A stretch of DNA of 40,666 bases, from the IMG/VR virus record IMGVR_UViG_2563366836_000013, positions 1 through 40,666 of that record. The stretch is one strand, 5' to 3'. Numbering within the stretch: the stretch's first letter is position 1; every line of letters starts with the position of its first letter. This document shows, piece by piece, positions 1 through 40,666 of this stretch. Both the position numbers and the translations under genes were made by a program. This stretch comes from a virus (lineage: Duplodnaviria > Heunggongvirae > Uroviricota > Caudoviricetes). Below the pieces are notes generated by a model. It searched no databases, had not been told where the DNA came from, and saw only the letters and a list, made by a program, of their open reading frames with translations.

Positions 1-194
<194 letters not shown>

Positions 195-228
195 GTTTAC
201 GCCGCATCCGGCAAATAGTTAATAGCTC

Positions 229-1512
229 TTACTTCTTCGCCTCTGCAACCACTTTGCTACCCACGCCGCGGTTATTGTATTCCCACATGCGGTTGTAGTT
301 AGTGTCATTCAGATTGCGTTGTATTTCGTCGTTATCATCAACGCTGCCGGTGTTACCCGCAAACGGACGATTAGAGATCACCGCATCAGCCCAGGGTTTG
401 GCTGTGTTAAAACCTTCGTTGATGGCGCTATCACGGATCACCACCTGACCGTTGGTATTGGCATCAACATCCAGCGAGCGACCCAGTTGCGCCACGCCAT
501 CACCGGAAGCATTGAAACGGCTGTTTACGGCGAGGAAACCGTAATAGATGTTAGACAGCGTAGCCGGTGCAAACACATACGCTTCTTGCTGAGTACGTGA
601 GTTCACCACGCGGAATTCGGTGTTATCGAACACCACTGCGCCGCGACCAGAAACGATATCCACATCCCCTTCAATGTAACTGTTGGTCACCAGAGTACGC
701 GGCTGACGGTTGGTTTCCAGACGGTTTTGCACACCACTGTTGGTGACAAAGAAGGTATTCTGACGACCGAGAATGTTGACGTTATTGATCTGCACTTTGT
801 CACCATCAGTACGCAGTGCCACCGCCGGATGGTTACCCGCATCTACGCTATCGCCCAGCGTGTTTTCGATGGTCAGATTTTGCAGTTGCAGGCCATTGTT
901 TTGTGACCAGAAGACCGCAGAGCAGAGAACACCGATACTGTCGCTGCGTTTGCTCTGGCAGCTATCGTACATATACCACGCTGGTTTACCTGGCATATAT
1001 TTGCCGCGCGGGTTGACGTCGTGACGCCAGTCGGCAGGGCTCATGCCCCCATCAAGGGAAAGCCCAATCTTCACATCAATCGGTTTTTCACCTGTACCGT
1101 ACAGAGTAATTCCACCCGGAGCGGCAGGGACATACACCGTTCCCTGATACTCACCAGGCATCACGGCAATATACTGGCGCTTGTTGGTGCGCTTGATAAT
1201 TGCCGCATCTACCGCCGCCTGAATCGTGGTATGCGTTACACCTTGAGTACCCGCCGGGCCGACAACAAAGTCAGGTTGCGCAGGCAGGGTAATCGGGGAA
1301 GGATTCCACGCTGCCGCACCTGGTGTCAGGGATGCAAAATAGTGTTGAGCATCGAAATTCTGCGCTTCTTTTGCCGACAGAATCGGGCGAGAAGAGGTAC
1401 CAGGCGCGGTTTGATCAGAAGGACGTTGATCGGGCGGTGTTGAGCTACAGGCGGTCAGCGTCACGCCAAAAGCCAATGCCAGCGCCAGACGGGAAACTGA
1501 AAATGTGTTCAC
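229..1512 (-). CDS. ybhC: YbhC, pectinesterase-family outer-membrane lipoprotein (host gene flanking attB lambda)
   Basis: 427-aa ORF with lipoprotein signal (LTAC) and pectinesterase-like body; recognised as E. coli YbhC, which neighbours attB(lambda). Confidence 0.85.
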   Translation of the reverse strand: MNTFSVSRLALALAFGVTLTACSSTPPDQRPSDQTAPGTSSRPILSAKEAQNFDAQHYFASLTPGAAAWNPSPITLPAQPDFVVGPAGTQGVTHTTIQAAVDAAIIKRTNKRQYIAVMPGEYQGTVYVPAAPGGITLYGTGEKPIDVKIGLSLDGGMSPADWRHDVNPRGKYMPGKPAWYMYDSCQSKRSDSIGVLCSAVFWSQNNGLQLQNLTIENTLGDSVDAGNHPAVALRTDGDKVQINNVNILGRQNTFFVTNSGVQNRLETNRQPRTLVTNSYIEGDVDIVSGRGAVVFDNTEFRVVNSRTQQEAYVFAPATLSNIYYGFLAVNSRFNASGDGVAQLGRSLDVDANTNGQVVIRDSAINEGFNTAKPWADAVISNRPFAGNTGSVDDNDEIQRNLNDTNYNRMWEYNNRGVGSKVVAEAKK

Positions 1513-1548
1513 AGGTTGCTCCGGGCTATGAAATAGAAAAATGAATCC

Positions 1549-1680
1549 GTTGAAGCCTGCTTTTTTATACTAAGTTGGCATTATAAAAAAGCATTGCTTA
1601 TCAATTTGTTGCAACGAACAGGTCACTATCAGTCAAAATAAAATCATTATTTGATTTCAATTTTGTCCCACTCCCTGCCT
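1549..1680. other. Prophage attL (B-O-P'): 15-bp core 1559-1573 plus lambda-like P' arm
   Basis: Core GCTTTTTTATACTAA followed by GTTGGCATTATAAAAAAGCATTGCTTATCAATTTGTTGCAACGAACAGGTCACTATCAGTCAAAATAAAATCATTATTTGATTTC, matching the lambda attP P' arm as recalled; preceded by host B arm ...GAAGCCTGC. Confidence 0.9.
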
Positions 1681-2717
1681 CTGTCATCACGATACTGTGA
1701 TGCCATGGTGTCCGACTTATGCCCGAGAAGATGTTGAGCAAACTTATCGCTTATCTGCTTCTCATAGAGTCTTGCAGACAAACTGCGCAACTCGTGAAAG
1801 GTAGGCGGATCCCCTTCGAAGGAAAGACCTGATGCTTTTCGTGCGCGCATAAAATACCTTGATACTGTGCCGGATGAAAGCGGTTCGCGACGAGTAGATG
1901 CAATTATGGTTTCTCCGCCAAGAATCTCTTTGCATTTATCAAGTGTTTCCTTCATTGATATTCCGAGAGCATCAACATGCAATGCTGTTGGGATGGCAAT
2001 TTTTACGCCTGTTTTGCTTTGCTCGACATAAAGATATCCATCTACGATATCAGACCACTTCATTTCGCATAAATCACCAACTCGCTGCCCGGTAACAACA
2101 GCCAGTTCCATTGCAAGTCTAAGCCAACATGGTGATGATTCTGCTGCTTGATAAATTTTCAGGTATTCGTCAGCCGTAAGTCTTGATCTCCTTACCTCTG
2201 ATTTTGCTGCGCGAGTGGCAGCGACCGGGTTTGTTGTTATATGGCCTTCAGCTATTGCCTCTCGGAATGCATCGCTCAGTGTTGATCTGATTAACTTGGC
2301 TGACGCCGCCTTGCCCTCGTCTATGTATCCATTGAGCATTGCTGCAATTTCTTTTGTGGTGATGTCTTCAAGTGGAACATCAGGTAGCCCCCTCCTTATT
2401 GCTTTAATTTTGCTCATGTAATTTATAAGTGTCTTCTGCTTGATTCCTCTGCTGGCGAGGATTTTTTCGTAGCGATCAAGCCATGAATGTAACGTAACAG
2501 AATTATCACTGTTGATTCTCGCTGTCAGAGGCTTGTGTTTGTGTCCTGAAAATAACTCAATGTTTGCCTGTATTGCTTCAGTAATTGCTATCCTCCTGTC
2601 TCTGCCTAATCCGAACTCTTTACCCGTCCTTGGGTCCCTGTAGCAGTAATATCCATTGTTTCTTATATAAAGGTTAGGGGGTAAATCCCGGCGCTCATGA
2701 CTTCGCCTTCTTCCCAT
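1647..2717 (-). CDS. int: Lambda-type tyrosine integrase Int
   Basis: 356 aa, MGRRRSHERRDLPPNLYIRNNGYYCYRDPRTGKEFGLG... essentially identical to lambda Int as recalled; adjacent to P' arm. Confidence 0.97.
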   Translation of the reverse strand: MGRRRSHERRDLPPNLYIRNNGYYCYRDPRTGKEFGLGRDRRIAITEAIQANIELFSGHKHKPLTARINSDNSVTLHSWLDRYEKILASRGIKQKTLINYMSKIKAIRRGLPDVPLEDITTKEIAAMLNGYIDEGKAASAKLIRSTLSDAFREAIAEGHITTNPVAATRAAKSEVRRSRLTADEYLKIYQAAESSPCWLRLAMELAVVTGQRVGDLCEMKWSDIVDGYLYVEQSKTGVKIAIPTALHVDALGISMKETLDKCKEILGGETIIASTRREPLSSGTVSRYFMRARKASGLSFEGDPPTFHELRSLSARLYEKQISDKFAQHLLGHKSDTMASQYRDDRGREWDKIEIK

Positions 2718-2913
2718 TTCTGATCCTCTTCAAAAGGCTACCTGTTACTGGTCGATTTAAGTCAACCTTTACCGCTGATTCGTGGAACAGATACTCTCTT
2801 CCATCCTTAACCGGAGGAGGGAATATCCTGCATTCGCGCACCCATCGACGAACTGTTTCAAGGCTTCTTGGGCGTCGCTGGCGAGCGTTCCACTCCTGAA
2901 GTGTCAAGTACAT
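2695..2913 (-). CDS. xis: Excisionase Xis (lambda-type)
   Basis: 72 aa MYLTLQEWNARQRRPRSLETVRRWVRECRIFPPPVKDGREYLFHESAVKVDLNRPVTGSLLKRIRNGKKAKS; overlaps int start as in lambda. The ORF-track 102-aa version is a 5' over-extension. Confidence 0.93.
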   Translation of the reverse strand: MYLTLQEWNARQRRPRSLETVRRWVRECRIFPPPVKDGREYLFHESAVKVDLNRPVTGSLLKRIRNGKKAKS

Positions 2914-3027
2914 CGCAAAGTCTCCGCAATTACACGCAAGAAAAAGCCGCATTGATGCGGCGATGGTAGGTCTGGATATCATTGAGCAATGAACAGGCCT
3001 CATCGAGTGTGAGGCTGTATGGCTCCA

Positions 3028-3333
3028 TTATTTCACCTCTTGCTGTGTCATTGTTGAAAAATGGATACCAGCTCGTTGCTGCCAGACGATCCAACCGAGA
3101 GTCATATCCCATGCCATGTATTCGTTATCGCCGTTTTTTGCTCTCCGACGATCTACTAAGTCACCGAAACGCTTTTCCATGAATAATTCATAGGCTTCGC
3201 GTTCATCTGGCTCTACTTCCAGAGATACGAGTGCGATTTCATAAGCACGGCGCTCAATATCGTCTCGAACCTCTAGGCTGCTGATTCGTTCTTTGATTTC
3301 TTTAATCAGTTCTTTATTGGTAAATGTGGTCAT
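3028..3333 (-). CDS. Hypothetical early protein (YfdT-like position)
   Basis: 101-aa ORF, acidic helical protein, stop/start coupled with the upstream gene; same order as the CPS-53 yfdP-T cluster. Confidence 0.5.
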   Translation of the reverse strand: MTTFTNKELIKEIKERISSLEVRDDIERRAYEIALVSLEVEPDEREAYELFMEKRFGDLVDRRRAKNGDNEYMAWDMTLGWIVWQQRAGIHFSTMTQQEVK

Positions 3334-3695
3334 TATGCTCCAGCCTCCGGTGCTTTTGGCATTACTGCCCAGTGAGTGATATTGACGTTTTCAAGGTCCC
3401 CGACCTGAAATATCCACTGCCATTCTCCGGTTTCTTTTTGTCCCCAGGTGTACCAGAGAGAACGCCAGCCAATCAGCCAGCCTTCTCCATTAGCATCAAA
3501 TAACAGAACACTTTCATTTGCTGGTGGCAGTTCAGCTGACACTGGTATTATTTTGTTTTCCAGTGCCGCACATTTAGCTTCAAGCGCGTCGAATTTACGT
3601 ACCAGGTACTCAGCATTTGTTTCGTTCACTTTCAGATCTCGCGGTACACATTTCCCGCGAAGAAACCCTTCCATTTCGAAAACATTCATGCGCAT
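3333..3695 (-). CDS. DUF551-like protein (YfdS-like)
   Basis: 120 aa; C-terminal PVSAELPP ... THWAVMPKAPE resembles the DUF551 signature; packed between neighbours. Confidence 0.55.
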   Translation of the reverse strand: MRMNVFEMEGFLRGKCVPRDLKVNETNAEYLVRKFDALEAKCAALENKIIPVSAELPPANESVLLFDANGEGWLIGWRSLWYTWGQKETGEWQWIFQVGDLENVNITHWAVMPKAPEAGA

Positions 3696-4222
3696 TTGCG
3701 TAACTCCGATAAATCGTTAAAACGTTCCATAAACATCCCGTAGGCATGACCCGGTGCCAGTGGAATCACGTTGAACATCTCTGTTGCCGGGATGCCTTCC
3801 AGTACAGGCCAGAAAGAGCCATCATCAAGCCCGAGATCGCGGCGTTCGGTTGCCAGCATGATGAGATCGGCATATTTCACGGGTGTACTCATAACTGGGG
3901 GTAACTCGTATTTCTCACGGATTACGGCGTCTATTTTTTCTTCCATCCGTTTATAGTCAGGAAGAAGGCGTTTCAGTGGTGCGGGAATGTCCTGGCAATA
4001 CGCTTCTGTTGCATCATGCATTAACGCTTCAAAAGCAAATTCCTGCGGCACCAGCTGGCTGCAAAGAACCGCATGTTGGGCGACGCTGTAGAAGTGCGAA
4101 AGATGACCGGCAAAGCGACAGATATTTGAAAGGGAAACCGCGATATCGTTAATATCGATGTCGTCTTTATTTATCTTGTCATAATAAAAATGCTTCCCGG
4201 AAAAAGTTTTAATAAATGACAT
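3686..4222 (-). CDS. HD-domain phosphohydrolase (YfdR-like 5'-deoxynucleotidase family)
   Basis: Contains H..HD..D metal-binding pattern (HLSHFYSVAQHAV ... MHDATEAY); start set at internal ATG (MSFIKTF) with GGAG 8 nt upstream rather than the GTG of the ORF track. Confidence 0.75.
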   Translation of the reverse strand: MSFIKTFSGKHFYYDKINKDDIDINDIAVSLSNICRFAGHLSHFYSVAQHAVLCSQLVPQEFAFEALMHDATEAYCQDIPAPLKRLLPDYKRMEEKIDAVIREKYELPPVMSTPVKYADLIMLATERRDLGLDDGSFWPVLEGIPATEMFNVIPLAPGHAYGMFMERFNDLSELRKCA

Positions 4223-4349
4223 TTTGTTCTCCACGTATATGCACTGCACCGCGCTGAATTCTGGTAAAAGGAAGCCCTCACCATCCGGTGATTATTGAGT
4301 TAATTACGTTTCCATAAATGCCCCCGCAGGGGCATTTGCAGTAATGAAA

Positions 4350-5174
4350 TCAGGCGGTGAAAGTACCAATAAAGGTTTCTACTTTGCTGTCTTTGAATTT
4401 CTCAACAAGCAGATCACGAAATTCGTTAGCCATTTCTTCCTGCACCGCTTCCAGCTGAATAATGCGCAGAACCAGTACAGGACGATCGCCAGTGATAATG
4501 CTGAGGCGTAATTTAAACGGACGTTCTTTCAGACCTTCAAACGGAACGCATTTAAATTCAAATGCCACTGGCATAATGTCTTTGGTCTTCGCTTCGACAG
4601 ACTCCATCAGGGAGCGTTTGCCGCTGAAGTCATTATCTTCAAAATCAGCGGTCTGGTTTGCTTCAATCGTGATTTTACGGACTGCCGCAGCCGCTTTTGT
4701 TGCTTGAATGGCGTCACCATTAGCATCAAAGCCCACAAGGTAGTCGGCCCAGTCTTCGATCCATTCTGCCAGTGACTTCTGGGAGTTACGCTCGCCGTTA
4801 ACAGACAACAGAGCAGAGAACGGTGCTGTCTTTTTCAGTTTGAGAGTGGCAGTGTTATCTGCGTGACCTGGCTCATCAATAGTACCCAGGTTAAGCACAC
4901 TGACGGCACGCATATTATCGGCATCGATAAAGCAGCGGGTGCCTTCATCTGCAAGATCTTTAGAATAACGGGTAAAATCATCGATGCTGGCAGTGGAAAG
5001 TGCACCACGGAAACGGAAGCGATTTAAATTAAATTTTTCCAGATCATGAATGCGGAAATTCTCAGGCAATGCCACAGCATCGGCACCAATCTTACTGATA
5101 ATTTCATTAACACCCTGAGCAGAAATAAGGGCATGGATTTGATTAATTGCGGTTGCGTCTAAGTTCTGAGACAT
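4350..5174 (-). CDS. YfdQ-like protein (DUF2303 family), function unknown
   Basis: 274 aa, same length and gene order as CPS-53 yfdQ; family recalled from memory. Confidence 0.65.
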
Positions 5175-5239
5175 AATAAGTCCTCACTATATAAAGATAT
5201 TCAGTGATGAGATAAATAATCAGTTTATTACGAACGATA

Positions 5240-5602
5240 TTAACGACCTGCTGCGCGGAGTTTTCCGTCAGGTTCACCGGCAAGAGTCAGTAATTGTCCC
5301 TGGTCTTCCTGCAGAATAGTCAGGCGACCACCGCGATTGACATACATCGGCGTTTCGGTGGTGTCTTCTTCGGAAATTTTCCCGCGGTTAGTCGGGCGAA
5401 TATATGAGAGTTTGTGTTTGATTTTCACACGGTTCTCATCAAATGGTTCGATTTCCAGGTTGAGTGAGACCTTACCTTTGGTTTTCGTGTTCATCACACC
5501 GGAAGCGACTTCACTGAGAACTGCGCCGATTTTGGTTTCAAATACGCCGCCGTCCAGCTCCCCGATAAATGCCTGCACATCAGTACTGCGTTCGCTAGCC
5601 AT
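5240..5602 (-). CDS. YfdP-like hypothetical protein (120 aa)
   Basis: Start at ATG (MASERSTDVQAFIGEL...) preceded by AGGAG 8 nt upstream; the longer ORF-track version (to 5920) runs into GC-rich non-coding sequence. Confidence 0.6.
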   Translation of the reverse strand: MASERSTDVQAFIGELDGGVFETKIGAVLSEVASGVMNTKTKGKVSLNLEIEPFDENRVKIKHKLSYIRPTNRGKISEEDTTETPMYVNRGGRLTILQEDQGQLLTLAGEPDGKLRAAGR

Positions 5603-6071
5603 TTTGCTGCTCCTCATCATATCGACCCTGCAAGGCCGATTAGTTTCTCCACAAAACAGAGAAGAACACCTGTGGTGGCCGCCGCCCGGATGGATTGGGT
5701 TATGAGCCCGTCGTCCGGTGATGCTCTTCTCTGTTTTGTAAAAAGGACGGTACCAGCCGGAAGCAAGGGTACAAGCTGGTACCGCCAGGACTACACACAG
5801 CATAAAGTTGTGGTGCCGGGTGCCTCCCGGTGCCTGGCGAAGGTTGCACACCAGGCGGGTGGGTATCCACAGAAGGTCGACTGTCAGCCTCAACCTTAAC
5901 CCGCGTGCGCTGAGCCGCATTCACCACAACGCTAAGGATTCTCTCTGGTTGAAAATACTTAGCTGTTATGTGCCTGCTTTTAGCCACATCAGGCGAGGTG
6001 GACCTGGTTATTCCCCAACAACAAGGATTCGGTTAATCTGGATATCCCCAACAACAATAAGAGTATTCAAT

Positions 6072-6587
6072 GTGATCGCTGAATTAACGGCAGCAATGAC
6101 GGCTATTCGTGAAACAGCCCAGATTGCAAAACTAATGAACGAGGCAAAAACTCAAGCTGAAGTAAATGCGGCTATTGGTGAGCTGAACTCAAAGCTTGCG
6201 TCTATTCAGCGCGAATGCGTGTCTCTCGTTGAACTGGTGGGCTCTTATCAAGAAATAAATGCTTCTCTCAAAGCTAAAATTGCAGAATTCGAAAACTTTG
6301 AGGCTCAGACGGAAGGCTATATCCTTAACCAACTTGAGTCGGGTACTTTTGTATACTCGAAGGAGGTAATCGTGAACGGTGGCAGCATAACCATGCATCT
6401 TTGCCCAAAATGTTTTGGACAAAAGATAGTATCGATACTTCAACCATTCCCGGTTAGCGAAGATGAGCTTTTTCATAAAAGCAGGTGCCTCCACTGTGAA
6501 AATAAGTTTCTGATGAATAAAAATCCGGATTACGTATCGCCTCCATCCATTGAGGAGTTGTCCAGAAAACTTAACGGCAATCTGTAG
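6072..6587 (+). CDS. Orphan coiled-coil / zinc-ribbon protein, unknown function
   Basis: About 171 aa from GTG 6072 (AAGAG upstream; alternative ATG at 6096); N-terminal heptad-like helix, C-terminal CPKC-x24-CLHC; opposite strand to all flanking early-left genes; followed by a hairpin terminator. Confidence 0.5.
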   Translation: MIAELTAAMTAIRETAQIAKLMNEAKTQAEVNAAIGELNSKLASIQRECVSLVELVGSYQEINASLKAKIAEFENFEAQTEGYILNQLESGTFVYSKEVIVNGGSITMHLCPKCFGQKIVSILQPFPVSEDELFHKSRCLHCENKFLMNKNPDYVSPPSIEELSRKLNGNL

Positions 6588-6625
6588 ATTACTACTGTTG
6601 TGGATATCCAGATTGTTAAAGAGCT

Positions 6626-6650
6626 AAGCGTCCTGTAGGGCGCTTTTTTG
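6626..6650 (+). terminator. Rho-independent terminator after the orphan zinc-ribbon gene
   Basis: AAGCGTCC-TGTA-GGGCGCTT stem followed by TTTTG. Confidence 0.55.
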
Positions 6651-6734
6651 TTGCTAACGAATCATCCTGGACTTCATATGCCCCAGGCGGCTACTTCGTG
6701 GGCGTCCTGCCTGTTCGTTATCTATGATATAAAA

Positions 6735-6805
6735 TCTAACTTAACTTAGTTATTATGGCAAGAGAAAACACCAAACTTTTCTTAGTTCGGTGCCTTAGTT
6801 AGAGA
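6735..6805. promoter_or_regulatory. Putative OL operator cluster (repeated CTTAGTT half-sites) / PL region
   Basis: Several copies of ACTTAGTT / CTTAGTT just beyond the 3' end of the repressor gene; same motif recurs in the cI-cro intergenic region. Confidence 0.4.
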
Positions 6806-6814
6806 AGAGAGGCC

Positions 6815-7441
6815 TTAGAGTTCGTATTGAACTCCTTTGACTACACCAATGATAAGGCAATTACCATTGATAGGGATGTTGGGATACCGAGGATTTAATG
6901 GCACTAAAAACTTTTGAGGGCCATCGATGACTAATTTTTTTACTGTAGCTTCGTTTGTTCCATCAAGTCGAGCGATGACTATTTTTCCATGACGAGGTTC
7001 TGCATCTGGATCTACAATCACTGTTGCGCCTTCTGGTATTGTTGGGAGGCCATTAGGGTTAGTCATGGAGTCACCTTTAACCTCTAATGCAAATGAGTTA
7101 TCACCAACCTTTAATGATGTATCTACCCACTTGTCCACTTCACTAAACACTTCTGCTGCCCTGCACTCAGTAAACTGCCCAGCCTGAACCCACGATATTA
7201 CAGGAACTCTGCGCATGTTTGTGACGAGTTTGCCTTCAAACTCAGCACCATAAAGAATGTAATCTATTGACGTATTGAAGAACTTCGCTAATTTCGAAAG
7301 TGCCTCCCCACCAGGGGTATTGATGTCTTTCTCCCAGTACCCCACAGCAACGTCGCTTACTCCACAAAATTTACCCAATTCTTTCTGGGACGTTCTGGTA
7401 ACTCTTCTCAGAGCTTTTATACGCTGACCAACCGTTTCCAT
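6815..7441 (-). CDS. CI-like repressor (XRE HTH N-terminus plus LexA/S24-type autocleavage domain)
   Basis: 208 aa; N-terminal HTH (QKELGKFCGVSDVAVGYWE), C-terminal S24 peptidase-like region (GDSM...K); divergent from the cro-like gene. Confidence 0.9.
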   Translation of the reverse strand: METVGQRIKALRRVTRTSQKELGKFCGVSDVAVGYWEKDINTPGGEALSKLAKFFNTSIDYILYGAEFEGKLVTNMRRVPVISWVQAGQFTECRAAEVFSEVDKWVDTSLKVGDNSFALEVKGDSMTNPNGLPTIPEGATVIVDPDAEPRHGKIVIARLDGTNEATVKKLVIDGPQKFLVPLNPRYPNIPINGNCLIIGVVKGVQYEL

Positions 7442-7538
7442 AGGAGCACCATTTCTTTAATTACTAAGTAATCTTAGTTTTTATTGACCAAAGATAGATT
7501 TGTAATTAGCATCTAACAAAACTTAGTTTGGAGGGCGT
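7442..7538. promoter_or_regulatory. OR / PR-PRM region between repressor and cro-like gene
   Basis: Palindromes ATTACTAAGTAAT and AAACTTAGTTT (CTTAGT half-sites), a TTGACC -35-like hexamer, and GGAGG RBS before the cro-like ATG. Confidence 0.5.
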
Positions 7539-7739
7539 ATGACAACTGACGATATCGAAAGCTACTTCGGCAGTATTGAGAAAGTTGCTGCTTTTTTCGG
7601 CATAACAACTGAAGCCGTTTATCAGTGGCGAAACCGTCCGGGCCAGTTAATTCCAAAAGGACGTGCAGCAGAAGCTGCATATAGAACTTGCGGACGGTTG
7701 CCATTTAAACCTGAGCTTTATGAAAAATCTAATGGATAA
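7539..7739 (+). CDS. Cro-like HTH regulator (YdaS-family)
   Basis: 66 aa, FFGITTEAVYQWRNRPGQLIP resembles YdaS/Cro-type HTH; first gene rightward of the repressor; GGAGG RBS. Confidence 0.75.
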   Translation: MTTDDIESYFGSIEKVAAFFGITTEAVYQWRNRPGQLIPKGRAAEAAYRTCGRLPFKPELYEKSNG

Positions 7740-8334
7740 ATCGATTAACAGAAACCACAGAACGATGAGGCTAACCGTGGGTAAGCATCACTGGAAAGTA
7801 GAAAAACAGCCTGAGTGGTACGTGAAAGCTGTCAGAAAAACTATCGCAAAGTTGCCGGGTGGTTACGCTGAAGCAGCTGACTGGCTGGATGTAACAGAGA
7901 ACGCATTATTTAACCGCCTTCGTGCCGATGGCGATCAGATTTTCCCGCTGGGATGGGCAATGATTTTGCAACGTGCTGGTGGCACTCACTTCATTGCTGA
8001 TGCTGTGGCGCAGTCTGCAAATGGCGTCTTTGTGTCGCTTCCTGACGTCGAGGATGTGGACAACGCCGATATTAACCAGCGTCTGCTGGAAGTCATTGAA
8101 CAGATCGGCAGTTATTCAAAACAGATTCGTTCAGCAATCGAAGACGGTGTAGTGGAACCGCATGAGAAGACAGCAATTAACGACGAGCTGTATCTCTCAA
8201 TTTCGAAGCTGCAGGAGCATGCAGCACTGGTCTACAAAATCTTTTGCATTTCAGAAAGTAATGACGCCCGCGAGTGTGCAGCTCCGGGCGTCGTGGCGTC
8301 GATTGCTTCTGGTTGTGGAGAAACTAACGCATGA
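7720..8334 (+). CDS. CII-like regulatory protein (YdaT / Phage_CP76-like)
   Basis: Position immediately after cro; start set at ATG 7720 ([10 protein letters not shown]...), overlapping cro end; start uncertain. Confidence 0.45.
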
Positions 8335-8669
8335 ACAGTTTAACAACACACTACCGTCGCTCGCAACTGATTGCGCTTCCTGTACCGGGTGGAAAAGCGA
8401 AGGTGGAATATTGCTATGCAGTGAATGTACCAGGTGACAGGGAAATTGTAACCCACAGCTTTGCAGAGTGGGCTGTGGGGGATTTCAACCGGCAGAAGGA
8501 GACAGTCCTTTGCGACAAGTTAACCGCTGGTTCAAAGATCACTACGGAGTGCCCGTCAGAGTCATTCGTTGGGAACCGGAAACACAACGGGTTATCTACC
8601 TCCGCGAAGGCTATGAGCATGAGTGCTTCAGTCCGCTCGAACAGTTTCGTCGTAAATTCAGGGAAATAG
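8331..8669 (+). CDS. Hypothetical protein (start coupled ATGA with upstream gene); C-terminal half looks non-protein-like
   Basis: ATG overlaps the upstream stop; N-terminal 55 aa plausible, remainder S-rich low complexity; overlaps the next ORF in another frame. Confidence 0.3.
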
Positions 8670-8689
8670 AGGTCGGTCATGAGCACTAA
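8468..8689 (+). CDS. DUF4222-like small protein (possibly the C-terminal part of a frameshifted gene)
   Basis: ...[45 protein letters not shown] is protein-like and recalled as DUF4222-like; frame is open from 8438; GTG start only. Confidence 0.35.
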
Positions 8690-9620
8690 ATTAACCGGCT
8701 ATGTATGGGATGGTTGCGCAGCGTCAGGCATGAAATTATCCAGCGTGGCAATTATGGCCCGCCTGGCTGATTTCAGTAATGACGAAGGTGTGTGCTGGCC
8801 ATCGATTGAAACCATTGCCCGCCAGATTGGCGCGGGGATGAGTACCGTCAGAACGGCTATCGCACGGCTGGAAGCAGAAGGCTGGTTAACGCGTAAGGCG
8901 CGTCGCCAGGGTAACCGCAATGCGTCGAATGTTTATCAGCTTAACGTTGCGAAGCTTCAGGCAGCGGCATTTTCTCAACTGTCAGATTCTGACCCGTCAA
9001 AATCTGACGCATCAAAATCTGACCCGTCAAAATTTGATGCGTCGAAATCTGGCAAAAAAGCGGGTTTTCACCCGTCAGAATCTGGCGGGGATCCGTCAGT
9101 AAAATCAAAACATGATCCGTCAGATAAAAAACCTTCTCGTCCGGACGCTTCGCAACCGGACACGCAGACGGCTGAACAGGATTTTTTAACTCGCCATCCT
9201 GATGCGGTTGTATTCAGCCCTAAAAAGCGCCAGTGGGGAACGCAGGATGATTTGACCTGCGCACAGTGGCTCTGGAAAAAAATCATCGCCCTGTACGAGC
9301 AGGCCGCCGAATGTGACGGCGAGGTGGTTCGTCCCAAAGAACCGAACTGGACAGCCTGGGCAAACGAAATTCGCCTGATGTGTGTGCAGGATGGTCGTAA
9401 TCATAAACAAATCTGCGAGATGTACAGCCGCGTCAGTCGCGATCCGTTCTGGTGCCGTAACGTGCTCAGCCCGTCGAAGCTGCGGGAAAAATGGGATGAG
9501 CTTTCCCTGCGCTTATCGCCGTCCGTCAGCACGTACACCGAAAAACGCGAAGACCCGTACTTCAAATCCAGTTACGACAACGTGGACTACAGCCAGATCC
9601 CGGCAGGATTCAGGGGGTGA
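8679..9620 (+). CDS. Replication initiator (lambda O-like N-terminal HTH, DnaT-like C-terminus) with embedded iterons
   Basis: 313 aa; N-terminal HTH (WPSIETIARQIGAGMSTVRTAIARLEAEGWL); central SDPSKSDASKSDPSKFDASKS repeats encoded by DNA iterons; GAGG RBS. Confidence 0.8.
   Translation: MSTKLTGYVWDGCAASGMKLSSVAIMARLADFSNDEGVCWPSIETIARQIGAGMSTVRTAIARLEAEGWLTRKARRQGNRNASNVYQLNVAKLQAAAFSQLSDSDPSKSDASKSDPSKFDASKSGKKAGFHPSESGGDPSVKSKHDPSDKKPSRPDASQPDTQTAEQDFLTRHPDAVVFSPKKRQWGTQDDLTCAQWLWKKIIALYEQAAECDGEVVRPKEPNWTAWANEIRLMCVQDGRNHKQICEMYSRVSRDPFWCRNVLSPSKLREKWDELSLRLSPSVSTYTEKREDPYFKSSYDNVDYSQIPAGFRG
8981..9131. repeat. Iteron array (probable phage replication origin) inside the initiator gene
   Basis: About 6 direct repeats of CCGTCA(A/G)AATCTGA-like units (tgacccgtcaaaatctgacgcatcaaaatctgacccgtcaaaatttgatgcgtcgaaatctgg ... 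atccgtcagataaaaaacc). Confidence 0.65.
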
Positions 9621-9622
9621 TC

Positions 9623-10111
9623 ATGAGTCTGTTAAATGACGTTCAGAAATTCATTGAAGCCCATCCTGGGTGTACTTCCGGAGACATTGCGGATGCTTTT
9701 GCAGGTTACTCACGGCAGCGCGTTCTGCAGTCTGCAAGCAAGTTACGTCAGAGTGGGCGTGTGGCTCACCGTTGTGAAGGAGATACACGCAGACATTTCC
9801 CGCGCCTGACTGAGAGAGCGCAGGAGCCGGAACCACAACCAGTTCGTGAAACCAGACCTGTGCGCAATTTCTATGTCGGCACTAACGATCCCCGGGTGAT
9901 TTTGTGCCTGACCCGCCAGGCTGAAGAACTGGAGTCAAGGGGCTTATACCGTCGTGCTGCAACCGTGTGGATGGCGGCATTCCGTGAAAGCCACTCCCAG
10001 CCAGAACGAAACAATTTTCTGGCGCGTCGTGAGCGGTGTTTACGGAAAAGCAGCAAGCGCGCTGTATCGGGTGAAGAGTGGTATCTGTCAGGGAATTACG
10101 TGGGGGCTTAA
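9623..10111 (+). CDS. Putative DNA-binding regulator (PerC/ANR-like C-terminal motif)
   Basis: 162 aa from ATG with AGGGGG RBS; motif ...LESRGLYRRAATVWMAAF recalls PerC/ANR family; assignment tentative. Confidence 0.4.
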   Translation: MSLLNDVQKFIEAHPGCTSGDIADAFAGYSRQRVLQSASKLRQSGRVAHRCEGDTRRHFPRLTERAQEPEPQPVRETRPVRNFYVGTNDPRVILCLTRQAEELESRGLYRRAATVWMAAFRESHSQPERNNFLARRERCLRKSSKRAVSGEEWYLSGNYVGA

Positions 10112-10764
10112 TGAGTAATAAATATTGCCAGGCGCTGGTGGAACTGCGGAACAAACCAGCCCATGAACTGAAGGAAGTGGGCGATCAGTGGCGCACGCCG
10201 GACAACATTTTCTGGGGAATTAACACCCTGTTTGGTCCGTTTGTTCTGGATCTGTTCACTGACGGTGATAACGCCAAATGTGCCGCGTATTACACGGCGG
10301 AAGACAACGCGCTGGCGCATGACTGGTCAGAACGTCTTGCGGAGCTTAAAGGTGCTGCCTTTGGTAATCCCCCATACAGCCGCGCCAGTCAGCATGAGGG
10401 GCAATACATCACCGGCATGCGTTACATCATGAAACATGCCAGTGCCATGCGTGATAAGGGCGGGCGCTATGTTTTCCTGATCAAAGCTGCCACCAGCGAA
10501 GTTTGGTGGCCGGAAGATGCAGACCATATTGCTTTTATTCGCGGGCGTATTGGTTTTGAACTGCCTGCCTGGTTTATCCCGAAGGATGAGAAGCAGGTGC
10601 CGACAGGAGCGTTCTTCGCTGGTGCTATTGCTGTTTTCGACAAGACCTGGAAGGGACCGGCAATCAGCTACATCGGGCGCGATGAACTTGAGGCATGTGG
10701 TGAGGCGTTTCTGGCGCAGGTTCGCCAGCAGGCGGAAAAACTGGTCAGGGAGATGGCGGCATGA
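10111..10764 (+). CDS. Phage N6-adenine DNA methyltransferase (orphan, Dam-like family)
   Basis: Catalytic motif FGNPPYS (NPPY), about 217 aa; TAATG overlap with upstream gene; no adjacent restriction enzyme. Confidence 0.8.
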   Translation: MSNKYCQALVELRNKPAHELKEVGDQWRTPDNIFWGINTLFGPFVLDLFTDGDNAKCAAYYTAEDNALAHDWSERLAELKGAAFGNPPYSRASQHEGQYITGMRYIMKHASAMRDKGGRYVFLIKAATSEVWWPEDADHIAFIRGRIGFELPAWFIPKDEKQVPTGAFFAGAIAVFDKTWKGPAISYIGRDELEACGEAFLAQVRQQAEKLVREMAA

Positions 10765-11087
10765 CGACGTTAACTCAATGCCAGCAGCAGGTGCTGGATA
10801 TGCTGATTTCTTATCAGAAAGAACGTGGCTTTCCGCCAACCAATCAGGAGGTGGCAACCATGCTGGGATACCGTTCGGTGAATGCAGCGGTGGAGCATCT
10901 TCGCGCACTGGAGAAAAAAGGCGTCATCACGATAAAGCGTGGCGTGGCCCGGGGTATCACGCTTCATACCACAGTGAAGGACGACGACAGCGAGGCAGCC
11001 GGGATTATCCGCGCACTGCTTGCCGGTGAGGAAAACGCCAGACTGCGTGCAGCCCACTGGTTACATGAGAGGGGCCTGAAAGTATGA
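10761..11087 (+). CDS. LexA-N-terminal-like winged-helix DNA-binding protein
   Basis: LTQCQQQVLDMLISYQKERGFPPTNQEVATMLGYRSVNAAVEHLRALEKKGVI resembles the LexA DNA-binding domain; no peptidase domain. Confidence 0.55.
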   Translation: MTTLTQCQQQVLDMLISYQKERGFPPTNQEVATMLGYRSVNAAVEHLRALEKKGVITIKRGVARGITLHTTVKDDDSEAAGIIRALLAGEENARLRAAHWLHERGLKV

Positions 11088-11473
11088 AGCTGATCCTGCC
11101 TTTCCCGCCCAGCGTGAACACGTACTGGCGACACCCCAACAAAGGGGCGTTTGCAGGTAAGAGCCTGATAAGCGCGGCGGGGCGAAAATTTCAGAGCGCG
11201 GCGTGCGCAGCAATAGTTGAACAGTTACGTCGTCTGCCGAAACCAACGTCGGCACCTGCTTCAGTGGAGATCGTGTTGTTTCCTCCGGATAACAGGATCC
11301 GCGATCTGGACAACTATAACAAGGCGCTGTTTGACGTTCTGACCCACGCGGGTGTGTGGGAAGACGACAGTCAGGTGAAAAGAATGCTGGTGGAGTGGGG
11401 ACCGGTTATCCCGGAAGGGAAGGTCGAGATCACTATCAGTAAGTACGAGAAAACGGCGGGTGCAGCCGCCTGA
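11084..11473 (+). CDS. rusA: RusA Holliday-junction resolvase
   Basis: 129 aa, MKLILPFPPSVNTYWRH ... RDLDNYNKALFDVL typical of RusA. Confidence 0.85.
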   Translation: MKLILPFPPSVNTYWRHPNKGAFAGKSLISAAGRKFQSAACAAIVEQLRRLPKPTSAPASVEIVLFPPDNRIRDLDNYNKALFDVLTHAGVWEDDSQVKRMLVEWGPVIPEGKVEITISKYEKTAGAAA

Positions 11474-11492
11474 GCAAGAGGAGAAACGAAGT

Positions 11493-12302
11493 ATGAATAA
11501 TCTGATGGTCATTGATGGTATTGAAGTTCGTCGTGATGCTTATGGGCGTTACAGCCTGAACGATCTGCACAGGGCAGCCGGGGGAGAACAAAAAAACCGC
11601 CCGAAATACTGGCTCTCCAATAAGCAAACCTGTGAATTGATTGAACAACTTTTCACCGAGGGTGGAATTCCGCCTCTGGAACAAAATCAACCAGTTAGCG
11701 TCATTAATGGCGGAAATAACCAGGGGACGTATGTCTGCAAAGAACTGGTGTATGCCTATGCAATGTGGATCAGCCCGTCATTCCATCTGAAGGTGATCCG
11801 TACTTTCGATATGGTAACCAGCGCATCGGAAAAATTATCCGGGCAGGCTGCTGACAAGATGCAGGCTGGAGTGATTCTGCTGGACTTTATGCGCAGGGAG
11901 TTAAACCTGTCTAACTCTTCAGTGCTTGGTGCCTGTCAGAAACTCCAGGAGGCTGTTGGCTTACCGAATCTGGCACCGCGCTATGCCATTGATGCTCCTG
12001 CTGATGCACACGATGGCTCAAGTCGCCCGACACTGTCACTGAGTGCACTGCTGAAACAGTATGGTATCCGCCTGACGGCTAATCAGGCATATCACCAGAT
12101 GGTGAAATTGGGGATCGTCGAGCAGCGCGAACGATACAGCCGTACCGCGATTAACAACATCAAAAAATTCTGGTCGCTGACAGCGAAAGGTTGCATGTTC
12201 GGCAAGAACATCACCAGTCCCGCAAATCCGCGCGAGACGCAGCCGCATTTCTTCGAATCCCGATTCCCTGAGCTGTTAAAGCTGCTCGATACCGTTCATT
12301 GA
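11493..12302 (+). CDS. KilA-N domain protein (antirepressor-like)
   Basis: Start at ATG with AGGAG upstream (MNNLMVIDGIEV...); N-terminal KilA-N-like domain, C-terminal region resembling antirepressor KilAC. Confidence 0.65.
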   Translation: MNNLMVIDGIEVRRDAYGRYSLNDLHRAAGGEQKNRPKYWLSNKQTCELIEQLFTEGGIPPLEQNQPVSVINGGNNQGTYVCKELVYAYAMWISPSFHLKVIRTFDMVTSASEKLSGQAADKMQAGVILLDFMRRELNLSNSSVLGACQKLQEAVGLPNLAPRYAIDAPADAHDGSSRPTLSLSALLKQYGIRLTANQAYHQMVKLGIVEQRERYSRTAINNIKKFWSLTAKGCMFGKNITSPANPRETQPHFFESRFPELLKLLDTVH

Positions 12303-12303
12303 G

Positions 12304-13305
12304 GTGACCGTGAGAGCACTACTGACCCCTGAAATTGCCCCGCGTATGGGGATCGTATTGTTCAGGCCAGGTTCAGAGCTGATGCCCCTGTTTATGCAGG
12401 GGCGTGTCCTGCTGGAGCCTGAGCCGGAGCGTTATTCATCTTTCGCCAGTGGTGCCGTTCCGGCGGCATCACAACCGCTGGCGGATGATCCTGCCGTTCG
12501 GGCCGTGTTCCGCAATGAGGCAGTGATCCGTCGTGCTGGTGGCGTGGAATGTCTTGAAAGCTGGTTACTTCGTGAAAAAGGCTGCCAGTGGCCTCATTCC
12601 GACTGGCACAGCGAGAACATGACCACAATGCGGCACGCGCCGGGCGCAATCCGTCTGTGCTGGCACTGCGATAACCAGTTGCGCGATCAGTTCACGGAAC
12701 GGCTGGAATCAATGGCAACGGATAACTGTGCCCGCTGGGTGTTATCTGTTGTGCGCCGTGATCTCGGTTTTGATGATAGTCACGTTGTGACAATGCCGGA
12801 ACTGTGCTGGTGGCTGGTTCGTAATGACCTGGCGGATGCCTTACCGGAAAGTGCAGCCCGTAAGGCACTGAGATTACCGAAGCCTGTTGTGCCGTCTGTT
12901 ACCCGGGAAAGTGACCTTGTGCCTTCGGTTCCTGCCACCAGCATCATCCAGGATAAAGCGAAAAAGGTGCTGGCGCTGAAAGTGGATCCGGAGTCGCCGG
13001 AGTCTTTTATGTTACGCCCAAAACGTCGCCGCTGGGTTAATGAAAAGTACACGCGCTGGGTTAAGACACAGCCGTGTGCATGTTGTGGAAAGCCTGCTGA
13101 TGATCCCCACCACCTGATAGGTCACGGTCAGGGTGGAATGGGAACAAAAGCGCATGACCTCTTTGTGTTGCCTTTGTGCAGAAAGCATCACGACGAGCTG
13201 CATGCGGATACCGTGGCATTTGAAGAGATGTATGGCTCCCAGCTGGAGCTGATATTTCGTTTTATCGATCGTGCGCTGGCGATCGGCGTAATTGCGACAG
13301 CTTAA
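12304..13305 (+). CDS. DUF968 / HNH-like nuclease domain protein (YdfU-like)
   Basis: C-terminal CACCGKPADDPHHL...CRKHHDELH HNH-type motif; GTG start (alternative GTG at 12310). Confidence 0.6.
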   Translation: MTVRALLTPEIAPRMGIVLFRPGSELMPLFMQGRVLLEPEPERYSSFASGAVPAASQPLADDPAVRAVFRNEAVIRRAGGVECLESWLLREKGCQWPHSDWHSENMTTMRHAPGAIRLCWHCDNQLRDQFTERLESMATDNCARWVLSVVRRDLGFDDSHVVTMPELCWWLVRNDLADALPESAARKALRLPKPVVPSVTRESDLVPSVPATSIIQDKAKKVLALKVDPESPESFMLRPKRRRWVNEKYTRWVKTQPCACCGKPADDPHHLIGHGQGGMGTKAHDLFVLPLCRKHHDELHADTVAFEEMYGSQLELIFRFIDRALAIGVIATA

Positions 13306-13326
13306 GTGTATGGAGCGCTGAGAAGT

Positions 13327-14016
13327 ATGAATCAACAAGACTTGAATTTTGTCAGAATAGAACTACGTCGTGCGCTGTTTGACTTCTCTGGGGGGACAAA
13401 AGGGCAGCTTGAGGCTTTCACTGAACACCCACCAGCAGACAAAAATGCCACTCCACGCCGTGGAATTCATCTTGTCGAACTCGAAGGTGATAAGGGACCA
13501 CGCTTTGTTAACTCGCTTTCCGCGCCATTGTACGTGCAAGAAACACGTAGCCGCCCCAGGCCAATGCCGCCGATAAAAGATGTAGAATTTGAGTCCGCGC
13601 CGTGGCGTAGGGCAGTGTCCGCGCTTAGTGGATACCAGCAGGCTTGGTTGCGGTACTGTTACGGTTTTGACCTTAACTATACGCACCAGGTGATGATGTG
13701 TGAATACGTCTGGAAGGCTTATCAGAAATGCTTGGGTGAAAACTCACTTCAGGAGCGCGTAGTAAAAAAACTAATAGGCCTAGTATGGCTTGCAGGACAG
13801 GAAATTGCTGCAACCCGAAACAATGAAACCTATAAAGACTACGCTGGTGCGGCGCTGGCCCGTATGGTTAGCGTTGACCGTTCGACATGGTTGCGCGTCT
13901 ATTCAGGCCACTGGGCTGGGTTAAAGGCCGCTTTTACCCAGCTTGATGAGTCTGCGCTGGCCATGGCTCTTGAATACTATGAGGATGAAGAAGCTCTCAA
14001 AGTGGGAGAAATATGA
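13327..14016 (+). CDS. Late-gene antiterminator Q (phage 82/21 type)
   Basis: About 229 aa from ATG (MNQQDL...); last early gene before a promoter-plus-terminator unit and the lysis genes. Confidence 0.7.
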   Translation: MNQQDLNFVRIELRRALFDFSGGTKGQLEAFTEHPPADKNATPRRGIHLVELEGDKGPRFVNSLSAPLYVQETRSRPRPMPPIKDVEFESAPWRRAVSALSGYQQAWLRYCYGFDLNYTHQVMMCEYVWKAYQKCLGENSLQERVVKKLIGLVWLAGQEIAATRNNETYKDYAGAALARMVSVDRSTWLRVYSGHWAGLKAAFTQLDESALAMALEYYEDEEALKVGEI

Positions 14017-14046
14017 CGTAAATTTCACTATCTCCTTCAAACGCGC

Positions 14047-14075
14047 TTGCAAAATACAACAAAATAAGCCATATT
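14047..14075 (+). promoter_or_regulatory. Candidate late promoter PR' (TTGCAA-17 bp-CATATT)
   Basis: Hexamers with 17-bp spacing just downstream of Q stop, followed about 35 nt later by a terminator, as for lambda PR'-tR'. Confidence 0.35.
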
Positions 14076-14109
14076 GGAAGCATATTTGATATGTTGCCAA
14101 AGTTTTATA

Positions 14110-14134
14110 AACCCGCCGACGAGCGGGTTTTTTG
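14110..14134 (+). terminator. tR'-like rho-independent terminator
   Basis: CCCGC-CGACGA-GCGGG hairpin followed by TTTTTT. Confidence 0.6.
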
Positions 14135-14209
14135 ATATGCGACATAACCTATAACATTTTTTATAAAATAAAATATAATTGCTTTACCATTATCCTGTGA
14201 GTTGAGCAA

Positions 14210-14995
14210 ATGTATATATTTGAATTGACCAAACCTGGCAACTGGCTTGAAAGTGAAGACAAAGAGTGGTCTTGGAAAATAGAACGGCTTTTGGACCATC
14301 TTGAATTTGCATTTTATGAGGCTAATGTTGCATTAAATTTATTTATGCAGCAGCAAAACAATCAAATAGAACAACAAGGGGTTTCGCAATTGCAATGGGA
14401 AAAAGAAATGCAAGAACGAAGAACCATCGAAACACTAGTTCGTGAGGAGTTAGGTTTATCCCCTTTTGAGAATCCTGAAAACATACAATTTGAGGTGGAC
14501 GCGAGGTTTAAACGAGAAAAGTGGAGTTCTGGTGAAATTCCACGTAGCCACAAACATTGTGTGATTTTTATTTATGCAAAATCTTTTCTTTATTCTCTTG
14601 ATACTATTGATAAATTTATAAAGGTTATTTCGAATGAACCTTATGCTCCTGAGTCGATAAAAGCCCTACACGATCAGATAGGTAAAGATTTTCCTGATCT
14701 CAGAGGGGTTAGGAATTCAACTCAACACCTCGAAGATAGGGCTCGAGGGCTTGGCGCAGGGAGAGAACCGAAGCCTTTGAATCTCCAGCCTATAAGTAAT
14801 ACCTTCATAAATGCACCGCAAGGTGCTTTGATATTAAATAATCTGAATGGCACCAAATTCGGGTCAACTATATCTGATGGTCACTATGGTGAAGTGGACA
14901 TTTCACCTGAATCGTTATCAAAAATGCAAAGTATTGTTCAGGGCGTTCTTGACTCGTTTAAGTGGGTTGGTAATCAGCAACACTTACCAAGTTAA
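14210..14995 (+). CDS. AT-rich moron protein with HEPN-like R-N-x3-H motif (candidate Abi/defence RNase)
   Basis: 261 aa; low GC compared with flanks; RNSTQH at residues 168-173 fits the HEPN Rx4-6H signature; own TATAAT -10 (14174-14179) and downstream hairpin terminator. Confidence 0.5.
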   Translation: MYIFELTKPGNWLESEDKEWSWKIERLLDHLEFAFYEANVALNLFMQQQNNQIEQQGVSQLQWEKEMQERRTIETLVREELGLSPFENPENIQFEVDARFKREKWSSGEIPRSHKHCVIFIYAKSFLYSLDTIDKFIKVISNEPYAPESIKALHDQIGKDFPDLRGVRNSTQHLEDRARGLGAGREPKPLNLQPISNTFINAPQGALILNNLNGTKFGSTISDGHYGEVDISPESLSKMQSIVQGVLDSFKWVGNQQHLPS

Positions 14996-15017
14996 CTAAA
15001 CTTAATTATTCATATTA

Positions 15018-15041
15018 AGGCTGCCATATGGCGGCCTTTTT
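15018..15041 (+). terminator. Hairpin terminator after the AT-rich moron
   Basis: AGGCTGCC-ATAT-GGCGGCCT stem (one mismatch) followed by TTTT. Confidence 0.4.
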
Positions 15042-15088
15042 ATTCCCTTCACTTTTGAGAGGATTCACAGCAATTAAGAGGGGGCTAA

Positions 15089-15475
15089 ATGTCCGATCCG
15101 ATTTCCGGCACAGGGTTAGCTGCTGGAGTCCTGACAGGCGCTAGTGTTTATGGACTGCTGACCGGAACTGATTACGGTGTTGTATTTGGCGCATTTGCAG
15201 GGGCTGTATTCTACATCGCAACAGCAGCAGATCTGAGTTTATCGCGTCGACTGGCATATTTTATCGTGTCGTATATTGCCGGAATCCTTTGCTCTGGGTT
15301 GGTTGGCTCCAAGCTGGCAAACTTGACCGGATACAGTGATAAACCTCTGGATGCTATTGGTGCCGTAATCGTCTCTGCTTTAGCCGTTAAAATCCTGACG
15401 TTTCTGAATAACCAGGATATCGGTTCGCTGGTGGCGCTTATAACGCGCCGGGGAGGTTCAGGTGGAGCTAAATGA
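15089..15475 (+). CDS. Putative holin (multi-TM membrane protein)
   Basis: 128 aa, Gly/Ala-rich hydrophobic helices, strong AGAGGGGG RBS, first gene of the lysis cassette upstream of endolysin. Confidence 0.5.
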   Translation: MSDPISGTGLAAGVLTGASVYGLLTGTDYGVVFGAFAGAVFYIATAADLSLSRRLAYFIVSYIAGILCSGLVGSKLANLTGYSDKPLDAIGAVIVSALAVKILTFLNNQDIGSLVALITRRGGSGGAK

Positions 15476-15743
15476 CCCGACAGCAACTATAAATGCGCTG
15501 TTATGTGCTTGTGTTGTTATTACTCTGATGTTTTATCGTCGTGGTGATTCGCGGCATCGTCCTTGGGTTTCACGTTTAGCCTGGCTGATTACTGTTACAT
15601 ACAGTGCTGTTCCGTTGGCCTATCTCTGTGGGATTTATCCCCATTCCTCATGGCCCATTATCGTGGCGAATACTATTTTTCTTTCCGTGCTGGTGGCCGT
15701 CAGAGGCAACGTTGCACGTCTGGTTGATCATCTGAGGCACTAA
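15462..15743 (+). CDS. Second holin-like membrane protein
   Basis: 93 aa from GTG with GGGAGG RBS; hydrophobic TM segments; between holin and endolysin. Confidence 0.45.
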   Translation: MELNDPTATINALLCACVVITLMFYRRGDSRHRPWVSRLAWLITVTYSAVPLAYLCGIYPHSSWPIIVANTIFLSVLVAVRGNVARLVDHLRH

Positions 15744-16357
15744 TGAACCAACAATTATTTCAAAAGGCGGCTGGTATTAGCGCCGGGCTGGCTGCGCGCT
15801 GGTTTCCGCACATTGATGCGGCGATGAAGGAATTCGGCATTACAGCACCAGCGGATCAGGCAATGTTTATCGCTCAGGTAGGCCATGAGTCGATGGGGTT
15901 TAGCGCCGTAGTTGAAAATTTTAACTACACACCATCTGCGCTGGTGGCGTCGTTCGGAAAGAGGATTACACAGCAGCAGGCTGATGCCCTTGGCAGAACA
16001 TCCGGACATGCAGCTCGTCAGGATGCTATTGCCAATCTTGTGTATAGCAACCGACTGGGTAACAAAGCACCAGGTGATGGCTGGAAATATCGTGGTAGAG
16101 GATTAATTCAAATCACTGGCCTCCATAATTATCGCATCTGTGGCGCGGCGCTGAAGTTAGATCTGGTGACTTCACCTGAACAACTGGAACAGGAGCTACA
16201 GGCCGCGCGCTCAGCTGCATGGTTCTACACCTCTAAAGGTTGCATGGTCTACGGTACCGATATTAATCGTGTTACGCGCATCATTAACGGCGGTCTGAAC
16301 GGTATTGAGGATCGTAAGGTTCGATACAACAAGGCGCGGGCGGCGCTGCTGGTATGA
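15743..16357 (+). CDS. Endolysin, glycoside hydrolase family 19 (chitinase-like lysozyme)
   Basis: 204 aa; ...FIAQVGHESMGFS...NRLGN...GWKYRGRGLIQITGLHNY... typical of GH19 phage endolysins. Confidence 0.85.
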   Translation: MNQQLFQKAAGISAGLAARWFPHIDAAMKEFGITAPADQAMFIAQVGHESMGFSAVVENFNYTPSALVASFGKRITQQQADALGRTSGHAARQDAIANLVYSNRLGNKAPGDGWKYRGRGLIQITGLHNYRICGAALKLDLVTSPEQLEQELQAARSAAWFYTSKGCMVYGTDINRVTRIINGGLNGIEDRKVRYNKARAALLV

Positions 16358-16746
16358 AGATGAGTTATTGGGCGCTCATTTTAACGTTTATTGCTTGTAT
16401 TGCTGGTGGTCTTGTTTGGTCAGCGAATCACTATCATGGAAAGTTTCTGGAGGAGCAGAAGCGTGCTGACGCTGCGGAACAGCGAGCTGATTCTACTGAG
16501 GCTATCACCGCGAATGTTCTGCGTACTATGGCAATAACGAACATCATTCAGGAGGCGAATCAATATGCAAAACAGCAGATCGCACTGGAGTCACAGAGAA
16601 CCCAGGAAGATATCAAAGTGGCTGTTGCGGATGATGATTGTGCTTCACATCCTGTGCCTGCTGCCGCTGCTGACCGGTTGCGGAAGTACGCGAACAGTTT
16701 ACGTGAGCATTCCGAAGACTCCACTACCAGTCAGCTTGACTTCTGA
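16354..16746 (+). CDS. i-spanin (Rz-like)
   Basis: 130 aa, N-terminal TM (YWALILTFIACIAGGLVW) then coiled-coil periplasmic domain; ATGA overlap with endolysin stop. Confidence 0.8.
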   Translation: MKMSYWALILTFIACIAGGLVWSANHYHGKFLEEQKRADAAEQRADSTEAITANVLRTMAITNIIQEANQYAKQQIALESQRTQEDIKVAVADDDCASHPVPAAAADRLRKYANSLREHSEDSTTSQLDF

Positions 16747-16879
16747 TACACCTGTACCGTGTATACCCAACCCACTGACGTATGGTGCAAGTCTTGATTT
16801 GAATGTAAGTTTGTTATCCGCGTTGGCTCAATGTAATAGGGATAAGTCTGATATCAGAATCATTGATAATCAAAATTGA
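16631..16879 (+). CDS. o-spanin (Rz1-like lipoprotein) in +1 frame overlapping the Rz 3' end
   Basis: MMIVLHILCLLPLLTGCGS lipobox, Pro-rich mature part; starts inside Rz and extends past its stop. Confidence 0.7.
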   Translation: MMIVLHILCLLPLLTGCGSTRTVYVSIPKTPLPVSLTSDTPVPCIPNPLTYGASLDLNVSLLSALAQCNRDKSDIRIIDNQN

Positions 16880-17082
16880 TGTATATTTTTATCGTCATGT
16901 AGATAACGAACAAGGTATTCCTCTGATACGTTTCGTTGAATACAGGTCATGGGTAGGCATTGCAATATCGCTTCGAAATTATCTGTGATAATGCTCTTAA
17001 TTTTGAATGTATGTATTTGGGAAAAGAGATAAAGTAATAGTCTAATTAATGGAGATATCCACAAAACACAAAAGGGACTATT

Positions 17083-17589
17083 ATGCGACCAGATCAATTT
17101 TTCTATCCAGATACTTTTACCTTTAATTCATCCACCTATTATGGTCAACGTGACTCATCTAAAGGTCGATTGTATATTCCTATTGAAAGTGACTTATGTC
17201 CATTTAATATCGGCGATATCATTGTGCAAAAAATGGTCGACAGGGAAAGACTATTTGAAGTGCTTGATTACGAGGTGCAAATTAGTCTCGAGGCTGGTTG
17301 CCCTGGCTACTCACATTTGGCGGTATTGATAGTGAAGGCATTGGATGTAAAAGAGAAGCCGAAGCAGATTACGACCCATTTGACGTTTAACGGTGCTATT
17401 AATGCTGGTGGTGATTTTCAAGCCGGTAATGACAATTCGATCACAAAGAATATAACCATTCAACAACTACATGATGCTATAGAGCATTGCAATGATCCAG
17501 AGGTTAAAAGCCTTTGGCAAAAGCTATTGGAAAATCCGACGTTTGCTTCAATTGCTTCAATATTGGCAAAAAGTGCTTTAGGACAGTAA
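17083..17589 (+). CDS. AT-rich orphan moron protein (168 aa), unknown function
   Basis: Low-GC ORF with AAGGGA RBS, upstream extended -10-like TGtGATAAT and downstream terminator; sits between spanins and HNH/terminase. Confidence 0.55.
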   Translation: MRPDQFFYPDTFTFNSSTYYGQRDSSKGRLYIPIESDLCPFNIGDIIVQKMVDRERLFEVLDYEVQISLEAGCPGYSHLAVLIVKALDVKEKPKQITTHLTFNGAINAGGDFQAGNDNSITKNITIQQLHDAIEHCNDPEVKSLWQKLLENPTFASIASILAKSALGQ

Positions 17590-17597
17590 TTCATCAA

Positions 17598-17621
17598 GCC
17601 CCATTCAATATGGGGTTTTTA
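17598..17621 (+). terminator. Rho-independent terminator after the second moron
   Basis: GCCCCA-TTCAATA-TGGGG hairpin followed by TTTTT. Confidence 0.55.
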
Positions 17622-17646
17622 TGCTTATTACAAAGAGTTTTCTTCA

Positions 17647-17997
17647 ATGCCACCACGAACTCCAAAAGCCTGCCGTGTTCGCGGGTGCCGCCGTACCACC
17701 ACTGACCCGTCAGGTTATTGCGAAAGCCACAAAAGCGAAGGCTGGAAGCAATACAAGCCAGGACAATCCCGTCATCAGCGCGGCTACGGTTCGAAGTGGG
17801 ACGTTATCCGCGCGCGTGTGCTGAAACGTGACAAAGGTTTATGTCAGTTATGTCTGCGCGCTGGTGTGGTGCGTGAGGCGAAAACTGTTGACCACATCAT
17901 CCCTAAAGCGCATGGCGGCACTGATGCCGACTGTAATCTGCAGAGTCTGTGCTGGCCGTGTCATAAGGCGAAGACGGCCCGTGAACGGCTTAAGTGA
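17647..17997 (+). CDS. HNH endonuclease (terminase-associated, HK97-like packaging module)
   Basis: 116 aa with C..C ... H-N-H zinc-finger core (CQLCLRAGVVREAKTVDHIIPKAHGGTDADCNLQSLCWPCHKAKT). Confidence 0.85.
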   Translation: MPPRTPKACRVRGCRRTTTDPSGYCESHKSEGWKQYKPGQSRHQRGYGSKWDVIRARVLKRDKGLCQLCLRAGVVREAKTVDHIIPKAHGGTDADCNLQSLCWPCHKAKTARERLK

Positions 17998-18023
17998 TAA
18001 TAATTCTCAACTGTCTGAGGGGA

Positions 18024-18084
18024 GGGGCGGGTCAAATCTCTGCGGCCTGACGTCTTCCGGACTGCCCGCCCCATCGTTTTTTTA
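18024..18084. other. Inverted repeat GGGGCGGG / CCCGCCCC plus T7 run: candidate cos region or large-loop terminator
   Basis: 8-bp perfect inverted repeat separated by about 33 nt, followed by TTTTTTT; located between HNH and small terminase where HK97-like cos sites lie. Confidence 0.3.
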
Positions 18085-18122
18085 TACCCGCGAAAAATGA
18101 AATTTAACCAGGAGTGCCGCAT

Positions 18123-18617
18123 ATGGCTGGAACGGCGGGGCGTTCCGGGCGTCGCCCCAAGCCAACGGCGCGCAAGGCGCTGGCCGGAAACCCCGGCAAG
18201 CGAGCCCTGAATAAAGATGAACCTGTTTTTACGCCCATCAAAGGTGTTGAGCCACCGGAGTGGTTCGCTGAAGAAGATCTCCCTCTCGCTACGATCATGT
18301 GGCAACTGACAACTAAAGAACTCTGCGGTCAGGGCCTGCTGTGCGTGACTGACCTTGCGGTGCTTGAGCGGTGGTGCGTGGCCTACGAGTTCTGGCGACG
18401 TGCCGTGAAAAATATTGCCAGACAGGGCAACACCATCACCGGTGCAATGGGCGGTATGGTCAAAAATCCGGAGCTGACTGCCAAAAAAGAACAGGAGTCC
18501 GAGATGAGCAGTACGGGGGCAATGCTCGGACTCGACCCCAGCAGCCGCCAGCGTCTGATTGGCCTGGCGGGGAAGAAGAAAGCCACTAACCCGTTTCTGA
18601 AAATCATCGAATCATGA
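18123..18617 (+). CDS. Terminase small subunit (P27 family)
   Basis: [34 protein letters not shown] matches the P27-family TerS N-terminus; AGGAG RBS; ATGA overlap with TerL. Confidence 0.8.
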
Positions 18618-20347
18618 GCCGGAAATCTTACCCCAACGTAAATGCTGCAAATCAGTATGCCCGGGATGTCGTCCGCGGAAAGATTGTTGCCTGCCAGTTT
18701 GTGATTCAGGCCTGCCAGCGCCATCTTGATGACCTGATGGCGGAAAAAAGTAAGTCGTTTCGTTACCGCTTCGACAAGGACCTGGCTGAACGGGCCGCGA
18801 AATTTATTCAGCTGTTGCCGCACACCAAGGGGGAGTGGGCATTCAAACGGATGCCCATCACGCTGGAGCCGTGGCAGCTATTTGTGATCTGCTGTGCGTT
18901 TGGCTGGGTCAATAAAGGCACCCGGTTGCGCCGCTTCCGGGAGGTGTACACCGAAATCCCCCGTAAGAACGGCAAATCAGCAATCTCTGCCGGTGTTGCC
19001 CTGTATTGTTTTGCCTGTGATAACGAGTTTGGCGCGGAAGTGTATTCCGGTGCCACGACAGAGAAACAGGCGTGGGAAGTCTTTCGCCCGGCGCGACTGA
19101 TGTGTAAACGCACACCCATGCTGACGGAAGCGTTCGGGATTGAGGTTAACGCCTCAAACATGAACCGTCCGGAGGATGGCGCGCGGTTTGAACCGCTGAT
19201 CGGCAACCCAGGTGATGGTTCATCACCCCACTGTGCCGTGGTTGATGAATATCACGAGCATGCCACCGATGCGCTTTATACCACAATGCTTACCGGGATG
19301 GGGGCGCGACGTCAGCCACTGATGTGGGCCATCACCACCGCCGGGTACAACATTGAGGGGCCGTGCTACGACAAGCGGCGGGAAGTCATCGAGATGCTCA
19401 ACGGCTCGGTGCCTAACGATGAACTGTTCGGGATCATCTATACCGTTGATGAAGGTGACGACTGGACCGACCCGCAGGTGCTGGAAAAAGCCAATCCAAA
19501 TATTGGCGTGTCGGTTTATCGCGAATTTTTGTTAAGTCAGCAGCAGCGTGCGAAAAATAACGCCCGTCTGGCAAACGTCTTTAAAACAAAACACCTCAAT
19601 ATCTGGGTGTCGGCGCGTTCGGCGTATTTCAACCTGGTGAGCTGGCAGAGCTGCGAGGATAAATCACTGACTCTTGAGCAGTTCGAGGGGCAGCCGTGCA
19701 TTCTGGCCTTTGACCTGGCGCGTAAGCTGGATATGAACAGCATGGCGCGACTTTATACCCGCGAGATTGACGGTAAAACGCATTACTACAGTGTGGCCCC
19801 GCGTTTCTGGGTACCGTATGACACGGTGTACAGCGTCGAGAAAAATGAAGATCGCCGGACAGCCGAACGCTTTCAGAAATGGGTGGAAATGGGCGTTCTG
19901 ACCGTTACCGATGGTGCAGAGGTGGATTATCGCTACATCCTCGAAGAGGCCAAAGCGGCGAACAAAATCAGCCCGGTCAGTGAGTCACCCATCGACCCTT
20001 TCGGAGCGACCGGGCTGTCACATGACCTTGCTGATGAAGACCTGAATCCCGTTACTATCGTCCAGAACTTCGCCAATATGTCCGACCCGATGAAAGAGCT
20101 GGAGGCAGCGATTGAATCGGGACGCTTTCATCATGACGGCAATCCCATCATGACCTGGTGTATCGGCAATGTGGTCGGCAAAAACATGCCAGGTAACGAT
20201 GATTTAGTGAAGCCCGTCAAAGAGCAGGCGGAAAACAAAATCGATGGTGCAGTTGCGCTGATTATGGCGGTTGGCAGAGCCATGCTGTACGAGAAAGAAG
20301 ACACGCTGTCTGACCACATTGAGTCCTATGGGATCCGCTCGCTTTAA
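18614..20347 (+). CDS. Terminase large subunit
   Basis: 577 aa; ATPase and nuclease regions (VDEYHEH Walker-B-like); position between TerS and portal. Confidence 0.93.
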
Positions 20348-20358
20348 CTGAGGTAATT

Positions 20359-20541
20359 ATGATCATGCTGATTCTCGCGCCTCTGGTGGGCGTGCTGGGG
20401 GCGCTTTTGCTGGCGTATGGTGCCTGGCTGATTTATCCCCCGGCGGGGTTTGTTGTTGCCGGGGCGTTGTGTCTGTTCTGGTCGTGGCTGGTGGCGCGAT
20501 ATCTCGACCGTACACAGTCGTCTGTCGGCGGAGGTAAATAG
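20359..20541 (+). CDS. Small membrane protein (60 aa), unknown
   Basis: GAGG RBS, two hydrophobic helices, stop overlaps portal GTG start (TAGTG). Confidence 0.4.
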
Positions 20542-21782
20542 TGTTCTTTTCGGGATTATTTCAACGAAAAAGTGACGCACCGGTGACCACGCCAGCAGAG
20601 CTGGCGGATGTTATCGGGTTGTCCTACGACACCTATACCGGAAAGCAGATCAGCAGCCAGCGGGCCATGCGACTGACGGCGGTTTTTTCCTGTGTCAGGG
20701 TGCTGGCGGAGTCGGTCGGGATGTTGCCCTGCAACCTGTATCACCTGAACGGCAGTCTGAAGCAGAGAGCCGCTGGCGAACGTCTGCATAAGCTGATCTC
20801 CACGCATCCCAATGGCTATATGACGCCGCAGGAGTTCTGGGAGCTGGTGGTCACCTGTCTGTGCCTGCGGGGAAACTTTTACGCCTACAAAGTGAAAGCA
20901 TTTGGCGAAGTGGCTGAACTGCTGCCCGTCGATCCCGGCTGTGTGGTACCGAAGCTTAACAGTAGCTGGGAGCCGGTCTATCAGGTCACATTCCCGGATG
21001 GCTCCACGGATGTACTGAGCCAGGAGGATATCTGGCATGTGCGCACGCTGACGCTGGACGGACTGGTGGGGCTGAATCCCATCGCCTATGCCCGCGAGGC
21101 AATATCGCTGGCGGCAGCGACCGAAGAGCACGGGGCCAGACTGTTTAGCAATGGCGCGGTGACGTCGGGTGTGTTGCGTACAGAGCAGACGCTGTCAGAT
21201 CAGGCTTATGAGCGCCTGAAGAAAGATTTTGAGGAGCGTCACACCGGGCTTGGCAATGCTCACCGCCCGATGATCCTTGAGATGGGGCTGGACTGGAAGT
21301 CGATGGCGCTGAACGCCGAGGACAGCCAGTTCCTGGAAACCCGCAAGTTTCAGCTTGAAGAAATCTGTCGTCTGTTCCGGGTGCCGTTGCACATGGTGCA
21401 GAACACCGATCGCGCCACCTTCAACAATATCGAAGAGCTGGGGCTGGGATTTATCAACTATTCACTGGTGCCGTATCTGACCCGCATCGAACAGCGGATC
21501 AACACCGGACTGGTACGAAAAAGTAAGCAGGGCGTTTATTACGCCAAATTTAACGCCGGGGCGTTACTGCGCGGGGATATGAAGTCCCGTTTTGAAGCCT
21601 ACGCCACCGGGATCAACTGGGGAATTTACTCTCCCAATGACTGCCGCGACCTGGAAGATATGAATCCACGACCCGGTGGTGATGTCTATCTCACACCGAT
21701 GAACATGACCACGAAACCCTCCGATGGCAGTAAAGCCGGTAAGCAGAAGGATAACGCCAATGCAGACGAAACAACGTCTTGA
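20541..21782 (+). CDS. Portal protein (HK97 family)
   Basis: 413 aa, GTG start with GGAGG RBS; portal-like sequence and position after TerL. Confidence 0.9.
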   Translation: MFFSGLFQRKSDAPVTTPAELADVIGLSYDTYTGKQISSQRAMRLTAVFSCVRVLAESVGMLPCNLYHLNGSLKQRAAGERLHKLISTHPNGYMTPQEFWELVVTCLCLRGNFYAYKVKAFGEVAELLPVDPGCVVPKLNSSWEPVYQVTFPDGSTDVLSQEDIWHVRTLTLDGLVGLNPIAYAREAISLAAATEEHGARLFSNGAVTSGVLRTEQTLSDQAYERLKKDFEERHTGLGNAHRPMILEMGLDWKSMALNAEDSQFLETRKFQLEEICRLFRVPLHMVQNTDRATFNNIEELGLGFINYSLVPYLTRIEQRINTGLVRKSKQGVYYAKFNAGALLRGDMKSRFEAYATGINWGIYSPNDCRDLEDMNPRPGGDVYLTPMNMTTKPSDGSKAGKQKDNANADETTS

Positions 21783-22410
21783 TGTACCGCTGAGTCTGAA
21801 ATCTGTCAGTGACTCCGGTGAGTTTGAAGGGTATGGCTCCGTCTTTGGTGTAAAGGACAGCCACGATGATGTGGTGATGTCCGGGGCATTTGCTGCTTCC
21901 CTGCGGGCGTGGAGTGACAGAAAAGCGTTACCTGCGCTGCTCTGGCAGCACCGCATGGATGAACCCATCGGTGTTTACACCGAAATGAAGGAAGACGATG
22001 TCGGGCTTTACGTCAGGGGACGGTTGCTTATTGATGATGATCCCCTCGCAAAACGCGCACATGCACACATGAAGGCCGGTTCGTTAACCGGCCTTTCTAT
22101 TGGGTACGTCCTGAAAGACTGGGAATACGACCGGAGCAAAGAAGCCTTTCTGCTGAAAGAAATCGACCTCTGGGAAGTCAGCCTGGTGACGTTCCCGTCT
22201 AACGACGAGGCGCGGATCAGCGACGTCAAGAACGCACTGGCCCGCGGGGAAATCCCCGAACAGAAAAAAATCGAAAGAGTCCTGCGTGATGTCGGACTCT
22301 CCCGTACCCAGGCCAAAGCATTCATGGCCGGGGGCTATGGCGCACTGTCCCTGCGCGACGCTGAGGATGTGGGCTCTGCACTGAATGCACTGAAAAATCT
22401 GAACTTCTAA
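21760..22410 (+). CDS. Prohead protease (HK97 family)
   Basis: Start at internal ATG (MQTKQRL...), overlapping portal 3' end; protease-like sequence; precedes capsid gene. Confidence 0.8.
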   Translation: MQTKQRLDVPLSLKSVSDSGEFEGYGSVFGVKDSHDDVVMSGAFAASLRAWSDRKALPALLWQHRMDEPIGVYTEMKEDDVGLYVRGRLLIDDDPLAKRAHAHMKAGSLTGLSIGYVLKDWEYDRSKEAFLLKEIDLWEVSLVTFPSNDEARISDVKNALARGEIPEQKKIERVLRDVGLSRTQAKAFMAGGYGALSLRDAEDVGSALNALKNLNF

Positions 22411-22424
22411 TCAGGAGAAATACG

Positions 22425-23630
22425 ATGGCGGTTGATATTAAAGATGTCGAACAGGTCGCGCAGGAGCTGCAGCAGAAGTTTGACGACTTCAAAGCAAAGA
22501 ACGACAAGCGCGTGGATGCGATTGAGCAGGAAAAAGGCAAGCTTGCCGGGCAGGTGGAAACCCTGAACGGGAAACTCAGCGAGCTGGAAAATCTCAAAAG
22601 CGACCTTGAAAAAGAGCTGCTTGAGCTGAAACGTCCGGCAGGTGGAGCGCAAAATAAACTGGCCACCGAGCATAAAGAGGCGTTTGTGGGCTTCCTGCGT
22701 AAAGGCCGTGAAGACGGTCTGCGCGATCTGGAGCGTAAGGCATTGCAGGTGGGTACCGATGAAGACGGTGGCTACGCCGTGCCGGAAGAACTGGATCGCA
22801 ACATTCTTAACCTGCTGAAAGATGAAGTGGTGATGCGTCAGGAAGCCACGGTGATCACCGTTGGCGGTTCCGACTACAAAAAACTGGTGAATCTGGGCGG
22901 TACGGCTTCCGGATGGGTGGGGGAAACGGATACGCGATCCCAGACTGCCACCTCCAGACTGGAGCTGATTGAACCTCTCATGGGGGAAATCTACGGCAAC
23001 CCGCAGGCTACCCAGAAAATGCTGGACGATGCCTTCTTCAACGTGGAGGCCTGGATCAACAGCGAGCTGGCAACCGAATTTGCCGAACAGGAAGAAATTG
23101 CCTTTACCTCAGGCAATGGCACCAAGAAGCCGAAAGGGTTCCTGGCGTATGAATCCACTGATGAAACCGACAAGGTCCGGGCGTTCGGCAAACTTCAGCA
23201 TATTGTATCCGGCGAAGCGACCGCGGTGACCGCAGACGCCATTATCAAACTGATTTACACGCTGCGTAAGGCACACCGCACTGGCGCGAAGTTCATGATG
23301 AACAACAACAGCCTGTTTGCCATACGTCTGCTGAAAGACACCGAGGGTAACTATCTGTGGCGTCCGGGGCTGGAACTGGGGCAGCCGTCCTCTCTGGCGG
23401 GTTACGGTATCGCTGAAAACGAACAGATGCCGGATATCGCCGCTGATGCGAAAGCCATTGCATTTGGTAACTTCAAACGGGGTTACACCATCGTTGACCG
23501 TATCGGCACCCGCATTCTGCGTGACCCGTACACCAATAAACCGTTTGTCGGTTTTTATACCACCAAGCGCACCGGCGGGATGCTGGTCGATTCGCAGGCC
23601 ATCAAACTGCTGAAGATTGCAGCGGCGTAA
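22425..23630 (+). CDS. Major capsid protein (HK97 fold) with N-terminal coiled-coil delta domain
   Basis: 401 aa, AGGAG RBS; N-terminal charged coiled coil then capsid-like body. Confidence 0.9.
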   Translation: MAVDIKDVEQVAQELQQKFDDFKAKNDKRVDAIEQEKGKLAGQVETLNGKLSELENLKSDLEKELLELKRPAGGAQNKLATEHKEAFVGFLRKGREDGLRDLERKALQVGTDEDGGYAVPEELDRNILNLLKDEVVMRQEATVITVGGSDYKKLVNLGGTASGWVGETDTRSQTATSRLELIEPLMGEIYGNPQATQKMLDDAFFNVEAWINSELATEFAEQEEIAFTSGNGTKKPKGFLAYESTDETDKVRAFGKLQHIVSGEATAVTADAIIKLIYTLRKAHRTGAKFMMNNNSLFAIRLLKDTEGNYLWRPGLELGQPSSLAGYGIAENEQMPDIAADAKAIAFGNFKRGYTIVDRIGTRILRDPYTNKPFVGFYTTKRTGGMLVDSQAIKLLKIAAA

Positions 23631-23637
23631 TCACTCA

Positions 23638-23657
23638 GGGGCGCGGAACCGCGCCCC
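23638..23657 (+). other. Perfect 9-bp stem-loop after capsid gene (mRNA stabiliser or weak terminator)
   Basis: GGGGCGCGG-AA-CCGCGCCCC; no clear U-run. Confidence 0.4.
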
Positions 23658-23679
23658 CTGTTCTGACGGGTGAAGAATC

Positions 23680-23880
23680 ATGATCCTGAAACAAGATCTG
23701 AAATGGTCACCGGACGGTATGCGTGTTGAGGTCATTCGGGCCGGTGAGTATGACGACGGGGCGCTTCCTGCCCGGGTGCAGGAGATTGCACTTCAGGCCG
23801 GGTTAGCAGAGCGCGGAATCAGTGCAAAAAGCAGTAAAGCGGCAAAAGAGAAAAAAGCCACGACCAGTAAAGAGGGCTGA
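23680..23880 (+). CDS. Small hypothetical head-module protein
   Basis: 66-aa ORF between capsid and connector genes, weak RBS. Confidence 0.3.
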   Translation: MILKQDLKWSPDGMRVEVIRAGEYDDGALPARVQEIALQAGLAERGISAKSSKAAKEKKATTSKEG

Positions 23881-23882
23881 GT

Positions 23883-24206
23883 ATGCTTCTGACAATGGAA
23901 GAGATTAAAGCCCAACTCCGGCTGGATGAGGATTTCGATGCTGATGACCGCCATCTGCAACTGCTGGCCTGTGCGGCACAAAAGCGGACGGAAACGTATC
24001 TGAACCGGAAGCTCTATGCACCGGATGAAACCATTCCGGACAGCGATCCGGACGGGCTGCACCTGCCGGATGATATTCGTCTGGGGATGCTGATGCTTAT
24101 CAGCCATTTTTACGAAAACCGCTCGTCGGTTACGGAAGTGGAGAAACTCGACATGCCGCAGAGTTTTGGCTGGCTTGTCGGCCCGTACAGGTACTTTCCG
24201 CAATGA
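23883..24206 (+). CDS. Head-tail connector (gp6-like / DNA packaging) protein
   Basis: 107 aa, MEEIKAQLRLDEDFDADD... typical of gp6-like connectors; AGAGGG RBS. Confidence 0.7.
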   Translation: MLLTMEEIKAQLRLDEDFDADDRHLQLLACAAQKRTETYLNRKLYAPDETIPDSDPDGLHLPDDIRLGMLMLISHFYENRSSVTEVEKLDMPQSFGWLVGPYRYFPQ

Positions 24207-24613
24207 AAATTCGTCAGGCGCAGACCAGCGCAACCTACATTCTGCCGGACCCCGGTGAACTGAATAAACGCGTCCTGATCCGCCAGCGGGTGGATATGCC
24301 CGCGGATAACTTTGGCGTGGAGCCTCAATACCCGGTTACGTTCCGGACATGGGCGAAGGTTATCCAGACCAGTGCCACCACCTGGCAGGAAACCGCGCAG
24401 ACCGGGGACGCCATCACCCATTACATCACCATTCGTTACCGCCGGGGGATCACTGCTGATTATGAGGTGGTCTGTGATGACAGTGTGTACCGGGTGAAAC
24501 GTCAGCGTGATCTGAACGGGGCGCGGCGCTTTCTGCTGCTGGAGTGTACGGAGCTGGGCGAATGTAGGCAGAGTCACGGAGGCAGCAATGGCGACTCCCT
24601 TTTTTCACGTTGA
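24203..24613 (+). CDS. Head closure / head-tail adaptor protein
   Basis: 136 aa, ATGA-coupled, position after the gp6-like gene. Confidence 0.55.
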   Translation: MKIRQAQTSATYILPDPGELNKRVLIRQRVDMPADNFGVEPQYPVTFRTWAKVIQTSATTWQETAQTGDAITHYITIRYRRGITADYEVVCDDSVYRVKRQRDLNGARRFLLLECTELGECRQSHGGSNGDSLFSR

Positions 24614-25094
24614 TGTTCAGCAGCCCGCCGAGATGCGCTTTAACCGCGCCCGTGTCCGGAGGGCGTTTGTCACGATTGGGCAGCGTCATATGCGTGATGC
24701 CCGTCGGCTGGTGATGCGCCGTGCGCGGTCGGCACCGGGTGAAAACCCCGGTTATCAGACCGGACGCCTGGCTCGTTCGATTGGTTATATGGTGCCGAGA
24801 GCCAGTAAAAAGCGAGCCGGTTTTATGACACGCATTGCACCTAACCAGCGCAACGGGAAGGGGAACCGGATGATCTCTGGTGACTTCTATCCGGCGTTTC
24901 TGTTTTTTGGTGTCCGGGGAGGAGCAAAACGTCGTCGTAGTCATCATCGTGGTGCATCCGGTGGCAGCGGCTGGCGACTGGCTCCACGTAATAACTTCAT
25001 GGTGGAAACTCTTGAAAAGAACCGCAGCTGGACACGCTATTTTCTGGCGCGGGAATTGCGTAAATCACTGAAGCCGGAGAGACGACACAGATGA
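24588..25094 (+). CDS. HK97 gp10-like head-tail joining protein
   Basis: 168 aa basic protein in the head-completion position; family from memory. Confidence 0.5.
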   Translation: MATPFFHVDVQQPAEMRFNRARVRRAFVTIGQRHMRDARRLVMRRARSAPGENPGYQTGRLARSIGYMVPRASKKRAGFMTRIAPNQRNGKGNRMISGDFYPAFLFFGVRGGAKRRRSHHRGASGGSGWRLAPRNNFMVETLEKNRSWTRYFLARELRKSLKPERRHR

Positions 25095-25651
25095 AACTGA
25101 CGCCTGTTATTGCTGCGCTGCGTGCCCGCTGCCCGTATTTTGAAAACCGGGTGGCAGGCGCGGCACAGTTCAAAAATCTGCCGGAGGTCGGAAAGCTGAG
25201 ACTCCCGGCGGCGTATGTGGTACCGGGTGATGACTCTCCGGGAGAAAACAAAAGCCAGACCGACTACTGGCAGGAGCTGAAAGAGGGCTTCTCCGTGGTT
25301 GTCATACTGAGTAACGGGCGTGATGAGCGCGGTCAGTTTGCCTCGTATGATGTGGTGGACGATGTCCGGCAGATGCTCTTTAAGGCTCTGCTGGGCTGGA
25401 ACCCGGAAGCGTGCGGTAACCCGATTACCTATGACGGCGGCACGCTGCTGGATCTGAATCGTCATGAGCTGATTTATCAGTTCGATTTTTCGGTCATCAG
25501 CGAGCTGACCGAAGACGATACCCGCCAGCAGGATGACCTGAACAGTCTGGATGAACTGCAAACGCTGGCGATTGATGTTGATTATCTCGAGCCCGGTAAC
25601 GGGCCTGACGGCGATATCGAACATCACACCGAAATAACCCTTCCTTCCTGA
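25091..25651 (+). CDS. Mu-like tail completion / terminator protein
   Basis: 186 aa; immediately upstream of the Mu-type sheath operon. Confidence 0.5.
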   Translation: MKLTPVIAALRARCPYFENRVAGAAQFKNLPEVGKLRLPAAYVVPGDDSPGENKSQTDYWQELKEGFSVVVILSNGRDERGQFASYDVVDDVRQMLFKALLGWNPEACGNPITYDGGTLLDLNRHELIYQFDFSVISELTEDDTRQQDDLNSLDELQTLAIDVDYLEPGNGPDGDIEHHTEITLPS

Positions 25652-25659
25652 GAATCTTC

Positions 25660-25830
25660 ATGTTTGTGAAACCTGTTAAAGGGCGGTCAGTGCCTGACCC
25701 TGCCCGCGGTGACCTTTTGCCCGTCGAAGGGCGAAATGTTGACGAGAACAACTACTGGCTGCGCCGTGAAGCAGCGGGTGATATCCGGCGCGTGAATAAA
25801 AAGGTGAACACCGATGACGATAAGCTTTAA
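25660..25830 (+). CDS. Small DUF2635-like protein preceding the tail sheath gene
   Basis: 56 aa MFVKPVKGRSVPDPARGDLLPVEGRNVDENNYWLRREAAGDIRRV...; below the ORF-track size cutoff; overlaps the sheath start. Confidence 0.45.
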   Translation: MFVKPVKGRSVPDPARGDLLPVEGRNVDENNYWLRREAAGDIRRVNKKVNTDDDKL

Positions 25831-27310
25831 CACCATTCCGTCGAATACGCTGGTTCCGTTGTTTTATGCGGAAATGGATAACCAGGCGGCGAATACTGCA
25901 CAGGACAGCGGAGCATCGTTGCTGATTGGTCACGCCAATAACGGTGCAGAGATTGTTGCCAACAGTCTGGTGCTGATGCCGTCGGCAGACTATGCACGCC
26001 AGATTTGTGGTGCGGGAAGTCAGCTGGCGCGTATGGTCGAGGCTTATCGCCAGACCGACCCGTTTGGCGAGCTGTATGTGATTGCCGTTCCGGAAGCCGC
26101 AGGCGCGGCGGCAACGGTTACTCTGACGGTGACCGGGGCGGCAACCGAAACCGGCACGGTGAATGTGTATGTGGGACATACCCGCGTGCAGGCACCGGTG
26201 ACCAACGGCGATAACGTCGCGACCATTGCCAGCAGTATCCAGGATGCTATCAATGCCGTTCCGGCCCTGCCGTTTACGGCCTCATTTTCGGCTGGCGTGG
26301 TCACACTGACCGCGCGTCATAAGGGACTTTGCGGGAATGAAATTCCTGTCAGCCTCAATTACTACGGCTTTGGTGGGGGCGAAGTGCTGCCAGCGGGTGT
26401 ACAGATTGCTGTGGCGACGGGTACCGCCGGAACGGGCGCTCCTGTTCTCACCGGTGCGGTGGCTGCAATGGCGGATGAGCCGTTTGATTATATCGGTCTG
26501 CCGTTCAACGACACGGCCTCCGTTAACACGCTGGTGACCGAGATGAACGATACCAGCGGTCGCTGGAGCTATGCGCGTCAGCTGTATGGTCATGTGTATA
26601 CGTCAAAGACCGGTACGCTGTCAGAACTGGTGACCGCAGGTGACCAGTTTAACCAGCAGCACATTACCCTGGCGGGGTACGAAAAAGAAACCCAGACGCC
26701 TGCCGACGAGCTGGCGGCAAGCCGTACCGCCCGCGCAGCGGTGTTTATCCGCAACGATCCGGCACGTCCCACGCAGACCGGTGAGCTGGTGGGTATGCTG
26801 CCTGCGCCGAAGGGGAAACGGTTCACGATGACCGAGCAGCAGACCCTGTTGTCTCATGGCGTGGCAACGGCGTATGTCGAAAGCGGGGTGCTGCGCATTC
26901 AGCGTGATGTCACCACGTACAGGAAAAATTCTTACGGGGTTGCGGATAACAGCTACCTCGACAGCGAGACGCTGCATACCAGTGCGTATGTACTGCGCAA
27001 ACTGAAATCCGTCATTACCAGTAAGTACGGGCGTCACAAGCTTGCCAGCGACGGTACCCGCTTTGGTCCCGGTCAGGCGATTGTCACCCCGGCGGTAATC
27101 AAAGGGGAACTGCTGGCAACCTACCGTCAGCTTGAGCGTGCGGGGATCGTGGAAAACTACGAACTGTTTAAGCAGTACCTGGTTGTGGAGCGTGATGCCA
27201 GCGATCCGAACCGCCTGAACACGCTGTTCCCGCCTGACTATGTTAACCAGTTGCGTGTTTTTGCCGTGGTTAACCAGTTCCGTCTTCAGTATTCAGAGGA
27301 GTCTGCATAA
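25814..27310 (+). CDS. Contractile tail sheath protein (Mu gpL-like)
   Basis: 498 aa, sheath-like sequence and size; followed by the tube gene. Confidence 0.88.
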   Translation: MTISFNTIPSNTLVPLFYAEMDNQAANTAQDSGASLLIGHANNGAEIVANSLVLMPSADYARQICGAGSQLARMVEAYRQTDPFGELYVIAVPEAAGAAATVTLTVTGAATETGTVNVYVGHTRVQAPVTNGDNVATIASSIQDAINAVPALPFTASFSAGVVTLTARHKGLCGNEIPVSLNYYGFGGGEVLPAGVQIAVATGTAGTGAPVLTGAVAAMADEPFDYIGLPFNDTASVNTLVTEMNDTSGRWSYARQLYGHVYTSKTGTLSELVTAGDQFNQQHITLAGYEKETQTPADELAASRTARAAVFIRNDPARPTQTGELVGMLPAPKGKRFTMTEQQTLLSHGVATAYVESGVLRIQRDVTTYRKNSYGVADNSYLDSETLHTSAYVLRKLKSVITSKYGRHKLASDGTRFGPGQAIVTPAVIKGELLATYRQLERAGIVENYELFKQYLVVERDASDPNRLNTLFPPDYVNQLRVFAVVNQFRLQYSEESA

Positions 27311-27666
27311 TGGCCCGTATCGGGGGAACCTGTTATTTCAAAATTGACGGTCAGCAGCTATCGCTGACCGGCGGCATTGAGGTGCCCATGAACAGGACGG
27401 TCAATGATGACATCATCGGCCTGGACGGTTCAGTGGACCGCAAGGAAACTCACCGTGCGCCTTATGTCAAAGGGACCTTCAAGGTGCCGAAGAATTTTCC
27501 GGTGAGCAAAATCACCTCGTCTGATGAGATGACCATCACTGCTGAGCTGGCGAACGGTCAGGTCTATGTATTGTCGTCAGCCTGGCTGCACGGCGAAGCG
27601 AACCATAATGCCGAAGAAGGCACGGTTGATCTTGAGTTCCACGGTGAAGAAGGGGATTACCAGTAA
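27310..27666 (+). CDS. Tail tube protein (Mu gpM-like)
   Basis: 118 aa, TAATG-coupled to sheath. Confidence 0.8.
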   Translation: MARIGGTCYFKIDGQQLSLTGGIEVPMNRTVNDDIIGLDGSVDRKETHRAPYVKGTFKVPKNFPVSKITSSDEMTITAELANGQVYVLSSAWLHGEANHNAEEGTVDLEFHGEEGDYQ

Positions 27667-27935
27667 TGAAAGAGCTTGAGTTAAAGAAACCGATTACCGC
27701 TCATGGCGAGACACTCTCCGTACTGGAGTTTGATGAGCCCACCGGGAAAGATGTCCGCGAGCTGGGGTATCCCTACCAGATGAATCAGGATGAGTCCGTC
27801 AGACTTCTGGCGCATGTTGTATCGAAATACATTGTGCGGCTGGCGAAAGTGCCGCAAAGCTCTGTCGACCAGATGTCTCCGGCAGACCTGAATGCAGCGG
27901 CGTGGCTTGTGGCTGGTTTTTTCCTCCAGGCCTGA
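27666..27935 (+). CDS. Tail assembly chaperone (G-like)
   Basis: 89 aa directly upstream of the tape measure gene; contains slippery T_TTT_TTC near its 3' end. Confidence 0.6.
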   Translation: MKELELKKPITAHGETLSVLEFDEPTGKDVRELGYPYQMNQDESVRLLAHVVSKYIVRLAKVPQSSVDQMSPADLNAAAWLVAGFFLQA

Positions 27936-28090
27936 CGGCTGAATACCTCACTGATCGCTTCTTTGACTGCGCCAGCTACTGGCGCATTAATCCCTTCGAA
28001 TTGCTGAATATGCCGATCAGTGAAATTCCCTTGCTGGTCAGTCAGGCAAACAGGATAGAGCAGGAGAAACGCGCACATGGCGGAATTTGA
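27902..28090 (+). CDS. Frameshift extension of the tail assembly chaperone (GT-like, -1 frame)
   Basis: -1-frame ORF overlapping the chaperone 3' end and the tape measure start; accessed via the TTTTTTC heptamer at 27917-27923. Confidence 0.45.
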   Translation: MACGWFFPPGLTAEYLTDRFFDCASYWRINPFELLNMPISEIPLLVSQANRIEQEKRAHGGI

Positions 28091-29909
28091 GCTTAAGGCG
28101 TTGATCACCGGTGTCGACAGGCTTTCTCCCGCGCTGTCGAAAATGCAAAAGAAAATCCGGGGATTTAAACGCCAGGCGGAAGAAGCGTCACAGGGTGGGC
28201 TGGCGCTTGGAGGCGGACTGGCAGCGGGTCTGACGCTTTCCCTGAAATCTTATGCCGATCAGGAAAACGCCGCCACCGGGCTGAAAGTCGCCATGATGGA
28301 TGCGAACGGCGAGGTTGGAAAGAGCTTTCAGGACATCAATAAACTGGCTATTGGCCTGGGTAATCAGCTACCCGGTACAACGGCTGATTTCCAGAACATG
28401 ATGCAGATGCTGGTGCGTCAGGGGATCCCGGCAGAAAACATTCTTGGCGGTGTGGGTAAAGCGACAGCTTATCTTGCGGTACAACTGAAAAAAACACCGG
28501 AAGCGGCTGCCGAGTTTGCCGCAAAGATGCAGGATGCTACCGGAACGGCGTCAAAAGACATGATGGGGCTGTTCGACACTATCCAGAAGGCGTTTTATCT
28601 GGGCGTTGACGATACCAACATGTTGTCCTTCTTCACTAAAACCAGCTCTGTTCTGAAGATGGTGAACAAGGACGGTCTTCAGGCTGCACAGAGCCTTGCC
28701 CCCATCAGCGTCATGATGGATCAGATGGGGATGAACGGGGAGTCGGCAGGTAACGCCCTGCGAAAAGTTATCCAGTCCGGATTAAGCGTTAAGAAAATCA
28801 GGGACGTCAATAAAATCATGGCCCGCCAGAAACTCGGGGTACAGCTCGATTTTACTGACGGCAAAGGGAGTTTTGGCGGTCTTGATAACATGTTCAGGCA
28901 ACTGGCAAAGCTGCGAAAACTGACCGACGTTAAGCGAACAGGCGTACTTAAGGCAATATTTGGTGATGATGCCGAAACCCTTCAGGTGGTCAATGCACTA
29001 ATCGATAAAGGAAAGGATGGCTACGATCAGATCCAGCAGAAGATGAATAAACAGGCCAGCCTGAATAAACGTGTTCAGGCTCAGCTTGGTACGCTGTCCA
29101 ACCTGTGGGAGGCAATGACGGGGACCGCAACTAACGGTCTTGCAGCTATTGGCGGCGCATTTTCTGGTGACGCCAAAAATATCACGCAGTGGCTGGGGGA
29201 GTTGGGGGAGAAATTCACGAAGTTTGCGGATGAAAATCCCCGGGTTATTCGCGGCGTCGTCGGGCTTGCTGCCGGTCTTGCGATTCTGAAACTGGGATTG
29301 ATGGGCGTTGGCGGTGCCATCAGTATTGTCAGCAGGATCATGTCGATGACGCCGATTGGCATGATTGCGACGGCGATAGCCCTGGCTGCGGGATTAATTA
29401 TCACTAACTGGGATGTTGTCGGACCTTATTTTAAGAAACTCTGGGAAACCATTGGTCCTTATTTTGAGGCTGGCTGGGAACTCCTTAAGAAAGTTTTTGC
29501 CTGGTCGCCGCTGGGGATGGTGATCAATAACTGGGGACCGGTTGTTAAGTGGTTTCAGGATATGTGGGACAAGCTGAAGCCAATTATTGAGTGGTTTACC
29601 GACAGTTCCGGTGACACGGTCGATGCCATTAACTCTGCGCAGTGGGGCGCGGGTGCTTATGATGCTTATGGGACGGGAATACCGGCGCGGGGATACACAC
29701 CTTATCCGGCGGTGGATCCGGCTCAGTCAAACAACGCCTCCGATGCCACAGGCCCGAATCCCTTCATGATTAACAAAGCTTCTGCGCCAAAAGTTGATGG
29801 CGAGATCAAGGTTTCATTTATGAATATGCCACCAGGTATGCGGGTTACGGAAACACGTTCCAGTGGCATTGATATTAATCACGATGTTGGGTACACCAGA
29901 TTTAGGTAA
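28077..29909 (+). CDS. Tail tape measure protein
   Basis: 610 aa, helical with C-terminal hydrophobic segments; position after chaperone. Confidence 0.85.
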   Translation: MAEFELKALITGVDRLSPALSKMQKKIRGFKRQAEEASQGGLALGGGLAAGLTLSLKSYADQENAATGLKVAMMDANGEVGKSFQDINKLAIGLGNQLPGTTADFQNMMQMLVRQGIPAENILGGVGKATAYLAVQLKKTPEAAAEFAAKMQDATGTASKDMMGLFDTIQKAFYLGVDDTNMLSFFTKTSSVLKMVNKDGLQAAQSLAPISVMMDQMGMNGESAGNALRKVIQSGLSVKKIRDVNKIMARQKLGVQLDFTDGKGSFGGLDNMFRQLAKLRKLTDVKRTGVLKAIFGDDAETLQVVNALIDKGKDGYDQIQQKMNKQASLNKRVQAQLGTLSNLWEAMTGTATNGLAAIGGAFSGDAKNITQWLGELGEKFTKFADENPRVIRGVVGLAAGLAILKLGLMGVGGAISIVSRIMSMTPIGMIATAIALAAGLIITNWDVVGPYFKKLWETIGPYFEAGWELLKKVFAWSPLGMVINNWGPVVKWFQDMWDKLKPIIEWFTDSSGDTVDAINSAQWGAGAYDAYGTGIPARGYTPYPAVDPAQSNNASDATGPNPFMINKASAPKVDGEIKVSFMNMPPGMRVTETRSSGIDINHDVGYTRFR

Positions 29910-29940
29910 AGACGAACAGGGAGGGCCGCCCTCCCTGAAC

Positions 29941-30351
29941 TTACTGTGCGAACACGCAATTTCGGCCTGATGGGGAGCCGACAATTCTGGACATTTTTCC
30001 GCAAATAACAGTTACTTGTTCTCCTTTTTTAAGAGCAGCAGCTGTTGATTTTTCAGAGTCTTGCATCTCCATTCTTGCTGGCATGAATTCATTTTCAGTT
30101 CTGAATTTAATAATTATAGAGTCAGTAAAGTCCTTATCAATGGATTGTACGATACCTCTAACGGCGATTAATTTACCTTTTAACTGTTCATCGGTAGCGA
30201 CTTCATTTTCTTCATACTCTTTAAACAGCTGTCGAGCAGTAGTGTTGTAGATTTCTTTTTGCGGTGCCGCAGCTTCCGTATCGGATGAGTATGAAGAATT
30301 AGAGCCTTTATCGTTACCAGTAAATATTACTACTGATAATAAATATGGGAC
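29941..30351 (-). pseudogene. 5'-truncated OB-fold (tRNA_anti-like / BOF-type) gene without start codon
   Basis: Minus-strand frame open for 136 codons: ...LLSVVIFTGNDKGS...ARQLFKEYEENEVATDEQLKGKLIAVRGIVQSIDKDFTDSIIIKFRTENEFMPARMEMQDSEKSTAAALKKGEQVTVICGKMSRIVGSPSGRNCVFAQ*; no ATG/GTG/TTG before an internal Met; in-frame stop immediately upstream; AT-rich. Confidence 0.45.
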
Positions 30352-30355
30352 TTAT

Positions 30356-31681
30356 ATGACGTGGAAAGACAGACTTCAGGACGCGTCATTTCGCGGCGTG
30401 CCGTTTAAGGTTGAAGAAGAAAGTGCGGGAACCGGTCGCCGTGTGGAAACACATGAATACCCGAACCGCGACAAACCCTATACCGAAGACCTGGGGAAAA
30501 TCACTTTTCGCCCGTCCATCACGGCTTATGTGGTGGGAGATGACTGCTTTGACCAGCGCGATCGCCTGATTGACGCGCTGAATAAACCCGGTCCCGGCAC
30601 GCTTGTCCATCCGACATACGGTGAGCTGAAAGTCTGTGTTGACGGAGAAGTTCGGGTCAGCACATCGAAGAGTGAAGGGCGTATTGTCCGCTTTGACCTG
30701 AAGTTTGTCGAAGCGGGAGAACTCTCTTACCCCACTTCAGGTGCGGCGACGGCGCAGACGCTGATGTCATCCTGTTCTGCACTGGATGACTGCATCAGTG
30801 ACAGCTTCAGAGGTTTCAGTATCGATGGCGTGGCGGATTTCGTGCAGAACGACGTCGTCGGTAATGTCAGCACAATGCTTGGGTATGTTTCTGATGCGAT
30901 GAAAGTGGTGGATTCTGCCGTATCGGATGCTGCCAGGCTGTTGCAGGGGGATATCTCGGTACTTCTGCCGCCGCCATCGTCAGGCAAAAATTTCGTTGAG
31001 CAGGTGCAGAAAATGTGGCGTACCGGGAAACGCCTTTATGGTAACGCCAGCGACCTGGTCACCATGATCAAAACGCTTTCCGGTGTCAGCCTCGGCAGCG
31101 ATCTGCAACCGCGCGGCGTCTGGAAAACGGACAGTAAAACCACCGCCACGGCTACGCAGCAGCGTAACGTGGTTGCCAGCACCCTTCGTACGACCGCAAT
31201 CAGCGAAGCGGCGTATGCCGTCACCCGATTGCCTGCGCCAACAACTTCCGCGGTGATGCAGAATGCCGCAGTGGGGCAGGCAACAACACCTGCGCAGAGC
31301 ACTGGCTGGCCTTCCGTCACGCATCCGGCACTGAACAATGCACCGACGGTGAAAAACACAGTTGACCTGCCGACGTGGGAAGAACTGACTGACATTCGCG
31401 ACACACTGAATACGGCAATTGATAAGGAGTTGTCCCGTACAACCAGTGATGCGCTGTTTCTGGCGCTGCGCCGGGTGAAAGCAGATCTGAATGCGGATAT
31501 CAACACGCGCCTTGAACAGTCTGCACGGATCATTCAGCGCACGCCGGATGAGGTTTTACCCGCGCTGGTGCTGGCGGCGACCTGGTTTGATAACGCGGCG
31601 CGTGACGCGGACATTATCCGGCGTAATGCCATTACGCATCCCGGATTTGTGCCGGTGATCCCTCTGAAGGTGCCAGTGTAA
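30356..31681 (+). CDS. DNA circularisation protein (Mu gpN-like) of the baseplate
   Basis: 441 aa, N-terminal MTWKDRLQDASFRGVPFKVEE... typical of Mu N-like proteins. Confidence 0.8.
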   Translation: MTWKDRLQDASFRGVPFKVEEESAGTGRRVETHEYPNRDKPYTEDLGKITFRPSITAYVVGDDCFDQRDRLIDALNKPGPGTLVHPTYGELKVCVDGEVRVSTSKSEGRIVRFDLKFVEAGELSYPTSGAATAQTLMSSCSALDDCISDSFRGFSIDGVADFVQNDVVGNVSTMLGYVSDAMKVVDSAVSDAARLLQGDISVLLPPPSSGKNFVEQVQKMWRTGKRLYGNASDLVTMIKTLSGVSLGSDLQPRGVWKTDSKTTATATQQRNVVASTLRTTAISEAAYAVTRLPAPTTSAVMQNAAVGQATTPAQSTGWPSVTHPALNNAPTVKNTVDLPTWEELTDIRDTLNTAIDKELSRTTSDALFLALRRVKADLNADINTRLEQSARIIQRTPDEVLPALVLAATWFDNAARDADIIRRNAITHPGFVPVIPLKVPV

Positions 31682-32760
31682 TGAACGATAACGTCACGCT
31701 ACGGGTAAATGGCCGGGAGTGGAATGGCTGGACATCGGTGCGCATCGGTGCCGGTGTTGAACGACTGGCGCGGGATTTCAGTGTGGAGATCACTCGCCAG
31801 TGGCCGGGAGATGAGGGTATCACCACGCTTCAGCCGCGCATTAAAAACGGTTCAAAAGTGGAAGTGCTGATTGGTGATGAGCTGGTGATCACCGGCTGGG
31901 TGGAGGCGACTCCCGTTCGTTACGATGCCCGTTCGGTCAGCACCGGTATTGCCGGACGTAGTCTGACGGCTGACCTGATTGACTGTGCAGCCGAACCGAC
32001 ACAGTTTAACGGACGCTCGCTGGTGCAGATTGCGCAGGCGCTTGCTGCGCCTTTCGGCATTGAGGTGGTGAACAGCGGTGCGCCGTCGGGTGTTATTCCT
32101 GATGTTCAGCCTGATCACGGTGAAACGGTGATTGAGGTAATCAACAAAATACTCGGTCAGCAGCAGGCGCTGGCTTATGACGACCCGCACGGCAGGCTGG
32201 TGATTGGTGGTATTGGCTCAACGCGGGCACATACCGCGCTGGTACTCGGGGAAAACATCCTTTCCTGCGATACGGAGAAGAGTATCCGGGAGCGGTTTTC
32301 TGTTTACCAGGTGGCGGGGCAGCGTGCCGGAAACGACGATGATTTCGGTGAGGCCACCACCACCGCGCTGCGGGCCCGCACAGAGGACGCATTTATTGCC
32401 CGTTACCGTCCGATGTATATCAGGCAGACAGGGCAGGCTACGGGGGCAGGCTGTATTGCCCGTGCGGACTTTGAAGCCCGACAACGGGCGGCGCGGACGG
32501 ATGAAACCACCTATGTGGTGCAGGGCTGGCGACAGGGTAACGGTACGCTGTGGCAGCCCAACCAGCGGGTGATTGTCTTTGATCCGGTCTGTGGTTTCGA
32601 CAACACCGAACTGCTTGTTTCGGAAGTCACGTTTACTCAGGACCAGAACGGCACCCTGACGGAAATCCGTGTCGGCCCACCAGATGCTTATCTGCCTGAA
32701 CCCGAAGCCCCCGGCGCGCGGAAAAAGAAAAAAGCCAGAGTACAGGAGGACCCGTTCTGA
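31681..32760 (+). CDS. Baseplate hub / tail protein (Mu gpP-like, P2 gpD-like)
   Basis: 359 aa, TAATG-coupled; position and similarity to Mu P-like tail proteins. Confidence 0.75.
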   Translation: MNDNVTLRVNGREWNGWTSVRIGAGVERLARDFSVEITRQWPGDEGITTLQPRIKNGSKVEVLIGDELVITGWVEATPVRYDARSVSTGIAGRSLTADLIDCAAEPTQFNGRSLVQIAQALAAPFGIEVVNSGAPSGVIPDVQPDHGETVIEVINKILGQQQALAYDDPHGRLVIGGIGSTRAHTALVLGENILSCDTEKSIRERFSVYQVAGQRAGNDDDFGEATTTALRARTEDAFIARYRPMYIRQTGQATGAGCIARADFEARQRAARTDETTYVVQGWRQGNGTLWQPNQRVIVFDPVCGFDNTELLVSEVTFTQDQNGTLTEIRVGPPDAYLPEPEAPGARKKKKARVQEDPF

Positions 32761-33308
32761 TGAGGACGATTGAAGCCATGCAGCGACAACTCCTCGGCCT
32801 GATTGGGCGGGCCGTGGTGAAAAGCATCAGTGCCGCCACGAAATGTCAGACCGTGGATGTGTCCCTGATTGCCGGTGAACCCAAAGCCGGGGTTGAACAT
32901 CTTGAACCCTACGGTTTTACTGCAAGGGCAAACAGTGGTGCGGAAGCGGTGGTGTTGTTTCCGGATGGCGACCGTTCTCATGCGGTGGTTGTTACGGTGT
33001 CGGACCGTCGCTACCGCCTGAAAGGGCTGCAGACGGGGGAGGTGGCTGTCTATGACGATCAGGGGCAGTCCGTGACGCTGACCCGGGAGGGGATTGTGGT
33101 GGACGGTGCAGGTAAAACGATCACGTTTCGCAATGCACCTGAAGCACGTTTTGAAATGGACCTGGAAGTGACAGGACAGGTGAAAGACCTGTGCGACTCC
33201 GGCGGCACCACCATGTCAGCGATGCGGCTTGCCTATAACGGGCATCGTCACAGAGAGAACGGTCAGGGCAGTAACACCGACAAACCTGATAAAGCGATGG
33301 AGGCATGA
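32760..33308 (+). CDS. Baseplate assembly protein V (spike)
   Basis: 182 aa, gpV-like. Confidence 0.75.
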   Translation: MRTIEAMQRQLLGLIGRAVVKSISAATKCQTVDVSLIAGEPKAGVEHLEPYGFTARANSGAEAVVLFPDGDRSHAVVVTVSDRRYRLKGLQTGEVAVYDDQGQSVTLTREGIVVDGAGKTITFRNAPEARFEMDLEVTGQVKDLCDSGGTTMSAMRLAYNGHRHRENGQGSNTDKPDKAMEA

Positions 33309-33733
33309 TGGAACTGTGGCTGACGGTGAACGGTAAACGCACCTGCGCCAGCGCACCGCTGGATCCGCTGACCCGCGCCGTGGTGATTTCCCTGTTTACC
33401 TGGCGGCGGGCGGAGCCTGATGACAACGCCGACGTCCCGATGGGATGGTGGGGGGATACCTGGCCTGCGGTACAGAATGACCGTTACGGCTCCCGGCTGT
33501 GGCTGCTTCAGCGCAGCAAACTGACCAATCAGCTGGTGCAGACGGTAAAGGGGTATATCCGCGAATGCCTGCAATGGATGATTGATGACGGCGTGGTGTC
33601 CCGTATTGATCTGGATATCCGCCGCACCGGGATTAATGAACTGGGTAACAGTATCACTCTCTGGCGTCGTGACGGACCGGTAATGATTTCTTTTGATGAT
33701 CTGTGGAGTGCGATAACGCATGGCGGACAGTGA
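33305..33733 (+). CDS. GP46-family baseplate protein (gp25/W-like)
   Basis: 142 aa in the Mu gp46 position. Confidence 0.7.
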   Translation: MMELWLTVNGKRTCASAPLDPLTRAVVISLFTWRRAEPDDNADVPMGWWGDTWPAVQNDRYGSRLWLLQRSKLTNQLVQTVKGYIRECLQWMIDDGVVSRIDLDIRRTGINELGNSITLWRRDGPVMISFDDLWSAITHGGQ

Positions 33734-34778
33734 ATTTCAGCGCCCGACGCTGGCAGAAAATATCAGTATGCTCCGTAACGATTTATTCGCCAGGCTGGAC
33801 GTCAGCGACACGCTCCGGCGCATGGATGAAGACGTGCGGGCAAAGGTGTATGCGGCGGCGCTGCATACGGTTTACGGGTACATCGATTATCTGGCAATGA
33901 ATATGCTGCCTGACCTGTGCGATGAGTCCTGGCTGGCGCGACATGCTGCGATGAAACGGTGTCCGCGCAAGGGGGCCACGGCTGCCAGCGGGTATATGCG
34001 CTGGGAAGGTGTCAGCGATGGCCTGAAGGTGACTGCCGGAAGCGTGATTCAGCGCGATGACCTGGTTCAGTACACGGCAACTGCCGATGCAACCAGCTCC
34101 GGTGGTGTCCTGCGCGTGCCGATCGCCTGCTCAAGTGCAGGCGCGGTCGGTAACGCTGACGACGGTACGTCATTAATCCTGGTCACGCCGGTGAATGGTC
34201 TGCCGTCTTCCGGCGTGGCAGATACCCTGACAGGTGGATTTGATACTGAAGAGCTGGAAACGTGGCGCGCCCGCGTCATTGAGCGGTATTACTGGACGCC
34301 TCAGGGCGGGGCTGACGGGGACTATGTCGTCTGGGCTAAAGAAGTGCCCGGCATTACCCGCGCATGGACATACCGTCACTGGATGGGAACGGGAACTGTC
34401 GGTGTGATGATTGCCAGCAGTGACCTGATTAATCCCATTCCGGAAGAATCAACGGAAACGGCGGCAAGACAACATATCGAGCCACTGGCCCCGGTGGCAG
34501 GCTCTGATTTGTATGTGTTCAGGCCGGTGGCACATACGGTGGATTTTCATATCCGCGTGACGCCGGACACACCGGAAATACGGGCTGCCATCACCGCGGA
34601 GTTGCGTTCGTTCCTGCTGCGTGATGGTTATCCGCAGGGAGAACTGAAGGTATCGCGTATCAGTGAGGCGATTTCCGGTGCGAACGGGGAATACAGCCAT
34701 CAGTTGCTTGCACCGGCAGACAATATCTCCATTGCAAAAAATGAACTGGCGGTTCTGGGGACGATTTCATGGACGTGA
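33720..34778 (+). CDS. Baseplate J-like protein
   Basis: 352 aa, baseplate J family features and position. Confidence 0.85.
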
Positions 34779-35353
34779 CAAACGATGATTACATCCGTCT
34801 GTTGTCGGCACTGTTGCCCCCTGGTCCGGCGTGGTCAGCCAGCGATCCGGCGATTGCCGGTGCGGCACAGTCATTAACCCGTGCTCATCAGCGTGCGGAT
34901 GCCCTGATGCGGGAGCTGGATCCGCGCACCACCACCGAACTGATAAACCGCTGGGAGCGTCTGTGCGGCCTGCCGGATGAATGTATTCCGGCAGGGACGC
35001 AGACCCTTCGCCAGCGTCAGCAACGGCTGGATGCGAAGGTTAACCTGGCGGGTGGCATCAATGAGGATTTTTACCTTGCGCAGCTTGCTGCCCTGGGCAG
35101 ACCAGATGCCAACATCACGCGATACGACAAAAGCACGTTCACCTGCTCATCGGCCTGTACTGACGCGGTGAATGCGCCGGAATGGCGGTATTACTGGCAG
35201 GTCAACATGCCAGCTGCCACCAACACCACCTGGATGACATGTGGCGATCCCTGTGATTCCGCACTGCGTATCTGGGGCGACACCGTTGTCGAGTGTGTGC
35301 TTAACAAACTCTGCCCGTCGCATACCTACGTAATTTTTAAATATCCGGAGTAA
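34769..35353 (+). CDS. Tail protein I-like (DUF2313, YmfQ-like)
   Basis: 194 aa, [22 protein letters not shown]... resembles YmfQ / Mu gp48-type proteins. Confidence 0.75.
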
Positions 35354-35356
35354 TCC

Positions 35357-36289
35357 ATGCATCGTATAGACACGAAAACCGCGCAGAAGGATAAGTTCGG
35401 CGCGGGTAAGAACGGTTTTACCCGTGGTAACCCCCAGACCGGCACACCTGCCACCGATCTGGATGATGACTACTTTGACATGTTGCAGGAAGAACTTTGT
35501 AGCGTGGTGGAGGCCTCCGGTGCCAGCCTGGAGAAGGAGCGGCACGACCAGTTGCTTACCGCGCTTCGTGCGCTGCTGTTAAGCCGCAAGAATCCGTTTG
35601 GTGATATCAAATCGGATGGCACGGTGAAAACGGCTCTCGAAAACCTTGGTTTGGGAGATGGCTCGGGGCGTTACAGCAAAACTGTCGTTTTTTCATCGTC
35701 GGGTTCATATACGTGGCCAGCTGACGTAAAACGAATTGACGTTATTCTGACTGCGGGGGGCGGCGGTGGCGGTGGATGTAACGCGGAGAACGCAAATCAG
35801 ACATTTTCAGGGGCTGGCGGAGGAGCCGGAGGTACTGTTTTTGCCACTATTTATGCGACAGACAACGATGCCGGGCCAGGAACCTATACAGTGACAATTG
35901 GCAGCGGTGGTAGTGGTGCCAATGGGGCAGGGTCTGGAAATAATGGCGGTAATAGTTCGTTCATGACATTAACTGCGCTCGGCGGCCAGGGTGGGCAATG
36001 GGGCGGCGCTACAAATACCGCTGGCGGGCGCGGTGGCTCAGGCTCTGGCGGTTATAAAACTGAACAAGGCGGAGACGGTTCAGACGGACAGGCGGGCCAG
36101 GCGCTATTAGTAGGCAATGGGGCATCGAGCTATTGGGGTGGCGGCGGCCGCGCTGGGCAACTGAGCGGTAATCCTGGAGTTTGCTCTGGCTCCGGCGGCG
36201 GGGGTGCATACGATAATAGCTATTCACACACGTCAGGACGTGGCGGGCACGGAGCTAATGGCGTGCTGGTAATTCGGGAGTACATGTAA
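35357..36289 (+). CDS. Tail fiber protein (conserved N-terminal anchor plus Gly-rich distal domain)
   Basis: 310 aa; N-terminus [22 protein letters not shown] resembles the shared side-tail-fiber N-domain; C-terminal half is Gly-rich low complexity. Confidence 0.75.
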
Positions 36290-36694
36290 ATGAATGATGT
36301 CTATGCAGTTGTTGATAATAACGTTGTTATTAATGTCATTATCTGGGACGGAATTTCTGAATGGAAACCAGAGGCTGGTAATTTAGTTCCGTTAAACGGC
36401 GATGCTGGCATCGGTTGGTCATATTCAGACGGAGTATTTACCGCGCCACCTCCCCCAGAACGCTCTCACAACGCGTTAGTTGCGGAGGCTGAGCTGCAGA
36501 AATCAGCACTACTGACCGTAGCAAATAACGCAATAGCACCGCTGCAGGATGCCGTTGATTTGGAAATGGCGACAGACGATGAACAGACGTTACTGCTGGC
36601 GTGGAAAAAATACAGGGTACTGCTGAACCGTGTTGATACCTCAGCGGCACCCGAAATAGAGTGGCCTACGCAACCGGGGGAGCGGGCCAGTTGA
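36290..36694 (+). CDS. Tail fiber assembly protein (Tfa)
   Basis: 134 aa, [21 protein letters not shown] ... APEIEWPT typical Tfa; TAAATG coupling to fiber gene. Confidence 0.8.
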
Positions 36695-36815
36695 TATCAG
36701 GCGCAGCGTCAGCATCAACTGCTGTCACTGCGTCGATGTAGTCGAGTACCGCATTCAGCCGCGTTTTTTCATCATCAGTCAGTTTGCGGCCTGCACTTCT
36801 CCGTTGGCATCTTTG
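36666..36815 (-). pseudogene. Remnant of an alternative tail fiber assembly gene (tfa') in inverted orientation
   Basis: Minus frame reads ...[39 protein letters not shown], a Tfa C-terminus, with no start and an in-frame stop at 36816-36818; its 3' end overlaps the 3' end of the intact tfa. Confidence 0.5.
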
Positions 36816-36992
36816 TTATATGGTACAACTGCGCAGAGGCCTGTCTCTTCAATTGTGCCAGTTGAATACTACGATACAACGCTCGGCCTTCCTGTTTGGT
36901 GGAACATAACCACATCCACATGGAAAAGAGCTGATGGTGCAGATGTATAATTCTGGTGCCGCGCATGCGGCACCAATAAAAAACATATTAAA

Positions 36993-38468
36993 CTAAAGTG
37001 AATCTATTCCATTTTTCCAAATAAGAACTTTTTTGTCTTGTATTTTATGAGTGCTATCAGGCTGCCCAAACTGTTTTATGGCCTTTTCCTCTTGCTCTAC
37101 ATCATCAGCAATTAAAAAATTAGCTCCTTTTTGGTACCATTCTTTTTTTGATAACCAATTATATGGTGTGAATCTATCACCATACGACTCAAATGGAGCT
37201 ACGTTGATATCACTAAATCCAGCAACAGATGATGCAAACCAAAATGATGCATAACCTCTTTGTAGTTTATTTTTTATTAAGAAATCTCTTAATTCTATTG
37301 TAATATCATTTTTATTAACAATGTTTTTTGTTGTTGCCATCGTTGGCAACGATAACGCAATAACGATTAATGATATTAGTAAATTTGTCTTCACTGGTAA
37401 GGAGAAAGAATTTCTAGCAATCACAATTGACATGAAAATAAACGTTGGGACTATGTATCTAATTGAGAAAAGATTTGTTGGCCTGTCACTTGAAACATAG
37501 GCAATCAACATGACTAATGATGATACAATAAGAACCTGGTCAATAAAATCAATTTCTTTAAATTTAAGAATGTTTTTATAAGATAAAAATAAGAATACAA
37601 AAATGAAAAACACCTTTATCATGGTGAATAATGAGTTAAAGCTACCTATCTCCATTCCAAACGCGTACCCACCAAAAAATTTGAATACGCCCATGATAAC
37701 AAGAGATATGTTGCTTGTTATTTGTTGAAACTCTACTATGTGAGGTTTGGTTATGCCTGGCAGGTTAAATCCACCAAGCTTAATGAATATAAATGATATG
37801 AGCTCAGCAATAAATATAGATGATATAGTGAAAACCAACAATAACAAATCATTAGTATTCAACGAATCTCTTTTCATTAGAGAAGCATACATTCTATATA
37901 TGCAAACAAAAACTATAGGTATTATAAAGGCATATTTAGATATATCATCACTAAAAACAAGCAACGATAACATAAATACATATGGAAAAAGTAATTTTAA
38001 ATCATTTTTCTTTCTGTATCTATCTATTATTAGTATGATCGCCAGCATGTAAATGTACGCACCAATATGTATACATGCTATAAGCATTATACTTGATGAG
38101 AAAACCGTTGGAATTCCAAATACAGAAAGAACAGGCCATAACGATGCCCTGCTTTTAGTATGAGAGATATATAGCGATAGTGTTACTAACATAGACATGA
38201 AAATTCCAGGCACAATATAGTACAGATTTTCATTAAATCCTATTATTTTTATCGCTATAGCATATGGTATTATTTCTGTGAAATAGAATGATACAGTTGA
38301 TAAATCCCACCCACTGAGAAAAATATTTCCTTCAGTAATATCCCTTGCCTCTCTGAATGAAGACATGACATCTGAGTTTGGAATTATGTTTTTAGCAATC
38401 ATTGAGTAAATTATTGATAATACAATAAATGTTGCCAGCCAATATAAAAGCTCAAGCTTCTTGCTCAT
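36993..38468 (-). CDS. GtrC-type serotype-specific O-antigen glucosyltransferase (polytopic membrane protein)
   Basis: 491 aa, very AT-rich, many TM helices, immediately downstream of gtrA-gtrB (ATGA-coupled). Confidence 0.8.
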
Positions 38469-39382
38469 TTTTTACCCTTAAGTACATACTTTGGACGCTG
38501 CTTAACTTCAATGTAAATTCTACCAATATACTCACCGAGCACTCCAATCCCAATTAACTGGATGCCGCCAAGAAATAATATTGATACAAGAATTGAAGGG
38601 TATCCAGGTACATTATTACCAAAAATTAATTTATCAATTATCATCCATGAACCGTATGTAAATGATATACATGCAATAAATAACCCAATATAGGTCCACA
38701 TGCGAAGCGGGAATGTTGAGAAGCTAGTGATCCCTTCCAGCGCCAAGTTCCATAGCTTCCATCCATTGAACTTTGTGCTTCCTGCAACGCGTTCTGCTCG
38801 CGCATATTCTACGACATCGGTTCGACCACCAACCCAGCTCAGCACACCCTTCATAAACAGGTTTCGTTCTGGCATGAGCTTAATGTTTTCTACTACTTCG
38901 CGAGACATGAGCCGGAAGTCGCCAACATTCTCTTCTATCTGAGGGTTGCTGATTTTGTTATGAAGTTTATAGAACCACTCAGCAGATTTACGCTTCAGCC
39001 TGCTGTCAGTGGAGCGGTCAGAGCGTTTAGCCAGAACCATATCTGCACCGGCCTGCCATTTCTCTATCAAGTGAGGAATAACTTCGATAGGGTCTTGCAG
39101 ATCAACGTCAATCGGGATAATTGCCTCCCCGGTAGCATGGTCCAGACCTGCGAACAGGGCGGGTTCTTTGCCGAAGTTACGTGTGAACGACAGCGAAACA
39201 ACAAGCGGGTCGGCAACAGCAAGCTCGTTGATAATTGATTCTGTAGCGTCTTTGCTGCCATCGTTTATGAAGACTATCTCGACTTCATGCTGCTGAAGCC
39301 CTTCAAATTCGCGCACAGTTTTATAAAAAATAGGTATCGTGGCCTCTTCGTTAAAGACCGGAACGACTAAAGAAATTTTCAT
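38465..39382 (-). CDS. gtrB: GtrB bactoprenol glucosyltransferase (GT2 family)
   Basis: 305 aa, [13 protein letters not shown]...FINDGSKD...DVDLQDP GT2 motifs and C-terminal TM helices. Confidence 0.92.
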
Positions 39383-39741
39383 TTCGCATCCCTAAAGACA
39401 ATGAACTTTGAATAGACGAAACCGCACACCAGGCTGATGGCGGAGAAGGTGACAAGAGTTATCATCGGGGGAAGTGCGCATCTATCAGCAGCCCATCCAA
39501 CAGTAGCACTGAGTGTTCCCATGAACCCGACATATAACATGTAGCGCATCGTTGTAGTTGATGCTTTGAATGTGAATTTTGCATTCGCGAAGAAGCTAAA
39601 ACTCACAGCCACAACGAAACCTGCGAAGTTTGCCAGAGCCTGATTGGTATGCGCGGCATAGATACATACACCAAAAACCACCCAGTGTATAAGTGTGTTC
39701 AGCACACCAATCGAGGTGTACCTTGCAAATATATTTAACAT
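39379..39741 (-). CDS. gtrA: GtrA flippase (bactoprenol-linked glucose translocase)
   Basis: 120 aa, four TM helices, GtrA-like; first gene of operon. Confidence 0.9.
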
Positions 39742-39895
39742 TTATTTAATCAATGAGTTCTGAAAGGTATGAAGTCTATCATCCAAGTCTCAATCGATCG
39801 ATACTTGCGGTAGTTGATGAGGAAAACTCTGGTACACAAAGCTTTGCACTGGACTGCAAGGTGTTGTGCTTCTCTGGAGTGCGATATGTTTGATG

Positions 39896-39939
39896 ACAAA
39901 AAATTAGCGCAAGAGGACAAAAAATCACCTTGCGCTAAT
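39896..39939 (-). terminator. Minus-strand rho-independent terminator upstream of the gtr promoter region
   Basis: 10-bp perfect inverted repeat TTAGCGCAAG / CTTGCGCTAA; on the minus strand the hairpin is followed by TTTTTTGT. Confidence 0.45.
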
Positions 39940-40110
39940 GCTCTGTCTCAGGTCACTAATACCATCTAAGTAGTTGATTCATAGTGACTGGATATGTTGT
40001 GTTTTGTAGTATCATGCAGTCTATTTTTTAGACTAAATGTATTTTAACGCATTGATATTATTGGCTTTTACTGTTTTGCGTTCAGCTTTTTTATACTAAC
40101 TTGAGCGAAA
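39925..40110. other. Prophage attR (P-O-B'): lambda-like P arm, 15-bp core 40085-40099, host B' arm
   Basis: ...GGTCACTAATACCATCTAAGTAGTTGATTCATAGTGACTG... P-arm-like sequence, core GCTTTTTTATACTAA, then CTTGAGCGAAACGGGAAGG (host B' arm as recalled). Confidence 0.88.
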
Positions 40111-40189
40111 CGGGAAGGTAAAAAGACAAAAAGTTGTTTTTAATACCTTTAAGTGATACCAGATGGCATAGCGCCATCTGGCAGAGTGA

Positions 40190-40666
40190 TTAACTAAACA
40201 TCGCAGTAATCGAGGCGCTTGCCAGAGAATGGAAATGGACGTTAAACCCGACCATCGCGCCGCTGGCACCTTCATCGACATCAATACGTTCTACATCCAG
40301 CGCGTGAACGGTAAAAATGTAGCGATGGGTTTCGCCTTTCGGCGGCGCTGCACCATCGTACCCGGTTTTACCAAAGTCGGTACGCGTCTGCAAAACGCCG
40401 TCTGGCATTGCTACCAGACCAGAGCCAAACCCTTGCGGTAATACGCGGGTATCAGCGGGTAAATTAACAACTACCCAGTGCCACCAGCCGGAGCCGGTTG
40501 GCGCATCCGGGTCGTAGCAGGTGACAACAAAACTTTTCGTTCCCGCAGGAACATCATCCCACGCCAGATGCGGTGAAACATTATCGCCATCGTAACCCAT
40601 GCCGTTAAAGACATGACGATGTGGCAACTTATCGCCATCGCGCAGATCATTACTGATGAGTTTCAT
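40190..40666 (-). CDS. ybhB: YbhB (PEBP / UPF0098 family protein), host gene flanking attB lambda
   Basis: 158 aa MKLISNDLRDGDKLPHRHVFNGMGYDGDN...; start codon at the window edge. Confidence 0.85.
   Translation of the reverse strand: MKLISNDLRDGDKLPHRHVFNGMGYDGDNVSPHLAWDDVPAGTKSFVVTCYDPDAPTGSGWWHWVVVNLPADTRVLPQGFGSGLVAMPDGVLQTRTDFGKTGYDGAAPPKGETHRYIFTVHALDVERIDVDEGASGAMVGFNVHFHSLASASITAMFS

Follow-up and report, generated by a model that had tools for sequence, protein, structure and literature searches.

A small cargo gene with a RHIM-like linker motif between the spanin and terminase genes of a temperate Escherichia coli myovirus: a candidate exclusion or abortive-infection factor

What kind of gene occupies the short AT-rich interval between the spanin and the terminase genes of this prophage, and what might it do for its carrier? 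The earlier note on this DNA had described an orphan gene with its own promoter and terminator in the slot that corresponds to that of bor in lambda. The window (i.e., the whole stretch of 40,666 nt that was analysed) indeed contains, with Rz/Rz1 upstream and the HNH, TerS (P27 family), and TerL genes downstream, an ORF of 168 aa plus stop codon with an ATG start in the ORF listing (ORF168; 17083-17589, plus strand), and both its length and its position between spanins and terminase agree with that description. The low GC content claimed for the block is equally apparent: values fall in a sharp trough to 0.373 in the cassette and 0.391 in ORF168, as opposed to 0.506 in the whole window, and GC3 is 0.343 in ORF168 versus 0.638 in TerL. 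The base composition of the cassette is thus foreign.

Concerning the expression signals on the plus strand, the postulated ribosome binding site, a Shine-Dalgarno-like AAGGGA read from the sequence, is situated at 17072-17077, 5 nt 5' of the ATG. The terminator, which had been expected about 25 nt before the HNH gene, is found at 17596-17623 as a hairpin with a 9-bp stem (17596-17618) and a 5-nt loop, followed by a T run; its RNA fold amounts to -12.4 kcal/mol (z = -2.9 compared to shuffles), and it ends about 26 nt upstream of the HNH ATG at 17647. The claim of an own promoter holds in part only: the extended -10-like element TGtGATAAT (TG, one base, GATAAT) is present at 16984-16992, whereas a good -35 is missing, for which reason the two-hexamer promoter scan did not report the element. 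TGn extended -10-like elements also occur 40-45 nt 5' of homologues in unrelated backbones, and this recurrent element is the sole feature shared among the upstream regions, which are not alignable across subfamilies.

The comparison with related E. coli prophages delimits the cassette sharply. In an alignment with the prophage of E. coli CAVP746, homology is lost at around 16834 and returns at around 17640, such that the exchanged segment (16835-17640, plus strand) runs from the 3' end of Rz1 across the intergenic region and ORF168 up to and including the terminator. In CAVP746 the junction of Rz1 and HNH is empty, with a gap of 26 nt; in ET791 it holds the gene of a GrlR-family regulator, and in GF75 an opposite-strand gene of 112 aa. 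ORF168 itself was found in 29 of 5426 genomes. Since the same junction is empty or differently filled in these prophages, the segment represents a replaceable cassette of around 800 bp, as the idea of an independent cassette in the bor-equivalent slot implied. With alternative or absent cargo at the junction, an own terminator, and a deviant base composition, the cassette is self-contained, a moron whose payload is ORF168 and whose site is the hyper-variable interval separating spanins from HNH/terminase in a temperate E. coli myovirus. Homologues elsewhere are single genes, in many cases placed on the opposite strand and furnished with terminators of their own; the unrelated backbones that carry them number at least five and include Serratia prophages, an epsilon15-like podovirus, lambdoid phages, and cf-PICIs.

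Other morons of this lysis/terminase slot, lambda bor among them, resemble ORF168 in location, low GC content, own terminator, candidate promoter, and dispensability for the phage. The resemblance does not extend to the product: Bor is an outer-membrane lipoprotein with signal peptide and lipobox, whereas the N-terminus of ORF168 (MRPDQFFYPDTFTFNSSTYYGQRD / MRPDQFFYPDTFTFNSS), read from the sequence, exhibits neither a hydrophobic stretch (h-region), and hence no signal peptide, nor a lipobox. There is no sequence similarity to Bor, and because signal peptide and lipobox are both missing, ORF168 is not Bor-like, which is in line with the earlier note.

The designation as an orphan without recognisable family, by contrast, had to be given up. 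ORF168 matches PHROG 5789 (function unknown) over its entire length (residues 1-168 on profile positions 1-167 of 168; E = 3.3e-79, 265.8 bits), and its family exceeds 180 sequence clusters, distributed over prophages and capsid-forming PICI (cf-PICI) satellites of Enterobacterales, Vibrio, Pseudomonas, and others, with 22 close clusters, 79 representatives at 50% identity, and 107 clusters in what we call the mainstream branch. The mainstream branch resides mostly on cf-PICI satellites, whereas the subfamily of the window is found on phages; both types meet on one phage contig (L028), where a window-type copy follows Rz and a mainstream-type copy lies at a distance of 2 kb. All named members are annotated as "hypothetical protein". 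ORF168 has no match in Pfam, PADLOC v2.0, or NCBIfam 20.0, none of the named members matches PADLOC or a Pfam domain, and no NCBIfam family explains the family; the literature search yielded no paper on it or on its accession numbers, and a scan of species-representative genomes with the alignment of the close family found nothing. In the mainstream relatives and their partners, the sole PADLOC match was a weak and uninformative one to Cmr1 (E = 0.013) on a neighbouring accessory gene. One distant relative shows a weak NCBIfam match to the NACHT protein EruA (6e-4), and one homologue adjoins BstA. The accessory regions of satellites are known to carry defence systems (PMC13612085).

Two sets of apparent relatives were discarded. 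The giant proteins P0025 and P0096, matched as relatives of the N-terminal domain, are Big_9/cadherin adhesins, and these matches are spurious as they were made through many weak repeats. P0079 is apparently fused to a GNAT acetyltransferase, but its family portion has decayed, such that it is probably a frameshift fusion and no evidence of effector swapping.

Two AlphaFold2 models agree in dividing ORF168 into three parts. The first (aa 1-89; 17083-17349, plus strand) is a confidently modelled small beta-barrel, for which we propose a role as sensor or binding domain; PilZ, Hcp, and sortase barrels appear among its matches as generic small barrels. It is followed by a linker (aa 90-124; 17350-17454, plus strand) carrying the RHIM-like segment TFNGAINAGGDFQAGNDNSITKNI, which is of low confidence (pLDDT around 43-51) and has no placed structure in the single-chain prediction, and by a C-terminal module of three helices (aa 125-168; 17455-17586, plus strand; helices at around 126-134, 139-149, and 152-166). 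The last helix, TFASIASILAKSALGQ, is weakly hydrophobic (mean Kyte-Doolittle value 0.98) and by that measure not membrane-spanning, whereas the mainstream tail, TVASIVGAGASALLGLL, reaches 1.87 and is transmembrane-like; values of at least 1.6 are found in 61 of 86 members. Linker and helices form a modular unit: the N-terminal domains to which they are joined are of at least six kinds, and many representatives match profile positions 88-167 only, with unrelated N-termini. Sequence searches of the PDB with the family profile gave nothing but helix-cap matches to designed repeat proteins, which are spurious, and those with the profiles A1 (whole protein) and A3 (C-terminal module) revealed no Bell-type or related helical domain.

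The part without predicted fold is at the same time the most conserved one in the close family (mean top-residue frequency of 0.79 at aa 100-124). Among 86 homologues only five columns are invariant, namely Q113, G115, N118, D138, and N151, and the first three of them, retained in 86 of 86 homologues, form the motif core Q113-A-G115-N-D-N118 (17419-17436, plus strand). The only linker residues invariant throughout the family thus spell Q-x-G-x-x-N, the spacing found at the core of RHIM-type motifs. The mainstream counterpart of the linker at aa 98-126 (approximately) is NTFNIGSVSGEQVQIGESNHMLVNISI, and GDFQAGNDNSI of the window aligns to xxVQVGNNNSQ of the relatives, i.e., V-Q-(I/V)-G-x-x-N. 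The full RHIM core, i.e., the tetrad (I/V)-Q-(I/V/L/C)-G with an N three residues after the G, is not reached in ORF168, which reads F112-Q-A114-G with N118 kept; among the 86 homologues, V accounts for 58 and F for 19 of the residues at position 112, and I, V, and A for 44, 21, and 19 of those at position 114.

Profile comparisons point in the same direction for some members of the family. The relative P0098 passes the Pfam RHIM model (PF12721) with 24.9 bits (E = 1.4e-5; gathering score 20 bits), five further relatives (P0051, P0056, P0088, P0094, and L051) remain below the threshold with 10-15 bits, one relative has a sub-threshold match to the Pfam HET-S motif model PF17108, and ORF168 itself does not match the RHIM model even at E <= 1. 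The profile of the C-terminal module obtained few and weak matches in the PDB, two of which are fibril peptides of the RIPK1 RHIM; the weak alignment with these covers the profile stretch of the motif core. As the motif is short, convergence could account for the likeness to RHIM, as could a beta-strand interaction of the ordinary kind.

A further feature of the relatives is the frequent presence of neighbours sharing the motif. Directly upstream of the family member, cf-PICIs of E. coli and other hosts encode a partner of around 255 aa, which matches positions 87-149 of the family profile with typically 18-30 and up to 29.9 bits; such pairs exist in L056, L059, L060, L063, L068, L069, L071, L095-L099, L104, L111, and L114, and an E. 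coli example is the pair WP_249531383 and WP_000365446 of the D8 cf-PICI. At locus L013, an AbiTii-domain protein (PF18864) ending in ...NIGSITGHQVQLGNNNTQ, with the motif at its very C-terminus, lies directly upstream of the zinc-ribbon family member P0054, and a third type of partner is found in L081, L085, and L086. The partners detected carry small unrelated domains or AbiTii; NLR/STAND, TPR-GreAB-PIN, or TGP-type sensor partners were seen neither in the window nor in the fetched loci. Adjacent genes with unrelated domains that share a short motif are the operational signature of amyloid-signalling motifs (doi 10.1101/2020.01.06.895854). The 40.6-kb window contains no second ORF with the motif, and ORF168 has neither an AbiTii domain nor such a neighbour.

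The organization of the family is most readily compared with that of Bab/Agp, a system of amyloid-controlled abortive infection (BASS11) in prophage defence hotspots of E. coli (Ibarlosa et al. 2024, doi 10.1101/2024.11.07.622273). Both involve a small protein (109 aa in Bab) in cargo or defence slots of E. coli prophages, with a short conserved Q/N/G-rich motif, compared here by description, beside a helical module that is small and includes a hydrophobic helix, and in relatives of ORF168, as in Bab/Agp, the adjacent gene product shares the motif. The proposed logic, i.e., polymerisation of the motif leading to membrane attack and abortive infection, would also be the same. The two also differ: Bab begins with a hydrophobic helix, continues with a helical domain, and ends with the motif, whereas in ORF168 an additional N-terminal beta-barrel is followed by motif and helices, with the hydrophobic helix last; the order of ORF168 is likewise the reverse of that in Bell/HeLo effectors, with their N-terminal hydrophobic helix and C-terminal motif. 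A TPR-GreA/B-PIN partner such as Agp is missing, as is a partner of any kind in the window.

With RHIM (PF12721; RIPK1, RIPK3, ZBP1, and TRIF), the fungal PP motif, and bacterial BASS3, the family shares the core spacing phi-Q-phi-G-x-x-N, and as in RHIM the motif of ORF168 lies in a segment without predicted fold. It deviates from the G-phi-Q-phi-G signature of these motifs, its upstream G lying one or two residues away from the expected position. BASS3 is known from Actinobacteria and Cyanobacteria, where it sits at the C-terminus of Bell-domain proteins paired with NLRs, and its description did not include phages of enterobacteria. Amyloid formation has been proved for bacterial proteins that match Pfam RHIM (BASS3; doi 10.1101/2020.01.06.895854). 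The HET-S/NWD2 pair of Podospora anserina offers a functional parallel, as an amyloid motif there controls a membrane-targeting helical domain, which is what we propose for ORF168, and as a partner that bears the motif and is encoded by the adjacent gene acts as the trigger (cf. the gene pairs of the relatives). The HeLo domain of HET-S is larger and N-terminal, the HET-s motif is a two-rung beta-solenoid of different sequence, and the partner is an NLR; apart from the sub-threshold PF17108 match of one relative, there is no homology between HET-S and the ORF168 family.

A family built around a RHIM-like motif makes an anti-phage suicide or exclusion factor a plausible reading of ORF168. We infer a role in conversion or exclusion from the RHIM-like motif, from the motif-sharing pairs of relatives (one with AbiTii), and from the accessory slots in prophages and satellites. 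More specifically, and by analogy with Bab/Agp and HET-S, ORF168 is possibly an abortive-infection or exclusion effector that is switched on by motif-driven polymerisation, a reading that we put forward tentatively and short of calling it probable. What the N-terminal barrel would bind as a trigger is probably a protein from an incoming phage or a competing one. Clustering upon binding would allow the Q-x-G-x-x-N segments to stack into an amyloid-like cross-beta assembly, which would free the C-terminal helical module, such that its last helix could attack the inner membrane. The infected cell would then halt or die before the competitor matures, i.e., abortive infection or superinfection exclusion from which the prophage would benefit. 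Such a scheme would correspond to the logic of Bab/Agp and HET-S with inverted domain order and, in the window, within a single polypeptide. The effector step is less secure for the window copy than for mainstream members, since its subfamily is divergent (F-Q-A-G instead of V-Q-I/V-G) and its tail only weakly hydrophobic.

The closest competing explanation does without amyloid. Q-x-G-x-x-N may be an ordinary interaction strand or loop, and ORF168 a small cytoplasmic or peripheral-membrane conversion or exclusion factor acting by stoichiometric binding of its barrel and helices, e.g., by blocking DNA entry or modulating a host process. The failure of ORF168 against the Pfam RHIM model, the position of most relatives below its threshold, and the commonness of short Q/N/G-rich segments are what such a factor would lead one to expect; the tail, with a hydrophobic moment of 0.68, could be amphipathic, and the slot also houses unrelated regulators such as the GrlR-family protein. 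On the other hand, family-wide invariance is concentrated in the core of the linker and not in the folded domains, a short module is common to neighbouring genes with otherwise unrelated domains, and P0098 does pass the RHIM gathering score. We hold this explanation to be rather unlikely.

Another alternative concerns the window subfamily itself, which might be a non-killing decoy or regulator that co-assembles, by way of the common motif, with membrane-active mainstream members or other host amyloid-signalling defences, caps or poisons their polymerisation, and thereby protects the phage. It would fit that this subfamily retains Q-x-G-x-x-N and the helices without the transmembrane-like tail of 61 of the 86 members, that it is phage-borne whereas the mainstream resides mostly on cf-PICIs, which are parasites of phages, and that the phage contig L028 bears copies of both types 2 kb apart. 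The model for such a decoy is provided by the herpesvirus proteins M45 and ICP6, which block RIPK3 signalling. Like ORF168, these inhibitors (MCMV M45/vIRA and HSV ICP6) are virus-encoded and carry a RHIM-type motif; unlike it, they are large proteins of eukaryotic viruses acting on RIPK3/ZBP1. Viral RHIM decoys are an established form of counter-defence (doi 10.1101/2024.11.07.622273). However, the cassette lies in the late region and its promoter looks constitutive, whereas anti-defence genes are usually early, and the tails of Serratia members of the window subfamily are more hydrophobic (mean hydropathy 1.48), such that tail loss is not a clean trait of the subfamily. ORF168 and mainstream copies also never coincide in one E. 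coli genome among the matches listed, a result that is uninformative because only around 0.4 shared genomes would be expected by chance. We consider a decoy function improbable. It is very improbable, in our estimation, that the whole family is a prokaryotic RHIM-type death switch, with the mainstream copies, mainly on cf-PICIs, as amyloid-triggered suicide effectors of one protein or two genes and the phage-borne branch of the window as their motif-matched decoy, capping their polymerisation; if this were true, the conflict between the branches would be a bacterial counterpart of the herpesvirus RHIM inhibitors of necroptosis, fought between helper phages and their parasites.

That the barrel is a divergent head-completion or neck protein serving head-tail joining is scarcely credible, given that the remote-homology and structure comparison proposed in the earlier note as a check gave no significant neck-protein match (Foldseek against PDB and BFVD), that hhalign assigns a probability of 0.3% to a match with the PF05521 head-completion protein which the phage itself encodes, that a full connector set already exists at 23883-25651, that the gene is missing from close relatives of this prophage, and that homologues elsewhere lie on the opposite strand outside structural operons.

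Returning to the reading of ORF168 as a motif-controlled effector, cell death under amyloid control is an established fact for animals (RHIM) and for fungi (HET-S, PP), and RHIM-like bacterial motifs (BASS3) have been reported from multicellular Actinobacteria and Cyanobacteria. In the anti-phage defence of E. coli, to our knowledge, such death has been shown only recently and in one system, Bab/Agp. If the likeness of the motif were coincidental, what remained would be an ordinary result, a cleanly bounded moron in a slot that is polymorphic. For this prophage, ORF168 is a likely exclusion or abortive-infection cargo gene. If the motif-based reading is true, a RHIM-like family spread over prophages and satellites of Enterobacterales, Vibrio, and Pseudomonas would widen the range of amyloid signalling, with an architecture that is new compared to the known cases (a variable sensor domain, the motif, and a helical tail, in some members with motif-sharing neighbours), and it would provide a tiny, tractable genetic model of 168 aa as well as a name for hundreds of "hypothetical proteins".

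The window encodes a temperate E. coli myovirus, in which the genes around the site of interest follow the order Q antiterminator, an ORF of 261 aa with low GC, two holins, GH19 endolysin, Rz/Rz1, ORF168 (the 168-aa gene considered here), HNH endonuclease, TerS (P27 family), TerL, portal, HK97 protease and capsid. The coding sequence of ORF168 (17083-17589, + strand, 168 aa) is preceded by a Shine-Dalgarno-like AAGGGA situated 5 nt 5' of its ATG and by an extended -10-like element, TGtGATAAT (16984-16992, read from the sequence), and is followed by a terminator (17596-17623) composed of a 9-bp hairpin and a T run, the fold of which amounts to -12.4 kcal/mol (z = -2.9 versus shuffles). The cassette exhibits a GC content of 0.373 versus 0.506 in the window, and GC3 is 0.343 in ORF168 versus 0.638 in TerL. 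All elements described in the earlier note, i.e., the ORF, the RBS, the extended -10-like element, the terminator and the GC trough, were found in the sequence. A promoter scan that requires two hexamers did not report the extended -10 upstream of ORF168, because a usable -35 is lacking; homologues in unrelated backbones are likewise preceded, at a distance of 40-45 nt, by TGn-type extended -10-like elements.

Of 5426 complete E. coli genomes, 29 contain the identical cassette, as does one deposited phage, vB_EcoM-689R6. A search with both flanks joined (Rz and HNH) revealed that the Rz1|HNH junction is conserved in many related E. coli prophages with the slot in other states (L073 914-1234; L074 887-1225; L072 824-851): it contains a GrlR-family regulator, as in strain ET791, a hypothetical 112-aa gene on the opposite strand, as in strain GF75, or nothing, as in strain CAVP746, in which the gap between Rz1 and HNH is 26 nt. 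According to the alignment with the empty allele, the swapped segment, with both promoter-like element and terminator inside it, spans around 16835-17640. In these prophages, the cargo is exchanged together with the 3' end of Rz1. Elsewhere, a homologue stands alone on the + strand in Serratia prophages, with minus-strand injection genes on one side and primase on the other, lies singly between portal and TerL in an epsilon15-like podovirus, follows Rz in two lambdoid phages, and adjoins BstA close to a prophage end in another element; bidirectional terminators directly 3' of the homologue are present in two of these contexts. The suggestion of a moron (an autonomous cargo cassette) in the bor-equivalent slot between spanin genes and terminase module is thus supported, since the slot is polymorphic, with empty and alternative states, and lone homologues behave alike in other backbones. 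Another AT-rich cargo gene, the 261-aa ORF in the Q|holin slot (14210-14995, + strand, GC around 0.39), matches phrog_5322, a PHROG of unknown function, and Pfam and PADLOC searches with it gave no match.

Concerning the designation of ORF168 as an orphan, this has to be withdrawn: PHROGs already lists the family, without assigned function, as PHROG 5789, which matches end to end (E = 3e-79). The close family comprises 22 clusters (48-99% identity) in a word-indexed search, an exhaustive profile search yielded 79 representatives at 50% identity, and 107 more clusters were obtained when seeding from a relative of the mainstream branch, which is characterized by a V-Q-I/V-G core and a transmembrane-like tail. 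The hosts of this latter set are Klebsiella, Enterobacter, E. coli, Salmonella, Yersinia, Serratia, Citrobacter, Pseudomonas, Halomonas, Vibrio and others, and every source-named member is labelled "hypothetical protein". The family is not a Pfam domain family and has no match in PADLOC v2; no NCBIfam model accounts for it, matches among 64 members being isolated and weak, and a weak NCBIfam match of one distant member (alignment A2) to the NACHT antiphage protein EruA (E = 6e-4) was not found again in ten candidates scanned. A literature search found no paper on the family.

Most mainstream copies are located in elements of around 16 kb with integrase, DUF927 primase, capsid, protease, portal, TerS and TerL. 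This arrangement is that of capsid-forming PICI satellites (cf-PICIs), of which RefSeq-annotated examples exist; the family gene lies between capsid and primase on the opposite strand. Defence genes are known to reside in satellite accessory regions (PMC13612085). The window and the cf-PICIs with a mainstream family gene also have a packaging trio in common, in which the HNH endonuclease is situated directly upstream of TerS (P27 family) and TerL (17647-20347 in the window). In some elements (L042 6829-7434, also L049, L065 and L066), the gene just upstream of the family gene encodes a protein of 201 aa that is helical throughout, its N-terminal helix being transmembrane; Pfam and PADLOC give nothing informative for this protein, and its gene is possibly a further accessory or defence gene of the same slot.

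AlphaFold2 was run twice, with 19 and with 86 sequences, and both times predicted for ORF168 a six-stranded beta-barrel (aa around 10-86, pLDDT 80-93), a linker (aa around 90-124, pLDDT around 43-51) and three C-terminal helices (126-134, 139-149 and 152-166). Although modelled as disordered, aa 100-124 constitute the best-conserved region within the close family, and three of only five invariant columns in the 86-sequence alignment are Q113, G115 and N118. Here, GDFQAGNDNSI of the window aligns with xxVQ(V/I)GxxNxx of the remaining family. One relative, P0098, passes the Pfam model of RHIM, an amyloid motif of animal cell-death signalling (24.9 bits, gathering score 20, E = 1.4e-5), five further relatives come near its threshold (10-15 bits), and one relative matches the HET-S motif model below threshold. 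ORF168 itself does not match the RHIM model, and its tetrad F-Q-A-G is atypical. Among six weak matches of the C-terminal-module profile to the whole PDB, two are RIPK1 RHIM fibril peptides (sisgeqvQvGneNsqiv versus IFNSSGIQIGNHNYMDV), which at E around 0.9 is only concordant with the motif assignment. A transmembrane-like stretch forms the C-terminal 17 residues of 61 of the 86 members (e.g., TVASIVGAGASALLGLL, mean hydropathy 1.87, with a G-x3-S-x3-G pattern), and the window tail TFASIASILAKSALGQ reaches a mean hydropathy of just 0.98.

Many representatives match only profile positions around 88-167, i.e., motif and helices, and their N-termini are unrelated (zinc ribbon, winged-helix-like domains and several unknown domains). 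When the family HMM was run on every ORF of all loci retrieved, 9 of 72 loci and 11 of 45 metagenomic loci proved to contain a second motif-bearing gene; the window has no motif-bearing ORF other than ORF168. Bacterial amyloid-signalling sequences were defined operationally by a short motif that the products of neighbouring genes have in common, and in the work concerned, bacterial proteins with Pfam RHIM matches formed amyloid (doi 10.1101/2020.01.06.895854). The commonest partner, of around 255 aa, is encoded in cf-PICIs immediately upstream on the same strand, e.g., in E. coli D8 (L071 5910-6674, followed at 6704-7213 by a family member of around 170 aa whose tail is transmembrane-like, the two genes lying on the strand opposite to the core genes). 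This partner has motif and first two helices in common with the family (profile positions 87-149, typically 18-30 and up to 29.9 bits), and possesses a different N-domain of around 190 aa and no hydrophobic tail. The same pair, both proteins annotated as hypothetical, occurs in L056, L059, L060, L063, L068, L069, L095-L099, L104, L111 and L114. In L013, an AbiTii-domain protein (753-1406) whose C-terminal end, ...NVNIGSITGHQVQLGNNNTQHKKTAKR, carries the RHIM-like motif of the family (NIGSITGHQVQLGNNNTQ) is encoded 24 nt upstream of the zinc-ribbon member P0054 (1431-1889), and the two look like a two-gene, motif-sharing abortive-infection module. A third partner type, the gene of which directly precedes a full-length family gene (L081 1-423; L085 4367-5023; L086 4739-5395), contains NLNIGSLNARNVQVGDQNTM and a different terminal tail, GLSFGHTVAKFIGLIS. 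The related phage contig L028 carries two copies, a window-type one (divergent F-Q-A-G core) after Rz and a mainstream one just upstream of the holin; the latter (5623-6114, minus strand) occupies the slot equivalent to Q|holin of the window. In the 326-aa protein P0079, a family copy continues in frame into a GNAT acetyltransferase; as the family part is decayed, this probably does not represent a real domain architecture and is likely to have arisen by frameshift or as a fusion artefact.

By analogy with Bab/Agp, an abortive-infection system located in prophage defence hotspots of E. coli, we tentatively propose, as the likeliest of the readings considered, that ORF168 could be an amyloid-type, motif-switched abortive-infection effector. 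Bab is a protein of 109 aa in which a hydrophobic helix and a small helical domain accompany an amyloid motif of around 20 residues; templating from the motif of its neighbour switches it on, after which it moves to the periphery of the cell, and defence is lost upon beta-breaker mutation (doi 10.1101/2024.11.07.622273). In ORF168, the beta-barrel would sense a trigger, clustering would nucleate stacking of the Q-x-G-x-x-N segments, and the stacked motif would free the C-terminal helical module to attack the membrane, such that the infection would be aborted. The effector step is the weakest link for the divergent copy of the window. It is somewhat doubtful that ORF168 is instead an ordinary accessory protein whose linker forms a normal interaction strand without any amyloid switch, a reading to be weighed against the invariant linker positions and the motif-sharing pairs. 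Rather unlikely is a role as decoy or regulator, in which the F-Q-A-G subfamily with its weak tail would cap the assemblies formed by mainstream copies or by amyloid defences of the host, similar to viral RHIM inhibitors. A neck or assembly protein is highly improbable in view of the polymorphic slot and of homologues on the opposite strand, and fold and sequence comparisons gave no corroboration.

The proposed working of this motif-switched effector resembles Bab and HET-S on paper. However, the domain order is inverted with respect to both, there is no similarity to Bell/HeLo domains and no NLR- or TGP-type partner, and the window copy fails the Pfam RHIM model. As a variant, the family may therefore provisionally be placed among the amyloid-type signalling modules in anti-phage cell-death systems; if the motif resemblance were coincidental, a well-delimited moron of unknown function would remain.

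Follow-up and report, generated by a model that had tools for sequence, protein, structure and literature searches.

Sequence evidence for a P2-type programmed −1 ribosomal frameshift in the tail assembly chaperone gene of SfV-like prophages

A frameshift located between the genes for the major tail protein and the tape measure is conserved, according to the accounts of Xu 2004 given in PMC2628397 and PMC3091744. In phage lambda, whose tail is non-contractile, a low-frequency −1 slip at G_GGA_AAG, shortly before the upstream ORF ends, produces gpGT, which shares its N-terminus with gpG and whose extension runs up to the tape measure gene (Levin 1993; Xu 2004, 2013, 2014, as cited in PMC5009743). 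G is presumed to coat the tape measure protein and T to recruit the tube protein. By the figures quoted in PMC5009743, the G:GT ratio of lambda is about 30:1 and sites of the P2 type are two- to threefold more efficient. In phage P2, the corresponding pair of tail chaperones is E and E+E′ (Christie et al. 2002, as cited in PMC3091744), and the RefSeq record NC_001895 annotates a −1 frameshift at GGTTTTTTG, yielding E of 91 aa and E+E′ of 142 aa. P2-like phages are reported to have no downstream structure (PMC3091744). In Mu, an ORF in an alternative frame occupies the roughly 144 nt ahead of the tape measure gene, the +1 frame being reached there by a −2 shift (PMC2628397, PMC5009743). At the bacterial sites of dnaX, IS3 and IS911, tRNAs slip in tandem on an X_XXY_YYZ heptamer that is accompanied by a Shine–Dalgarno (SD)-like element 6–17 nt 5′ and/or a hairpin or pseudoknot 5–9 nt 3′. 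Here, we describe a prophage locus that, judging from sequence comparison, very probably undergoes a programmed −1 ribosomal frameshift of the G/GT type in its P2 E/E+E′ form.

The DNA analyzed, referred to below as the window, is the whole stretch of 40,666 nucleotides of IMG/VR record IMGVR_UViG_2563366836_000013. It is a prophage resembling SfV, SfI and SfII: a query covering 27310–28400 is 98–99% identical to these phages and 100% identical to several Escherichia coli chromosomes, with matches in 1,090 of 5,426 complete E. coli genomes. The features of its tail region are collected in Table 1. On the minus strand at 29941–30327 there is in addition an antisense gene for an "OB-fold protein" (PGAP WP_071593209), which has no entry in the ORF list because its ATT start is non-canonical. 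It lies in an AT-rich island (36–40% GC) with the tape measure gene on one side and the gp43-like gene on the other, and looks like a moron inserted in the tail operon.

Table 1. Features of the tail region of the window.
Feature	Position	Strand	Evidence and remarks
Tail sheath gene, 498 aa	25814–27310	+	Pfam Phage_sheath_1, Phage_sheath_1C, Phage_sheath_domII
Tail tube gene, 118 aa	27310–27666	+	Pfam Tail_tube, E=2.4e-33; stop overlaps chaperone ATG (TAATG)
Zero-frame tail assembly chaperone ORF (G/E-like), 89 aa	27666–27935	+	Pfam PF10109 Phage_TAC_7; phrog_166 "tail protein"
Slippery heptamer T_TTT_TTC, zero-frame codons GGT TTT TTC	27917–27923	+	Sequence; conservation in relatives
−1 frame extension (T/E′-like), 55 codons + stop 28088–28090	27923–28090	+	Conserved peptide; substitution bias; phrog_32181
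8-bp GC-rich hairpin TGCGCCAG-cta-CTGGCGCA	27968–27986	+	Inside −1 segment; −12.9 kcal/mol
SD-like AGGAG of tape measure gene	28062–28066	+	Within end of −1 segment; 10 nt 5′ of ATG 28077
Tape measure protein gene, 610 aa	28077–29909	+	Pfam PhageMin_Tail, E=1.6e-26
Mu gp43-like DNA circularization protein gene	30356–31681		Pfam
Mu gp44-like hub gene	31681–32760		Pfam

As in G/GT loci, two overlapping ORFs lie between the tube and tape measure genes. The upstream one is a member of the PF10109 family, matching the profile with 60.3 bits (cutoff 25; E=1.9e-16) over positions 2–78 of 79. It runs from ATG 27666 to TGA 27933–27935 and ends with the codons GCT GGT TTT TTC CTC CAG GCC TGA. The slippery sequence is in the correct phase, within a zone where both frames are open: (27917−27666) mod 3 is 2, so that the codons read GG[T] TTT TTC, which is the X_XXY_YYZ pattern, and 9 nt separate the heptamer from the zero-frame stop. 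The −1 frame stays open from 27794 until its TGA at 28088–28090, its last 14 nt being shared with the tape measure gene. In the +1 frame, reading would be blocked 7 nt past the zero-frame stop, and therefore only a −1 shift is possible at this ORF. Another candidate slip site, GGGAAAG at 27744, is in the wrong phase and 5′ of a −1 stop, and was rejected. The preliminary description of this DNA had proposed a G/GT-type frameshift from an 89-aa chaperone ORF ending at 27935, an in-frame T_TTT_TTC about 10 nt before its stop, a −1 ORF reaching 28090 over the tape measure start and a fusion of about 140 aa. Its coordinates are correct, the phase stands and the predicted fusion comes to 86 + 55 = 141 aa; the proposed class is borne out by the family membership of the chaperone, its position between the tube and tape measure genes, the conservation of heptamer and −1 peptide, and the alignment with the P2 site.

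P2 offers the closest comparison. Its E protein likewise belongs to PF10109 and occupies the same interval between the tube and tape measure genes, the lengths of 91 and 142 aa corresponding to 89 and 141 aa here; the shift is −1 and the extension overlaps the tape measure start in both. In a profile alignment, the P2 fusion and that predicted for the window are collinear with their slip sites in register, GGT TTT TTG in P2 and GGT TTT TTC here standing at the aligned Gly-Phe position, and no structure lies at a stimulatory distance 3′ of either site. The two differ in the last base of the heptamer, which is G in P2 and C here (T in a sister clade). Because this base is C instead of G, the A-site tRNA would be tRNA-Phe with cognate re-pairing, not tRNA-Leu. 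The second half of the fusion is also different: the 55-aa extension has no match to PF06528 (Phage_P2_GpE) at E<=1, whereas P2 E+E′ scores 76.3 bits, and its similarity to P2 E′ in hhalign is weak (E=0.0026, probability 11%, collinear). Thus, this half is divergent from P2 E′. The tail module is P2-like in P2 but Mu-like here, the sheath, tube, gp43-like and gp44-like hub genes of the window all being of Mu type and having their nearest relatives in the tail genes of Mu. As in Mu, an ORF in an alternative frame occupies the gap ahead of the tape measure gene, and Mu gp41 scores 24.7 bits against PF10109, just under the cutoff of 25; however, gp41 is a protein of 144 aa of the family PF23746 (Gp41_Mu), which is not matched here, and the +1 frame used in Mu is the one that closes after 7 nt in the window. 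This element thus joins a tail module of Mu type to a slip site of P2 type. With lambda, the locus shares the logic and the position of the frameshift, but no sequence similarity was detected.

How much of this arrangement could be coincidence was examined by comparing the heptamer with its background and with its relatives. In-frame X_XXY_YYZ heptamers occur 34 times in the 12,116 codons of the window's ORFs (0.0028 per codon), so about 0.13 would be expected by chance in the 47-codon zone in which both frames are open, and only 1 of the 34 is followed by at least 55 open −1 codons. In a single sequence, a heptamer together with an open −1 frame is suggestive only. It is conservation across relatives that takes the heptamer well beyond chance. 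The comparative set comprised 229 related loci, or 131 distinct sequences, from annotated phages, GTDB genomes and IMG/VR; an initial scan of viral contigs had returned near-identical E. coli prophages only, and the diversity came from two further scans with divergent queries. The hosts include many genera of Enterobacterales, Derxia (Burkholderiales) and a Methylococcales MAG, and protein identity falls to about 30–40% in some. T_TTT_TTC or T_TTT_TTT is in frame at the homologous Phe-Phe position in 120 of the 131 distinct relatives, and the loci L046 and L047 (Serratia, Yersinia), additional to these 120, have the same arrangement of Phe-Phe and −1 ORF by translation; three of the 131 are visibly decayed copies in insect endosymbionts. 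In-frame T_TTT_TTY at this position is found in seven divergent phages and 38 genome loci.

The conservation concerns nucleotides as well as amino acids. The codon before TTT specifies Gly, Arg, Asn, Ser or Val, but its third-position T is kept (GGT, CGT, AAT, AGT, GTT); the first Phe of the heptamer is TTT throughout, while the adjacent upstream Ala codon appears in all four synonymous forms. When parsimony steps were counted on a neighbor-joining tree of 107 distinct sequences of the closer clade, the three synonymous sites of the heptamer required 4, 0 and 1 steps, as against about 5–18 at other sites of conserved residues. The heptamer is not absolutely invariant, since GGG replaces GGT in 6 of the 131 distinct relatives to give G_TTT_TTY. 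Such variants (G_TTT_TTC or G_TTT_TTT), in which re-pairing in the P-site would be broken, have about four separate origins on the tree; those in the IMG/VR E. coli prophages L099, L105, L194, L068 and L224 lie at position 852 of each locus, equivalent to 27917 of the window. Genuine attenuation of the site, decay of the prophages or sequencing errors at a homopolymer may account for them. Also among the GGG variants, two IMG/VR loci (L154 and L155, 601–1026) carry an extra G (GGGTTTTTTCC) that creates a single ORF of 141 or 139 aa. The 141-aa form is identical to the fusion predicted for the window and is recorded at NCBI as KEN10546.1, a "mu-like prophage FluMu gp41 family protein". A prophage of this kind, if the extra G is real, would make the fusion only and no short chaperone.

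The −1 segment is itself a conserved coding sequence. Pairwise substitutions 3′ of the zero-frame stop number 664, 397 and 1304 at −1-frame codon positions 1, 2 and 3, a pattern that is the signature of translated sequence under purifying selection. The extension has eight invariant residues (A103, W106, N109, P110, A128, R130, I131 and E134), and the predicted fusions of seven phages are 138–141 aa long with no internal gaps and with invariant residues on both sides of the junction. The zero-frame tail past the slip site is unconstrained, with a length of 3 aa here, 8–9 aa in a sister group and 21–26 aa in the SfIV/phiP27/ST64B group. The −1 ORF of the relatives always ends at the tape measure start, either with an overlap of at most 13 nt or, as in L022–L024 and L028, slightly before it. 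In most relatives, its final codons AAT GGC TGA overlap the ATG GCT GAA that begins the tape measure gene. In the window, GCT is GCG (28077–28090); this change removes the −1 stop, and thus the extension is two codons longer and ends in HGGI. A 63-position PHROGs profile, phrog_32181, matches the extension with E=2.8e-39, and the members of this family appear to be frameshift extensions that were wrongly annotated as ORFs of their own.

These data bear on two other explanations of the locus. If heptamer and open −1 frame coincided by chance, the 141 nt between the chaperone stop and the tape measure gene would be an untranslated spacer, and both the expectation of about 0.13 heptamers in the overlap zone of one sequence and the weak shifting of the heptamer alone in reporters would be compatible with that. 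Coincidence would not keep the phase of the heptamer, the −1 peptide and coding-type substitutions together in relatives down to about 30–40% identity, and the saturated synonymous variation of these relatives argues against their not being independent, for example through one recent horizontal sweep. We regard chance as exceedingly improbable and, so far as sequence comparison goes, effectively refuted. A translated −1 segment could also be a small gene of its own, and in the record ON470584 a 62-aa gene is annotated from GTG 27902, a codon in the −1 frame 15 nt 5′ of the heptamer. Several records call a separate gene, many NCBI E. coli records among them, and PHROGs has given it a family. 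This highly improbable alternative meets the difficulty that no SD-like sequence precedes GTG 27902 or any start codon near the heptamer, and that no start is conserved: in 7 of 26 lineages ATG, GTG and TTG are wholly absent from the −1 ORF, and in most of the others the start codon lies at least 84 nt downstream, where its use would lose the residues that are most conserved. On the 5′ side of the heptamer, the open −1 frame is variable and of little length, and the peptide it would encode there is not conserved. An own start for the −1 ORF was rejected on this comparison of start codons and SD sequences across 26 lineages.

A shift into the −1 frame could also occur before translation. The conserved element is a homopolymeric run of six or seven T (T7 in the SfIV, phiP27 and ST64B clade), and if RNA polymerase added one U on the T6 run, the one-base insertion would put the downstream codons in the same −1 frame, and a fraction of the mRNAs would encode the fusion in one frame with no ribosomal shift. 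In E. coli genes, UUUUUUU occurs less often than expected in each of the three frames, possibly on account of such slippage (PMC4066793). This explanation seems very unlikely for three reasons. The homologous site in P2 is annotated as a translational frameshift in its RefSeq record. What is conserved along with the run is its phase and the preceding wobble T, which are relevant to the re-pairing of tRNA and not to polymerase. For E. coli RNA polymerase to slip efficiently, runs of roughly 8–9 or more are required, for which T6–7 is short. A programmed ribosomal frameshift remains the preferred reading.

An outline of the proposed frameshift is as follows. The majority of ribosomes would read 27666–27935 and release the 89-aa chaperone. 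A minority would move back by one base on U_UUU_UUC with tRNA-Phe on UUU in the P-site and on UUC in the A-site, and both tRNAs would re-pair perfectly on UUU UUU. Reading would then continue in the −1 frame from CCU at 27923 to UGA at 28088–28090. The predicted product is a fusion of 141 aa (about 15.9 kDa), consisting of the N-terminal chaperone domain and the 55-aa extension, with the sequence ...LVAGFF / PPGLTAEY...HGGI, the junction peptide ...AGFFPPGLTAEY... and, around the slip site, ...WLVAGFF-PPGLTAEYLTDR. A search of PDB sequences with the fusion alignment gave no meaningful match. By analogy with lambda gpG and gpGT, the shared N-terminal domain would coat the tape measure protein and the extension would recruit the tube protein so that the tube polymerizes around the tape measure, and neither the short chaperone nor the fusion would be retained in the virion. 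The first three codons after the predicted slip (27923–27931) encode Pro-Pro-Gly, a motif on which ribosomes stall without EF-P. The motif is not conserved, the relatives having PQG, PSG, PAG or PRD.

How efficient might the predicted slip be? Both U_UU.U_UU.C and U_UU.U_UU.U are among the shift-prone heptamers in E. coli (Sharma et al., PMC4066793), and reporter frameshifting on UUUUUUC is 0.12% without a stimulator, 0.89% with the IS911 stimulator and 7.6% with the IS3 pseudoknot (PMC4066793, supplementary table). Since UUUUUUC alone gives 0.12%, a ratio of short chaperone to fusion at the percent level would need an effect of context, and the native context probably raises the efficiency of the heptamer. 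Neither kind of stimulator known from dnaX, IS3 and IS911 is conserved here. The pseudoknot or stem-loop that the preliminary description suggested looking for did not turn up: folds of 27924–28010 and 27880–27990 contain no stable or conserved hairpin or pseudoknot 5–9 nt 3′ of the heptamer, and no conserved structure at this distance emerged when the 60 nt past the heptamer were folded in 27 sequences including P2, which agrees with what is reported for P2-like phages (PMC3091744). A 4-bp stem 5 nt 3′ of the heptamer in the window is not conserved. The z-scores of folds of 60–111 nt around the site are −1.89, −0.43 and +0.42 in the window and mostly about −1.7 to +0.4 in the relatives, reaching about −2.2 in L023 and −2.4 in L043, and an Rfam scan of 27500–28300 gave no relevant match. 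No SD-like element 5′ of the heptamer was seen by eye, the formal SD scan having covered candidate −1-frame starts only. Structure-less sites of the P2 type may depend on a further stimulator.

Three distant lineages, from uncultured proteobacteria, Derxia and Methylococcales, have strong GC hairpins 1–6 nt past the heptamer: those of L023 (1743+) and L028 (1743+) begin 1–2 nt past it, and that of L042 (1761+) is a 6-bp stem at 6 nt. The enterobacterial clade is unlike these, and stimulators may be lineage-specific.

One structure in the window deserves separate consideration. The perfect 8-bp hairpin within the −1 segment, whose codons are Cys-Ala-Ser-Tyr-Trp-Arg, lies 44 nt 3′ of the heptamer, a spacing too far for a canonical stimulator. 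In the closer clade, the four synonymous positions of its stem took 3, 3, 2 and 2 parsimony steps, compared with 8 at the synonymous loop position and 6–15 at flanking synonymous sites, a pattern resembling selection on structure. The comparison was made post hoc, it is not unusual for 40 kb to contain a perfect 8-bp hairpin, and the stem shows no compensatory changes; in lineages with Lys in place of Ser or Arg, several stem positions are mostly lost together. As a protein-binding-site test, the window was searched for further copies of the palindrome, and none was found within 3 mismatches. That the hairpin is under selection as RNA, and does not simply follow from the peptide sequence, is possible but rather improbable. 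It lies in a stretch that would be read only by the few frameshifted ribosomes. Conceivably, it modulates frameshifting at a distance, for example if a frameshifted ribosome stalled there and the next ribosome queued near the heptamer. It is also conceivable, as speculation, that the hairpin stabilizes the upstream mRNA for sheath, tube and chaperone relative to that of the tape measure and baseplate genes.

None of the RefSeq and GenBank records inspected for this prophage annotates a frameshift. PGAP/RefSeq gives the 89-aa "phage tail assembly protein" only and leaves the next 141 nt empty, ON470584 lists the −1 ORF as a separate hypothetical protein, the exact 62-aa −1 ORF is a "hypothetical protein" on 55 contigs, and phrog_32181 is of "unknown function" in PHROGs. 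A description of the frameshift was likewise not found in the literature searched for SfV, SfI, SfII, SfIV, ST64B or phiP27, and Xu 2004 may list SfV. The biology of G/GT-type frameshifting is textbook knowledge, and this locus is an ordinary, hitherto unannotated member of its class. The value of recognizing it is mainly one of annotation: annotating the fusion would correct the records and give phrog_32181 a function in a tail module carried by roughly a fifth of complete E. coli genomes and by the Shigella serotype-converting phages SfV, SfI and SfII. A new lesson may possibly be learned from how structure-less T-run sites gain their efficiency and whether the conserved hairpin contributes to it.

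Follow-up and report, generated by a model that had tools for sequence, protein, structure and literature searches.

Introduction

The prophage protein Ltp, whose fold is made up of helix-turn-helix repeats, targets the tape measure protein and in this way prevents the injection of DNA. It is encoded by S. thermophilus TP-J34 and is described as a small, surface-tethered protein that functions in superinfection exclusion (PMC3952083). HK97 gp15 is also expressed from the prophage, and it blocks DNA entry in a manner that depends on the tail of the incoming phage (Cumby et al. 2012, reviewed in PMC3594210). Further described proteins share an architecture with the gene product discussed below. 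The OB domain of TcdC matches the Pfam family PF12869 by profile comparison, and TcdC homologs are found between the CI repressor and integrase genes in Lactobacillus phages (PMC3575817); the C-terminal domain of TcdC is reported to be surface-exposed (bioRxiv 10.1101/872283). AbiP from Lactococcus and PdpSau from an S. aureus prophage confer phage resistance; PdpSau is described as an abortive-infection agent, and a reference cited in the same paper presents AbiP as a nucleic-acid-binding protein that is anchored in the membrane and mediates abortive infection (PMC10127798).

Here we describe a locus in an E. coli prophage at which a gene for an OB-fold protein lies antisense to the tail operon, directly beside the tape measure gene, and has lost its start to a 142-bp deletion. 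We compare this deleted allele with intact alleles from closely related prophages, weigh whether the remnant is still a working gene, and relate the intact protein to the systems above.

Results

A low-GC gap behind the tape measure gene

The window, by which we mean the whole 40,666-nucleotide stretch of DNA that was analysed, corresponds to a prophage such as that of E. coli 042 (877,843-918,508). Its early and head regions comprise an integrase, lambdoid early genes and an HK97-type head, its tail is of the contractile Mu/SfV type (sheath, tube, chaperone, tape measure, DNA circulation protein and baseplate), and a gtrA/gtrB/gtr-specific O-antigen glucosylation cassette adjoins ybhB. The host element is an SfV-like, serotype-converting prophage that combines lambdoid early genes with a Mu-type contractile tail. 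An earlier note on this DNA, made from its letters alone, had drawn attention to about 440 bp of low-GC DNA between the tape measure stop and the gpN-like start, and our ORF map agrees: the tape measure stop at 29909 and the gpN-like start at 30356 enclose a gap of 446 bp with a GC content of 0.401. The minus-strand ORF within the gap is lower still (0.384), compared with 0.517 for the tape measure gene, 0.562 for gpN and 0.506 for the window. The features that delimit the locus are as follows.

28077-29909, plus strand: tail tape measure gene, the left flank
29910-30355, no strand assigned: low-GC gap, the remnant of an antisense moron cassette (ORF map, GC content, comparison with SfV and SfI)
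30356-31681, plus strand: Mu gpN-like DNA circulation gene, the right flank
29908-29937, minus strand: intrinsic terminator, a 9-bp GC-rich stem followed by TTCGTCTTT, directly after the moron stop codon (terminator scan and fold)

The junction between the tape measure and gpN-like genes measures 45 bp in SfV and SfI, 446 bp in the window and 588 bp in the intact alleles described below. Since SfV and SfI, which are related phages, have so short a junction, the gap is additional DNA that was inserted at this site. The terminator folds with a free energy of -18.4 kcal/mol (z=-2.7) and is kept in the intact alleles; its stem is followed by a T-run on the minus strand only, so that plus-strand transcription of the tail operon should pass through it. 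Extra DNA between otherwise adjacent genes, a deviating GC content and a terminator of its own are among the hallmarks of a moron as defined by Juhala and Hendrix (PMC3594210), and these three are present here; a promoter of its own, another hallmark, is taken up below. We conclude that the gap is a decayed single-gene moron that lies antisense to the tail genes on either side, tape measure and DNA circulation. When 50,697 phage records were searched at the DNA level, this moron was not found in an isolated phage, and the matches were to the gpN start only (SfI, SfII, SfV and SfIV); the homologs recovered by tblastn were all distant ones, from phages of Burkholderia, Bordetella and Klebsiella. 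The paper on SfIV also describes a moron, but another one, located between Q and the lysis genes.

An open frame with an OB domain and without a canonical start

The minus-strand frame comprises 136 codons, from 30351 to 29944, and ends at a TAA stop at 29943-29941. The earlier note had reported this frame together with a peptide from it, and its coordinates are right and its peptide is exact. It had further observed that no canonical start precedes an internal methionine and that an in-frame stop lies close to the gpN ATG, both of which hold: the earliest in-frame ATG, GTG or TTG is the methionine of MPARMEMQ at 30084, with none before codon 90, and the stop is the TAA read at 30354-30352. 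Because the first such codon falls at 30084, a start-based ORF listing gives only a 47-aa ORF. Lastly, the OB-fold-like domain that had been suggested from the translation was recovered by a profile search, in which the window ORF matches Pfam PF12869 (tRNA_anti-like OB-fold) over profile positions 23-130 of 146 with E=1.1e-16 and 61.1 bits, compared with a gathering threshold of 23.5 bits. The name tRNA_anti-like derives from fold similarity only.

A 142-bp deletion removed the start of the gene

Using a 571-bp query across the gap, we recovered 70 complete E. coli genomes that match over at least 80% of the query, and these carry two allele forms, one collinear with the window and the other about 142 bp longer. 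When the window was aligned with two intact alleles, it proved to be exactly 142 bp short. The missing segment comprises codons 1-24, which encode the membrane anchor, together with the start codon, the AAGGTGAT ribosome-binding site and about 70 bp of upstream DNA. The resulting frame can be dissected into the following parts.

29941-30315, minus strand: retained native coding sequence, codons 25-148 plus TAA, with the Ser/Thr-rich linker and the complete OB domain (intact-allele alignment, PF12869)
30314-30316, no strand assigned: junction of the 142-bp deletion, with TTA microhomology (TTA stands at both ends of the segment in the intact allele; alignment and junction strings)
30316-30351, minus strand: twelve spurious codons, VPYLLSVVIFTG, joined in frame by chance (translation, alignment and junction strings)
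30352-30354, minus strand: in-frame TAA marking the 5' limit of the open frame, separated from the gpN-like ATG by one base
30001, minus strand: GAA to GGA substitution (E130G), on the deleted background only; carried neither by the strain 042 sub-lineage nor by any of the 19 intact alleles that were examined

The remnant thus consists of 124 native codons fused to 12 codons of formerly non-coding DNA and has no canonical start codon. In the intact allele, the DNA of window positions 30317-30355 is non-coding and lies about 70-110 nt upstream of the ATG; the 39 bp ahead of the gpN-like ATG are the same in both forms. These relationships bear on two further points of the earlier note. It had described a hydrophobic N-terminal stretch, which is correct as a translation and wrong as a part of the protein, as it is the formerly intergenic VPYLLSVVIFTG read in frame; the true membrane anchor, MKKLLKWILYIFIGLVIIGYFAG / LLKWILYIFIGLVIIGYFAG, is located within the deleted segment. 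What could be mistaken for a signal sequence is a hydrophobic 'N-terminus' that the deletion created. The note had also called the gene a recently truncated or frameshifted moron, and it is the truncation that stands. Alignment to homologous prophages, which had been proposed there as a way to find the lesion, located a single 142-bp deletion relative to the intact alleles, and conservation of the frame in relatives, on which the note had made its reading depend, is borne out by intact 148-aa alleles. A frameshift as the lesion is ruled out by the clean deletion. We likewise discarded the converse polarity, in which the intact allele would carry a 142-bp insertion, as diverged orthologs possess the N-terminus.

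Distribution and ancestry of the two alleles

A 71-bp query specific for the junction found the identical deletion junction in 16 of 5426 complete E. coli genomes, strain 042 included; SCU-482 is another strain with the deletion. Eight of these 16 assemblies have the identical length of 5,067,659 bp and come from chicken (Gallus gallus) isolates; they presumably represent one strain, which leaves about nine distinct strains with the deletion. The 142-bp segment itself is found in 56 complete E. coli genomes; the intact 148-aa gene is carried by about the same number of them (56) and by 17 IMG/VR contigs, and strains S19-651 and STEC388 are examples of intact-allele lysogens. All deleted copies that we examined, namely L001, L007 and four IMG/VR contigs, share one junction. 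Apart from the missing segment, the window sub-lineage differs from the intact alleles by one coding change, E130G, at a column that is mostly Glu in a 44-sequence family alignment, and the 042 sub-lineage by none. The deletion, as judged from these alignments, is one event and the derived state, and it is recent because so little else has changed alongside it. The persistence of the deleted allele in about nine strains shows that the loss is tolerated, and nothing more.

An N-terminus consisting of MKK and a transmembrane (TM) helix is retained by the orthologs that diverged phages (strain PE15 and L038-L040) carry at this position; the tail proteins of these phages share only 67-91% identity with those of the window. 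Because the orthologs retain it, the intact form is, on this comparison, the ancestral one, and it is under purifying selection, with dN/dS below 0.06 between orthologous alleles at saturated dS.

Expression of the remnant

Despite lacking a canonical start, the remnant is annotated as a gene. RefSeq/PGAP lists a 128-aa coding sequence at 29941-30327 in 16 of 16 genomes with the deleted allele and does not flag it as a pseudogene, thereby adopting the non-canonical start that the earlier note had kept as an alternative. Two elements of the minus strand are relevant to whether this product, or any other, is made.

30325-30327, minus strand: ATA codon, the RefSeq/PGAP start of the 128-aa 'OB-fold protein' (WP_071593209.1, WP_071821387.1), with no purine-rich Shine-Dalgarno sequence ahead of it
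30113-30140, minus strand: internal sigma-70-like site, TTGATA-16-TATAAT, 11/12 matches, within the coding sequence and also present in intact alleles (promoter scan)

A promoter scan of the window found no promoter-like site upstream of the frame on the minus strand, where the DNA beyond the junction now forms the beginning of gpN, a gene of opposite orientation. A consensus scan of three intact allele types likewise found no site with at least 9/12 matches upstream of the ATG, and inspection by eye picked out a weak TAGCCA-16-TATAAA candidate within the deleted segment. As the scan of the intact alleles did not find a promoter, we infer from position only that the deletion took one with it. 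The internal site has a weaker 9/12 version at the same place in a diverged ortholog, and it is probably a by-product of the AT-rich codons that specify a conserved SIDKDFTDSII motif.

Our preferred reading, which we hold with considerable confidence, is that the remnant is a young pseudogene that decayed through the 142-bp deletion, and we infer that it is unexpressed. Since a young pseudogene is still gene-like, RefSeq calls a coding sequence from ATA. In opposition to this, one could argue that the frame is a working gene that starts at a non-canonical codon (ATA 30327 or another rare codon), its product being a soluble OB-fold protein of the cytoplasm whose function has changed or been retained. 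The PGAP call of a 128-aa 'OB-fold protein' in all 16 genomes, the 136 codons that remain open, the complete OB domain and the presence of the allele in several strains all fit this argument; however, the open frame beyond the junction amounts to just 12 formerly intergenic codons, the ATA has no preceding Shine-Dalgarno sequence, and the place where a promoter-like site would be expected is occupied by the opposing gpN start and contains none. Such a product would also lack the N-terminal anchor that is present in 44 of 44 aligned family members, its two invariant cysteines would sit in the reducing cytoplasm, and the non-conservative E130G change arose on the deleted background only. We therefore consider a working gene improbable.

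We give slightly less credence again to the use of only the internal 47-codon ORF, from ATG 30084 by way of the site at 30140-30113, which would yield either a short piece of the C-terminus or an antisense RNA of regulatory function that ends at the terminator. This ATG, on direct reading of the sequence, has no Shine-Dalgarno sequence, and its 47 residues would form under half of the OB barrel as modelled. The 11/12 sigma-70 consensus match about 30 nt upstream of the ATG, which is shared with intact alleles, and the terminator downstream do speak for this reading, but the hexamers are codons of the conserved SIDKDFTDSII motif and are explained by coding in AT-rich DNA, and the diverged ortholog has only the weaker 9/12 site. 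Finally, the missing canonical start, the AT-rich, intergenic-looking DNA and the strand opposite to the operon might be taken to mean that the frame is a chance ORF in an AT-rich spacer and was never a gene. To this we assign a negligible probability, as it is refuted by homology (the PF12869 match at E=1e-16, and 90 homologs down to E=1e-89) and by the purifying selection on the orthologs; the intact 148-aa alleles, which are 99% identical, and a confident OB-fold model add to the case against it. The reading as a young pseudogene is the one that we carry forward.

Sequence, fold and topology of the intact protein

The intact product has 148 aa (MKKLLKWILYIFIGLVIIGYFAGNNDKGS... / MKKLLKWILYIFIGLVIIGYFAGNNDKGSNSS...) and is named 'OB-fold protein' in RefSeq (WP_000734912.1). 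It consists of a positively charged N-terminus (MKK), one TM helix, a disordered Ser/Thr-rich linker and the PF12869 OB domain. In the family alignment of 44 sequences, M1 and K2 are nearly invariant, C129 and C144 are invariant, and each of the 44 has a TM helix; PF12869 is carried by 89 of 89 homologs with Pfam data, out of 90 homologs. An AF2 model of an intact ortholog, built from 44 homologs, has a mean pLDDT of 86, which rises to block averages of more than 94 from residue 51 onwards, and comprises a helix (residues 2-22), a disordered segment (24-40) and then an N-terminal helical cap and a beta-barrel. Searching the PDB with Foldseek, the top matches to this model are five chains of 3F1Z (E=5e-5, TM-score about 0.53-0.65, identity 16-19%), followed by the anticodon-binding OB domains of tRNA synthetases.

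The anchor of the intact protein looks like an uncleaved TM helix (FAGN, without a lipobox cysteine). Elsewhere in the family, one member (P0081) has a cytoplasmic zinc ribbon, a single TM helix and then the OB domain, another (P0080) has a cleavable signal peptide, and several are named 'OB-fold putative lipoprotein' in their sources. The positive charge carried by the N-terminal MKKLLKW, the order of zinc ribbon and TM helix in P0081, the signal peptide of P0080 and the 'lipoprotein' names all point to an OB domain outside the cytoplasm. The predicted arrangement of the intact protein is thus an inner-membrane anchor with a periplasmic OB domain.

Gene context and a putative role in exclusion

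The intact allele matches PHROG 8545, annotated as 'superinfection exclusion Sie-like' in the moron / host-takeover category, with E=1.5e-49 over residues 1-146 and profile positions 14-176 of 177; as a label, this has the status of an annotation only. This match extends over the full length of the intact allele, whereas the window copy is truncated to residues 25-148. Our literature search found no functional study of the PF12869 / Sie-like family, PADLOC models gave no match, and NCBIfam gave nothing meaningful.

We then considered where homologs of the gene are found. Among 80 IMG/VR loci, 25 have the arrangement of tape measure gene, antisense OB gene and gpN gene. In the other 55, the upstream neighbour is often repressor-like: it carries Phage_CI_repr in 11 of 51 cases, HTH_3 in 11 of 51 (the two sets may overlap) and Peptidase_S24 in two. 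The repressor gene points the same way in the loci that were inspected, at an upstream distance of about 17 bp in L042 and about 180 bp in L060. On the downstream side of these 55 loci, P2 gpD is the neighbour in 11 of 52 cases, and others, which include neighbours of a defence type, carry AAA_15/AAA_21, SIR2, TIR or UvrD domains. Individual phages provide examples of both settings. Burkholderia phage Carl1 encodes the homolog on the strand of its immunity repressor and two genes downstream of it, with an annotated terminator behind the homolog and tail gene D as a neighbour; in Klebsiella phage ST405-OXA48phi1.2 it is antisense inside the tail/baseplate module, and in L058 it is antisense and adjoins the tape measure gene of another phage type. 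Pantoea and Serratia homologs that are 61-65% identical are located in chromosomal islands, where no phage genes could be recognised in their vicinity, which indicates that the family is not restricted to phages. Overall, gene context supports a putative accessory role for a protein expressed in the lysogen.

Based on these observations, we propose that the intact protein would be made in the lysogen and act at the envelope. Its most likely effect, by analogy to HK97 gp15 or Ltp, would be to exclude superinfecting phages at the DNA-entry step, and it may do so by way of its periplasm-facing OB domain, which would get in the way of the arriving tail tip, the tape measure or the DNA on its passage. 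We offer this working model, in which a periplasmic OB domain would block the tail tip, the tape measure or DNA passage, as a tentative one, a possible account of the protein and at present not a probable one. If it holds, the 142-bp deletion would have cost this prophage lineage its exclusion function. Similarly tentative is the extension of this idea to the family as a whole, in which TM-anchored, periplasm-facing PF12869 proteins would constitute a widespread superinfection-exclusion family of Proteobacterial prophages, acting on the tail and tape measure or on periplasmic DNA and carried as swappable cassettes at one of two places, next to the tape measure gene or following the CI repressor; we regard this generalisation as doubtful.

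Discussion

The locus itself is an ordinary decaying moron. At a practical level, it exposes an annotation error, in that RefSeq lists an intact 'OB-fold protein' from an ATA codon in 16 genomes. The broader lead is the family, because a small, envelope-tethered OB-fold protein recurs in many prophages at positions that are probably expressed in the lysogen, and natural pairs of intact and deleted alleles exist in E. coli. If the proposed role in exclusion is true, the delta-142 allele carried by the window and by strain 042 is a natural knock-out that stands beside near-isogenic intact prophages.

How closely does the intact protein resemble systems that have been described? Ltp differs in its fold; among the BFVD structural matches to our model is one predicted structure named 'Host cell surface-exposed lipoprotein', an Ltp-type name and a likeness in name only. 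Compared by architecture, TcdC of C. difficile, AbiP and PdpSau share with it an N-terminal membrane anchor and a C-terminal OB-fold, but they are Gram-positive proteins and have extra dimerisation or other regions. In 3F1Z, a putative nucleic-acid-binding lipoprotein of K. pneumoniae, we find another small OB-fold protein tethered outside the cytoplasm; it has a lipid anchor, whereas the E. coli prophage protein has a TM anchor and the window copy none. The comparison with HK97 gp15 is one of layout only, as gp15 is YebO-like, has no OB-fold and is not homologous. Gene 15 lies between the chaperone and tape measure genes of HK97, while the cassette in the window follows the tape measure gene and is antisense. 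Within these bounds, the two resemble one another in that each encodes a small inner-membrane protein from an add-on cassette beside the tape measure gene in the tail operon, each deviates in GC content, with a terminator of its own in the present cassette, and each has chromosomal homologs outside phages.

Apparent exchange and decay of the moron

The antisense OB-fold gene (the moron) that lies between the tape measure gene and the gpN-like gene seems, from sequence comparison, to be a cassette that closely related prophages exchange with one another. This reading follows from locus L041, an IMG/VR contig, because its tail proteins (positions 4552-8260, compared with 28077-31681 of the window) are near-identical to those of the window, at 98-100% identity, with gpN at 98% and gpP at 100%, while its moron is an allele of the type found in strain PE15 (about 71% protein identity). 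The tape measure protein of L041 is 90% identical to that of the window.

A second lesion was found in the same gene. In the OB-fold protein P0002 (161 aa, 8 member sequences), a frameshift after ...VICEK removes the last beta-strands together with the invariant cysteine C144 and replaces them with read-through sequence that extends into the terminator region. This lesion is independent of the one in the window and suggests that the moron has decayed on more than one occasion. The window's own remnant, the delta-142 allele left by a 142-bp deletion, carries no pseudogene label in RefSeq: in each of the 16 genomes that have it, PGAP enters an intact 'OB-fold protein' of 128 aa that begins at an ATA codon (for example, NC_017626.1 907783-908169).

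Neighboring features of the tail module and prophage end

Three further features were mapped in the window and one at the corresponding site of related phages:

27902-28090, plus strand: overlapping ORF of 62 aa in a different frame (from the ORF map), at the 141-bp gap that separates the stop codon of the tail assembly chaperone gene from the ATG of the tape measure gene (27935-28077)
30113-30140, minus strand: sigma-70-like site TTGATA-16-TATAAT, an 11/12 match to consensus, within the OB-fold coding sequence
36993-39741, minus strand, and 40190-40666: gtrA/gtrB (yfdG/yfdH-like) pair and a serotype-specific gene of 1476 nt, where the prophage ends beside ybhB, by analogy with strain 042
Locus 1145-1189 of L004 (SfV) and L005 (SfI): 'empty' moron site, with only 45 bp separating the tape measure gene from the gpN-like gene

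The 62-aa ORF resembles the programmed-frameshift extension that tail chaperones usually have. The internal sigma-70-like site is shared by intact moron alleles and takes a weaker form in a diverged ortholog; it is probably a by-product of coding, but a short antisense RNA that stops at the terminator could be driven from it.

OB-fold genes in Pantoea-type loci

In Pantoea-type viral loci (L042, L045, L046 and L050-L052, at about 5000-7350), a co-oriented trio is conserved in which a P2/186-type CI repressor is followed by an OB-fold gene, which lies 17 bp downstream of the repressor in L042, and then by a gene for a 267-aa protein without a Pfam or PHROG match. The OB-fold gene followed by the same 267-aa gene also occurs in Pantoea loci L010, L011 and L013, found with the OB-fold protein P0011, and the two may constitute an accessory pair of the lysogeny operon.

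Comparison with SfV and SfI

At the empty site of SfV and SfI, the 45-bp gap can form a hairpin with a T-run after it on the plus strand (AGTCCCACTCCGGTGGGATTTTTT), which has the appearance of a terminator within the tail operon. Given the gtr assignment by analogy with strain 042, the window element would be an SfV-like O-antigen-modifying prophage.

Follow-up and report, generated by a model that had tools for sequence, protein, structure and literature searches.

The short stretch of opposite-strand coding sequence behind the tail-fibre assembly gene (tfa) of this prophage is very probably a non-functional scar of an e14/Pin-type invertible fibre switch, cut when a second, convergent assembly gene (tfa') was joined to the end of a P22-type tailspike gene. 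The window, meaning the whole stretch of DNA that was analysed (40,666 nucleotides; IMG/VR record IMGVR_UViG_2563366836_000013), is a complete prophage in the lambda attachment site. From its sequence, identification of the tfa' stub as the relic of a Pin-type switch is well supported, and the switch was most probably cut off by the joining of a P22-like right-end module to tfa'. The locus is an unusually clear base-level record of a host-range switch traded for a P22-like O-antigen-modification and att module, in a scar that later spread with different cargos across several phage types. As a case study of mosaicism it is useful, but the mechanism is not new, and the feature itself is a decayed switch of a well-known kind.

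The prophage and its right arm

The contractile tail and baseplate of the prophage are of the Mu/SfV type, an annotation taken from the prophage of strain SCU-105, which is 99.99% identical to window positions 2218-40666. The lambda-type integrase of the window (1647-2717, 356 amino acids) is intact on direct alignment; in the SCU-105 prophage (L012, 37950-40356), otherwise 99.99% identical to the window, the integrase is split by an IS3 element. The right arm reads, in order, fibre gene and tfa on the plus strand, some 300 bp without a listed gene, and gtrC, gtrB and gtrA on the minus strand (Table 1). The names given to the gtr genes by PGAP are GtrA family, GT2 (yfdH) and hypothetical; the GtrA and GtrB proteins are 100% and 95% identical, respectively, in amino acid sequence to those of a P22-like prophage (L066).

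Table 1. Features of the prophage ends and right arm (window positions).
Feature	Position	Strand	Remarks
attL core, GCTTTTTTATACTAA	~1559-1573		lambda P' arm after it
Tail-fibre gene	35357-36289	+	ORF; intact, 310 aa
Din-family (pix/gix-type) crossover site, CTCTCGAAAACCTTGGTTTGGGAGAT	35634-35659		constant/variable junction of the fibre gene
tfa, tail-fibre assembly gene	36290-36694	+	ORF; intact, 134 aa; Pfam Caudo_TAP, E=1e-32
Overlap of convergent tfa and tfa' 3' ends	36666-36694		29 bp
tfa' relic	36666-36803	-	last 45 codons and stop of a TfaE-type assembly gene; 5'-truncated pseudogene, no start codon
Illegitimate joint	36798-36821		5'-truncated tfa' and 5'-truncated tailspike fragment, head to head
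P22-type tailspike relic	36822-36950 (about)	+	last ~43 codons and stop; GTTAQRP...YYDTTLGLPVWW...WKRADGADV*
GC-rich hairpin, GGTGCCGC-GCAT-GCGGCACC	36955-36974		between the tailspike relic and the gtrC stop; z = -2.8
gtrCBA	36993-39741	-	ORFs; O-antigen glucosylation cargo; gtrC 36993-38468, gtrB 38465-39382, gtrA 39379-39741
attR core, GCTTTTTTATACTAA (lambda att)	40086-40100		right prophage end, adjoins ybhB

A second assembly gene in remnant

The preliminary description had placed the C-terminus of a further Tfa protein on the strand opposite tfa, and both the profile and the pairwise comparisons bear this out. The stub matches positions 94-130 of the 131 in the Pfam profile PF02413 (Caudo_TAP) with 43 bits and E=6.1e-11, the curated cut-off being 22.1 bits, and tblastn aligns 36803-36669 with residues 156-200 of e14 TfaE at 67% identity. 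With the C-terminus of the window-type plus-strand Tfa its identity is only about 40%, so that the stub represents a distinct, TfaE-type end and not a local duplication of the phage's own tfa. The overlap of about 29 bp that had been described is likewise correct, as tfa ends at 36694 and the complement of the tfa' stop, from the minus-strand translation, lies at 36666-36668. The bulk of tfa' is outside this overlap, and the stub is therefore no antisense artefact. The whole interval 36666-36992 had been assigned to the inverted tfa' fragment; this holds as far as 36803, and 36804-36992 proves to consist of plus-strand tailspike relic and hairpin.

What is left of tfa' does not amount to a functional PF02413 assembly gene: the complete open reading frame, the start codon and the N-terminal part of the domain are absent, the frame has stops upstream, and it offers no start codon that would yield 30 or more amino acids. 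Its status as a pseudogene is already known from the RefSeq annotation of near-identical strains, in which the equivalent of 36666-36794 is called by PGAP a "tail fiber assembly protein, incomplete, missing N-terminus". A megablast search of the stub region (36250-37050) against phage records returned no match, SfIV, pro483 and other tfa ends being reached only by distant blastn, and tblastn of the 46-residue stub against all phage records gave nothing at E<=1e-3, the query being too short for that database.

A separate observation concerns the intact tfa gene, in whose conserved 3' part falls a sub-threshold match to the Rfam family IS009 (window 36457-36645, plus strand; 48.8 bits against a gathering score of 117, E=5e-10). 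That family may have been built on tfa gene ends and may not be a true sRNA.

One crossover site and no invertase

The fibre gene combines an e14 StfP-type constant N-terminus, extending to about 35660, with an in-frame, glycine-rich variable C-terminal domain (Pfam Gly_rich_2 over residues 114-307). Its N-terminus is 95% identical in amino acid sequence to residues 1-105 of SfIV gp20, and in nucleotide sequence ymfQ and the first 100 or so codons of stfP are 96% identical between the window and e14, identity stopping at 35661. The preliminary description had recommended a search for residual crossover sites, and one site, CTCTCGAAAACCTTGGTTTGGGAGAT, lies exactly where this change occurs. It is the sole match to the Din-family consensus in 40.7 kb, with 0 expected by chance, and is identical to e14 pixL at 25 of 26 positions and to the published e14 inverted repeat at 15 of 16. 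Homology to e14, to SfIV and to the viral locus L036 (see below) breaks at this site.

In near-identical strains PGAP divides the 310-residue reading frame into a "StfP pseudogene, missing C-terminus" and a "glycine-rich domain-containing protein", the latter beginning at a TTG inside the crossover site. The split is apparently an artefact of annotating a gene that is chimeric but intact.

The remaining parts of the switch were not found. With tblastn, homologues of PinE, Gin, StfE and Mu S' were absent from the window; neither an invertase nor a StfE homologue is annotated in the SCU-105 prophage, where the lambda-type integrase is the sole annotated recombinase; neither an invertase nor an alternative fibre end occurred among about 30 related loci; and neither the consensus search of the 40.7 kb nor an inverted-repeat search revealed a second crossover site. 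The locus thus lacks the adjacent serine invertase, the two inverted sites and the Sv' behind tfa' of a functional Din-family (Gin/Cin/Pin/Hin) segment, and behind the tfa' stub the plus-strand tailspike relic stands in place of an alternative fibre end. This agrees with the earlier view that the alternative fibre and the Gin/Pin-type invertase are missing. A segment with a single site and no invertase should be unable to invert, which would leave one fibre type only; as had been suggested, the fibre is predicted to be fixed in one form, and no inversion is expected.

The combination that is present, a pix site at the fibre junction, a convergent and overlapping TfaE-type tfa, and the e14 tail and baseplate module (in which PGAP uses the gene names YmfQ and StfP), is that of a decayed e14-type P region. 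A scan for the TfaE-type C-terminal motif, with one genome taken per species, gave nine loci; most hold a full-length gene, five have a PinE homologue within an 8-kb stretch, and in four of those five a StfE-like fibre end lies beside tfa'.

The joint with a P22-type tailspike gene

The plus strand beyond the stub encodes GTTAQRPVSSIVPVEYYDTTLGLPVWWNITTSTWKRADGADV*, a peptide that has no PGAP annotation. With tblastn its motif falls at the very C-terminal end of tailspike and fibre proteins, CBA120 TSP3 among them, and it is 60% identical in amino acid sequence to the tailspike C-terminus of L066. The P22-like prophages L063-L066 encode a 587-residue tailspike with the P22 head-binding domain and β-helix (Head_binding, Beta_helix), and the L066-type gene is followed directly by convergent gtrC, gtrB and gtrA, then by attR and ybhB. 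Among myovirus prophages that bear the scar, those of the L005/L018 type are 98% identical to L066 at the nucleotide level from 84 nucleotides before the tailspike stop, through gtr, to ybhB. These comparisons identify 36822-36950 as the 3' end of a P22-type tailspike gene; with about 43 codons left, and the head-binding domain and β-helix body gone, it is not a functional one.

Homology to TfaE stops at about 36803, and homology to the tailspike begins at G7 of the plus-frame peptide, at about 36822. The joint between the two is nearly invariant, with two variable positions across the aligned carriers. No full-length relative above 70% amino acid identity was found for the tfa' stub, nor above 60% for the window's own tailspike stub, and word-indexed protein searches with both stubs retrieved only further copies of the same short fragments and no donor gene. 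The donors are accordingly assigned by position and family.

It is most improbable that the stub has been kept for a function of its own, be it as a terminator or insulator between the late-fibre and gtr transcripts, as an antisense regulator of tfa, or as the source of a small peptide. Its conservation (98-100% in all carriers), its position between convergent operons and the stable hairpin at 36955-36974 are the features that might suggest one. The flanks, however, are conserved equally, which indicates recent spread over selection; the reading frame, with its upstream stops, cannot be entered at a start codon; and SfV has no stub at all. A terminator and promoter scan and an Rfam search of 36400-37200 produced nothing relevant, neither a predicted terminator nor a pertinent Rfam family. 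In neither direction does the hairpin make a canonical terminator, its T-run lying on the wrong side, and the neighbouring tailspike stub carries a 4-bp frameshift deletion in L005. A scar without function is the reading retained here.

Distribution and movement of the scar

The tfa' and tailspike stubs are always found as a pair. In E. coli 042 (NC_017626.1) the region is present at 98-99% identity. They occur together in 69 of 5426 complete E. coli genomes and in all 23 of the viral contigs retrieved by exact 20-mers, and in none of the 69 E. coli occurrences is the tailspike stub present without the tfa' stub. The cargo past 36883-36950 varies: a gtrC of 491 residues in the window, a gtrC of 471 or of 485 residues elsewhere, or an acyltransferase gene. 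The acyltransferase version adjoins intS at the tRNA-Arg gene beside yfdC. The scar is found at two att sites.

These observations bear on the proposal that insertion of the present gtr cluster into the switch deleted it, leaving gtrC abutting tfa'. It has in its favour that the first intact genes to follow are gtrCBA, on the opposite strand, and that SfIV and SfV also have gtr genes at this position. The preliminary description had gtrC follow the stub directly, which is not the case, since about 145 bp of tailspike 3' end and hairpin (36822-36974) intervene; moreover, three different gtrC genes and an acyltransferase gene are found behind the same joint, in which the partner of tfa' is a tailspike gene rather than gtr. 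The identical joint before such different cargos means that the truncation is older than the present gtrC. Taken literally, deletion by gtr insertion is accordingly improbable: the part that fails is the role of this particular cluster, as the joint stands before four cargos and at two att sites, and the part that stands is that a P22-like right-end module, with gtr in it, was most probably joined to tfa'.

A different question is where the joining took place. In 67 of the 69 E. coli genomes the stub is contiguous with a SfV/e14-type fibre gene that keeps the pixL site, but the scar and what follows it have also moved. Window 36533-40147 corresponds, at 98.5% identity, to positions 4433-8047 of L010, a P2-like prophage of E. 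coli ET650, where the block lies between tfa and the sheath gene; window 36554-39861 is found in the lambdoid prophage L011, after a stf/tfa remnant. The L010 block carries the lambda att core together with a diverged copy, about 47 bp long, of the E. coli ybhB-side flank, and its probable source is an att-lambda prophage integrated in another enterobacterium.

Since P2-like and lambdoid prophages contain the block as well, the truncation may have taken place in a different phage, from which the scar would have been imported together with the tfa 3' end. Under this alternative the stub would have been made elsewhere and have arrived as a hitch-hiker in a mobile block (tfa 3' end, tfa' stub, tailspike stub, gtr and att) by recombination in the conserved tfa 3' end, and the window's own lineage would never have lost a switch. 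Both blocks have their left boundary within the conserved tfa 3' end, as this requires, and the att core and diverged flank in L010 attest to the mobility of the block. Yet the scar goes with one and the same e14-type fibre gene in 67 of 69 carriers, which makes importation less likely; the nearest tail-module relatives, e14 and SfIV, have tfa' in the same place with the same 29-bp overlap; and the att core and flank of L010 point to export from an att-lambda prophage like that of the window rather than to import. Importation is on balance an unlikely explanation, and truncation within the SfV/e14-type lineage itself is preferred.

Other rearrangements involve the same segment. In L036 (5277-6317; IMGVR_UViG_2565956624_000022) the same glycine-rich fibre end, together with tfa, the scar and gtr, follows a fibre N-terminus and baseplate of a wholly unrelated type. 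The fusion point is at the LGLG position of the crossover site, from which it follows that the site also serves as a module boundary between phage families. In L024 (9120-10600; IMGVR_UViG_2778261086_000003) a fragment of the terminase large subunit is fused directly to the fibre gene, at a point a little upstream of the crossover site. This element is a deletion derivative that has lost all head and tail genes and has kept the fibre end, tfa, the scar and the acyltransferase gene.

It is quite conceivable, if still a tentative idea, that the three-part scar of tfa 3' end, tfa' stub and tailspike stub acts as a portable homology adaptor for O-antigen-modifying cargo and the att module. If so, cargo would be exchanged by homologous recombination between prophages of the myovirus, podovirus and siphovirus types, and dead fragments of receptor-binding genes would steer the acquisition of genes that modify the host surface.

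A proposed history

The ancestor would have been a SfV/e14-type myovirus prophage with a Pin-type invertible segment laid out as in e14: a constant fibre N-terminus, pixL, a variable fibre end and tfa, facing tfa' and the alternative fibre end, followed by pixR and pin. A single illegitimate recombination event would then have broken tfa' near codon 156 of its 200 and fused it to a P22-type tailspike gene, some 45-50 codons short of the end of that gene. By this event the switch would have lost its invertase, pixR, the alternative fibre end and the 5' three-quarters of tfa', and in exchange the prophage would have gained a P22-like right-end module, comprising the tailspike 3' end, gtrCBA and a lambda-type att. 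What would have been left is the arrangement seen today, with one site in an intact fibre gene, an intact tfa, a 45-codon tfa' stub and a tailspike stub of about 43 codons.

From then on the composite scar would have provided flanking homology, allowing recombination inside the tailspike stub to replace one cargo with another and the whole block that begins in the conserved tfa 3' end to be copied into P2-like and lambdoid prophages. We infer the order and nature of these recombination events, together with the stub's lack of function, from comparison of the loci.

For annotation, the stub can be recorded as the pseudogene relic of an e14-type switch, 36822-36950 as a tailspike pseudogene, and the 310-residue fibre reading frame as intact.

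Comparison with known systems

The P region of e14, in E. coli K-12, is the closest intact counterpart. Its genes are in the order ymfQ, stfP (+), tfaP (+), tfaE (-), stfE (-) and pinE (+), and inversion at its inverted repeat has been demonstrated experimentally (PMC12529663). The tfaP and tfaE genes overlap by 29 bp (L003, 5518-5546), equal to the overlap of tfa and tfa' in the window. The earlier reading of the locus as the relic of a Pin/Gin/Cin-type invertible fibre segment is therefore upheld, with the e14 layout matched down to this overlap. The variable fibre end of the window is a glycine-rich domain and differs from that of e14; identity resumes after the variable part, at 69% across the tfa and tfa' ends. 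Whereas e14 keeps full-length tfaE, stfE, pixR and pinE, the window keeps 45 codons of tfa'.

The G segment of Mu (S-U / U'-S', gin) has the same basic design, namely a constant fibre N-terminus, an in-gene site, two convergent sets of fibre end and assembly gene, and a serine invertase. The C segment of P1 (cin) shares this design. The site core AAACCNNGGTTT is common to the window and Mu gix, and Mu U is 42% identical to the intact tfa product of the window over the aligned part. Unlike Mu, the window lacks a Gin homologue, a second site and an equivalent of S'v, and its tfa and tfa' overlap, whereas the U and U' genes of Mu have no overlap. Of the alignments that had been proposed as a check, the one with e14 supports the kinship; Mu U' has no detectable match to the tfa' stub. 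A tblastn comparison with lambda (19000-25500) disclosed no inverted tfa relic downstream of tfa.

The other putative parent of the locus has its counterpart in the right end of P22-like prophages, where the tailspike gene converges on gtrCBA, followed by att. The plus-strand stub of the window is as far from a convergent gtrC as the tailspike gene is in those prophages, which also share the att-lambda/ybhB site. Unlike in the P22-like prophages, the tailspike of the window consists of about 43 codons and is attached to a myovirus fibre module.

SfIV and SfV share with the window the Mu-type baseplate, a StfP-type fibre N-terminus (95-96%) and a gtr cluster after the fibre genes; they integrate at other sites than the window prophage and with other integrases. 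SfIV has a convergent, N-terminally truncated tfa' (gp22, 174 amino acids, 92% identical to TfaE) and no invertase, and its gp21 and gp22 genes overlap by the same 29 bp (L004, 4565-4593) as tfa and tfa' of the window. In SfIV, tfa' is cut by an IS element before gtrIV, whereas in the window it is joined to the tailspike stub; SfV has no tfa', and only a terminator lies between tfa and gtrV. The tail lineage thereby presents an erosion series, from the intact switch of e14 through the 174-residue tfa' of SfIV and the 45 codons of the window to SfV, in which nothing of tfa' is left.

Follow-up and report, generated by a model that had tools for sequence, protein, structure and literature searches.

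A prophage gtrABC operon corresponding to the published O44 glucosylation locus of Escherichia coli 042

In Escherichia coli, a single gene cluster is common to the serogroups O17, O44, O73, O77 and O106, which differ by the Glc side branches carried on a common backbone, ->6)Man(a1-2)Man(a1-2)Man(b1-3)GlcNAc(a1-> (2019 review, PMC7685785). For O44, a 2023 study that cites Wang et al. 2007 (PMC10304059) attributes the addition of the glucose to a backbone mannose to GtrB, GtrA and "WbbG". The same study maps the prophage with the O44 genes between ybhB and ybhC, and it describes both a single Glc side branch for O44 and an O77-group O-antigen cluster that is near-identical across the group and therefore cannot account for that branch. 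The genome paper of strain 042 (Chaudhuri 2010, PMC2808357) maps prophage 042p1 (ROD15) to 877116..917926 with a 15-bp direct repeat at its bounds, describes its structural half as SfV-like, and lists in its Table 2 "gtrAB and Ec042-0853" (914835..917583) as the sole gtr cargo. The 2019 review regards the O44 assignment as "confirmed ... by finding an appropriate prophage", that is, in silico only, and we found no report of a knock-out, expression or biochemical assay of the 042-type gtrC in the searchable literature.

Two further groups of gtr systems are close to the one described here. The gtrABC operons of the Shigella flexneri phages SfV, SfII, SfI, SfIV and SfX are likewise made up of three components at one end of the prophage, with int-xis at the opposite end near attL; according to the literature their acceptor is a rhamnose backbone, in contrast to the mannan-type backbone at issue here. 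The P22-type and chromosomal gtr operons of Salmonella follow the same logic, with conserved gtrAB and a variable gtrC, and the study describing them reports Dam/OxyR-dependent phase variation for eight of ten gtr families (Davies et al. 2013, PMC3688519).

A gtrABC operon at the right end of a prophage

The window, by which we mean the whole 40,666-nucleotide stretch of viral DNA analysed (IMG/VR record IMGVR_UViG_2563366836_000013), contains the exact 15-bp lambda att core at two positions, against a chance expectation of 0.08 matches. Taken together with ybhC, int and xis on the left and ybhB on the right, these cores delimit a prophage of 38.5 kb that occupies the lambda attachment site, flanked by ybhC and ybhB. 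The features relevant to the analysis are as follows.

229-1512: ybhC-like gene with a Pectinesterase domain, left flank of attL
1559..1573, plus strand: attL core GCTTTTTTATACTAA, exact match; left end of the prophage, beside ybhC
1647..2717, minus strand: lambda-type integrase, 356 aa (Pfam Phage_integrase 2.9e-40, Arm-DNA-bind_1 7.1e-33)
2695..3003, minus strand: excisionase (Pfam Exc 1.2e-40)
35357..36694, plus strand: tail fibre and tail-fibre assembly gene (Gly_rich_2 6.7e-19, Caudo_TAP 1e-32)
36666..36791, minus strand: inverted remnant of a second tail-fibre-assembly gene (RefSeq pseudogene of strain 042, mapped by constant offset)
36893..38464, minus strand: AT-rich, swappable gtrC cassette, replaced wholesale in sister prophages, with a GC profile that agrees
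36955..36974, minus strand: GC-rich hairpin GGTGCCGC-ATGC-GCGGCACC, 19 nt past the gtrC stop, read from the sequence
36993..38468, minus strand: gtrC (Ec042-0853, "wbbG"), 491 aa, predicted GT-C-fold membrane glycosyltransferase, the serotype-specific component
38465..39382, minus strand: gtrB, 305 aa, GT2 bactoprenol-phosphate glucosyltransferase (PF00535, Glycos_transf_2, 2.8e-30)
39379..39741, minus strand: gtrA, 120 aa, small membrane protein (Pfam PF04138, GtrA_DPMS_TM, 2e-13, full length)
39742..40084, minus strand: non-coding region between attR and gtrA, presumed to hold the promoter, with a single GATC at 39796
40085..40099, plus strand: attR core GCTTTTTTATACTAA, exact match; right end of the prophage
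40190-40666: ybhB, right flank of attR (PBP domain, 2e-42)

The tail fibre and its assembly gene are the final structural genes ahead of the gtr cargo, and the positions of the att cores leave 344 bp between the start of gtrA and attR. With virion genes that are 97% identical to those of SfII, SfI, SfIV and SfV, the Shigella serotype-converting myophages, the prophage bears out the remark in a first-pass annotation of this DNA that the operon adjoins attR as it does in Shigella-type converting phages. Once excised and circularised, the genome would run xis-int-attP-gtrA-gtrB-gtrC, with one direction throughout and int reading across attP towards gtrA, an arrangement known from the Sf phages.

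The three genes lie head-to-tail with 4-bp ATGA overlaps. In addition to their Pfam domains, GtrA and GtrB match the PHROGs families "GtrA-like O-antigen conversion" (2.7e-69) and "GtrB-like O-antigen conversion" (6.6e-166), and GtrB also matches an ArnC-type model (1.2e-51), ArnC being its analogue in the ArnT system. At the DNA level gtrAB is about 80% identical to its counterparts in SfV, SfII, SfI and SfIV and about 75% identical to that of P22. Four hallmarks of a three-component Gtr system are present, namely a GtrA-family protein, a GT2 GtrB, a variable polytopic third gene and a packed operon on the att side, and the first-pass description of a gtrABC-type operon with conserved GtrA and GtrB stands. 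It was equally right about the 491-aa GtrC being AT-rich and strongly hydrophobic: the protein is polytopic, and the GC content of its gene is 0.308 (GC3 0.278), as compared with 0.441 for gtrB, 0.455 for gtrA and 0.518 for the remaining prophage. None of the inactivating lesions in GtrC that would have spoken against this annotation was found, all three ORFs being intact in every copy examined, non-cognate hosts included.

Correspondence with the O44 locus and association with the O77-group backbone

Of 5426 complete E. coli genomes, 12 contain the entire 3.5 kb around the operon, among them that of the enteroaggregative strain 042 (O44:H18), where the match lies at record positions 914542-918042; the coordinates published for that strain (PMC2808357) agree with the RefSeq features underlying it. 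Over the 4.7 kb compared with 042p1 the DNA is 99.5% identical, and the gtrA-gtrB-Ec042-0853 locus of 042 has the same genes, order and ybhC/ybhB integration site. GtrA and GtrB do not differ at all from their 042 counterparts, and GtrC matches at 488 of its 491 residues, the three substitutions (I89V, M93I and L223I) being conservative and all within hydrophobic helices. The host strain is a different one: SCU-105 and SW070912 match the window at 100% over the 3.5 kb used as query. Judged by its sequence, the operon is the locus already published as the O44 serotype determinant, assigned between 2007 and 2010, and is in that sense ordinary.

From what is known of the family and from the literature, GtrB would form undecaprenyl-phosphate-glucose from UDP-glucose at the cytoplasmic face of the inner membrane, and GtrA, the proposed Und-P-glucose translocase, would move the lipid-linked glucose moiety to the periplasmic face. 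GtrC (Ec042-0853/WbbG) would then attach the glucose to one of the mannoses in the O77-type backbone (Man-Man-Man-GlcNAc), giving serogroup O44. In our view the data are best explained by such three-component periplasmic glucosylation of an O77-type backbone, carried out by the cargo of a temperate, SfV-like myophage integrated at the lambda att site, an explanation that we hold with a confidence of roughly 0.8. The genes, their arrangement and integrity, the prophage setting, the near-identity to 042, the predicted fold with its conserved residues and the link to the O77-group cluster come from the present analysis, whereas the three reactions, the sugar that accepts the glucose and whatever change in phage adsorption or immune recognition may follow are drawn from the family and the literature.

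The first-pass annotation had instead suggested that GtrC probably has a novel specificity, meaning a new acceptor or linkage and a new serotype. In favour of this reading, GtrC has no match in Pfam (E<=0.01), NCBIfam or PADLOC, is labelled "hypothetical protein" in RefSeq, finds no counterpart by tblastn among 50,697 phage records, and comes from a strain that is not 042. Nevertheless, GtrC differs from the protein of an O44:H18 strain by the three conservative substitutions alone, the host lineage has the same O77-group backbone cluster, and the assignment of the 042 gene to O44 dates from 2007-2010. We thus regard a new specificity as highly improbable, and this part of the annotation is unsupported because the locus is the published module for O44 side-branch glucosylation.

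The distribution of the gene is in line with the O44 reading. Overall, 94 of the 5426 complete genomes carry the O17/O44/O73/O77/O106 wzy, as do 10 of the 12 records with a window-type gtrC (042, PCP06238, MZ1211, GN05505, FDAARGOS_1288, LP-26-E1-261 and its duplicate record, SCU-105, SW070912 and SCU-482), an enrichment that is not an independent-sample statistic because the carriers are partly clonal and one strain is represented by two records. The SCU-482 assembly has many frameshifts. For LP-26-E1-261, the published serotypes are in-silico "O77g" calls only (PMC13248637) and so do not validate a prediction of O44. With a chimeric query, the O77-group wzy was absent from the two other carriers, ET650 and 300081. 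The former has an O148-family cluster truncated by IS1 and the latter an O9-family polymannan cluster with wzm/wzt/wbdA; carriage therefore does not always imply O44.

These two strains also bear on the possibility that the cassette is silent, has no usable acceptor in its host, or glucosylates a target other than the O antigen, such as ECA, capsule or core. Its presence in ET650, with an IS1-truncated O-antigen cluster, and in an O9 strain indicates that carriage is not strictly tied to a cognate backbone, and the region upstream of gtrA has no recognisable sigma-70 promoter, a promoter/terminator scan having found no minus-strand promoter-like site there at its threshold. Against this, the ORFs are intact even in the non-cognate hosts and carriage is strongly enriched in O77-group genomes. 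Moreover, the O77-group cluster cannot explain the single Glc branch of O44 (PMC10304059), and this operon is the only gtr cargo listed for 042 (PMC2808357). A silent or redirected cassette is therefore unlikely in our view, and glucosylation of the O77-type backbone to give O44 remains the preferred reading.

Other regulatory signals around the operon are few. The phase-variation signature of the Salmonella operons, as described by Broadbent, Davies and colleagues, is reported to be a cluster, ahead of gtrA, of four GATC sites that lie in paired OxyR half-sites. In contrast, the window has a single GATC (39796) in the 344 bp between gtrA and attR, so the Salmonella-type Dam/OxyR signature is absent there. 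A search of positions 36000-40666 with Rfam found no family. The hairpin past gtrC is unique in the window and lacks a U-tract; the terminator scan did not call it, and it is a possible transcript end.

The GtrC protein and its exchangeable slot

ArnT, the Und-P-L-Ara4N:lipid A transferase, is only 7% identical to GtrC in sequence and differs from it in both donor and acceptor, and a sequence-profile search of PDB chains found no relative of GtrC (one spurious match, E 0.64) and hence no solved structure within its family. The AlphaFold model, built on an alignment of 16 homologues, is confident (pLDDT 86.4, pTM 0.87), and its membrane domain can be superimposed on solved GT-C enzymes, in agreement with Foldseek. 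We therefore predict from the model that GtrC has a GT-C fold of the ArnT/PglB/PMT class. Combining the model helices with hydropathy and loop charges, the topology is predicted to be N-in, with about 11 membrane helices and a C-terminal alpha/beta domain of about 100 residues in the periplasm.

Conservation within the family fits the predicted fold. Among 55 members with identities down to 21%, Asp33 (D33) is invariant and S32, G47, N48, W54, H134, D174, R337 and Y338 are at least 90% conserved; by the map of helices and charges these residues lie either in the first loop after TM1, as D33 does, or at the predicted periplasmic ends of helices. D33 fits the pattern of GT-C enzymes, whose first external loop contains an essential acidic residue, and we infer that it may be catalytic. 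D174, H134 and R337/Y338 are, along with D33, candidate catalytic residues.

The family is much larger than a simple search suggests. A word-indexed search returned only 18 relatives, whereas an exhaustive profile search reaching Proteobacteria, Firmicutes and Chloroflexi yielded 4418 representatives with E<=1e-3, 764 of them with E<=1e-30, most of the matches being full-length. PHROGs matches to GtrC are confined to "unknown function" families and its C-terminal part, and ten distant representatives likewise have no Pfam match; this large unnamed family with an invariant Asp33 appears to be new here. In the Enterobacteriaceae a member always follows directly after gtrA-gtrB (Salmonella Carrau, an E. 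coli paralogue, Enterobacter, Serratia and a P22-like prophage). The Pseudomonas oryzihabitans group has a GtrB homologue 4 kb from its member, and the distant members from Firmicutes and Chloroflexi lack gtrAB within 5 kb. A 33%-identical paralogue (P0013) sits beside the tailspike gene of the P22-like prophage, and a 40%-identical E. coli paralogue (P0003) likewise lies at ybhB; its gene is absent from the complete-genome collection. An apparent 5' DNA similarity to the P0003 gene had raised the idea of a mosaic gtrC, which was rejected: the protein N-termini are not near-identical, so the similarity reflects an extension of the BLAST alignment through the conserved first loop. Serovars Carrau and Florida, both O:6,14 under the Kauffmann-White scheme, are among the members of the Salmonella homologue cluster. 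Within the enterobacterial branch, E. coli O77-group strains account for at least three paralogues, the Salmonella O:6,14 serovars for further relatives and an O9 polymannan strain for one copy.

The gene itself occupies an exchangeable position. In the sister prophage of GN06156 the flanks are 98.5-99% identical to the window and nothing aligns across 36893-38464, so that the breakpoints fall at the gtrB/gtrC junction and 100 bp beyond the gtrC stop. The replacement gene carries PF14264 (Glucos_trans_II, 1.1e-26), has the same GC content of 0.308, and encodes a protein with no detectable similarity to the window GtrC by BLASTP (E>1); a PF14264-type gene also occupies the slot in the O17 reference strain K12a. 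PF14264 is the domain of the S. flexneri-type third gene, whereas the window GtrC does not match that model. Since the cassette is AT-rich and its breakpoints bound gtrC, the first-pass view that GtrC was acquired independently is well founded. We conclude from these alignments that the gtrC slot is an exchangeable cassette, an exchange that we believe is described here for the first time. As a separate observation, gtrC alleles seem to partition the O77 serogroup complex.

The O44-type cassette has also travelled further. ET650 carries it inside a P2-like prophage, between the tail-fibre assembly and tail sheath genes, where the att core and about 40 bp from the ybhB side have come with it. 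In 300081 the cassette comes after a long tail-fibre gene of a prophage and adjoins a tRNA-like 3' end, in what we read as a lambdoid-type, non-SfV prophage. The inverted tail-fibre-assembly remnant accompanies the cassette in both strains, as it does in the window.

Possible selective value and implications for the O77 serogroup complex

The mobility of the cassette raises the question of what it is selected for. One reasonable possibility, suggested by analogy and in line with the defence module proposed in the first-pass annotation, is that the selected function is phage defence, in which masking of the receptor would block superinfection by O-antigen-dependent phages and serotype conversion would be a by-product. 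Such receptor masking is familiar from P22 and the Shigella Sf phages, which have their gtr operons at the corresponding position in the genome, and the occurrence of the cassette in at least three prophage backbones suggests a general benefit to phages. On the other hand, PADLOC models gave no match for GtrA, GtrB or GtrC, and other benefits have been proposed, including reduced uptake by amoebae (PMC10304059) and immune evasion. We therefore see defence as a serious possibility that falls somewhat short of even odds, and one that would complement the O44 glucosylation mechanism rather than replace it.

In itself, the finding is of little weight, as a published serotype-conversion module has been re-discovered. 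What it adds is modest and consists of the assignment of a GT-C family fold to GtrC, the cassette exchange, and the apparent partitioning of the O77 complex by gtrC alleles. Given that GtrC is still a "hypothetical protein" with no family model, the fold assignment and the candidate residues should be useful for annotation. A broader and more tentative idea, which we would sooner doubt than accept at this stage, is that there is an enterobacterial branch of GtrC specialised for mannose-rich backbones and that its alleles, together with the PF14264-type gene that exchanges into the same slot, split O17, O44, O73, O77 and O106. According to the literature, the side-branch glycosyltransferases of O73 have not yet been identified. 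Because they have one O-antigen gene cluster in common, these five serogroups are indistinguishable by wzx/wzy sequences (PMC13188871), and the group includes the ST69 Shiga-toxin lineage behind a 2025 HUS outbreak. The gtrC allele is a sequence feature that should distinguish O44, and if the broader idea is true, typing of gtrC would tell apart the members of a serogroup complex that are at present beyond the reach of genoserotyping.

Family membership and doubtful records

The proteins related to the window GtrC (P0019-P0166) form a large family, with 4418 representatives recovered by profile search and 764 of them at E<=1e-30. For the 10 representatives sampled, Pfam gave no match, and no solved structure exists for any member; some of the Salmonella proteins carry the UniRef name 'Glycosyltransferase RgtA/B/C/D-like domain-containing protein'. 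A 40%-identical GtrC paralogue, P0003, is encoded by an E. coli prophage (L004) that likewise lies at ybhB. Its locus has a transposase gene that is missing from a second copy of the P0003-type locus (L006):

L004:7577-8035, Y1 (IS200/IS605-type) transposase gene, just downstream of gtrC

Two of the records compared call for caution. One (L014, JAEXAX010000025.1) is a 4.5-kb contig in a 'Bacillota bacterium' MAG that carries gtrA, gtrB and a family member. Its GtrA and GtrB share 95-96% protein identity with E. coli proteins, and the contig is most likely enterobacterial and mis-binned. The other is strain SCU-482 (L057, NZ_CP053247.1), which has frameshift annotations in each of manC, manB, wzy and wzx of the O-antigen cluster, and indels relative to the window in its gtr region; these lesions seem to be errors of long-read assembly and not biological changes.

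The O44-type cassette in other prophages

The O44-type cassette, the gtrABC genes of the window, is also found in other prophage settings, and in three of three contexts it is accompanied by a tail-fibre-assembly pseudogene. In the window this remnant is flanked by the functional tfa gene and gtrC, and it may provide the homology through which the cassette transfers.

window 36666-36791, (-) strand, tail-fibre-assembly pseudogene, inverted and N-terminally truncated
L058:4001-7600 (ET650, NZ_CP100936.1), O44-type gtrABC cassette, 99.3% identical
L059 (300081, NZ_CM128587.1) and L063, O44-type cassette after a long prophage tail-fibre gene

The ET650 cassette lies within a P2-like prophage, between a tail-fibre assembly gene and a tail sheath gene, and was apparently picked up from a prophage of the att-lambda site, since the lambda att core and ~40 bp of ybhB-side flank came with it. 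In this host, an IS1 element truncates an O148-family O-antigen cluster. Beside the cassette of 300081 are a 3' end resembling that of a tRNA and a pair of AAA-ATPase and S8-peptidase genes, and the host O-antigen cluster encodes an O9-family polymannan. Since O9 polymannan, like the O77 backbone, has alpha-1,2-linked mannose, the O44-type GtrC might find an acceptor there.

Alternative gtrC genes, many in O77-group hosts

The identical att-lambda prophage slot holds a PF14264-type (Shigella-type) gtrC in 35 complete genomes, among them the O17:H18 reference strain K12a. Loci of this gene, and one of a P0013-type paralogue in another setting, are:

L008:1797-3284 (GN06156), PF14264-type gtrC, slot equal to window 36893-38464
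NZ_CM144236.1 1558640-1560127, PF14264-type gtrC of O17 reference strain K12a
L064:5001-6467, P0013-type gene in a P22-like prophage, adjoining the tailspike

Most of the carriers cross-checked belong to the O77 group (O17/O44/O73/O77/O106), and with K12a included the PF14264-type protein is therefore a candidate for the O17 side-branch glucosyltransferase. The P0013-type paralogue, 33% identical to the window GtrC and of the same Pfam-less family, occurs in 25 complete E. coli genomes, and the O77 group accounts for at least 19 of these; the window gtrC allele is absent from all 25. One strain, 2018-05-2CC (AP027877), carries both the P0013-type paralogue and the PF14264 type, a pair that would be consistent with a serogroup bearing two glucoses, for example O73 or O106.
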